Assembly: GCA_002269645.1 (NCBI GenBank)
Contig: NIVC01000469.1
Span: 1-64,000, forward strand
DNA length: 64,000 nucleotides
Direction of reading: 5' to 3'
Source of the DNA: Macrostomum lignano
Taxonomy: Eukaryota
The translations under genes and the position numbers were made by a program. Of this stretch, positions 1 to 64,000 are shown in pieces. The notes under the pieces are model-generated. The model did not search any database and was not told the origin of the DNA. It was given only the letters and a program-made list of their open reading frames with translations. Numbering within the stretch: the first letter of the stretch is position 1; each line of letters starts with the position of its first letter.

Positions 1-2740
1 CAGGATCGGATGCCGATATTCTGGATGCCGGCCTCCAGGGCGATGGCGATGGCCTGCTTTGCGGCCGAGTCGCATTATAATGGCCACGGTGTAGCCAAAC
101 AGGAATCCAAGCCAGGGCAGCAGAGCCGAATGGAATAATTAATCGGCAGTTGAGCTGAAATTTGATCACAGCGACGCTCTGTATTGCAGTAAGGTTTCTT
201 TCCTTGCTTTCCTGGATCCCTGCGAAGGTTGACTGATTTCTTCACGGAACATCTCAATCAAAACCCGGGACTTTAGTATTTTTTCTGTCACGAAAAAACA
301 GGCCATATAGTCCGTTGAATTCTGTCTGCTGAAATTGTCTGAACCTCAAAAGTAGCCATGAAAATTTTCTATTTTGTATTTTTCGACTATTCGAATGCCT
401 TGATGACCGAATAAAATTTATGAAAAGATTTTTTCGCTTCGCTATCGTTGCTCCCGGCTTGATGAGCATCGGCAGCTCAGTTGCTGATAAGAAAATTCCT
501 ATGCTTGCAGGTGACTCAGGTGACAGACGCTGTAATTGGCGCATCTGAACATTCTTATAAGCTAGTAGCCAGTGAAATTTCTTTTGCAAAGACAGTTTGC
601 CTATACAGGCTTATCAGTGCCACAAAGCAAAGCGTTTGGCATTTTCCTATCTGAACAGTTCTCCTCTTATTAATCACAGAAAATTTCCAACTTTAGGTGC
701 GATGGCTGGCTGGATAGTTTTTGGTCAGTTATTTATCAGTCTATTAAAAAATTTATTGGCTTCTTCCCAATTGCGTTCCAGCACGGTCCACTTCCAAGCG
801 AGACTGTTTCACTGTGGCAACGAAGGTTACAGTTGAAGGTGTTCCTCAGATAAAAAAATCTTTACCTTGCATTTTTCCAGGGCCTTCTCGATATTGGAGA
901 AATAATCTCAAGAATTATACAGGAAAACACCAGGAGTTCGAGGGACATCTGGCTGTTCATGGTGTAAAAATTCTAATCTAATAAAAGCAGACTTTGTGAC
1001 AGACTCACCAATCAGCTCAAACAGGTACAGGTTAATGTAAGTGCCAATCCGATTATGAACAGCACGAACAGCAGGGCGAGCGGCTTGATGCTTCGCGACA
1101 GGCGATGGCAATCTTGGGCACTTCAGCTTGACCAGCACGCCCAACGTCACCGGATGACCAGCTGCAGCAGGTTCAGCGCTACCTGGTCGTAGGGGATCCT
1201 GGTCTCGTTGCTGAGTAGAATCTAGTGTACGCGAACAGCCAGAGAGGCATCATGACTGCAATCGTTTGAAAGCATATGCTCAGTTTTTTTCCTACTAATT
1301 TAGCATTAGAGATGCGGATGAAAAGTTCAGAGTTGATCGGTACAATGCACTCAATATAAAGTTTCTAAAGTGGTCTGGTACTTACACATGGCGCACACCT
1401 GGCTGACAAAGGTCATGGTCATGCTGAGGTCGAGGTCGCCGTCGAATAGCAGGGTCCACATGTTGCTGCTTCCTCCGCCTGGCGAGCAGGACAGTGTAAG
1501 AATACCGCAGGCGAACGCGCTCGCGTTGTCCAGTCCTGTACCAGCAGAAGCAGCACCTGACCGACTGCGAGACCCAGCTGTCAAATTATCGGGTGAGCAC
1601 GAGTCAGAAGACTTTGTGGTTCAGTTCAAAGTAGCTCGTATACCTTGGGCCGTATGCAGAAAGCCTAGTATAGACTAGCTAGTCCGGACTGACTGGGTAG
1701 TTCAGTCTATGATCTATGGTCTAGCTACCCTACTTCTGTCTATAGTAGACCGGTCTGACTTTGTGTTTCTGCATACCAAATCCAAGTCCAGACTAGCTTT
1801 TCAAGACCGGACTACCCTAGACAGAGCTTTCTGCATACGGCCCCTTGAGATCTATGGCTTTGTTGTGGCTGCTCATGGTCCCTAAAACTGTAAATACAAC
1901 TATACTACCTATTCCTGGGGTAAAAAGGCGTCAGAAAGCATTTAAGCGCTTTGATTTACGTAGCTCGTAGTATGACTTATGCACTGCCTACGTTTGGGAT
2001 CTGAACTTTCAGTGCCGATCGGGAAAGTAACAGAACGAAGTAGTGCGTAAATGAGAACTCAATCGCTTGCAAGAATTGAAATCGATCAAGATCTCAGTGA
2101 AGCCACTCAATTTCTATCGAATGTGATGGATTTCGGGGTGATTACTAGCGACGTTTTTTAAAGCTTACGTGAGGCATCAGAATAAACTGCGTGAACCATC
2201 CAACGCGAGGCCTACTGGTCGTTTCAGCAGCTTGATCACAACATTCAGATCGATGGTGCAGCCCATTCCAAACACAATAACGATGACAAAGGCGATCAGG
2301 ATGCCCCGATAGACAGACTGGAGCGCATTTGGAGTTTGCAGCACAGCCACTTGCTCATTGTCGCTGATCAGGTAGTCCAGCTCGGAGTTCTTTGTCGCAT
2401 TCGTATCGAAGGAGATCAACAGGTCGCTCCAGCCGAGCCTCACGCCCTGGATGGTGAGCTGAAATCGGTGCTCTTCCCCGACGCTAGAGTTCCCCGACCA
2501 CGGATAGGATGTCTCGTTAGTCAGCCGAGCGACTTTCAGGTCGTTCAAAGCGAAGCGAAGAACTCCCTGTTGAACCACCGGATCTGTCACACTCACTGTC
2601 ACGTTCACAACGAGCCGTTGTTCGGTCATCAGAATGATCGGGTGGGGCTGGAAGGAAATGTTTAGTTTGGCATGGCTAAAGCAAGCCAAGCAGCCAATAG
2701 CTAGTAAGAGCTGGTATTGAAGTCCTTGATTGAGCATCAT
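1..2740 (-). CDS. SLC10 (Na+/bile acid cotransporter family) paralog A, 3'-partial; frameshifted as assembled (sequencing errors or pseudogene)
   Basis: Exons 2740-2169, 1577-1386, 1255-1009, 154-<1 with GT/AG ends match paralog B exon for exon. Motifs GMGCTID, SCSPGGGSSN, GIQNIG. One-base gaps versus paralog B at ~2203, ~1534, five in exon 3 (247 vs 252 nt) and several in exon 4. Confidence 0.8.
1647..1843. mobile_element. MITE, PIF/Harbinger-like, in SLC10-A intron 1
   Basis: Perfect 18-bp TIR GGGCCGTATGCAGAAAGC (1647-1664) / GCTTTCTGCATACGGCCC (1826-1843); 3-bp TSD CTT on both sides; no ORF. The superfamily call is inferred from the GGG end and 3-bp TSD. Confidence 0.75.
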
Positions 2741-3346
2741 GTGCTAGGCCTGTGCCGAGTTGCCGTCTCAAAGCTTTGGCTTCTCTTAAGAAAATTTCTT
2801 AACCACAGGCTTGAACTTAAATAGAGCCTTGCTCAAATTGAGAATGCTCCCCCACCTTTGCCTGGCCCTGGTTGTTGCTTAGGCACGTCTTCAAATAGCG
2901 ATAGGAGAATGAGAAAGTGTTTCTCAGCCTCAGTGAACATTCTAATCTGTCCTTCTCTCTAACATTTTTAATATTATTTCATATCAGATAAGTAGAAAAC
3001 TTTTGTTGCTTTCGCTTTTCTGACAGAGAAAATGCATATCTGTATGTACCACCGCATTCTAGCGCACGAAATATACAGTGTGGACTGTGTTCGTTTTCGG
3101 TGTGAAGAGTCTGATTCAATTGACATTTTTAATTGTTTTGATTTGTCAGGGCGAGACGCGAGATACAGGCGTTGAACTGAAAAACAAAATCGTTCTGGTT
3201 AAAAAAGATTTTAAATTTTTAATGAACCGGGCTAACTTTCTTGAAGTTACAAAGCGTACAAAACACACAGAGACTTATAACTCACTCTCACACCTGCAGC
3301 ATCGCAGCAGCAGCGAGACGCATATCCCATTCTGTAGCTAAATATT

Positions 3347-3767
3347 GTATTGTATTTTCCCCGCCATTCGCAGAGCCCTGCTTGGACTCAACCACAGGGA
3401 CATCAGGCCGGTGACCATGGGCTCGCTCGGAACATGGCTGTTTTGCCAGGCATCGTCAACTCCAGTGAAAATCGGTAGCGAGGAATGCCCTTCATCTGTG
3501 AATGCCCCGCCTTTACTTAGGACAGGCTCACCTACCTCGGCCCAAACCCGGACCTTGCGGAGGTTTTCAGGCTAGCTCGTCCGCAACCTGAGGGCTACCG
3601 GGCGAGCGACCATTCACCTCCTGAACTCTCTGGAGGGAGACGGTGCTGCGTACACCAGCAACACCGGATCTCCCTGAGCTGCCCGTGGTCGCCAAGGGGT
3701 AGCGGAATGGGCGGCGACGCCTCCCCGCTGTATCCGGATGCCCGGAGCCCCCGGCAGCTGAGTCAAA
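3347..3767 (-). mobile_element. 5'-truncated non-LTR retroposon insertion
   Basis: 13-bp TSD GTAGCTAAATATT at 3334-3346 and 3768-3780; GC-rich insert in AT-rich DNA; short (CAATA)n tail on the minus strand; residual peptide GIRIQRGGVAA. Confidence 0.65.
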
Positions 3768-4183
3768 GTAGCTAAATATTTAAAAAATTCAAGCGTTGAT
3801 GCTAATAAACCCACGCAGTTGGTTTACATGACGAATATGACTGTTCACCGTTCAGTTTGAGTTTCTGTCAAACTCAATTAAGCTAACGCTTTCCTCTACA
3901 AAAAAATTTGCCATTGTTTAAGGTAAGACCGACTGAAGTATCGGTCTTATGAAGTCCAGAGTTTTATTTTGCTTTAAAAATCCTTCAGTATTTTTTTACA
4001 CTTTATGAACCGTTTTTATCACAAAATACGCTCGTAATAGACTGATAGCGGGAAGTCAGAGCAATGATTTCCTATACATACAGTACATCGGACGTAAAGG
4101 TGCAGTGCATAGTGCAAAATACTGACTGAATCTCAAGGTAAAATGGTAAAAAAAGAATATTCGTTTTCATTGAACAACCAGCG

Positions 4184-7100
4184 TCAGTTTTCCTTAGAAG
4201 CTACTGATGTGGTTTCGGCAACATGGACGCGCTGAACCTGGCCGTACTCGGACAGATCCACCGCGTTGCCGCTTTTCAGACCAGCGGCCTTGACGCCATC
4301 ACCGTCGCCTTCCAGCCCGGCAACTTCCACGTCAGCCTGCTGCGCCTTGCCCTCAGTGTTGTAGTGAGTTTTTCTTCGAATACGCTCGCGAATCCGTTTG
4401 CCAGCGAGCAGAAAGTACAGCGGCACGGGGTCAACGAAGGCCACGATGAGCGGCACGATGGCTGCGAGACTGCCGTCTGGCTGCGGCATGGAGAACTGCA
4501 GCACCAGGATGGGGATGCCGACATTCTGGATGCCGGTCTCCAGGGCGATGGCCACGGCCTGCTTGCGGCCGAGCTGCAGCAGTAGGGTGACAACAAATCC
4601 GAACAGGAATCCAAGCCAGGGCACGAGCGCCGCGAACGGAATGATGATGGGGATTTGGACTGGAAAGTTCAACAAGATCGGGTCAGGTAGTCGCTTCTTA
4701 AAGAAAACTATTCGGCAGACTCGATTTTGCGAGTGATGATGAAACTCAGGGTGATGGTAAAAACGAAAAACCAAAGTAGAGAGCTTATTTGCTTGGCTTC
4801 TGATTCATCATGAAGTTTTTTTAAATTCTTAGTACGTACGTCCTGGGTCTTGTCTGCAACTATGGTATGATAGCAGGCAACACGACACTGTTCGTCTTGG
4901 TCCGAATGAGGTGCTTCTGGACATTTGAACTTTTACCAAGAAGATTTTAGTAGAAATTTAAACGTCATTTCTTAGAAAATACTTTGGGGCTAGATGTGTG
5001 CAAAAAATACACTACTGATATAGGAACTCTTCGGAATTTTATAACGTTTTTTATGTAAGTCTCGCAAAAAAGTTTAACAAGAAGTCACAGGATCAATATC
5101 ACAGACAAGTTATGCTAAATTATGAGAGTTTGATGTGCTTCACATAAAAAGTATCGCTATTTTTTTACCGAGATTGGAAACTTCTCATCTCAGTAGTGTA
5201 TTTTTCGGCCAACACAGCTTCCAAAAACTTTTCTAAGAAACGAATTTTCCGTCCTCCTACAATGTATTAACACATCACTTGCCTCAGTCCCTTTCCAGCA
5301 TGGCACTAATCAGGGCCATGCTGGAAATTGCTCTTGCATAGAATTTAAACGAAGTAAAAGTTCCAAATTTCAAAACAAACTGTTATCAGTAATAACAGTG
5401 AAAACAGTGAAAATGTCGTGCCGCAATCTACATGCACTGCACTGGCAGCAACTGGTGTCTGAATTCGTGCACTCGCTGCTTGGATACGTCGGTTGTTCGT
5501 CGTGACAGAAACTATAAGGCTATGCAGATATGAGATCAGCCAACTTCGAACTTATACGTGTACTAAAAAAATTATATGAGATCAAAGGGCGCTTGACTCA
5601 AAGCTTAAAGTCAGCTGACATTTCGGAGCACAGTAGATAAATTATTCATATACGCTCGTACAACACCCCATGGACTATACAGCTAGCATTCATGAAGGTG
5701 TGCACAGCTTACCAATCAGCTCGAACAGGAACAGGTTGACGTAAGAACCGAAGCCGACTACAAACAGAACGAACAAAAGGGCGAACGGCTTGACAATGCG
5801 GGTAATACGGAGGGCAACTTTGGGCCATTTGAGCTTGATGATAACTCCAATAGCCACCGGGATGACCAGCTGCAGCAGGTTCAGCGCCACCTGGTCGTAC
5901 GGGACCAGAGCCTCGTTGTCGATGTAAAATCTGCTGTACGCAAACAGCCAGAGAGGCATCATGACTGCAATTTTCGTGAGAGGTTAATTGAGCCAAAGAG
6001 CCAAGTTGCGCTGGAAGCTACCGATAAATTAACCATCAATAATTTTAAATCGATGAATTCTCCTAGAACGCTAGTGTTACGTCTCGATACAACCGTAACT
6101 TCTTGTAGTCCTTCCTTGCTAAAACTGCTTCGGTAAAATTTGATTTCGTTTGAACCCTAGGCTTCTTGCGTTCGAATAAAAGTGTTGTTTAGCATCCTGG
6201 GTTCTCATATAAGGCATGTTTTACTTTCGTTTTAGTTTGCCTAAGTGACTACTTGGCTTAGACAGATTAAGTAACACCTCAGCTAAGAAGGTTATTCAGA
6301 CATGAGACCCTCAAAATATGTTTGCATTAGTGTAAAAAACAGGATACCATTTTGGGAATCACTGATTCAAAACCAGAAAATAGTTCATCACAAAGACCTG
6401 CAGCTCAACTTGAAGATCCACGGTGACAAGGTGATTGAGTTACTCACACATTGCTGAAATCTGACTGACGAATGTCATGGTCATGCTGAGGTCGAGATCG
6501 CCGTCAAACAGTAGGGTCCACATGTTGCTGTTTCCGCCTCCAGGAGAGCAGGACAGTGTTAGAATACCGAAGGCGAACGCTTCGGCATTGTCCAGATCGT
6601 TGACTGCCAGCAGAAGCAGCTGACCGACTGCGAGACCGAGCTGTCAATTTTTCAAGAGCAAGACACTCAACTCGCATTGCTTCAGTTCATCCAGCTGGTA
6701 TCCAAATGGTACCGGCATTAGCTGGGGTAATTGAGGGTGTGTGTGGCGACCCCCAGTCCTTGGACTGAACAGCCTTTAGTTGTCTAATGGAAGTTCCCCG
6801 ACGAGAAATGTTACGCACGGAACATCAGTTGATAGTTCGAGACGATGAAGCTTTCGGTGATGGTTTGAGCCAGTTTGTTTCAGCTAGCAGAGTCATATTG
6901 TGTGGCTAGTACACTGGTCCAAAAAAGTTCGTATGTGCAAAATTTTCGTGTTCATTAATTTTTTTCTACTGGCTTTCCATTTGCGCAAGTACTTAGAAAC
7001 GTGGGATGCCTACGTCTTGTAGCCTAAATTTTTCACATGCCAGGAGTTTAGAACTTTCAAATGACAGTATAAGCTCACATGGGGCATGAGAATGAACTGT

Positions 7101-7660
7101 GTGAACCAGCCCACAGCGAGACCCACTGGCCGCTTGAGCAGCTTGAGCACTATGCGCAAGTCGATAGCGGAACCCATTCCAATCACTAGCAGTACGACCA
7201 AAGTGATGAGAATGCCGCGGTAAATGTTCTGAATTGTCGAGGAGTCCCGCAAGACCGTCACTTGCTGTCTGTCGCTGATCAGGTAGTCCAGCTCGGAGTT
7301 CTTTGTCGCATTCGTATCAAAGGAGATCAACAGGTCGCTCCAGCCGAGCCTCACGCCCTGGATGGTGAGCTGAAATCGGTGCTCTTCCCTGAGGCTAGAG
7401 TTCCCCGACCACGGATAGGATGTCTCGTTGGACATCGGCAGCCGAGCAACTCTCGTATCCTTCATAGAGAAGCGAAGAACTCCCTCGGGTACTGCCGGGT
7501 CAGATGCGTTCACCATCACGGTCACGTTCACAGAAAATTGACCTTCGGTCTTGACGATGATCGGGTGGGGCTGGAAGGTGACGTTCAGCTTGGCGTGGCC
7601 CAGGCAGGCCAGCCAGGCCAGGATCAGCAGCAGCTGCCACTGAAGTCCTCGATCCCGCAT
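4184..7660 (-). CDS. SLC10 (Na+/bile acid cotransporter family, ASBT/SLC10A3-5-like) paralog B, intact, ~500 aa
   Basis: join(7660-7079, 6640-6448, 5964-5713, 4659-4184) = 1503 nt, canonical splice sites, phases 0/1/1. Signal peptide, ~140-aa luminal extension, SBF motifs GMGSAID, SCSPGGGNSN, ALETGIQN, multiple TM segments. Confidence 0.92.
6656..6774 (+). mobile_element. truncated copy of the CORE-type SINE, in SLC10-B intron 1
   Basis: Aligns with the 58689-58814 part of the full SINE (gagcaagacac...gcttcagttca...gcattagctggggtaatt...ccagtccttggactgaacagcc). Confidence 0.75.
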
Positions 7661-8888
7661 ATCTTAATGCAACATGTGCCGGTTGTTTCCCGCGCGAATG
7701 TGCCTAAAAAAAGCTTTACGCTTACGAAATTTTTTTCAGAGCAAAACTCTGCTCAGTTTTTAAGGCCTCTATGATTGCGCCGGGAAATGATAAGAAGATC
7801 GAGAAAGTTTCGCGTCGCCCAAGTCGAATTTTCAGTTGCAACAATTTATGCCGTGAAGTCTACGTTAATGCACATTGACAATCTCCGCTATGACATTCCA
7901 GTCTTTTTTACTCTCTTTTCAAATTTGCAGCTACCTACTTTGACCACGGGTGACTTCAAATTCATACTTGCACTGTGCATATCGCATATCTTTTCAGTAC
8001 AATAATTCGAGCAAGGCCAAAGTTGATCTTTTGCGTTTGATCTTTTGGGTTTAAATGGCTCTACGAGTATGAGGCATCTGAGGTAAGGTAATGTGAAAGG
8101 ATGCCAACTTGAGCACAGGAACACTCCAGTAGACCAAAACGGTTTCTCCCAGTAGATTGAGGCGATGAAATGCCTTCATGATGCCTTCATGATGATGATT
8201 TCATGCTAGCTTAAGACTCTAGAACGGAACCGCCAGTACTCATAATACGAGCGTATTACTATCCTTCACCCCCTAGGAGCCCAAGTGAGGGAATGTCGAT
8301 GGGATGACTCCGTTCCGGTGCTTAGTTGGTGTCCAGCTTCTGAAGTCCTTAAATTGGGATGTCATTATTGAACTATTTATGGTGTGTAGTGATCTGTATA
8401 GTGTTCAATGATTACTTGGAATCAGGTGCGTCGCACAGATCCAGCATGTTTCAGAATTCAGCCAAACCAAAATGAACCAAGTCTGCAAAGGTCAGGGTTG
8501 CTTCTATAGCGGCTGGGTTGCCTAATCGGCAGGCAAATCGATGAAGCATTGAAAGTTCGACGAGATACAAGGCAGCACAATAAAATTGGTTCGTGTCACA
8601 CGCAGCCTTCCAGCTACTGGTAACATTGAAACAGCTGTTGCCCCAGAAAATCTTAAACAAGCACAGCCTCCACCTGCCATTGCTGAATAATCTGATTCAG
8701 GAGCTTATTCTAGCCAGCCATAAACTGAGGACAGCAAGCATTGAAAACTGGCGCAGGATTTCCTTCGCAATCTTTCTGTGAATGTCAGCGGCTCTACAAA
8801 TTCCGATACGGTGTGTCATTCTGCTTAGAAGTACAAGAGATACAGTATGAGTAATAGAGATTGTGATTTATACCTCAGCACAACCCTC

Positions 8889-9961
8889 CTGCAGTGATGG
8901 ACACACTACCCTACTGCAGTTCTGGACACACTGCCCTACTGCAGTTCTGGACACACTACCTTACTGCAGTTCTGGACACACTGCCCTACTGCAGTTCTGG
9001 ACACACTACCCTACTGCAGTTCTGGACACACTACCCTACTGCAGTTCTGGACACACTACCCTACTGCAGTTCTGGACACACTACCCTACTGCAGTTCTGG
9101 ACACACTGCCCTACTGCAGTTCTGGACACACTACCTTACTGCAGTTCTGGACACACTACCCTACTGCAGTTCTGGACACACTACCCTACTGCAGTTCTGG
9201 ACACACTACCCTACTGCAGTTCTGGACACACTACCCTACGGCAGTTCTGGACACACTACCCTACTGCAGTTCTGGACACACTACCCTACTGCAGTTCTGG
9301 ACACACTACCCTACTGCAGTTCTGGACACACTACCCTACTGCAGTTCTGGACACACTACCCTACTGCAGTTCTGGACACACTACCCTACTGCAGTTCTGG
9401 ACACACTGCCCTACTGCAGTTCTGGACACACTACCTTACTGCAGTTCTGGACACACTACCCTACTGCAGTTCTGGACACACTACCCTACTGCAGTTCTGG
9501 ACACACTGCCCTACTGCAGTTCTGGACACACTACCTTACTGCAGTTCTGGACACACTACCCTACTGCAGTTCTGGACACACTACCCTACTGCAGTTCTGG
9601 ACACACTACCCTACTGCAGTTCTGGACACACTACCCTACTGCAGTTCTGGACACACTACCCTACTGCAGTTCTGGACACACTACCCTACTGCAGTTCTGA
9701 AGACACTACCTTACTGCAGTTCTGGACACACTACCCTACTGCAGTTCTGGACACACTACCCTACTGCAGTTCTGGACACACTACCCTACGGCAGTTCTGG
9801 ACACACTACCCTACTGCAGTTCTGGACACACTACCCTACTGCAGTTCTGGACACACTACCCTACTGCAGTTCTGGACACACTACCTTACTGCAGTTCTGG
9901 ACACACTACCCTACTGTAGTTCTGAACACACTACCCTACTGCAGTTCTGGACACACTACCT
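8889..9961. repeat. 25-bp minisatellite (CTACTGCAGTTCTGGACACACTACC)n, ~43 copies
   Basis: Period of 25 read directly (9061/9086/9111); explains the 25-aa repeat ORFs. Confidence 0.97.
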
Positions 9962-10297
9962 GATAATTAAACAAATCAGTATTTTATATAGAGTTTTTTT
10001 ATAAAAATAAAAATGCATATTGAACTGTTCAGACCATGGCTGTTACACTTACTAACATACAGTAAGACCTAGATTTAGTAAGTACGCATATGGAGAAGGA
10101 GGGCGCAAATTCGGGGGGGGGGGCGCAAAGCCGACCCGAAATTTGGATAGCAAAATGTAGCCATTGCTTTCAACTGACGCATAAGAGCCTGCTTTCAGGG
10201 CCTAAGACCTACCCGAGAGATTGAAAAATAAGCGGGCAAATTAAAAACTTTCGTTGGATAATTTGCATTCAGTGGAGTATGTGAGCACGAAAGTAGG

Positions 10298-11604
10298 GAA
10301 GGGAGGAAGTAGATAAGTAGGGAAGTGGGGAAGTGGGGAAGAAGGGGAGTGGGGAAGTAGGGGAGTGGGGAAGTAGGGGAGTGGGGAAGTAGTGGAGTGG
10401 GGAAGTAAGGAAGTGGGGAAGTAGGGGAGTGGGGAAGTAGGGGGTGGGGAAGTAAGGAAGTGGGGAAGTGGGGAAGTGGGGAAGTGGGGAAGTGGGGAAG
10501 TAGGGGAGTGGGTAAGTAGGGGAGTGGGGAAGTAAGGAAGTGGGGAAGTAGGGAAGTGGGGAAGTAGGGAAGTAGGGAAGTGGGGAAGTAGGGAAGTGGG
10601 GAAGTGGGGAAGTGGGGAAGTGGGGAAGTGGGGAAGTGGGGAAGTAAGGAAGTGGGGAAGTAGGGAGTGGGGAAGTAGGGAGTGGGGAAGTAAGGAAGTG
10701 GGGAAGTAGGGAAGTGGGAAGTAGGGAAGTAGGGAAGTGGGGAAGTAGGGAAGTGGGGAAGTGGGGAAGTGGGGAAGTGGGGAAGTAGGGAAGTGGGGAA
10801 GTAGGGAAGTGGGGAAGTAGGGAAGTGGGGAAGTAAGTAAGTGGGGAAGTAGGGGAGTGGGGAAGTAAGGAAGTGGGAAGTAGGGAAGTGGGGAAGTAGG
10901 GAAGTAGGGAAGTGGGGAAGTAGGGAAGTGGGGAAGTGGGGAAGTGGGGAAGTGGGGAAGTAGGGAAGTGGGGAAGTAGGGAAGTGGGGAAGTAGGGAAG
11001 TGGGGAAGTAAGTAAGTGGGGAAGTAGGGAAGTGGGGAAGTAGGGAAGTGGGGAAGTAGGGGAGTGGGGAAGTAGGGGAGTGGGGAAGTAAGGAAGTGGG
11101 GAAGTAGGGGAGTGGGGAAGTAGGGGAGTGGGGAAGTAAGGAAGTGGGGAAGTAGGGAAGTAGGGAAGTGGGGAAGTAAGGAAGTGGGGAAGTAGGGAAG
11201 TGGGGAAGTAGGGAAGTGGGGAAGTAGGGAAGTGGGGAAGTAAGGAAGTGGGGAAGTAGGGAAGTGGGGAAGTAGGGAAGTGGGGAAGTGGGGAAGTAGG
11301 GAAGTGGGGAAGTAGGAAAATAGGGAAGTGGGGAAGTAGGGAAGTGGGGAAGTAGGGAAGTAGGGAAGTGAGGAAGTGGGGAAGTAGGGAAGTGGGGAAG
11401 TAGGAAAATAGGGAAGTGGGGAAGTGGGGAAGTAGGGAAGTGGGGAAGTAAGGAAGTGGGGAAGTAAGGAAGTGGGGGAAGTAGGGAAGTGGGGAAGTAG
11501 GGAAGTGGGGAAGTAAGGAAGTGGGGAAGTATGGAAGTGGGGAAGTAGGGAAGTGGGGAAGTAGGGAAGTAGGGAAGTGGGGAAGTAGGGAAGTAGGGAA
11601 GTGA
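10298..11604 (+). repeat. G-rich polypurine array of 8-10-bp units (GGGGAAGT / GGGAAGTA variants)
   Basis: About 1.3 kb of G3-G4 runs separated by AAGT(A); almost no C. Confidence 0.95.
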
Positions 11605-12297
11605 GGAAATTGCAGCGCGGAATTCCTGATTATTCCCAACTAGCTTGCTATGCCGCGAACTGGCCGCTGCTGCCGCTACTTCTAGATGGCGAAACGAACC
11701 ACCGGGAGGGCGAAACGGAGAGGGGGGAGAAGACATTTCTGGTGCGCAAAGTGCTAGCGATGGACCGCTGGCTTAAGGACTTTATTCTTGATTCCCCGTC
11801 GGGCATAAAAATCACTCCATGGATATTGCAAGCCGCCTGGGTTTGGGAACAGGGGACAGAGAGAGAGAGAGAAAGGGATGGCTGTGCGAATTCGCGCACA
11901 GGCAGCGCAGCGTGGCGTACTATGCCTCCGTACTTCAGCCGCCAGTTTTGCGGCGTAACTCGGGCCAAGAATGGCGCCAGCGACAGGGAGGCCGATCCCT
12001 CTGAACTCTCCGTTTTCGTTTAGCTTTCACCTGCGATGGCTGCACGGGAGGCAATCGACGAAGGCAGGCACAGGCGGATGGAAAGAGAGGCTCCGGCCGA
12101 GCGGAGGCTGCACGGGTTGGCTGTTCGAATTTGCTAGCAAAGCTGTTGCAAAACAGCTGCTGCAGCCCAATATCTAGCCATGGCCCAGCAGGGCAACCCC
12201 GTCCTGCCTGCCACTCCGCAGCCTCTCCTGCTTCGACTGGCGCACGCAGTAAGCAGCTCGGCCAAGCCACTTTGCTGTTCGCCTCGCCCCGCGACGC

Positions 12298-12745
12298 ATG
12301 GAGGCCCGGCACCGCCAGCAGGACAGCAACGTGGCCTCCTGCTGCGGGACCGTCACCTCTGTGCTCGCCCGCCAGCTCGGCGGCCCCGTGCGCACTGTAG
12401 AAAAGACCACCGCCCTCAGGGAGCATCAGCTTGACGCCGTGAACGACCGCGGCGACACCTCACGTTCCTCCTCGTTGGGCAGCCCCGTGACGGACGACCT
12501 GGACAGCTCCGACATGGCCAGCTGCCGGGGCGCAATGGCGGCCAACACGACGGTGCACTGCAGCGAGCTGACCGTCAGCAAATTCCGCCCGGAGGACGCC
12601 GGCTGGGCCGCCCGAACCGACGTCAGTTTCCGGCACCGGGCTGACCGCCTGTTCTACGTGGACTCGGCGGCCCGGCTGCACGGGCCGACTGACTGGCGCG
12701 ACCGAGTCCGCGTGGCTGGCATTCGGCGCCAGGAAGCCAGGCGGA

Positions 12746-12782
<37 letters not shown>

Positions 12783-13467
12783 ACAGAAGCAGATACAGCA
12801 ACATCAGCGTCAGGCGCGAATTGTTTTGCAGCACCGGAAGCAGGACAGCGGCGGGCTGGACACGCGGCTCAGCGACCTGGAGCGGTGCCTGGACCAGGCC
12901 ATGGCCAGCATTCGACGGGGCCGACTGTTCACCTCCGACGGTCGCAGCTGCGCGGCCGGCTTCGGCGGTGGCAGCAGCGACTCACTGGCCGCGGCCGAAG
13001 ATCCGCGACATCGCCGGCGCGGCAACTCGGAGCCGCCGTTTGAGTTCGCCTGCACGCAGCGGACGGCAACCTTCAAGCCCTCGGAGGTGTACGAGGAGGT
13101 GGAGATCACCACAATGCGGCCCATCGGCCGGGGCATCCAGGACCTGGGCAGCGCCAGCCGCTTCGTGTTCACGTCGAGTCCTCATCTGGCCGCGACGTGC
13201 CGGCGGACGGCTACCATTGCGGCCTCCACGTCGACGCCCGGCGCAGTCAGACGGCGCCTCCTGCTGCCAACTTCGCCGTCATCTCTCCGGGCCGAGCAGA
13301 GCTACCAGCACCAGCACCAGCAGCAGCGGCGGCGGCACCAGTCGGCTGCGAACGTCATGGAGCTCAACAGCCAGCGGTACCAGCGGCAGCAGCAGCTCAG
13401 GCAGGCGCCGCCGTCATTCTGGGGCGGAGGGGGCAACGGCGCGGGCGGCGGGTACTGGCGTCGGTAG
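12298..13467 (+). CDS. unknown 389-aa low-complexity protein with polyQ tracts, single exon as seen
   Basis: Non-repetitive 1170-nt ORF with the GC-rich codon style of the other exons here; abrupt AT-rich sequence after the TAG; no family recognised. The 5' end is uncertain. Confidence 0.6.
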
Positions 13468-14799
13468 AGAGATTTCTTCTTCAAGGTTAGTAAATCGATT
13501 CGAACCACGGACGACTAGCATGCGCGTTACTTGTTAATTTAAGTAAACTTGTAAATTATTTTATTATTTATGTATTTATTTAGCCATGTTTAACAATACC
13601 AGCTCATCAGGAGCTCTACCTAGACCTCGGCTTTGTTTAAAATCGATAACTCACTCAATTAAAACGACTTTTTCCTCAGCTTTAGATATGAAAGTTGCCA
13701 GCCGTCTAGGAGGAGATACGCGTTAAACCCGGCCGGTCGATCGACCCACTCAGCTTTAGATATAAGAGATTACTGCTCATAGCTCGTACTCCATAGATTA
13801 CTTCGTAAATTTGCCTTTTATACCTTTTACAAAAGCTTTATAATGCAAAAACTTCCCCAATGAGTTGGATTCGCTCAACCAGCGTTTGAGCTAAAAGTAC
13901 ACTCGGGATATTATTCACTTAGTCTGTTGCCAAGACTTGGAAAAATGCTTTTGTCCTGCTTGCTTACTGCTTTATCTCATTCGGAAATTTCTAACTGGCT
14001 CCTCTGATTCCCGTGGGCATGGCGTATTGCGCGCAAAATGAAATGCGAAAATGTTTTATCACTTTTCGGCGATTTCCGGATCCGTATACGTCCGCAGCGA
14101 CGGCTGGTGCGCAGTTGGAGGAGGCAATTGCCGAAATTTCCGGATTTCCTTGGGAAATCTTCGATCGAAGCATCTCCATCTAACTCGCTGATAAAATACA
14201 AAACTTTTTTTCGAAGAATCGGGAAGACATTTAAAACAAAAAAATACGATTATATTGCCGATTCAATATTGACGATTCAAACGTACGCGTGTGAATAATT
14301 TAGGTAATTTATTACTGTAATGCTTTTAAGCAGCCTTGAATACGAGCTGGTAGTGTTGGCAGAGCAGCAGGAGGGGACGCTACTCTCGCAATTAGTGAAA
14401 ATTTCATCAGTCGTGGAAAAGATTTTGTCGAGATGCGACATTTCAGTTTTGCAGCACTAAATCGAGGATAGCTCGTGTCTCGAGCCTTCTGGAGTTCAGA
14501 ATATCAACTCGAAAGTTGCAAAGCATCCGGTTGGTCTGAGGTTCACTGTATATCTCTATAAAGCCTTTCCGGCCTTCCAAGAGGATCACAAAAATTGCGA
14601 GTTTAGCGTCCTTCCTTCGTACTTTAGCTGTCCATGAATTGTCCAGGTAAAATAATGCGCGAAAAAAACGCACGAATGACACAGGTGAAAACTGTCATTT
14701 AACACCAGTACAGAAATGTAATGCGAAAGCTTATCATCGCATTAATATTGACAGAAAAATATGCCCAGTTGCAGATGTTGCCAGCCAAGCTGCGTCTCT

Positions 14800-25995
<11,196 letters not shown>

Positions 25996-26599
25996 GCTCG
26001 GAGAGGAATCAGAGAACTCCGTAGCTTATTAGATTGCTACTCAAGAGAGGAAGGGCGAGGCTCAGGGTGAGTCCGGTCTCGGGATAAAAACACGGAGCTG
26101 TTACTAGTGCAGTGGATGCTGAAATTCGAACCAATGGCGTGGTCCCGCCGGGATCTTCTCATTTCTTGCCTGCACAGCAGCAAACAGCATTACTGGAGTT
26201 TCACTTACCTAAATACGGCCTGCACTTTACCAGCTGGTTTGTCATTTTTCCAGGCATTCATGCAGCAGGTGGACAACCAACTGTATGCCTCAACTGTCCA
26301 ACCAGCCTGCTCGTTGCAGCCAGTTTGCATCGCTTCTCGCTGAGTAAATAAAGAGATAAAATGTCTGTGAGAGGGCGATGTTTGTCTATCTAGCCTGTTA
26401 GACTTCTACACTGGTGACAGAGCCTCTTTCTGAGTCAATACAAGGATAAATATTTCTGCTGATTCTAGTTCATCGGATTTATCGAATTATACTCCAAAAA
26501 TTTAATTTAAGCAATCGAAATTTCGACTGAGATTTACATGAAGGTATGAGATTCACATTCAAGGCGTGGGGGTGACAATGCGGTATACGAAGGGATGAA

Positions 26600-26820
26600 G
26601 GGATGAGACGTGAGCTGAAGGGATGAGATGTTCATGAGTGAGATGAAGGGATGAGATGTTTATGAGTGAGATGAAGGGATGAGATGTTCATGAGTGAGAT
26701 GAAGGGATGAGATGTTCATGAGTGAGATGAAGGGATGAGATGTTCATGAGTGAGATGAAGGGATGAGATGTTCATGAGTGAGATGAAGGGATGAGATGTT
26801 CATGAGTGAGATGGAGGGAT
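26600..26820. repeat. 28-bp minisatellite (AGATGAAGGGATGAGATGTTCATGAGTG)n
   Basis: Period of 28 (26641/26669). Confidence 0.93.
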
Positions 26821-27374
26821 AAGGATGATATGCAGTTAACTTTAGAAGAGTGACAATAATAGGCAGCAGTTGCAGTGTAATCAAACTGCATTTTAAGGTA
26901 AGGTAAGGTAAGTAAGGTAACACAATGCCAGTAAAAACGTTTTGTTTCTTCTACCATGGAAATTAATCACCTGCGCGGCCAAGCTAAATCGGGAAAAAAT
27001 CTTATTCTGTCCGAGCCAAACATTGACAGGCCCTGTAAGAATATTTTTGCCTGACAAACTACTGCACGTTACGTATTATTGGACTTATTAAAAGTGCATA
27101 CTCGGGACCGCGACTCAGAATAAGACCATGATGCGAGCGTAATAAATAAAACGAACTCCGCTTCGCCGACAGGTCAATATAAACTGGGGCTCACTGAGAA
27201 AATGGCGATAAATCTCTGTCTGTACAGTTAGTTGCTCCGAAAACTGGGCTGACACTGCTCGGTGGCGGAGAGCCCCCGCGTCAACCCAGACACTTCTCAG
27301 AGACTGAGGCTTGCTAGTTCTTGAGTGAGCAAATAACTTGAAACCCCCCCCCCCCTAGAAGGTGATTCTGCAAA

Positions 27375-27880
27375 CCGATACTCTGTGGACACCTTATCAA
27401 CTGCACCGGTACTCTGTGGACACCTCATCTGTGGACACCTCATCTACTGCACCGGTACTCTGTGGACACCTCATCTACTGCACCGGTACTCTGTGGACAC
27501 CTCATCTGTGGACACCTCATCTACTGCACCAGTATTCTGTGGACACCGTATCTACTTAGTACTCTGGGGACACCTCATCCACTGCACCGGTACTCTGTGG
27601 AATCTCATCCACTGCACCGGTACTCTTTGGAATCTCATCCAGTGCACCGGTACTCTGTGGAATCTCATCCACTGCACCGGTACTCTGTGGACACCTCATC
27701 CACTGCAACGGTACTCTGTGGACACCGCATCCACTGCACCGGTACTCTGTGGACACCTCATCCACTGCACCGGTACTCTGTGGACACCTCATCCACTGCA
27801 CCGGTACTCTGTGGACACCTCATCCACTGCACCAGTACTCTGTGGACACCTCATCCACTGCACCAGTATTCTGTGGACAC
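27375..27880. repeat. ~31-bp minisatellite (CTGCACCGGTACTCTGTGGACACCTCATCCA)n
   Basis: Period of 31 (27721/27752) with variants. Confidence 0.93.
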
Positions 27881-28459
27881 TTCTCAACACTCCTCCAAAA
27901 TCCCGAGTGTCACATTTTTCAGCAAAACAAAACAAATAACAAAATGAGTCGTTTAGGAATTTCTTGCTTTCTTCCTAATTAAAAAGCAGTAAAGATACGC
28001 GTTCGTACTACTTATTATTCAGGCTTTACACTGAATTCTCTATAAAAACCCGCTAGAGCTAACATTCCAGCTGCAAGCTGTGCTGCGATCCTCGGCGAGA
28101 CAGAAGCCTAATACTCGTAAATCAGTCGAAAAATTGCAATTGGCAATGAAAAGTATCACCCGCACATTGGCTACATTAGCGGTACCAACTCAAGCCGAGA
28201 AGCTGTGCCTCATTGAGTTAATTAATTAGGTCAATAAAAAAACGAACGAAGCAAAACATTTCCGTTAAGGTCGGAGAGTACAAACTGAATCGCAAATATG
28301 AAGATAGTAAGTAGTGTATATTTTTATCGTACTCAAATACAAAAATAAAACATGTTTAAAATTCATCAATTCTGATGGAAAACAATGTACACGGACAATA
28401 CGGGGCAAGCACCTGCGTCTAGTGCGACTGCGACACTGCTGAGCTGAGAGCGGCGGGGA

Positions 28460-28828
28460 GACTGAGAGGGAGGTGGAGACTGAGAAACAGGGGAGAGATG
28501 GGAAGAGGGAGAGGGAGAGGGGAGGAGAGGGGAGAGGGGAGCCGAGAGTAAGGGAGAGGCAAGAGAGTGAATAGGAAGAGAGAGGGGTAAAGAAGGGGGA
28601 CAAGGAGAGAGGGAGAAGGGAGAAGAGGGAGAGGTAGGGAGAGGGAGAGGAAGGAGAGGGAGAGGTAGGGAGAGGGAGAGGAAGAAGGGAGGGAGAGGAG
28701 AGGGAGAAGAAGGGAGAGGAGAGGGAGAAGGGAGAGGGAGAATGGAGAGGAGAGGGAGAAGGGAGGGAGAAGGGAGGAGAGGAGAGGGAGAAGGGAGGGA
28801 GAGGAGAGGGGGAGGGAGAGGGAGAGGG
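28460..28828. repeat. GA-rich low-complexity polypurine tract
   Basis: Degenerate GGAGAG/GGAGA units. Confidence 0.9.
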
Positions 28829-29355
28829 TGTGTTTGAGTTTCGCGCCATGAGTAACAAACAGAATGAGCAATAGAAACGCAGCGAAGGCTACTATAAGTA
28901 GACTGTTCAGTCTATTCCACATATATACAAATCAAAATAGTGCTGAAAACGGCAAAGATGAATTGATAAAAAATCTAATTCATAGCAGGCATCACCCAAT
29001 AAAAATATTAATAATAATAAATAAATAGATCTGGGTCAACAGCAAACTCTGACACAGGCACAGCCACCAGCGCTCCGCATGCGCCATTCAATGCCAAATA
29101 AGTAAGTGGCGGAATGCCAATGAAAAAATAATTACATTTGTAGTGGCTTCAATGATGAAGTTTTTGAAAGTTCCGAGCTGTCTCAACTATTTTGTAGAAA
29201 CTTTGACAGATTCACAGTTGGAAGGTGGAAATCTTGATAGAATTGTTTATTAATACAGTCAGAAATGGAGTTTCACGAACTCAATTACTTTGAATTTTAA
29301 ATCTTAACATTGCATAATATTTTTTACGCTGTCCATCCTCATTAGTTGGGACTTT

Positions 29356-29845
29356 ATCCCCACAAATCCCTAGGATTTCCATCCCAATATTGAACAGATT
29401 AATCCCCACAAATCCCTAGGATTTCCATCCCAATATTGAACAGATTAATCCCCACAAATCCCTAGGATTTCCATCCCAATATTGAACAGATTAATCCCCA
29501 CAAATCCCTAGGATTTCCATCCCAATATTGAACAGATTAATCTCCACAAATCCCTAGGATTTCCATCCCAATATTGAACAGATTAATCCCCACAAATCCC
29601 TAGGATTTCCATCCCAATATTGAACAGATTAATCCCCACAAATCCCTAGGATTTCCATCCCAATATTGAACAGATTAATCTCCACAAATCCCTAGGATTT
29701 CCATCCCAATATTGAACAGATTAATCCCCACAAATCCCTAGGATTTCCATCCCAATATTGAATAGATTAATCCCCACAAATCCCTAGGATTTCCATCCCA
29801 AAATTGAACAGATTAATCCCCACAAGTCCCTAGGATTTCCATCCC
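29356..29845. repeat. 46-bp minisatellite, ~10.5 copies
   Basis: Unit AATCCCCACAAATCCCTAGGATTTCCATCCCAATATTGAACAGATT; period 29401/29447. Confidence 0.96.
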
Positions 29846-30029
29846 GTCTTCACACAAGTTTTAGCCAACTTCATAACTCTAACTAATTTACAACAGGAGT
29901 GAAAATTCATCCATGCAACTCTTCATCAAACTGAATTCTTTCTTCCATTAAAATCCGATTCAAATTCCTGTCTTTGTTTTCATTCAGCTTCACAGAAATT
30001 GGTCACAGAAAATCTGTTTATTTCTTTAG

Positions 30030-33000
30030 TTAAACTTCGGGCTGCCGAAGCTCCTCTGCTGGCGGCGGGCCGCCGCTGTGCACGACGACGCGAACGCTGA
30101 CACTCGAGGAAGACGCGGCGGTCTCGTCGGCGGCGTCCAGCTGATTGTCGCTGTCGAGAGCGGCATTGTCAAAGGTGCCAACGCGGCCGTCGCCAGAATC
30201 AGGAGGAGCAGGCGCAGAATCAGCCGGGTCCAGCAGAGTCGCTGACTCCTCCAGCTGCTGCGGATTCAACAGCGGCGTCCGCTCGTCCTGCATGGCCGTC
30301 AGCAGCGAGGTGGACGACGACTGCGACGGGGAAGGCGGCGGGCGCTGCTCCGACCGCTGAGACTCGGCGTCCAGATCTGTCGGCAGATCGGGCGCCGCTC
30401 CAGATGAAGCCGACGACGGGCCGGCGCCGTCGTTCGCCAAGCCGGGGCCTTCGCGATCGTCGTCTTCGCCTTCGGAGTCGGCTGAGCCGGGAAAAACCCG
30501 GCGCTTGCACACTGGGCAGGTGCTGCGGCTCTTCAGCAGCCACGGGTCCACGCATTTGGTGTGGTAAGCTGCGGGTAGGGGTTGTTTTCATATTTGAGTG
30601 GTCATAGTGATTGAGTGGTCATAGTGACTGAGTGGCCATAGTGACTGAGTGGTCATAGTGACTGAGTGGTCATAGTGACTGAGTTATCATAGTGACTGAG
30701 TGGCCATAGTGACTGAGTGGTCATAGTGACTGAGTTATCATAGTGACTGAGTGGCCATAGTGACTGAGTGGTCATAGTGACTGAGTTATCATAGTGACTG
30801 AGTGATCATAGTGACTGAGTGTCAGAGTGATTATAGTGACTGAGTGGTCAAAGTGACTGAGTGGTCAAAGTGACTGAGTTATCATAGTGACTGAGTTATC
30901 ATAGTGACTGAGTGGCCATGGTGACTGAGTGATCATAGTGACTGAGTGATCATAGTGACTGAGCGATCATAGTGATTGAGTGGTCATAGTGATTGGGTGA
31001 TCATAGTTACTGAGTGATCATAGTGACTGAGTGATCATAGTTACTGAGTGATCATAGTGACTGAGTGATCATAGTGACTGAATGGCCATAGTGACTGAAT
31101 GGTCATAGTGACTGAATGGTCATGGTGACGAAATGGTCATAGTGACTTAAAATTGTCATAGTGACTGAACGACCAGTAATGATTGCGACTGAACTCCAAA
31201 AAGCATGGTAGTCAGAGGCTCCTCGAAACGCTCACCGTGATTGCAAGGCAGAATCCGAAGCTTCTCGCCGGGCACGAAGTCTTCGAGGCAGATGGCGCAG
31301 CAGTCGTACAAGTCTTTGCCTGTCATGGGAATCGAGCAGCATATTTAGGATAAGTGATGAGGATGCAAATACACCTGCGGTTTTTACACAACAGAGCACC
31401 TTTTTCAAACTTTTTAACTGTCAGCTTCTTCAGGCTGGACCTGGGCAATCGGTTCCTTCGGCTGTGCCTCCAGTCGCGATAGAATTTGATGCCCTGCGAT
31501 GCACAGGAGTGTAATGACCGAATGAGCAACAGGCAATTGGTATGACCGAATGAGCAACAGGCAATTGGTATGACCGAATGAGCAACAGGCAATTCGTATG
31601 ACCGAATGAGCAACAGGCAATTCGTATGACCGAATGAGCAACAGGCAATTGGTACGACCGAATGAGCAACAAGCAATTGGTATGACCGAATGAGCTGAAT
31701 GTAGGATATAGGATATATATAGGACTAAATGGGCAATGGATATGCCTGAATGAGCAATGGATATGATTGAATGAGCAATGGATATGACCGAATGAGCAAC
31801 AGGCAATTGGTATGACCGAATGAGCAACAGGCAATTGGTATGACCGAATGAGCAACAGGCAAATGGTATGACTGAATAAGCAATGGAAATGACCGAATGA
31901 GCAGCGGAAATGACCGAATGAGCAGCGGAAATGACTGAATGAGCAATGGATTTGTCTGAATAAGCAATGGATATGCCTGAATGAGCAATGGATATGACTG
32001 AATGAGCAATGGATATGACTGAATGAGCTATGGATATGACTGAATGAGCTATGGATATGACTGAATGAGCAATATATAGGACTGAATGAGCGATGGATAT
32101 GACTGAATGAGCAATGGATATGACTGAATGAGCAATGGATATGACTGAATAAGCAATGGATATGCCTGAATAAGCAATGGATTTGCCTGAATAAGCAATG
32201 GATTTGTCTGAATAGGCAATGGATATGACTGAATAAGCAATGGATTTGTCTGAATAAGCAATGGATATGCCTGAATAAGCAATGGATTTGTCTGAATAGG
32301 CAATGGATTTGTCTGAATAAGCAATGGATATGACTGAATAAGCAATGGATATGCCTGAATAAGCAATGGATTTGTCTGAATAAGCAATGGATTTGTCTGA
32401 ATAAGCAATGGATATGCCTGAATAAGCAATGGATTTGTCTGAATAGGCAATGGATTTGTCTGAATAAACAATGGATATGTCTGAATAAGCAATGGATTTG
32501 TCTGAATAGGCAATGGATATAATTTTGAGATTAGGAGCAACATTCAATTATGACCAAATAACCAATATTTATGATTCATATCTGAGATCAGATGAGATAT
32601 GAGATAGTATGAGGCTCGCATGTTATGACTACTTAAGATTTTTATTCAACATGAAATTAAGTTGCAAAACTGCATTTTGTTTTTTACCGGTACCGGTACC
32701 GCTAAAATTTGAGGTTGGCTTCTACAAATTGTTGTGACAGGATGAACAGGGGTTCGATTCCGCCTGACTCACCCAGACCAACAGTGACAGCAGGAGGCAG
32801 ACTCCAATAATGACAGCAAATGAGATCACGTAGACGTGAAAGTCGAACGGGAACGGCACTTCAAAGTTGAGGCTGTAGCGCTCAGCGGCTACGGAGTAGG
32901 AGAAGCGCTCACCGAGCACCGTGCCGCAGGCGAGGGTCACCATGGCCGCTGGAATGTGCACCCGGCTGCCGACTGAAATTGGGATGGCGTAACGATTCGG

Positions 33001-34554
33001 GCTTATGAATAAATGAATGAATGAAATGAACTCCCAGATCCCCAACTCCCAGATCTCCAACTCTCAGATCCCCAACTCCCAGATCTCCAACTCCCAGATC
33101 TCCAACTCTCAGATCCCCAACTCCCAGATCCCCAACTCCCAGATCCCCAACTCCCAGATCTCCAACTCTCAGATCCCCAACTCTCAGATCCCCAACTCCC
33201 AGATCCCCAACTCACAGATCCTCAACTACCAGATCCTTAACTCCCAGATTTCCAACTCACAGATCCCCAACTCCCAGATCTTCAACTCTCAGATCCCCAA
33301 CTCCCAGATCCCCAACTCACAGATCCCCAACTCTCAGATCCCCAACTCCCAGATCCCCAACTCACAGATCCTCAACTACCAGATCCTTAACTCCCAGATT
33401 CCCAACTCCCAGATCCCCAACTCTCAGATCCCCAACTCCCAGATCCCCAACTCTCAGATCCCCAACTCCCAGATCCCCAACTCCCAGATCCCCAACTCCC
33501 AGATCTTCAACTCTCAGATCCCCAACTCCCAGATCCCCAACTCACAGATCCCCAACTCCCAGATCTCCAACTCTCAGATCCCCAACTCCCAGATCCCCAA
33601 CTCACAGATCCTCAACTACCAGATCCTTAACTCCCAGATTCCCAACTCCCAGATCCCCAACTCTCAGATCCCCAACTCCCAGATCCCCAACTCTCAGATC
33701 CCCAACTCCCAGATCCCCAACTCACAGATCCTCAACTCACAGATCCTCAACTACCAGATCCTTAACTCCCAGATTCCCAACTCCCAGATCCCCAACTCCC
33801 AGATCCCCAACTCTCAGATCCCCAACTCCCAGATCCCCAACTCCCAGATAACCAACTTCCAGACCCATAACTCCTATATCCTTAATTCCCATATCCTCAA
33901 CTCTCAGATCCCCAATCCCAGATTCTGAAATCTCATACCCCCAGAATAAGCCTTACATCTAGATGACTGCATGATGATCAAGTTGTCCTTATAATTCTGC
34001 ACCAGCACAGCATTATAGCCAGCTGTTTGGGCATTGAGCACTTTTACATCGAATGGGCAACCAGTGGAGAGGCTGGAGTCCCTGGTTACCAGGGCAATCC
34101 AGGCCAACGAATCGTTGCGCAGGTGAGGCGGCGGCTGCACAGAGTGGCAGGCATTCATGGGAGACGTGTTCACAACAATGCCCTGGATTTTGTTTGTATG
34201 GACAATTAAAACATCATATTTAACCCAAAAAACATAATTAGCATCTAGAGTAAGATTGATTGGTTTGAATAAGCAACTTTAAAATAGAATTATTACCTGC
34301 ATAGACCAAAACAGATAGGAGGAGCCAAAGCTGGCAGTCTCAGCAGAACAGAATTTTGTGTCTGTCACATTTGTCTTGTGGTCAGTCTAAAATAAAAGTG
34401 AGCCAATTTATTAAAGTACACTTTCTATATTAGCAATGAAATAAATATAAACTAAAAAATAGCACAAAATTCCACTTACTAAATGGACTTCAAGTTGGTC
34501 ACTCAATACACTGGTTACAGCAACTATTAGAAATCCTGTTACTGCAAAGAGCAT
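30030..34554 (-). CDS. PA-TM-RING E3 ubiquitin ligase, RNF13/RNF167 (Godzilla)-like, ~435 aa
   Basis: join(34554-34480, 34386-34297, 34182-33957, 32972-32773, 31493-31400, 31319-31236, 30568-30030) = 1308 nt in frame. Signal peptide MLFAVTGFLIVAVTSVLS, PA domain (ASFG...GIVVNTSPMNAC...KVLNAQTAGYNAVLV), TM segment, RING-H2 CAICLEDF...LPCNHAYHTKCVDPWL...CPVC. Confidence 0.92.
30592..31170. repeat. 17-bp minisatellite (GTCATAGTGACTGAGTG)n
   Basis: Period of 17 (30601/30618); fills the last RNF intron. Confidence 0.95.
31514..32520. repeat. compound minisatellite with related 28-bp and 21-bp units
   Basis: ATGACCGAATGAGCAACAGGCAATTGGT grading into ATGACTGAATGAGCAATGGAT. Confidence 0.93.
33030..33925. 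repeat. 15-bp minisatellite (CTCCCAGATCCCCAA)n
   Basis: Period of 15; occupies nearly the whole intron 33956-32973. Confidence 0.96.
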
Positions 34555-34996
34555 TTCTCTGAAATTAAACAATATTGATTATAAAAATAGAAATTTATAA
34601 CAAGCAATAAATAAAGAAGTATTATAAATTTAAATATTTTCATTTTTATATTTAAAAAATAACAAGCTAAATTAGTGATTTTTCAATCTACAATATATAA
34701 AATAACTCAAGATTTTCATTAACACAACTTATAAGTATAGTATAGCTTAAACTAATGTACAAAGTCAAAGACATAAGCTTAATAGACTAAAGGTTAATAG
34801 AGAACTAACATAAATGCCTATATACCCCAAAACAGGAAAAGTTCCATCTACCAAGCAATGATATTCTTACTCATTTTTATTTGCATTTTAAATAAGCAGT
34901 TTTCTCCCTAACTAGACATGATTTGTACAAGTGGAGCTTTTGACTGTTGCTAAGTATATATATAAGCTAGATGATATTTAATGATATAGTCATACA

Positions 34997-35368
34997 CCAT
35001 AGTCAGGAAGGTGGCCTTCACCATGGAAAATTCCAGCGCACACAAGGGGTCCTTGGCGCACAATCATGGTGCACACTGAGGTCCCTAGCGCATGTGATGC
35101 ATAATTGTGGCGCATAAGGTCCCTGACATATGCGGTGCTGTGCACAACTTTGGTGCATAAGGAATCAGAATAGAATCTTTATTAGCATAAAACTGGCATA
35201 GCATTTTGAGTCTGCATGAATTCTAAGAATTTTGTAAATTATGTAAAATACATAATATAAAGGCACAGATATGGCACATAGTTGGCACATAAATGGCGCA
35301 TAGACGGCGCACAGATTGTCCCAAAAAATTTATTCTGGCGCACATTGTGCCACTTTCCTAACTATGGG
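34997..35368. mobile_element. non-autonomous DNA transposon, CCATAG-end family, copy 1
   Basis: TIR CCATAGTCAGGAAGGTGGC / GCCACTTTCCCTAACTATGG; near-perfect 8-bp TSD GTCATACA/GTCATATA. Confidence 0.65.
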
Positions 35369-36826
35369 TCATATAGATCTATATTTTAAAATAAAATATA
35401 AAAATATATATTCAAATTAAATTAAAATCAAAATAACAAAATAACAAAATAAAAAACAAAAACATTCTTTATAGGCCAGGCCTAATCTTACTATAAAAGA
35501 TATGCTAATATAGATTAGATACAATTAGGAGAAAAGACTAGCTATCTATTTGGTATTTACATTGCCATCTAGAGAAGAACTAGAAAAAATTATAATTTAA
35601 ATATAGATAAATATATAATTTTTTTTACAAAATATAAGCCCAGGTGGCACTTTTATCTGACTCCCTTTAAGTAGACTACTTAGGACATTAATAACTAAGA
35701 TATCTTGTGTTTAGAACAAAAAGGAAAAAATATTTGAACTAAAATAATCACACTACACTAGAGATAAATCAAGTCATCAAATTTAGTTTAGGTGCAGCTA
35801 TACTATTCATGATCAAGACACCCTCTCACCCTCTGTAAGTTTAAACCCTCTGTATTTGCATTTTCTCAGAGGTTCTTGGGTGTTCACTGTTGAGGGCTAG
35901 GCTAGATGTTGGAATGAAAATTTAACTAATAAGCCATTTAACTAAAAAAACGCACATGTCTGCTCTTGTCTTAGTCCATGAGATTAGACTAAAGCGATTT
36001 GACTCTGTGAACATAAGCTAATCGTAGATAGCAGTAGTACGGCTGCTGTATTCAATTAATGAATTCTTTGATTGGTTATGACAATTATTATAAAATAGCA
36101 GGGCCACGTGAGGCACAACATCGAAACCTTAATTACTGTAGTTACTATACTAAGCACAGCAGTTTAGATATAGTGCACAGAAATATATATATTGAAAAAA
36201 CTATTGTAATTTCTTACGCCCATCTTTCAAATTCGCAAAGGTAAACTTTTATATTACAGCCTATAGGAAAGAAGCCTTAATCAGATTTCCGAAATTATCT
36301 ATATACATGTATAGTCGCCATTCGATAGTGAGTGATAAGTGATTCATGTCGAAAATTTTCATTATTTCCTCAACTTAAAAAAGAAGTATGTTTTTGAGCT
36401 GTCATTCTCAAAAGATATGGTAATATTTAAATAAACTTAAGATACAAATTTTGTTTCACAATTTAGTTAAAAAAGTTTTTGTAGCATTACTGCTGATTGT
36501 AGTCTTTAAAAGTTTGTTTTTTCGTAGCGATAATTTAATCTAGTTTTTAATACCGTTGAATCTTTAAGAAACAGTATTCAGTAAACACATCGTAATAAAA
36601 TGGTCATAGCAATATAAGTAGGGCGCTCCTTATTCAGGTTGAAAGAATGCTGATAATACAAATTTATCAACCGTGTAGCGACCAGCGATTCTCATGCACA
36701 CCTGTGTGTCATACATAATAAAGCTCATAACGCGTTGTTGGTTATTGTGTCGTAAACCAACGAGTACCAAATGGCGTTCGTAAATTGCTCTTTCTCTCCA
36801 TTTGGGCTCCTCGGCACTTCAATATA

Positions 36827-38056
36827 CACTCAGCAACATCGAAAAGTTTCCACCCTCGCGCCAGCCGCGTATATTTAGAGTTTCAAAACTGGTTTTTGTC
36901 GCCGCAGACTTGCATAGACGATTTGATAATTTCGTCAACACGCACTTGTGCCATAGACGTTTGATAATTTCGTCAACACGCACTTGGGCCATAGACAAAA
37001 ACTTGGGTCATAGACGCCAGACAGGTCGAAGGAAACAGTGTCACATGGAGCCAAAGAGTATTGAGGTCGCCATAGTATAGAGTGCCAATAAGGACGAAAA
37101 TCTGAAGCCGATTTTTAGAATCCACCCACCCCCTCCGGTCACCAAGCTTTTTAGTCTATGGCACAAGTTGTGGCTAGAATGGTGTACAAAGCCGATGCTC
37201 AGAAATATAAGATATTTCACACTTAGAAAATACATGTATCAAATAAGCAAGACAACATCGCTCAGTCACCAGACTCAGTTGCCGTCGTCGATACACAACT
37301 CCGTAACAGCCATGCCATATAGCCCTTACGTCTGAATAACAACAGCCTTGCCACTAAAGTGCGCGGTAGCTAATTGCAAAAACTGCGTTTCTGATGCATC
37401 TGTATTAATCTTAAGCATCGGCTTTGACACCATTCTAGCCACAACTTGTGTCATAGACTAAAAAGCTTGGTGACCGGAGGGGGTGGGTGGATTCTAAAAA
37501 TCGGTTTCAGATTTTCATCCTTATTGGCACTCTATACTAGGCGACCTCAATACTCTTTGCATGGAGCAGACAGCAGCAGCTTACAGGAGTCTAAAATCTA
37601 CGTTCGCAACCGAACGCAATGGTTTGCCAAATGACCGACCTGGATCGAACGAGCGCACGCCATTGGCATGCTGGACGCTGGGATGTCCATCCGAGCTGTT
37701 GCTCGCCAAATTGGGCGGTCGCACACAGCAATCCTAACTGCGCGAATCACTGTCTACTGCATGGCAATTGGCAACAACTATACTACCGCAAGATTTTCTG
37801 CGACGCCTGGTTCTCTGGGGATGCCCCGGAGAGTGAGCGCTCTGCTGCACGCACGTGGCTGCTATACGCGTTACTGACCCTGTTCTGGGCAAGTTGTCAC
37901 CCATGCTCGTGTACTTTGTTTCTTTGCTGTTCCTTTGCTTCGTTCGAATCCGGATTATATATTTGTCTATGGCGATCAAACCACGAATATCTCCACCCAC
38001 CAAAACGTTGACCCTTTGCGCGCTAGGGTGGACACTTTTCAATGTTGCGCTGAGTG
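36827..38056 (+). mobile_element. internally deleted Tc1/mariner element with a transposase HTH remnant
   Basis: TA TSD on both sides; ~38-bp imperfect TIR CACTCAGC..AACATCGAAAAGTTTCCACCCT; remnant TDLDR..AHAIGMLDAGMSIRAVARQIGRSHTAI at ~37633-37740. Confidence 0.8.
37052..37559. mobile_element. foldback MITE (hAT or P type) nested in the Tc1 relic
   Basis: ~150-bp inverted arms starting CAAAGAGTATTGAGGTCGCC; perfect 8-bp TSD CATGGAGC (37044-37051, 37560-37567). Confidence 0.88.
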
Positions 38057-38833
38057 TAAGTGCGTAGCGTCTTTCGCTTCAAGCCGGTGAAAAATAAAGA
38101 GCAGTCTGTGCTGATGATATTGACTTTTTATCGCTGCTATTTTTTACTTTTAAAAATTGCTTTAAAAACCGTTAGAACAATACATTAGAGATCTACAGAC
38201 AGAAAGTGAAAAATTTTGAGTTAGTTACATTTTGATTAATTTGGTGACACAACATTTTACCAAACACAAACGGAATGTAAGTTTAAACGTGCATGTATAC
38301 GTAGCTGTTAAAACTCTGAAATGAGGAGATGAATAGCCGAGAAGAACTTTAATTAAAATACGCTACACTAAAGAATTTTCAGCATTATATGTGAATAAGC
38401 TAACTTAAAACATTTCACCACGCATATTGCAATTAATGAGAGCATTTATAGCTGCATTGCATGTCAAGATCAATGTGAAAGTAGCATAGACTGGCCTTCT
38501 TTGGTACCAACCTTTCGTGGTACCAAAAATGTCTAGTTACCTCGCCAGAAAAGTCACATAAATGATATGCAGTCCACAGGCGACATGTACGTGAACAGAA
38601 AATTGTGCTTTAAACGTCTGCAACACTGCTAAAAATAGACGACGAGAAATACTCGCACAATCGTCAGTAGATCTAGCGAGTGAAGAACCAGGGTAGAAGT
38701 TTTTAGAAAGATTTCTTTATCGCACACTGAAAAATGCTTATAACGCTTCAGCGGATAGCTTGGAGGAGACGAAAGTGAATTCAGGTTGGTAAGAAGAAAT
38801 TGCAAGTGGTGCAATTCGAGGGACAGAACCGTC

Positions 38834-41271
38834 ATGTCTGAGCAAGACGGCTTGCTTTCTTCGCGCGCTAATGCGAGCTACTCAGCCACTGCTAGCCCAC
38901 ACTCCGGTGCTGCAGAAGCCGCCACGGTGACCTTCAACAGTGTGAGATATTCTCTGCTCATCCGACGCGGCCCGCCATGTTGCTTTCCTCCGGAGCGAAA
39001 GGAAATCCTGCTCGGAGTTAGCGGCGTGTTTCAGCCTGGCATGAACGCCGTGCTGGGGCCAACAGGTTCGGGTAAGTCCAGCCTCCTGGATGTCATCGCC
39101 GGACGAAAGAACCCGCAGAATCTGACTGGCACCATTCTGATCAATGGCGAGCCGCCGCCGAAGAATTTCAAATGCGTCAGCGGCTACGTTGTTCAAGAGG
39201 ACGTTGTCATGGGCACGCTGACAGTGCGCGAGAACCTGCTGTTCAGTGCGGCTCTCCGACTTCCGGCAAGTGTCAGCCGGTACGACCGAGGCAGACGCGT
39301 CGCGGAGCTGCTGGACCAGCTGGGACTGACCGGGGTAGCCGACAGCCGCATCGGGACGCAGCTGACTCGAGGCGTCTCTGGCGGCGAGCGTCGACGAACC
39401 AGCATCGGAATGGAGCTCATCGCCTCGCCTAAAGTGCTGTTTCTGGACGAGCCGACGACTGGTGAGAAAGATCGAGATGTTTTTTGGACTGCTGCTGGAT
39501 ATCTAGGATTTCTTAGAAAACCATTGTTGATATTCTTAGACTGCGAAAAGCCGATAAGGTCGCAATCTTCTGTCAAGCAGAACAAGCATACGCTCGTAGC
39601 CATATGAGATCGATGCTGTATCAAACCTAAGACACTCTTGTCGATATGCAAATGCAGAGTGCACATTGCGCTAACTACTCCTTCAACTAAAATTCCGTCG
39701 AAGCTTTTTGGCTTGCCGATTTTGATTGATTTAAACAACATTCCAAAGTCTTCTAATTCCGTATTATAAGAACTACCACGATTTAAACAACATTCCAAAG
39801 TCTTCTAATTCCGTATTATAAGAACTACCACTCATTATTTTCCTCTCTCGGCTCAGGTCTTGACGCCAGCACTGCCAACTCGGTGATGCGGATTCTAAGG
39901 AACATCTCGCGCCGAGGCACAACAATCATCTTCTCCATTCATCAGCCACGCTACGAAATTTTCAAGACATTCGACTCGCTGACTCTGCTGTCTAAAGGTC
40001 AGATTGTCTATCATGGTGACAGTGTCACTTCGCTTGACTATTTCCAGCGCCTCGGCTACGTCTGCGAGATGCACAACAACCCGCTTGATTTCTACATGGA
40101 CATCTTGAGTGGCGACGCGAGACCAACTGAAGTCGATTCAGCAGCGGTGAAGGTTAACTTTGATCATCAGGACAGTGTTCAAGGATGGCTTGTTGCGACG
40201 TATCAGGTAAAAATCAGAATGATTTTAAGTTGTTTTTGATGTTTACAACGCAACTATTGTATTCATATACGAGGTAAATTGCACCACGCGAGCACATACT
40301 CGCCTTTGCAGGGCTCCGAGGTGTGGCGCGACGTCAACGCTCGAATCGCTCCGGTTTTGGAGGCTTTCAGCAATCGCCAAATGCGGGGCTACCGACCGCA
40401 GTCGACAGCAAATAATCCGACTTACCAGACGTCGTTTTTCCGCCAGTTGGCCGTCGTGTCACAACGGGCAACAAAAAATCTGCTGCGGAACCCGCAAACG
40501 TCCATAGCCCAGCTAGTGCTCAACGTTCTGTTTAGCGTGCTTGTCGGCCTCATCTACCTGCAGATACCGGCTGACACGATTTCCGGCGTGCAGAATCGAG
40601 TGGGCGTGTTCTTCTTCACCACAATGAACATGGTCTTCGGCAACATGGGCGCTCTGGAGCTGTTTCTGCACGAGCGCACCATATTTGTCCACGAAAGCGT
40701 ATCTGGTTACTACCGCGTGTCCGTGTACTTTCTAGCTAAGGTGTTCTGCGACCTGATACCAATGCGACTTGTGCCTCTGATGCTGTACTCTCCTATCTCC
40801 TACTTCATGATCGGTTTGAATCCAAGGTTGGACAAGTTCTTTGTGTACTTTTTAAATCTGCTACTGGTTTCAATGGCCGGTTCGAGTTTGGCCTTCTTCC
40901 TTAGCGCCACAGTTTCGGTGTTCGCCATTGCTACCATCTTCCTGGCGCTGTCATTCGTCTTCATGATGGTGTTCGCAGGCCTGCTGGTGAATGTCTCAAC
41001 AATGGGAGAATGGCTGAGCTGGGCTAAGTACCTCAGCATCTTCCGGTACAGCATGAACGCGCTGAGCATCAACGAGATGAAGGATCTGCAATTCTGCAAC
41101 GAAACAGCTAACATCTGTTTCGATCTCGGCAACAAGTACTTAAGCGACCAGGGAATTCCATACGAAAACGAAATAGACTTGTGGATCAATGAAATTGCAC
41201 TGGGCGGCTTCATTTTTGGATTTCTGGTGCTAGCTTACGTCCAACTTCGTCGGTCCGGCAAGTTTAGGTAG
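38834..41271 (+). CDS. ABCG2: ABCG2-like (White family) ABC half transporter, ~645 aa
   Basis: join(38834-39461, 39857-40206, 40312-41271) = 1938 nt. Walker A GPTGSGKS, signature VSGGERRR, Walker B VLFLDEPTTGLD, H-loop SIHQP, then a six-TM domain with ESVSGYY. Confidence 0.93.
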
Positions 41272-43341
41272 AAATGCACATATTTAGGTCTACGAACTGG
41301 ACGGAGATGATGAGCATAATCGCATACTGAAATTCAGTTTTAATAATGCTTAGTAGCAATGGTGCTATAATTTTGCTCGAACATTGCGTAATTATGATTA
41401 TATCGTTTGTATCACCATCTATAAACAATATCAGTCATTGCTTCTACAGTGAAAGGATCCCTTACAATGAAATGCACTAGGCCCTATGATTTTTAATACC
41501 GATTTAAGTGTGTGTTTCCATATTATTCATCGTTGACTCACTGACTATTAAAACGTTGGGGCCTGGCAATTTGGCTCACTCCATTGACTACCAAAAATCC
41601 TGCCTTCAGACCATATCGTCATGTTTGCAATCTTGATTTGTCGAGTCGTATTCCAATAATTTCGAAAATATTTTTTTCATTAACGATCTCTGTACAAGTC
41701 AATCTGCTTTACATAGAGATAAACCGCCGTCCCAGGTCACAAAAAGTCGCTTAGCAACACTGCAGTTGCTTGAGAGAAGTCAGGGCTGTTTTATTTATTT
41801 AAATAATTGTCACACATTACCATATACGATTGACTGATTTAGCTTTACTGCTCTTTCAAAGTGCCATAGACAGCAGAATTGACTAGAAATCAGGCAACAA
41901 TAAATTTCATGACAAATAACGACAAAGACAAATTCTTTCACGGCAGCAATTGATTTACTAAGCTTCAGCTGCTACGCGATTTCAGCTTACGCAATTGCTG
42001 CCGAAAAAATCAGTTATCGTTTTATTGCGCGCCGTTATTTCAGGCTTAGTCAGCCTAAGACCCATGATAGACACCTTCACCTTTAGCATTATGTTGGAGC
42101 TTGCAAATTATTCTCAACGCAACTAGTTCACCTAATGCTTCGTGACCAGCTGAAGGTATTGGACCGTGAAGGACCTGGATGCCTGCTCGAATGCACACTA
42201 GGCTTGCAGGCGCATAAAGCTTTCCATATTTGTTTCTTCAAACCGAAATAAATTTTACAAAAAACTTATTATTCGATCTGTACGGAACTTTAAAATATTA
42301 TTCATTATCAGGAATTTGCTAATCTGTTAGGTAATTGTAGAGTTTACTTCCATTTTATATTCATTTGCAGCAGTAGGTCTACGCCCAACCCGAATAGGCA
42401 CAATCAACTGGGGATGTGATGTGATAAGAAAAGATGAAATTAGCAGGATTATAGGAGCAGAAGGAATAAGCAAAGTGTATTGAACATTTTTTTGCAATCA
42501 AGCTAAATCAAGCCAAAAAGTTACGAAAAAAATTAACACACTTTTGTTTTATCAAAATTCAATTTTAAGCATGTATTTGGTTTTGTACTTTTTCCAAGAA
42601 ATTAAAGTTCCAACTTATTGAAGTATATAATCTCGAGTCTGTGACAAAATTTCAAACGTCTGTGAACTACTAAACCAACCTGTCGTGTAATTGTAATCAA
42701 ATTGCAATGCTCTATATGATCTTAAAAATTAAGTATAATGATATATTTTTTAAACGGAGTATTTATAGACACGGCGGCCTCGTCTGAACTCTTGCAGTGT
42801 ATATAAATATGATAGGTATGGACCTAGGAACTATGTGTCTAAGTGTAGCGTTTTTTTAATTGTTTGTGTTCATGCCATTTCTCAGTCTCGACTCTCAGTC
42901 TCAGTCTACAGTTTTGCTAAGTTGCTATTTTGTCAATTCGATTTGTTGACTAGGAAACGCTAGTAACAAACTTTCCCATGTCAATATAGGCCTAGCCTAC
43001 TAGCCTAAACCCTAAGTAGCCTATGGACTAGGCCTATGGCTATGCTACTTTGTATAAATAGTATAACTAGGCTAACTAGCCTGTTATAGGCTGGGTTTTT
43101 TGGGCCATACGGGATTTTTGGCCCCCTTGAAAATCTCTGTGGCAACTGGATTTTTGGCATCAGAGGCCAATCTGGCAACTTCATTTTCCATATGCCAGTT
43201 GCCAATTTCAAAAAAAGATTTTTAAATGTAATAAAAGTGCCATATGAATCAATATGATGGAATTGTTAGTTTTTTATTGTTTGCAGGCCAGCTGGCAACT
43301 AGATTTCTAACATTAAGCCTAGGTTATAGCCATGGCATAGG

Positions 43342-44017
43342 CCATACTCAGGAAGATGGCCTGCACGCGGGAATTTTCCCGCATGCACAAGCCACGCTAA
43401 AATTTTGGCGTGCAAAGTTGACGTGCAAATAGGGGTCTCAAGCCACATCTAAATTTTCAGCGTACAAGTTTTTTACTTGGCGTATAACCTTGGTGTGCAA
43501 TTACAAACTGACAGTATATCAACAAGTCAGATATAGATGTATACACTATATATATACAATATATAAAGTTAAATGTGAACAATTGAATTTGAATATTGAT
43601 TAAACCAACTAGTTGAGGCTACAGCCTAGCCTACAGCCAGGCCTACACTCTACAGCCTACATTAAAATTAAAATATCCAATAACTTTTAAACGCTCTTAT
43701 TTTGTGACTCTTGTAGACTTTTAGTTTATTTGTTTCTTGAAATGTGAAGAAAAAGTTTTTGATACTCACTATGTTCTTTGTAGCAAATTTCCTTTTTTTA
43801 TATAAACTTTGTTTAATGTAAATAGAAAATTTATTTAAAAATAGTATCTAATACGGTATACACAATTTTCGGCATACATGATTTTTGGTATTCAAGATTT
43901 TTGGCATGCAACAGAAACGTCATGTTAAGGGTTTTAAAAATTGGCGTACATTGGCGTGCACCAAGGATTTTTCCATAAATTGATTCCCGCGTGCACTTGC
44001 CACCTTCCTGACTATAG
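43342..44017. mobile_element. non-autonomous DNA transposon, CCATAG-end family, copy 2
   Basis: TIR CCATACTCAGGAAGATGGC..GCACGCGGGAAT / ATTCCCGCGTGCAC..GCCACCTTCCTGACTATAG; 8-bp TSD GGCATAGG on both sides. Confidence 0.7.
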
Positions 44018-47000
44018 GGCATAGGTAGCACTCATCCTTCACTGAATATAAAAATAGAAATTATATGCATTGTTTATGAATTTGGTTACTTGACTAGGCC
44101 TATATACTGTTGACTAATGCATTTTAGCAATAAACCAAATATAATACATATAGTTGTCATTAGTTATTAGCTAGTTTCATTCCCCTTATTTCATTTGGGT
44201 TACACTAAATTTGTCAATATCTAATTTATCAATAGACCTCAAATTTAAGAAATTGAAAGATATCAAATATGTCAATAGTTAAAACAAGCTAAGCAAATTT
44301 GTCAACAACAAGACAGACTTACTATAAAGTTTATTCTTCAAATATAAAGCAATAACCATAAATTTCTATAATTCTATGAGCAAAATATTGCTAGACTTCA
44401 ACAAGACTTTATAAAATGCATATTCTAAATGCTATTGTGTAGACTTAATTCAAAATCTAACAAATTGGACAATCAATGCTATATACTTAATACTATATTC
44501 TATATAATTGAATATCTAAATGCAAGTATATCAAGAGCTAGTCTATGTACTGTATATGTTTGTGTGCTGCATATGCTTTATTACACTTTATTATATCTTT
44601 AGAGTGATGCAGGTGACTTAAATTCAAATTTTATTCCAAGTTTGTTTATCTCTTTAACCATTAACAAAGTTACAAAGGTTTTGTTTGAGTATGAATTCAG
44701 ATTTTAAAATGCATTCAAAATGTTTTCAAATCAATGTATGATTTATTATAGAAAAATTAAATATATAACTTAGTTTTCATTAAAATGTGACTTGGTTTTG
44801 TGAAGTACCCTAAAACAAAATAGAAAAATTTCATCATTTTTGCTAAATTTTGTCTAAAAGTAAAAATATTAAAGATTGTCTTCAATGTTGCAATTTACCC
44901 TTTGTTTACCTCATTTTATAGTAGCTAGATCAGTATGTCAATTAGCAATTACATATATATGAATGATTCATTGCCAAATTGTTATTACCAAAATGATCTA
45001 TTATCAAAATAAATTTTTATTAAATATAAAAGAAAACTCTACTAAGTATTTAGACCTATTAGAAGAAAAGTGAACAAAAGTATAATTTTCTACATTAAAA
45101 AATTATATACATTATTATACTTTAAAATTTTGCCAATATGAATATAATAGCCTATTAGGCCCTAATTAAATGTTAATTTACTATTGTAAAGTCAATATTG
45201 TTAAACATGTATAACATATTCCAACTGATCTTTATGTCAAAACTAGGCTTTTACTTTATTTTTCTTTATTATACTTTTCTTATCTATATTTTAGTATTGG
45301 TACTATTTATAAAATATTTTTCCAAGGTTAGATCAATTGGTCTATATCTATTCTATAGTATTGTTATAACCTGGGTCAGTCTGAATGCCTAGTCCTGGGC
45401 ACAATAGGTTATATATAATATAATAGATGTAGTGAAGCTCTGTCTAGTACTTAAATAGATACAAGCAGTCGTGAAAATGCTCTGCAATAGTAGGTTGCTC
45501 TATCTAGTATTGTGACACTCAAAGTTCATGCTACGGCTCAAGGTGTGGTAATACTCTCAAGTGCTTCTAGTTTTGATATTGTAGGTAGTACACACTATAT
45601 AAGGTAACCAGTATAATATTACATTTATTTGCAATATACAATGCTACTATACTACAGTGGTCACAGTCACAGGTGTGATGATGCTCTAGCTATGGAGAAT
45701 TGTATGAGCATTGTATAGTCATTGGCAAGGCCTCAGAAAAGCTTAAGAAATGGATGAACTTACCAGTTCTTACCAGTGCCAGAAGCTGTGAAGCTTGTTT
45801 GAATATCATTAATAGCCATACACTTTATTTGCTTACAATTGATTGAGTCCTCATAGTAAGAGACCATCTTTATAGCTCACTTGAGTATCACTAGTTTAAA
45901 ATGTAATAGTTTGGAGAGCTAGGCGTGGGTGCGGAGCAGGGCAATGCTGGCTGGGGCCAGGCAGGGTAGAGTGGCAAAGTGTGTGTGTGTGTGTGTGAGA
46001 GAGATGCAAACAAAAGAAGCAATCTCTCAGTAAATCAGCATGTCCACTAAGCAGATATGATTGAATGGGGGCTGGAGCAAAAATTATAACATCAAAAGTA
46101 CAATGTATTGAGGTAGTGAAATTTGATATGACAATTAAAACTTTGCTTATTATGCTTCTTTTGCTATTTATTGACTTTTTAAGTATGTTTAAAAATGGAA
46201 TATCAGTTCCAAACCTTATGAAAAAGAATTTTAAAAACTGTTAGAGTAAGTAAACTCCAAATAGGCCAAGAGCTTAAAAACAATAGAATAAAAAGTTTTT
46301 TGATTGCCATATAATAAACTAATTAAAATTTAATCTTCTTCTGCAGTTAAGAAATTTGCTTACCAAACCAAGTCAGAAATGTCAATATTGTAAAATTATT
46401 GATATAAATAACTATGAGGGGTTCGTAGGGAAAAAAGTTATAAATAAGAGAAAAAATAGAGCAAACCACTAAGAGGAATAGGAGAAAAAAGAAGTTTAGA
46501 TTGACATTTTTATAAGCAGCTATGATTGGCATTGGGAGGGAAAAGTCTAAGACTAGAAAGACTATTAAAAGAAAAGATTATTGAGCAGGCCCAGGTTTGC
46601 TAAATTTTCAATCATTTGATCTTGATACTTCAAATAAATTTAAACTCTATGAGTATTGATACCATTCTACTAGGTATCTTTTCAAAATCTAAATGTGTCA
46701 AATATAATAAAAAGTATAAATTTTAAAAGTATTTATATGCTTAGTATATATTTGAAAAACTTTATTTTATATTTAACTTTTTTATAGTATCAGCTTCTAT
46801 TCTGTTTATATTTTTTAATGATCATATTGCTAAATGTTTGAATCTAACTAGAATAAAATAAAAAGGCTATATATAAGATTATATTTGTAGTTTTTAAAAT
46901 AAATGTATTTGCTTGTTTTTTATTATTTGTAATATCTACTAGCCTATTGCTATCTATTTTAATTCTTGAAATATTGTATATATTTTTGCTCATGGGTAGA

Positions 47001-48324
47001 GTTGCTAAGATGCTAAGGCTAAAGTTCTATGGCTCATGGGAGATTGTTGAGATACAAAGACTTATGGGTGATTACTGAGATGCCTTGGCTCATAGAGATA
47101 ATTCTTGAGATGTCAAGGATCATGAGGGAATTTCTAAAATACTATGGCTCATGAGGAGTTGCTTAGATACTTTGAGCCAAAGCTCAGAGGTGATGCTGAT
47201 ATCTTAGACTAAATAGCTTGCATTTAGGGTTGATGCTTTTTAAACATTTTTTAAAGAAATCTACAATAATGATTGTTATACCCTAAATGTAGTTCAGTCA
47301 AACATTTTTATTTCTAACTTTGTTGCCTCCCAACTAGCAGATTGCTCTCACAATAAAATTTATGATGATCTATATCAAATAGTCAAAACCCACTTTAAAG
47401 GATATAGGAATCTTGTATTTGGAGTACTAGGCCTAGTCAAAGTATGAAGTTAGACTTGCCATTCTTGTCAACATCTGTAAAATTAGTTATAGCCAATATT
47501 ACTCTGGCTAGGGCAGAACTAGCAGCCATGGTTTTTTATCAAGATATGAGCTTAGGACTTTATGACATAAGCTTAGGACTTTGGGATATAAGCTTAGGAT
47601 TTAGGATATAAGCTAGGATTTAGGACTTTTAGGACTATCCAATTAAGATTCAAATGTAATGTACTTTGATACAGTTTTTGCATTAATATGGTAACTTTTT
47701 TCTACATCAAAATGTTTAATTGCTTTGATTTAGGTTATAGAAGTTTTATATTTCTACTGTAAGTAGCATAGTATGTCTATAAAAGTTCGTTTCTCTACAT
47801 GCATTTTTATTTGCTAATGGAATACATTTGTATGGCCTTGGGAAAATGGCGTTTTTTCTTGGCTATATTTTAAAATTGGGAGGATATTGAATGGACTGGG
47901 TTGATTTTATCAACACATTTGTTATGATCTTTTCTCAGTAAACTGTTGTCATTCACTGCCTACACTCGTTTGGGCTTCCTAACAATAGGTAATCTAAAGG
48001 CTCCAATCCAGTGGCCGAGCAGTTTTAACAAGTGGCTGTGCGTTGCAAATTTCCTGTGTGGGCGTTTCTAGAAAAACTTCATGAATTCCCTAATACGGTC
48101 TGGGGTTGCTTCGGTCCTCTTCTAGTGTTTGTGTGCGGTCTGAGGTGTCTGTCTGGCGCTGTCCTAATTTTCTCTTTCTCCCCTTTGCTAATCCTGCTCC
48201 CAGTTCCGTCAGCACTTGCTTTTGAACTTGCTTTCAGTGACAATAGTTGAACCATTTTATTTTTAACCAGTGCGTTTGGTCTGTCTTAGTGACTATGGAT
48301 CGTTATATGGCAAACAGTTATATT

Positions 48325-48590
48325 AAAATGGCACGAATTTTATATCAAAATGGCACGAATTTTATATCAAAATGGCACGAATTTTATATCAAAATGGCAC
48401 GAATTTTATATCAAAATGGCACGAATTTATATATCAAAATTGCACGAATTTTATATCAAAATGGCACGAATTTTATATCAAAATGGCACGAATTTTATAT
48501 CAAAATGGCACGAATTTTATATCAAAATGGCACGAATTTTATATCAAAATGGCACGAATTTTATATCAAAATTGCACGAATTATAAATCA
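48325..48590. repeat. 22-bp minisatellite (AAAATGGCACGAATTTTATATC)n
   Basis: Period of 22 (48325/48347). Confidence 0.95.
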
Positions 48591-50041
48591 AAATGGCAAT
48601 ATGTATCAATGGACAGATGCTTATAGAAATAGTAAAAAGTTTCTATGTCAAGATATGTCAATTGTCGAGATTCCATAGTTGGTACATCATAGTGACTCAA
48701 TACAAATTCCTACTATAGCGCTCAAAAAGCATGTCTTGTCAAAATGGCGCAGGCTCGCCGTGGTTTTATTGCTCTGGAGGGTTACACGGTCGGGGAAGAT
48801 TATAGCTGCGGTTGTACACACCGGTTGTGATCTGATTTACTTCTGATTCCGGATGCGATAGATTCCTGTCTGTCTGAGGCATCTCTTCATTCTCCCAATG
48901 GAAGGGGGCGGCTTAGAAAATCCCCAGTTTTCTGTAGATTGAAAAGAAAGCAAAAGCCGGGGGGGGGGCGGGAGAGAAAAGAATGAATAAAGAAGAAAAT
49001 TGCCAGCGATAATCCGTCAAATTCATGAAAGCAGAGCCTCTCTCTCTCGCTGGCTCTGCAGCCCTCCTAGGCCAGTCCTCCCAGCTCCCCTCCAGCCTGC
49101 TGCAGCCATCCCTTAGGGCTGCCGTCCTTGTACGCGCTTGGGCTGTACCAAACTCGCCCTTGCAGAGAGAGAGGGCTAGCCATCCTAGGCATACAGCCCC
49201 GCTCCCGGTCTTACTCTCCCTGGTTCTCTCCTCTCCCCACCTCCCCAAAAAGGCAGCTCAACCCCTGCCCCTCTAGCCTACCCGCCTCCCTCCCTCCCGC
49301 AGCCAAGTTCTCGTCAACTAATCCCCCCAAACGCCCCACGGGCTGTGAGGACGGGAGAGGGAAAGGAATCGCTATAGCATGAGCCAAGCCTGCCTATGCA
49401 GTTTATCGATCCTCGGCTGTCTCCCCCCTCCCAGCCTTCTCTCTCCCAATGCCGATCGTAGCTGTTTATAAAAATGTCAGTTTTTAGACTTCCCTTCCTC
49501 CTCTGTTTGCTCTAAAATTTATTTTCTCTTGTTTGTAACCTTTCTCTCTCTCTCTCTCTCTCTGACCCCCCAGTAGTCGGAATACAATAATAGTTTTGCG
49601 TGTCATAGTTATTTATATTTAACTATTCACTTGTTTTGGTAAGCAACTTTCTTAACTGCAGAAGAAGAAGATCAAATTTTGGTAAGTTCGCTGTTCCCCT
49701 AGTTGGAGTTTCAATCCACTTCTTTTGATGAATTTTTACTCCTTCTTCCTCCAACTTTTAGCTTAATTCCCTAGGCTGCAATTTCTTTCTCGCAGGGTTG
49801 GGTCTCGGGATAGAAGTTGAGTCGGCTTGATTGAGGTTCACTTTTGAGATAGCGGAGTGCAGAGTCAGACTCAAAAGAGGGAGAGACTTGAGGAACTGCT
49901 CGCTTTTGGCTTTTACTTTTCTCGCTGCCACCGAATCGATCTAATATGCCGTCTGTGCGTTGCATCGCTTCTAATAAAAGAGAATGTCTTTTGACTGAGG
50001 CTTTTGTTACTGCAGTCTTTCTGGCTTTTAAGTATGGGTTG

Positions 50042-51840
50042 TCAGCTCTCGAGTTTTCCCAGTTCTCAGGTTGTGCTGTCAGCTCTCGAGTTTTCCCAGT
50101 TCTCAGGCTGTGCTGCCAGCTCTCGAGTTTTCCCAGTTCTCAGGCTGTGCTGCCAGCTCTCGAGTTTTCCCAGTTCTCAGGCTGTGCTGCCAGCTCTCGA
50201 GTTTTCCCAGTTCTCAGGCTGTGCTGCCAGCTCTCGAGTTTTCCCAGTTCTCAGGCTGTGCTGCCAGCTCTCGAGTTTTCCCAGTTCTCAGGCTGTGCTG
50301 TCAGCTCTCGAGTTTTCCCAGTTCTCAGGCTGTGCTGCCAGCTCTCGAGTTTTCCCAGTTCTCAGGCTGTGCTGCCAGCTCTCGAGTTTTCCCAGTTCTC
50401 AGGCTGTGCTGCCAGCTCTCGAGTTTTCCCAGTTCTCAGGCTGTGCTGCCAGCTCTCGAGTTTTCCCAGTTCTCAGGCTGTGCTGCCAGCTCTCGAGTTT
50501 TCCCAGTTCTCAGGCTGTGCTGTCAGCTCTCGAGTTTTCCCAGTTCTCAGGCTGTGCTGCCAGCTCTCGAGTTTTCCCAGTTCTCAGGCTGTGCTGCCAG
50601 CTCTCGAGTTTTCCCAGTTCTCAGGCTGTGCTGCCAGCTCTCGAGTTTTCCCAGTTCTCAGGCTGTGCTGCCAGCTCTCGAGTTTTCCCAGTTCTCAGGC
50701 TGTGCTGCCAGCTCTCGAGTTTTCCCAGTTCTCAGGCTGTGCTGCCAGCTCTCGAGTTTTCCCAGTTCTCAGGCTGTGCTGCCAGCTCTCGAGTTTTCCC
50801 AGTTCTCAGGCTGTGCTGCCAGCTCTCGAGTTTTCCCAGTTCTCAGGCTGTGCTGCCAGCTCTCGAGTTTTCCCAGTTCTCAGGCTGTGCTGTCAGCTCT
50901 CGAGTTTTCCCAGTTCTCAGGCTGTGCTGCCAGCTCTCGAGTTTTCCCAGTTCTCAGGCTTTGCTGCCAGCTCTCGAGTTTTCCCAGTTCTCAGGCTTTG
51001 CTGCCAGCTCTCGAGTTTTCCCAGTTCTCAGGCTGTGCTGTCAGCTCTCGAGTTTTCCCAGTTCTCAGGCTGTGCTGTCAGCTCTTGAGTTTTCCCAGTT
51101 CTCAGGCTGTGCTGTCAGCTTTCGAGTTTTCCCAGTTCTCAGGCTGTGCTGTCAGCTCTCGAGTTTTCCCAGTGCTGCCAGCTGTCATCCCAGTTCTCAG
51201 GCTGTGCTACCAGATGTCATCCCAGTTCTCAGGCTGTGCTACCAGTTGTCATCCCAGTTCTCAGGCTGTGCTACCAGTTGTCATCCCAGTTCTCAGGCTG
51301 TGCTACCAGTTGTCATCCCAGTTCTCAGGCTGTGCTACCAGCTGTCATCCCAGTTCTCAGGCTGTGCTACCAGTTGTCATCCCAGTTCTCAGGCTGTGCT
51401 ACCAGTTGTCATCCCAGTTCTCAGACTGCTACCAGTTGTCATCCCAGTTCTCAGGCTGTGCTACCAGTTTTCATCCCAGTTCTCAGGCTGTGCTACCAGT
51501 TGTCATCCCAGTTCTCAGGCTGTGCTACCAGTTGTCATCCCAGTTCTCAGGCTGTGCTACCAGTTGTCATCCCAGTTCTCAGGCTGTGCTACCAGTTGTC
51601 ATCCCAGTTCTCAGGCTGTGCTACCAGTTGTCATCCCAGTTCTCAGACTGTGCAACCAGTTGTTATCCCAGTTCTCAGACTGTGCAACCAGTTGTCATCC
51701 CAGTTCTCAGACTGTGCTACCAGTTGTCATCCCAGTTCTCAGACTGTGCTACCAGTTGTCATCCCAGTTCTCAGACTGTGCTACCAGTTGTCATCCCAGT
51801 TCCCAGGCTGTGCTACCAGCTGTCATCCCAGTTCTCAGAC
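50042..51840. repeat. compound minisatellite: 37-bp units switching to 32-bp units at ~51175
   Basis: Shared core CCCAGTTCTCAGGCTGTGCT; periods 50043/50080 and 51241/51273. Source of the 380-625-aa pseudo-ORFs. Confidence 0.96.
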
Positions 51841-52045
51841 TTTTTGTCACACACTTCAGTAATCATGATCACTATAACTAATGTGACTAAGATGTAAAAT
51901 GCGTTTTGCCAGCGCATATATCTTTACTCCCTGTCAATTTCAGAGTGGCACTGGTAATACCGCGCTGCAATTAAAACTTGCCTACCTGCTTAATTAGTTA
52001 ATAAACTCGGGCTAGCGATTTAAAGCAAGCAAACAATTAATAAAG

Positions 52046-53892
52046 ATGGGCAGTCGCGATGCAGCCGATCAGAACTTTGACTACATGTTCAAACTGTTAA
52101 TTATTGGCAACTCATCTGTTGGCAAGACCTCCTTCCTGTTCCGGTATGCTGACGACTCCTTCACATCCGCCTTCGTGTCCACTGTTGGTATCGACTTCAA
52201 AGTGAAGACCGTTTTCAGACAGGATAAGCGCGTCAAACTGCAGATCTGGGTGAGTGCGGATCGGGGACTGTTTTGGAAACTATCGTCAAAATCCATGTCA
52301 GGGTTTTGGATATTCCATGCCAGGGTTTTGGATATCTCATGTCAGGATTTTGGATATCCCATGTCAGGATTTTGGATATCCCATGTCAGGGTTTCAGATC
52401 CCATGTCAGGGTTTCGGATGTCCCATGTCAGGGTTTTCGATATCCCATGTCAGGACTTTAAATATCCCATGTCAGGGTTTCGGATCCCATATCAGGGTTA
52501 TGGATCCCATGTCAGGATTTTGAATATCCCATATCAGGGTTATGGATCCCATGTCAGGATTTTGAATATCCCATATCAGGGTTTTGGATCCCATGTTAGG
52601 ATTTTGAATCCGGGGATCAGGATTTTGAATCCCATGTCAGGATTTTGTATCCAATGTCAGGATTTTGAATATCCCATATCAGGGTTATGGATCCAATGTC
52701 AGGATTTTGAATCCTGGGATCAGAATGCTGTTTTAAATGTGCTTGAAAACGGATAAGTGCAAAATCTTTTCTCCGCGTCATTTTACTCGCCGATTAATTT
52801 CCCCAATTTTTTCCCCAAACTTTTCCCTAACCCAGAGCTTTTGCTTTCTCTCTTCCGCGCATTTTTGTTCTCCGCTCCTCCCCCACCTTGTGCTGAGCAA
52901 AGCGAATTCCTTTTTTTCGACTGAGAGGGGGAGAGAGAGAAAGAAATAAAGTGCACAGCAACTGTTAACGCCATGCTTTCCACTGTCAGTAGGGTTACTA
53001 GAGTAGTTATGCAGCAAACAGAGCAGCATTCGGCCGACGTGGAGGTGGGTGTGTTGGCTGAGTGCTCTCGCCATGCGTGGTCAAGACCATGTGCCGATCA
53101 CAGCTGCTCTGCGAGATCCGCAGAGAGGGGAGGGGAGAGAAATGGGGGGAGACAATAGGCTATTGGAGTATAACGGTAAGTCCAAAAAAGGTTCGTTGTA
53201 CCTTCTCTAATACCATTTTTGTGTGCCTTGTGTGTCAGCTGTCCTTTCGGACTTTGAAGGGAATTGGGAGAGTGGCCCTGGAATGGTATGGTATGGTATA
53301 GGTTAGTATGGTATAGTTTGGAATGGTATGGTATGGGTTAGAATGGTATAGTTTGGAATGGTATGGTATGGGTTAGTATGGCATAGTTTGGAATGGTATG
53401 GTATGGGTTAGAATGGTATAGTTTGGAATGGTATGGTATGGGTTAGAATGGTATAGTTTGGAATGGTATGGTATGGGTTAGAATGGTATAGTTTGGAATG
53501 GTATGGTATGGGTTAGAATGGTATAGTTTGGAATGGTATGGTATGGGTTAGTATGGCATAGTTTGGAATGGTATGGTATGGGTTAGAATGGTATAGTTTG
53601 GAATGGTATGGTATGGGTTAGTATGGCATAGTTTGGAATGGTATGGTATGGGTTAGTATGGCATAGTTTGGAATGGTATGGTATGGGTTAGTATGGCATA
53701 GTTTGGTATGGTATGGGTTAGTATGGTATAGTTTGCAATGGGATGGGTTAGTATGGTATAGTTTGGAATGGTATGGTAATTAGCGACAGCTGAGCTACCC
53801 ATATTCAGGCTCTCCGCGAGCATACTATCTGTGAGTCTGTGGCCCGGACTAATTCCCAATCAGTAGGAGCGGGAGGAGCTCTCTCTCTCTCT

Positions 53893-53972
<80 letters not shown>

Positions 53973-56900
53973 TATCCCTTTCCCTTTTCTTTTCCAGCAT
54001 TGGGCTTATTTCCCAATTTCCAGCCGCATCTAGCCTGCCCGCAGCTATTTGAGGATGGTCCGCTCCACATCTCTCTTTTTTGTCCAGCTTCCCTCGGCCT
54101 CATCACTCGCTGACAATCCTGGAGATCCTCCCGCACCCTTTGCTAAAGCTACGTGTGCAGGAGGATAAATGCTGTGCCCCCCTGCTCCCCATTTTCTTCT
54201 CTCAGTGCACACAACCCTCATTTTCCCACATTTCCCATCCCATTACTGAGCCCGGTGCCTTTTCTCGCTCCCGCTCCCCCTGAGTGTCGTATTACCCGGG
54301 GTCGCTTTGAGCTGACTCTGCAGCAAGCTCGACTGCTCTCTTTTACCCTCTTTTGCCTGCGACTGCTGTCCCTTGTTCCAATCTGTACCTCCTAGGCCTA
54401 TAATATTGGCACAGCCTGTAATTAAGGTGTTTACACTACCTGTCAGTTTTAAAAGTACTTGATAATACTCTTATGTAAGTTGGACATCGATGTTCTGATC
54501 CGCTTCCACTGAAGTGAATATTTTTTTCAAGTGCTTTTTTAGCTTTTTGATTATTTTTTCCGACTTTTCTACCCTCCGCCTCCCCTATGCTCTCGTCTCA
54601 TATTTTCTCCTCTTATCCTCTCCTCCCCTCTCCTATCCTTTCCTCCCTTCACCTCTCATATCCTCTCCTCTCCTTTCCTCCCCTCTCCTCTCATATCCTC
54701 TCCTCTCCTTTTCTCCCCTCTTCTCGCATATCCTCTCCTCCCCTTCTCCTCTCATATCCTCTCCTCTCTTCTCCTCTCCTTTCCTCCCCTCTCCTCTCAT
54801 ATCCTCTCCTCTCCTCTCCTCCCCTCTCCTCTCATATCCTCTCCTCTCCTTTCCTCCCCTCTCCTCTCATATCCTCTCCTCTCCTTTCCTCTCATCTCCT
54901 TTCCTCCCCTCTCCTCTCATATCCTCTCCTCTCCTTTCCTCCCCTCTTCTCGCATATCCTCTCCTCTCTCCTCTCCTCTCCTCTCCTCTCTCCTCTCCTC
55001 TCCTCTCCTCTCCTCTCCTCACCTCTCCTCTCCTCTCCTTTCCTCTCCTCTCCTCTCCTCTCCTGTCCTCTTATCTTATCTTCTTCACTCTCCCCTATAT
55101 TTTCTACTCTTCTCTCTCCTTTCTCATCTCTACACTCCCTTTTCTTTTTTCTCTCTTATCATGCTTCCCCTCCTTTCTATATCAATTCCTTCCATTACAT
55201 TAACTGACGTTATTAATCAATCATTGACTGAGTATCTACTGCTTCCTGTATTTAAATGTCTTTAAATGTTTTTTGTCTCTACGATTTTTGTAAACTCTCA
55301 GCTCTCAATTCATTTTGTTATGACAGACTTACTGCTGAATTCTGTTATTCTATTTCTGCATTTTTATACTTTTCAAACAAAGGACACCGCCGGCCAGGAG
55401 CGCTACCGCACAATCACCACCGCCTACTACCGTGGCGCAATGGGCTTCATTCTGATGTACGATGTCACCAATGAGGAATCGTTCAATGCTGTACAAGACT
55501 GGTAAGTTTACAGTGGCTGAGATGTATCGTACGCATAATTCATTTAATATTGTAATATGAGAGTCGGTGGCTATAAATAACTCGATTTGTTGTGTTCATA
55601 GTAACAGGTTAAAAGAGGACATCATTACTGAGTGCACTGACGCTCTGCAGACGCGTCTGACTTTCGCGACACGATCCCTTGGTTTGATGTGTGCAGCCAC
55701 ATTCATTTAGGGCTTGTGTGCGCGGAAATTGTACTAGGGGATTGTAGTGGCGCCCTTGTACCTCTTGTACCAATAAATTTTTTTCAAGTGCTTTTTGTTT
55801 TTTGATTGTTTTATCCAATCTCTTCTCCTCTCCGCCTCCCCCTATCCTCTCCTCATATCCTCTGCTCTCCTCATATCCTCTGCTCTCCTCATATCCTCTG
55901 CTCTCCTCATATCCTCTGCTCTCCTCATATCCTCTGCTCTCCTCATATCCTCTGCTCTCCTCATATCCTCTGCTCTCCTCATATCCTCTGCTCTCCTCAT
56001 ATCCTCTGCTCTCCTCATATCCTCTGCTCTCCTCATATCCTCTGCTCTCCTCATATCCTCTGCTCTCCTCATATCCTCTGCTCTCCTCATATCCTCTGCT
56101 CTCCTCATATCCTCTGCTCTCCTCATATCCTCTGCTCTCCTCATATCCTCTGCTCTCCTCATATCCTCTGCTCTCCTCATATCCTCTGCTCTCCTCATAT
56201 CCTCTGCTCTCCTCATATCCTCTGCTCTCCTCATATCCTCTGCTCTCCTCATGTCCTCTGCTCTCCTCATGTCCTCTGCTCTCCTCATGTCCTCTGCTCT
56301 CCTCATGTCCTCTGCTCTCCTCATGTCCTCTGCTCTCCTCATATCCTCTGCTCTCCTCACATCCTCTGCTCTCCTCATGTCCTCTGCTCTCCTCATATCC
56401 TCTGCTCTCCTCATATCCTCTGCTCTCCTCATATCCTCTGCTCTCCTCATGTCCTCTGCTCTCCTCATATCCTCTGCTCTCCTCATGTCATCTGCTCTCC
56501 TCATATCCTCTGCTCTCCTCATATCCTCTGCTCTCCTCATATCCTCTGCTCTCCTCATATCCTCTGCTCTCCTCATATCCTCTGCTCTCCTCATATCATC
56601 TGCTCTCATCTCCTCTTCTCCTCATCTCTCTTCTCCTCATATCCTCTGCTCTCCTCATATCCTCTGCTCTCATTTCCTCTTCTCCTCATCTCTCCTCTTC
56701 TCCTCATCTCTCCTCTCCTCATATCCTCTCCTCTCCTCTCCTCTCCTCTCCTCTCCTCTCCTCTCCACTCCTCTCCTCTCTTCACCTCTCCTCTCCTCTC
56801 CTCTCCTCTCCTCTCCTCTCCTCTCCTCTCCTCTCCTCTCCTCTCCTCTCCTCTCCTCTCCTCTCCTCTCCTCTCCTCTCCTCTCCTCTCTTCACCTCTC

Positions 56901-59900
56901 CTCTCCACTCCTCTCCTCTCCTCTCCTCTCCTCTCCTCTCCTCTCCTCTCCACTCCTCTCCTCTCTTCACCTCTCCTCTCCACTCCTCTCCTCTCCTCTC
57001 CACTCCTCTCCTCTCTTCACCTCTCCTCTCCTCTCCTCTCCTCTCCTCTCCTCTCCACTCCTCTCCTCTCTTCACCTCTCCTCTCCTCTCCACTCCTCTC
57101 CTCTCCTCTCCTCTCCTCTCCTCTCCTCTCTTCACCTCTCCTCTCCACTCCTCTCCTCTCTTCTCCTGTCCTCTCCTCTCCTCACCTCACCTCCCCTCTC
57201 CCCTATCCTGTATGAGCTCAAGAGTCAGCGTAATGGTCAGAATTGCCGTCAGTGCTGGCTGTGGGTCGATTGCGCCAGGGTTGCATGCATGGCCTCCATT
57301 AATAAAAATTGCAATGTGAAAGATATTTTAAGTCTTCAGTCAAAAAGTATCCAAATCTGTCAGTGAGGCTTCCTGGTTTTTGTTATTGATGCCATATCAA
57401 TGTTCAAGTTGACAAATAAGATTTGCTGGTCCAGCTGTCCAGATCTGCATTAACGCTGTTCCGCAACAAACCGCCTACGCATTTTTAATGGCCATTTTTT
57501 TCATAAAGACTTAAGAATCAGTTGACGGTGTGGAATGCGTTGGAACGTTAGAAGTTGTGTTGCTATTCATAGTAACACTGCACTACGGTATGCGTGGACT
57601 GTTTTTGGGAACGAAAATCGATTTTAAATTCATTTGCACTTTTTTGTACAGCAGATACGGTAGATATTGTGTCTTTCTCCCTCTCTCTCTCTGCTCAGTC
57701 TGATCTGGTGAATTTTGACCTGGTTTGATTTTTTTATTTAGCATATTTAAAATATGAACTGCGTGTTTTTGCTAACGGGTTTTGTTTGAAATTGATTCAC
57801 TCGTCGCCAATTGTGCGGGTTTAGTTGTGCAACTGGGTATGGCATTGGCAGGTGTGGTATTGCGTTTGGAGTAGGATGTGGCCTTTAGCTTCGGGTTTGG
57901 GATCACGTATGGGATGGGACTCGGTTTTGAAATGCGAGGAGTGTCCCAAAAAGTTCCTGGAATATTTGCTTTAGCTCAGGGGTCGGCAAACATTTTACTT
58001 CAAAGGCCAGAATCTAGATCATTGCTGCTGGCCAGGTGAGAGTGAAAATTGGAGATAAAATGGGGGGGGGAGAAGAAAGAGGAGATGAGAGGAGAGAAGA
58101 AAGGAGAGAGATGGGAAGAGAAAAGAAAGGTAAGGAGATGATAGGAGAGAAGAGACGAGATGAGATATGAGGAGAGAGTAGAAGAAAGAAAAGAGAGAGA
58201 GCTGAGAAGACACACCAACCTCAAGCGGGCCGGATTGCTATTGCAAAGTTTCAAAGGACCCGAGAGCCGGATAGAGAGGCTTCGCGGGCCGCATGTGGCC
58301 GGCGGGCCGGAGTTCGTCGACCCCTGCTCTCAGTATCTTGAATACCTGAAAACTGAAACATACTAAAAAAACTATTAAACAATGAAACTGAACAGTGCAT
58401 TCACCGCTAGTCAGTCATGGTGGCATTCGCAAGTCAAAATTGCATCCTAATCGGCAAGCTGAAACTACAGCTTGAGAAAAAGATGCTCAGCAATTTTGGC
58501 TCCAACTCTATCGTGCAGACTGCAGGGCGAAAACTTGACTCCGCTGACTCTCGAGGCATTGATGTCAGAAAAGACACCACAAAGGTTAAGATAATAGGGG
58601 GTTTCAGCCTAGTGGTTAGAGCGTTGGAGTCACGACTAAGAAGTCGGGGGGTTCGATTCCAGATCCCACTCGGAACAATTTGTGTCCTTGAGCAAGACAC
58701 TTAACCCTGCATTGCTTCAGTTCACCCAGCTGTAAAATGGGTGCCAGCATTAGCTGGGGTAATTCAGGGTGTGTGGCGACCCCCCCCCCCATCCAGTCCT
58801 TGGACTGAACAGCCGTACGCAGCCTTCAGATCCGCCACGCAATAGCTGCGGCTGAGCTGTCGGTTGCACCATTGACCATACTGCCCATTAGGACAGTATG
58901 GTCAATTTTTAATAAAAAATTAAGATACTGAGCTTACAACTAGAGCAAACATTTCGGGAACTTTTTTGGACACCCTCGTAACTGTGTCGAATTGGGTAAG
59001 GCTTACCAGATGTTTGCCTCTGTGTGGGTCATAGTGTGGTACTGGGTATGGGTTTTTAACCAACTAACACACAAGTCACTTTTCAATACAGTTTTTATAG
59101 TTTTGTAAAACTATCAGCTTGTCACGCATATTTATACCATAAAGAGAGTCTTGTAAGATAATTCGGTCAAGACGAGAAGGCAGTACTCTGACAACAATAT
59201 AAAAATCATGCAGGGTAACGGCAATCCAGACGCACTCTTGGTCCAACTCGCAAGTGGTGCTAGTTGGCAACAAGAGCGACTTAGAGGACGCTCGGGTTGT
59301 GTCCACCGAGCGGGCAGCCAGACTGGCTCGCGAATTGGGTTCGTTTTAGCTGTTGCTTGCTCTGCTGCTGCTGCTGGAGAGAGTGCTGCTTTTAGTAGAA
59401 AGACTGAACAAGTTTTAAAAGCAAGAGCTAGCATTTACCGCGGCAGCTTGTCTATCCCTGTCGTGGAAGTTTTAGTCACAATATTCATTCACCTGCATGG
59501 ATTCTATGACGTCACTATTATTATGATATACCTGCGGAGCAACGAAAGCGCCGGGGCCACATAGTCTAAACGTAGCCTATGCTGGTGACTTAGTCACAGG
59601 AATAAGTTATTATATTGAATCAATTTTATAGTTTAGGTTTTGTTTTAATCCTAAAACGGCTAAAACGAGAGCTCTTCTACTAATGGGACGTCATCGATGT
59701 ATTTATTCGTCATACAAGATATTTCCAAACGAAATTTAACTTAACTAGACAACGGAGTGCGTGCACTTTACTACGTCTGTCTTGTTCTCTATTTAGAGTT
59801 GTGCAAAACGTATTTATTTCAATTCATTCGCGATTTCTATACTTTTCCTAATTCTGTTCTTCTTTGTCCACTCGTTTCTGCTACCTTTTGTTGCCAAATT

Positions 59901-62900
59901 TTCTTCGCTCAACAGTTTTATTTACCTTGTTTTGAAATTTTTTAGGGGCCATAGTTAGGATGATGTATAAAGGTCTGGGTTCTGCCAAAGTTGCTTTCAA
60001 TATATGCTTCAAACAGTTTAAAGTGTGTTTATAAAATTCTTTAACCGTTAGACCTAAAACGTTAACAACTATTTAAAAGCCTTTTCTGGATTTTTGTATG
60101 CATTCGCAAGAATCACGCTTGAATATAACGAAACACTACAGGTGCACCCAGATAAAGACTTATTCGTGGGACAATGCGCAAGTGATCCTAGTTGGCAACA
60201 AGTGCGACTTGGACGATGAGCGGGTTGTCAGCACAGAGAGGGGAAAACAGCTGTCTGATCAGCTTGGTAATTGCCCTATTTCTGGACCAACTCGTAACGT
60301 TTTCAACGAATAGTTTTTTAACCATAGCGTTCCACCTTGTTTAAGTAGCAAAATGTGTCATTGTGATCGTTTATAGTATTCGTAGTTCAATGGCTGTGTC
60401 CGAATTGGATCAAAAGGCAGCGAACCCATCTACCAGTTCTTCTCAATTTGTCTACGAATCATTGCAAAGCTGAATAACTTTGGTCGGAATTTCAACTCTC
60501 ACCCTTTATTTCTATCCACTACAGCCAAGTTTTATAGCTTTGGGCTAGTGGGGTGGGTGATTGTTATTGATTCTCTGGTCGGCCCATCAACCCCCACCTT
60601 TCTTTTCTATCCACTGTAGTCCGGTTTTATAGCTTTGGGCTAGTGGGGTGGGTGATTGCTATCGATTCTCTGGTCGGCCCATCAACCCCCACTCCTTTCT
60701 TCTCTACCCCCTGTAGCCCAATTTTATAGTTTTAGGATAGTGGGGTGGGTGATTGCTATCGATTCTCTGGTCGGCCCATCAACCCCCACTCCTTTCTTCT
60801 CTACCCCCTGTAGCCCAATTTTATAGTTTTAGGATAGTGGGGTGGGTGATTGCTATCGATTCTCTGGTCGGCTCATCAACCCCCACTCCTTTCTTCTCTA
60901 CCCCCTGTAGCCCAATTTTATAGTTTTAGGATAGTGGGGTGGGTGATTGCTATCGATTCTCTGGTCGGCTCATCAACCCCACCCCTTTCTTCTCTACCCC
61001 CTGTAGCCCAAATTTTAGGGTAGTGGGGTGGGTGATTTTGTTATCGATTCTCTCTGGTCGGCCCATCAGCCCCCGCCCCTCTTTTCTATCCACTGTAGCC
61101 CAATTTTATAGTTTATGCTAGTTGTGTGGTTGACTGTTCTCTGGTCGGCCTATCAACCCCCCCTTTCCGCCCCTTTCTATCCACACTAGTCTATTATAGC
61201 TATCGGCTTAGCACATTTTCATAAGCCAATGTTATTATGCTTTGTTATGATCTAATACAAAGAGAAAGAATTCGTTACATTCTGTCTACCTGTATTCAAG
61301 TACAGCCATTTAGCGTTTATTATCCAAAGTGTATTTATTTCCTTGGAATATAGTTTTACTGTAGTTGGTGACTGTCTTTTAATTTGCCTAGTTTACCGCA
61401 TTCCTGTTGTTTATAGTATTGTACATTGTGCAACTGCCTAGTAAATGTTAAAATTAAAAGCTATCCTTTTTTGCACGGGTATCTTATGATTATTAAAAAA
61501 ACATTGTCCCTTTCACCAACTAATCAGAAGTTTTAAAAAACAGTTTTCAAATTTCCCGATAATTAAAGGGAATAATAAGAAGACTCAGAAAGGGTTATAT
61601 AAAAAAATTACCTGATTAATCATTAATGTTACAAGGCTTAGCTCTAGAAATTCCTTTTTGCTGACACAACCGTTACTATTTTAGTCAATGTCGTAAGTAT
61701 GCGCAACTTTCTTTTTTTCCTTGCTAAAATATCTTTTAGCTGCACAACTTTCAGTGGCTTTAATTTTTTCTATCCAATTTTTAAACTGTTACCCAAATTT
61801 GGTGTTGTAAAAATAAACGACTTACCTGTGCTTATAAGAGGGAAATGGCAAGTATAATGTACAGCAATTAAAAATGCATTTATAATTATGGAATCAACTG
61901 CTCAATTCCAACACTTGCAATCCTCAGGCCTAGAGTTCTTTGAGACCTCTGCCAAAGAGAACATCAACGTCAAGGCCGTGTTCGAGCGCTTGGTAGACAT
62001 CATCTGCGAGAAGATGTCCGAGTCCTTGGACAGCGACCCCAACATGATGCACAACACGGGTGAGTCCTCCCCTCACCCAGGGGAAAGCAGAGCATCCCCT
62101 GTGCTCTGCTTTTGTATAACTGCTCCCTCCCTCCCCTATCTCACCATCTCCCTCTCCCTCCCCTGTCTCACTATCTACCCTTCTATCTCCCCTGTCTCAC
62201 TATCCACCTCTCCCTCCCCTGTCTGACTATCTACCTCTCCATCTCCCCTGTCTCACCATCTCCCTCCCCCCCCCCTGCCTCACTATCTACCTCTCCATCT
62301 CCCCTATCTCACTATCTACCTCTCCATCTCCCCTGTCTCATCCTCTCCCTCTCCATCTCCCAGTCTCACCATCTCCCTCTCCCTCTCCCTCTCCCCCATC
62401 TCACCATCTCCCTCTCCCTCCCCTGTCTCACCATCTCCCTCTCCCTCTCCCTCATCTCACCATCTCCCTCTCCCTCTCCCCCATCTCACCATCTCCCTCT
62501 CCATCTCCCCATCTCACCATCTCCCTCTCCATCTCCCCATCTCACCATCTCCCTCTTCCTCCCCTGTGTCACCATCTCCCTCTCCCTCTCCTGTCTCACC
62601 ATCTCCCTCTCCCCCCCCATGTCTCGTGTCACCTTCTCTCCCTCTCCTGTCTCACCATCTCCCTCTCCTGTCTCACCATCTCCCTCTCCCCCCTGTCTTG
62701 TCACCGTCCCTCTCCTGTCTCACCATCTCCCCTCCCCCCTGTCTCGTCACCTTCTCTCCCTCTCCTGTCTCACCATCTCCTTTATAATCTCCCAGTTTCC
62801 GCCCTATTATCGCAGTTTCACTCTGTCCCAAGTTCGCCACTCGCACAGTTAACCAAACCCAACCCGATTGCTGAACTCTCGGCAGGCAACCGGCTCGAAG

Positions 62901-62938
62901 GCTTTGAGCAGCAATCTTCCTCCGGCTGCAGCTGTTAG
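52046..62938 (+). CDS. Rab3: Rab3 small GTPase, 210 aa (canonical isoform using exon 3b)
   Basis: join(52046-52249, 55383-55501, 60142-60266, 61928-62059, 62886-62938) = 633 nt. [51 protein letters not shown]-terminal GCSC* prenylation motif. Confidence 0.96.
52302..52712. repeat. ~22-bp degenerate minisatellite (ATCCCATGTCAGGGTTTTGGAT)n
   Basis: Starts ~50 nt after the Rab3 exon 1 donor. Confidence 0.9.
53280..53775. repeat. 35-bp minisatellite built from 5-mer GGTAT-like subunits
   Basis: Unit GTATAGTTTGGAATGGTATGGTATGGGTTAGAATG. Confidence 0.92.
53879..53968. repeat. (CT)n microsatellite
   Basis: Direct reading. Confidence 0.97.
54590..55075. repeat. pyrimidine array of CCTCT / CTCATAT units
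   Basis: Direct reading. Confidence 0.9.
55850..57205. repeat. 18-bp array (CTCCTCATATCCTCTGCT)n followed by (CCTCT)n
   Basis: Period of 18 to ~56600, then 5-mer; source of the 469-523-aa pseudo-ORFs. Confidence 0.96.
57977..58326 (+). mobile_element. hAT (Charlie-like) MITE with an internal GA-rich tract
   Basis: TIR CAGGGGTCGGCAAAC / GTTCGTCGACCCCTG; subterminal GCGGGCCGCATGTGGCC; no clean TSD. Confidence 0.8.
58594..58919 (+). mobile_element. tRNA-derived CORE-type SINE, apparently full length
   Basis: A box AGCCTAGTGGTTAGAGCG, B box GGTTCGATTCC (58650-58660), CORE-like GTGTCCTTGAGCAAGACACTTAACCC...CTGTAAAATGGG, 3' 13-bp stem-loop (58871-58906), A-rich end, candidate TSD TTAAGATA. Confidence 0.82.
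59214..59338 (+). CDS. Rab3: Rab3 alternative exon 3a (tandem duplicate of exon 3; candidate mutually exclusive exon)
   Basis: CAG|G ... TTG G|GT, 125 nt with the same length and phases as exon 3b; no stop; encodes (W)[41 protein letters not shown](G). Confidence 0.85.
60530..61190. repeat. ~97-bp tandem repeat, ~7 copies, in Rab3 intron 3
   Basis: Period 60721/60818. Confidence 0.93.
62125..62780. repeat. pyrimidine-rich array (CTCACCATCTCCCT variants) filling the last Rab3 intron
   Basis: Direct reading. Confidence 0.9.
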
Positions 62939-64000
62939 AGCTGGCCGCCTGCTGCCGCTCGCGCCGGCCAGCCCGCCCGTTTTTCTCTTCTCTCTTTCCG
63001 TGCTCGATTGCATCATCTGCCGGAGCCTCATCTCTCTCATTTTGAATCCTGCCGGGCTTCATAACCCCCTCCCTCAAAATCAGCTGGACGTCACCGATCT
63101 GGTCAAGGAAGACGCGACAAGCGAACAGTCTATGAGCTCATTACTAATTGCAGTCATATTATAGACTATTTTTTGCAAAGATTCAATTTAATTATCATTG
63201 GCATCCATTTCAAGTACAAACAATAAGCTCGCGCTGGTCTAATGTTGTTCCGCGTTTAAAAATATTTAAAAGTATTGTACTTTTCCCGTTGAAAACGATA
63301 CCGTCACAAGAGTCGCTAAAAAGTCGTTTCAAGCAACTCGCTACGAGCTAGTGACTCTTGTGACTTTTTAACGACTCAAAAGACTGTAGTCGGACGGAGA
63401 CGTCAGGTGTTGAATTTTAAAAGAGTCGGGAAAGAGTCGTCCAAGAATTGTTGTTTTGGTGCTTAACTTTCTACTAACTCAGTAGGCTAGCTAGAGTGCA
63501 ATTAGAGAGCAATGGGCTATACTGGGTGTTGATTGGGTAACTCTAACTCCGGCTCTTCTGCGACTTTTTAGCGACTCTTATCTTGCCATCTCGTAGTTTT
63601 AGAGTCGTCTGGAGTCGCTTCTTTCCTATTTAACCTGCGTCATCTGCAACGACTCCGAAACGCCAAGGTATTGTTTTCATCGGGTTTATTGGTTTACAAG
63701 ATAATACGAGTATGAATCTGTGCAATTTTACAGTTAGAATAAATTTTCCTGATTCGTCCTTACTACTTATACTACTGAGTCATTGTGTTACTATTTGGGC
63801 CGCCAGTAGTGTGTATAAGTTTTTGCTTCACTGCATTGCGGCGTAGTTCAAATTGATTAACAGAACTACAGGTTTAGTAGAGTATTCAACTCCGATTGTC
63901 TTCGAGTAGCTATTAGTCTTGTTGCCTGTGCAATAATCCAAATGCCGCTCTGTTGTTTGGTGTCTTGGCTAAAAATTTCTTCACTCATTAATTATTATCG

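Follow-up and report, generated by a model that had tools for sequence, protein, structure and literature searches.

The stretch of DNA analysed here (the window) comprises 64,000 nucleotides of the genome of the flatworm Macrostomum lignano and contains a complete six-exon Rab3 gene, which encodes a 210-amino acid product with either of the two copies of its exon 3. Rab3 proteins are core regulators of synaptic and secretory vesicle release. All of the features described below lie on the forward strand. Exon 1 (52046..52249) runs from the ATG to the residues KLQIW, encodes the P-loop, switch I and the FDY motif of RabCDR1, and is followed by the 5' splice site GTGAGT. The constitutive exon 2 (55383..55501) extends from DTAGQ to NAVQDW and ends in phase 2, at TG/GTAAGT, upstream of both copies of exon 3. 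Exon 3a (59214..59338) is the alternative, "TH-type" copy and exon 3b (60142..60266) is the canonical one; they are separated by an intron of 803 nt (59339..60141). Downstream of the two copies lie the constitutive exon 4 (61928..62059) and exon 5 (62886..62938), which closes the reading frame with SSGCSC and a stop codon, the protein thus ending in GCSC with a C-terminal CXC prenylation motif.

The product belongs to the Rab3 subfamily, being 77-85% identical to named Rab3 proteins, and its best matches in the PDB were Rab3C, Rab3B, fly Rab3 and Rab3A, with E values of about 1e-97 to 1e-105. The isoform with exon 3b is identical to the UniProt model A0A1I8HYW9, the "Ras-related protein Rab-3" of M. 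lignano.

Exons 3a and 3b are adjacent homologous exons of equal length (125 nt and 41 residues each) and equal phase, 803 nt apart, each bounded by AG and GT and open in frame 2 only. The splice context is atgcag/GGTAAC...AATTGG/gttcgt for 3a, whose 5' splice site GTTCGT is weak and whose polypyrimidine tract is poor, and actacag/GTGCAC...AGCTTG/gtaatt for 3b. The two copies share 25 of 41 residues (61%) and 80 of 125 nucleotides (64%), and both were detected far above chance when human RAB3A was compared with the window by tblastn (E=7e-13 for 3a and E=2e-19 for 3b). A preliminary description of this DNA had already given these exon coordinates, lengths, splice borders, shared phase and residue identity, all of which were reproduced from the sequence, and its neighbouring junctions at 55501 and 61928 were correct. 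No third copy of exon 3 was found in the window. The intron between the copies contains a (CTG)5 run at 59362-59376. An origin of 3a as a retro-copy or pseudogene was ruled out, as exon 3 alone is duplicated, in place and with splice sites present.

Protein surface encoded by exon 3

Exon 3 covers the last part of helix alpha3, followed by the alpha3/beta5 loop, by strand beta5, which carries the guanine-binding NKxD box, and by helix alpha4. In the fly protein, residues WDN124-126 of the alpha3/beta5 loop correspond to RabCDR2 and contact rabphilin (PMC4552854); RabSF3 overlaps RabCDR2 (PMC9308819). Within this loop the alternative and canonical exon classes differ by Y123H, by the replacement of D126 with a non-acidic residue, and at Q129, which is variable. 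Further class differences are the replacement of E142, again by a non-acidic residue, and changes on the exposed face of alpha4. These residue differences, together with the assignment of the loop to RabCDR2 (PMC4552854; PMC9308819), bear out the early proposal that the pair alters the surface of Rab3 formed by the alpha3/beta5 loop and alpha4. An AlphaFold2 model of the 3a isoform, built on an alignment of 25 rows, was of low quality (pLDDT 46), and only the rough order of helices and strands was taken from it.

The two proteins would keep the GTPase core and most likely differ in the partners that they bind via the CDR pocket, for instance effectors of the rabphilin or RIM type; different partners are probable because fixed differences are located in the alpha3/beta5 loop, at position 142 and on the face of alpha4. 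It is less probable, at perhaps long odds, that the isoforms differ mainly in nucleotide handling, in their dealings with the general regulators (GDI, REP, GEF and GAP) or in stability, and not in the choice of effectors. The exon does encode beta5, the NKxD box (NKSD in 3a, NKCD in 3b) and helix alpha4 as well, and Drosophila Rab3 with WDN124-126 replaced by AAA rescued the function assayed at the neuromuscular junction, which was not impaired (PMC4552854), so that changes in RabCDR2 need not matter for every role of Rab3. However, the N, K and D of this G4 box are invariant in both classes, and the changes that define the classes affect the surface loop and position 142 and spare the core and the residues that contact the nucleotide.

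The exon pair in other animals

The search of other genomes proposed in the preliminary description yielded an orthologous pair with the same exon order in members of three other spiralian phyla. The arrangement of exon 2, TH-type exon, canonical exon and exon 4 was found in the bryozoan Watersipora, the nemertean Tubulanus and the chiton Liolophura; as in M. lignano, the alternative copy lies upstream of the canonical one and both copies are 125 nt long, in phase and bounded by AG and GT, with an intron of 583-2672 nt between them in these three lophotrochozoan loci. Isoforms that carry the TH-type exon are recorded in RefSeq or GenBank for at least 12 molluscs, the brachiopod Lingula and Watersipora, and a spliced, mollusc-like Logan transcript (L007) joins exon 2, the alternative exon and exon 4. 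The isoforms of molluscs, Lingula and Watersipora, modelled as Rab3 "isoform X2/X3" (for example, X2 of Liolophura sinensis, Pecten maximus and Lingula anatina, and X3 of Haliotis rufescens), involve the same gene, the same exon and the same residues, that is, H123, a residue other than D at 126 and other than E at 142.

In RAB3A numbering, H123, a non-Asp residue at 126 and a non-acidic residue at 142 were each present in 15 of the 15 alternative exons, and exon 3a of the window, with H123, S126 and A142 and its location upstream of 3b, falls among the TH-type exons. It differs from the X2/X3 models in being unannotated and more diverged (a V-T-A-I-Q start, S124 instead of A124, and NKSD), and also in that an old M. 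lignano paralog of the gene (loci L001 and L010) has three copies of exon 3, none of them canonical. Only the canonical exon was found in Ptychodera, Ixodes and Schistosoma; the alternative exon has been lost in Schistosoma, which means that loss of its function does occur within flatworms. In bdelloid rotifers the pair occurs in the opposite order, and the second copy of Didymodactylos is not of the TH type.

As far as these comparisons of genomes indicate, the pair is an old and selected route to two Rab3 proteins with different partner-binding loops, and no one-off oddity, since the same pair is present in molluscs, a nemertean, a bryozoan and a brachiopod. Exon 3a would be the Macrostomum ortholog of the TH-type exon situated immediately upstream of the canonical one in molluscs, the nemertean and the bryozoan and that also appears in the brachiopod isoforms. 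In a neighbour-joining tree the alternative and canonical classes were split with 59% bootstrap on 41 columns, a modest value in a setting where fast-evolving exons can attract each other, and 3a was placed in the alternative class. An independent origin of the Macrostomum pair, with H123, non-D126 and non-E142 acquired by convergence with the molluscan, nemertean and bryozoan exons, is unlikely. The repeated duplication of this exon, illustrated by the three-copy paralog, the reversed bdelloid order and the second copy of Didymodactylos, would accord with such an origin, as would a tree of only 41 residues with that level of support; on the other side, four phyla share the relative order of the copies as well as the three diagnostic substitutions, 3a joined 3b in 0 of 500 bootstraps, and the synonymous divergence between 3a and 3b is already saturated.

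A collection of 15 billion proteins contained neither the exact 3a isoform nor the exact 3a' and 3x isoforms of the paralog. None of the M. lignano protein models found uses 3a, and a 62-amino acid query centred on this exon brought up nothing but short pieces of open reading frames from canonical exons. In Batillaria, Nucella, Adineta and Didymodactylos, GenBank models combine the two exons in a single protein. Recurrent annotation errors are thus flagged, namely models with both exons and, in M. lignano, the complete lack of the alternative isoform. The exon pair was undescribed in the literature searched, which covered mutually exclusive and tandemly duplicated exons of Rab3, splice variants in Aplysia, and Rab3 in Lophotrochozoa. 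The novelty initially claimed for the pair is nevertheless overstated, as the pair is spiralian-wide and already included in automated isoform models.

Splicing of the exon pair

Because 125 is not a multiple of three, mRNAs with both copies of exon 3, or with neither, reach an early stop, located by computation 11 nt into 3b when both exons are included and, when both are skipped, 13 nt into exon 4 and 119 nt short of the final junction. These positions agree with the frame argument put forward for this locus. A productive mRNA would carry exactly one copy of exon 3, and nonsense-mediated decay (NMD) would be expected to remove the other mRNAs, whose early stops lie upstream of later exon junctions; this role of NMD is predicted from arithmetic and general knowledge. 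Given these early stops, the reading frame plus NMD appears to be the simplest way of enforcing exclusivity, while which copy is chosen probably depends on trans-acting splicing regulators that act at two sub-optimal splice sites.

Steric hindrance, which applies to inter-exon introns below about 60-80 nt, had been rejected from the outset, and the spacer of 803 nt is indeed too long for it. Incompatibility between U2 and U12 splice sites was also ruled out as an exclusion mechanism, as neither of the 5' splice sites (GTTCGT and GTAATT) is similar to the U12 type (/GTATCCTT). The Rbfox motif UGCAUG occurs once in the 803-nt intron, 155 nt downstream of 3a, and is lacking from the equivalent introns of the other species.

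RNA structure, either as docking/selector pairings or as a stem looping out 3a, is quite unlikely to be the main source of exclusivity in place of the frame and NMD. Mechanisms of this kind are established for the arthropod clusters of mutually exclusive exons, such as Dscam1 exon 6, 14-3-3zeta and Mhc, in which, as in the Rab3 pair, one is chosen among tandem homologous exons of equal length. A possible, weakly supported 14-bp stem encloses 3a together with the splice sites at its two ends (59176..59393, where 59176-59189 pair with 59380-59393); it is present in the MFE and centroid folds, with z=-2.33, and 3 of 200 shuffles fold equally well. This stem is, however, absent around the paralogous exon 3a', and folding around 3b is unremarkable (z=-0.56). 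Unlike the arthropod clusters, the Rab3 locus showed no docking/selector complementarity above chance in its introns: the best values were 30-34, against means of 28-32 and maxima of 36-38 for shuffled controls, in an ungapped scan that weak or bulged pairings could escape. Neither the 803-nt intron nor any other intronic block is conserved between the window gene and the paralog. RNA pairing, offered in the preliminary description as one option for exclusion, found no support in these scans. Inverted repeats in the region are mostly low-complexity tracts of (TCTCC)n against (GAGAA)n.

Selection on exon 3a

Comparison of exon 3a with exon 3a' of the old paralog at L001 gave pS=0.645, pN=0.163 and dN/dS=0.125 (Fisher p=1e-6), with synonymous sites near saturation. 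Such a ratio, far from 1, indicates that exon 3a is under purifying selection and is no decaying copy, the result anticipated when a dN/dS comparison was first suggested, and the exon class is kept across phyla. When the window gene and the paralog were aligned at the DNA level, the exon-3 region yielded, besides exons 2 and 4, only the match between 3a and 3a' (73% over 130 nt). The homeologs L001 and L010 have 0 differences in the 253 nt of their alternative exons and about 1.4% in introns.

It is highly improbable that 3a is a silent relic, inherited but no longer spliced in M. lignano, where 3b alone would be used: the lack of an annotated or assembled M. lignano product with 3a, the weak 5' splice site, the poor polypyrimidine tract and the absence of the exon from Schistosoma fit such a relic, but the low dN/dS at saturated synonymous sites and the intact frame, length and both splice dinucleotides of 3a in the window gene and two paralogous loci do not, and the database absence is explained by automated single-isoform annotation.

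The reading preferred here, with a probability of roughly 75%, is that 3a and 3b form a functional mutually exclusive pair derived from an ancient event in which Rab3 exon 3 was duplicated in tandem. The original proposal of a tandem-duplicated, selectively kept, candidate exclusive pair is strengthened by the dN/dS value, by the orthologous pairs in three phyla, by the RefSeq isoforms and by one spliced transcript.

Comparison with other Rab genes

Echard et al. reportedly described in 2000 the mutually exclusive duplicated exon that distinguishes human RAB6A from RAB6A'. As with Rab3 3a/3b, a tandem-duplicated internal exon of a Rab GTPase is used exclusively, and the Rab6 isoforms are said to share the GTPase core and to differ in partner binding. 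They differ, however, at 3 residues only, compared with 16 of 41 in the Rab3 pair, and belong to a different Rab subfamily, with the exon in a different protein region and of independent origin.

RAB37, a different gene of the same secretory Rab3/26/27/37 group, also has homologous alternative exons; they derive from a tandem exon duplication, and the residues that differ between them make up a patch on the surface (Martinez-Gomez et al. 2021, PMC8373072). The RAB37 event was reported as conserved between vertebrates and Drosophila (PMC8373072). Rab3 is unlisted in that study, where text matches to "Rab3" correspond to RAB37 only (Martinez-Gomez et al. 2021, PMC8373072).

The vertebrate Rab3A, Rab3B, Rab3C and Rab3D resemble the spiralian pair in that the Rab3 core is diversified into several proteins that serve different types of secretory cell. 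They arose by whole-gene duplication, and all four retain the canonical TYSWDNAQ loop, whereas the spiralian pair varies precisely this loop, and does so by splicing.

Implications for Rab3 function

A broader, speculative reading, which must be considered doubtful, is that the pair represents an effector switch that is encoded by splicing and dates back to the spiralian stem (probably to the Cambrian or earlier), in which the Rab3 isoforms would be paired with different partners at the CDR pocket. Candidate pairings would be RIM-I versus RIM-II, or rabphilin versus RIM. Molluscs and Lingula kept RIM-I as well as RIM-II, whereas other lineages repeatedly lost RIM-II (PMC7456537). If this broader reading were true, spiralians would diversify exocytosis by splicing, and vertebrates by the Rab3A-D gene duplicates, and the three-copy, non-canonical Macrostomum paralog would constitute a further expansion of the code.

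The effector specificity of Rab3 is believed to reside in the RabCDR pocket. An alternative exon that has apparently altered RabCDR2 over hundreds of millions of years in several spiralian phyla would provide a natural experiment on the role of this loop, and that role may be tested in M. lignano, a transgenic-capable model.

The gene and its exon-3 copies

The entire Rab3 gene of M. lignano, a free-living flatworm and hidden polyploid (PMC10468722), lies within the window on the + strand, with exon 1 at 52046-52249, exon 2 at 55383-55501, two tandem copies of exon 3 (3a, 59214-59338; 3b, 60142-60266), exon 4 at 61928-62059 and exon 5 at 62886-62938. Both copies are 125 nt long, with AG just before and GT just after them, and their sole open frame is the one continuing exon 2, exactly as placed in the preliminary description, whose count of 25 shared residues in the two 41-residue peptides was also reproduced (80 of 125 nt). 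With either copy the product is 210 aa long and ends in GCSC. The claim that inclusion of both breaks the frame proved correct: such an mRNA meets a stop codon 11 nt inside 3b, and one lacking both copies meets a stop 13 nt inside exon 4, 119 nt upstream of the last exon junction. The 3b isoform is identical in every letter to M. lignano Rab-3 (UniProt A0A1I8HYW9); the exact 3a isoform found no match among 15 billion public protein sequences. Paralog-derived peptides revealed no third exon-3 copy in the window.

A second, old M. lignano Rab3 paralog (L001, NIVC01003411.1; protein PAA51520.1), with its recent homeolog L010, has three tandem exon-3 copies, all flanked by AG and GT: 3x (128 nt; L001 13366-13493, L010 5126-5253), reading RGQAWQGA; 3a' (125 nt, 41 residues; L001 13944-14068, L010 5706-5830), reading THSWSTAK; and 3b' (125 nt; L001 15260-15384, L010 7022-7146), reading RAHAWHDAT. 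None of the three is a canonical exon, and the annotated proteins PAA51520.1 and PAA74454.1 contain 3b' alone. Past a RING-finger gene, 7 kb downstream from this locus, comes a single-exon gene for a Rab-like GTPase (L001 23850-24527; 225 aa, ~40% identity to Rab3).

Selection on exon 3a

The window gene and the L001 paralog have come close to saturation at synonymous sites (pS 0.65-0.85). Between 3a and 3a', pN is 0.163 and dN/dS 0.125, changes falling at 20 of 31 synonymous and at 15 of 92 non-synonymous sites (Fisher p=1e-6). Apart from exons 2 and 4, 3a/3a' is the only DNA of the exon-3 region still alignable between the two genes, and this alignment contained no conserved intronic block. 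The homeologs L001 and L010 show 0 differences in the 253 nt of 3x plus 3a', whereas their introns differ by ~1.4%. This is not the pattern that a neutral pseudo-exon would give, and the earlier reading of purifying selection rather than decay is upheld.

Distribution across animals

A homolog search with the 3a isoform, together with a profile search, identified many proteins in which a canonical 15-letter stretch is replaced by TQIKTHAWSNA[SC]..D[SAQ]R (TH-type, with His at RAB3A position 123). They occur in the molluscs Haliotis, Pecten, Mizuhopecten, Ylistrum, Saccostrea, Littorina, Batillaria, Babylonia, Gigantopelta, Patella and Liolophura, in the brachiopod Lingula and in the bryozoan Watersipora, mostly as RefSeq "isoform X2/X3" models. 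Genomic loci of Watersipora, the chiton Liolophura and the nemertean Tubulanus have the order exon 2, TH-type exon, canonical exon, exon 4, each copy being 125 nt with AG and GT borders; only the canonical exon was found (tblastn E<=1) in a thin outgroup sample of one hemichordate (Ptychodera), one tick (Ixodes) and one parasitic flatworm (Schistosoma). In Schistosoma mansoni (NC_031499.1) the canonical exon stands alone in a 9.4-kb intron, and the alternative exon has therefore been lost or become unrecognisable. In Ixodes scapularis exons 3 and 4 are fused without an intron between them. An uninterrupted ORF reading exon 2, alternative exon and exon 4 in Logan RNA assembly SRR19746222 is direct evidence of alternative-exon splicing in a mollusc-like animal.

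Bdelloid rotifers also have a tandem 125-nt exon-3 pair, with the canonical copy first (Adineta steineri, L009 1148-1272 and 1376-1500, separated by a 103-nt intron), and the second copy of Didymodactylos is not TH-type. The bdelloid pair is probably an independent duplication. Exon 3 has therefore been duplicated more than once. In a neighbor-joining tree of 36 exon peptides (41 columns, 500 bootstraps), 3a grouped with 3b in 0 of 500 replicates and with 3a' in 65%. The split between all alternative-type and all canonical exons (59%, modest on 41 columns) agrees with the shared gene order.

The exon pair has also given rise to annotation errors, namely over-long "Rab3" models containing both copies in Batillaria (P0005), Nucella (P0007), Didymodactylos (P0008) and Adineta (P0026). 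A further erroneous model, P0242 (M. lignano UniProt A0A1I8HI31), fuses Rab3 to the adjoining RING-finger gene.

Consequences for the protein

Across animals, canonical exons share 84-87% identity; alternative exons share 62% among themselves and 60% with the canonical ones. Position 123 (RAB3A numbering) is Tyr in 15/15 canonical and His in 15/15 alternative exons; position 124 is Ser in 15/15 versus Ala in 13/15 (Ser in Macrostomum); position 126 is Asp/Glu in 14/15 versus never Asp; position 129 is Gln in 15/15 versus mostly Ser/Cys; position 142 is Glu/Asp in 15/15 versus never acidic; and position 149 is Arg in 15/15 versus variable. Neither class varies at W125, G-N-K-x-D, R143 or the hydrophobic core positions, which extends the earlier observation that both copies keep the NKxD box.

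Residues 123-129 form the alpha3/beta5 loop. As the preliminary description had stated, this loop is a Rab CDR, the second (WDN124-126 in fly numbering), and includes rabphilin-contacting residues (PMC4552854). The three RabCDRs together make up the second interface, that for the SGAWFF motif of rabphilin, with RabSF3 overlapping RabCDR2 (PMC9308819). The alternative exon thus takes away the conserved Asp and Tyr of CDR2 while the fold is kept, and we infer that it changes the effector choice of Rab3. These structural statements rest on the cited papers and on how the sequence aligns with solved Rab3 structures, the predicted model reaching a pLDDT of only 46. Fly Rab3 with WDN changed to AAA still rescues active-zone composition (PMC4552854), and CDR2 is thus dispensable for some Rab3 functions.

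Choice between the copies and surrounding sequence

Steric exclusion cannot operate across the 803 nt of intron between 3a and 3b, as anticipated, and the 5' splice sites GTTCGT and GTAATT rule out U2/U12 incompatibility. RNA pairing, put forward earlier as a candidate, found no support: in an ungapped scan docking/selector complementarity was not above shuffled controls, and no intron element was conserved with the paralog. A 14-bp stem enclosing 3a is predicted by both the MFE and the centroid fold (z=-2.33), with no such stem around 3a', and the position of UGCAUG motifs is not conserved. At 3a and 3b alike, the 5' splice site is weaker than those of the constitutive exons (GTGAGT or GTAAGT). 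The simplest model would be frame-based: mRNAs with two copies or none would meet a premature stop before exon junctions and be degraded, and cell-specific splicing factors would set the 3a/3b ratio.

Downstream of 3a, 24-38 nt from its 5' splice site, lies (CTG)5 (59362-59376), a possible YGCY-type splicing-factor site that has no counterpart downstream of 3a'. In intron 2, upstream of 3a, a 34-nt inverted repeat (57941-57974 and 58940-58973; 85% complementary, arms 965 nt apart) could be a small transposable element's terminal repeats. The intron between 3b and exon 4 holds a 97-nt minisatellite (60525-61114; 6.2 copies, 90% identity), and introns 1, 2 and 4 are filled by large tandem arrays (54616-55071, 55819-57201, 62123-62780), of pyrimidine-rich (TCTCC)n type and of 18-56-nt units. 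These arrays explain why GC and AT skew are strongly negative at 54-58 kb and 62-64 kb, and they also give rise to long spurious ORFs. A long open exon at 40279-41271 (+) encodes an ABC-2 type transporter membrane domain (Pfam PF01061, E=4e-44) and thus marks an ABCG-like transporter gene ~11 kb upstream of Rab3. The remaining long ORFs of the window gave only low-complexity pseudo-matches.

Relation to other Rabs and significance

Tandem exon duplication altering a surface patch is known from RAB6A/A', which the Rab3 exon pair resembles in both respects. The same likeness holds for the homologous-exon event of RAB37 (PMC8373072). The initial statement that no such case was known for Rab3 stands for the literature searched, which contained no description of the pair, but not for automated isoform models of other spiralians, where it already exists. 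Molluscs and Lingula have also retained two RIM genes, RIM-I and RIM-II (PMC7456537), although a link between these and the exon pair is speculative. What is new is the pair in M. lignano, where it was unannotated, its span across phyla in constant order, the diagnostic residue signature of the alternative exon, and a paralog with three non-canonical exon-3 copies.
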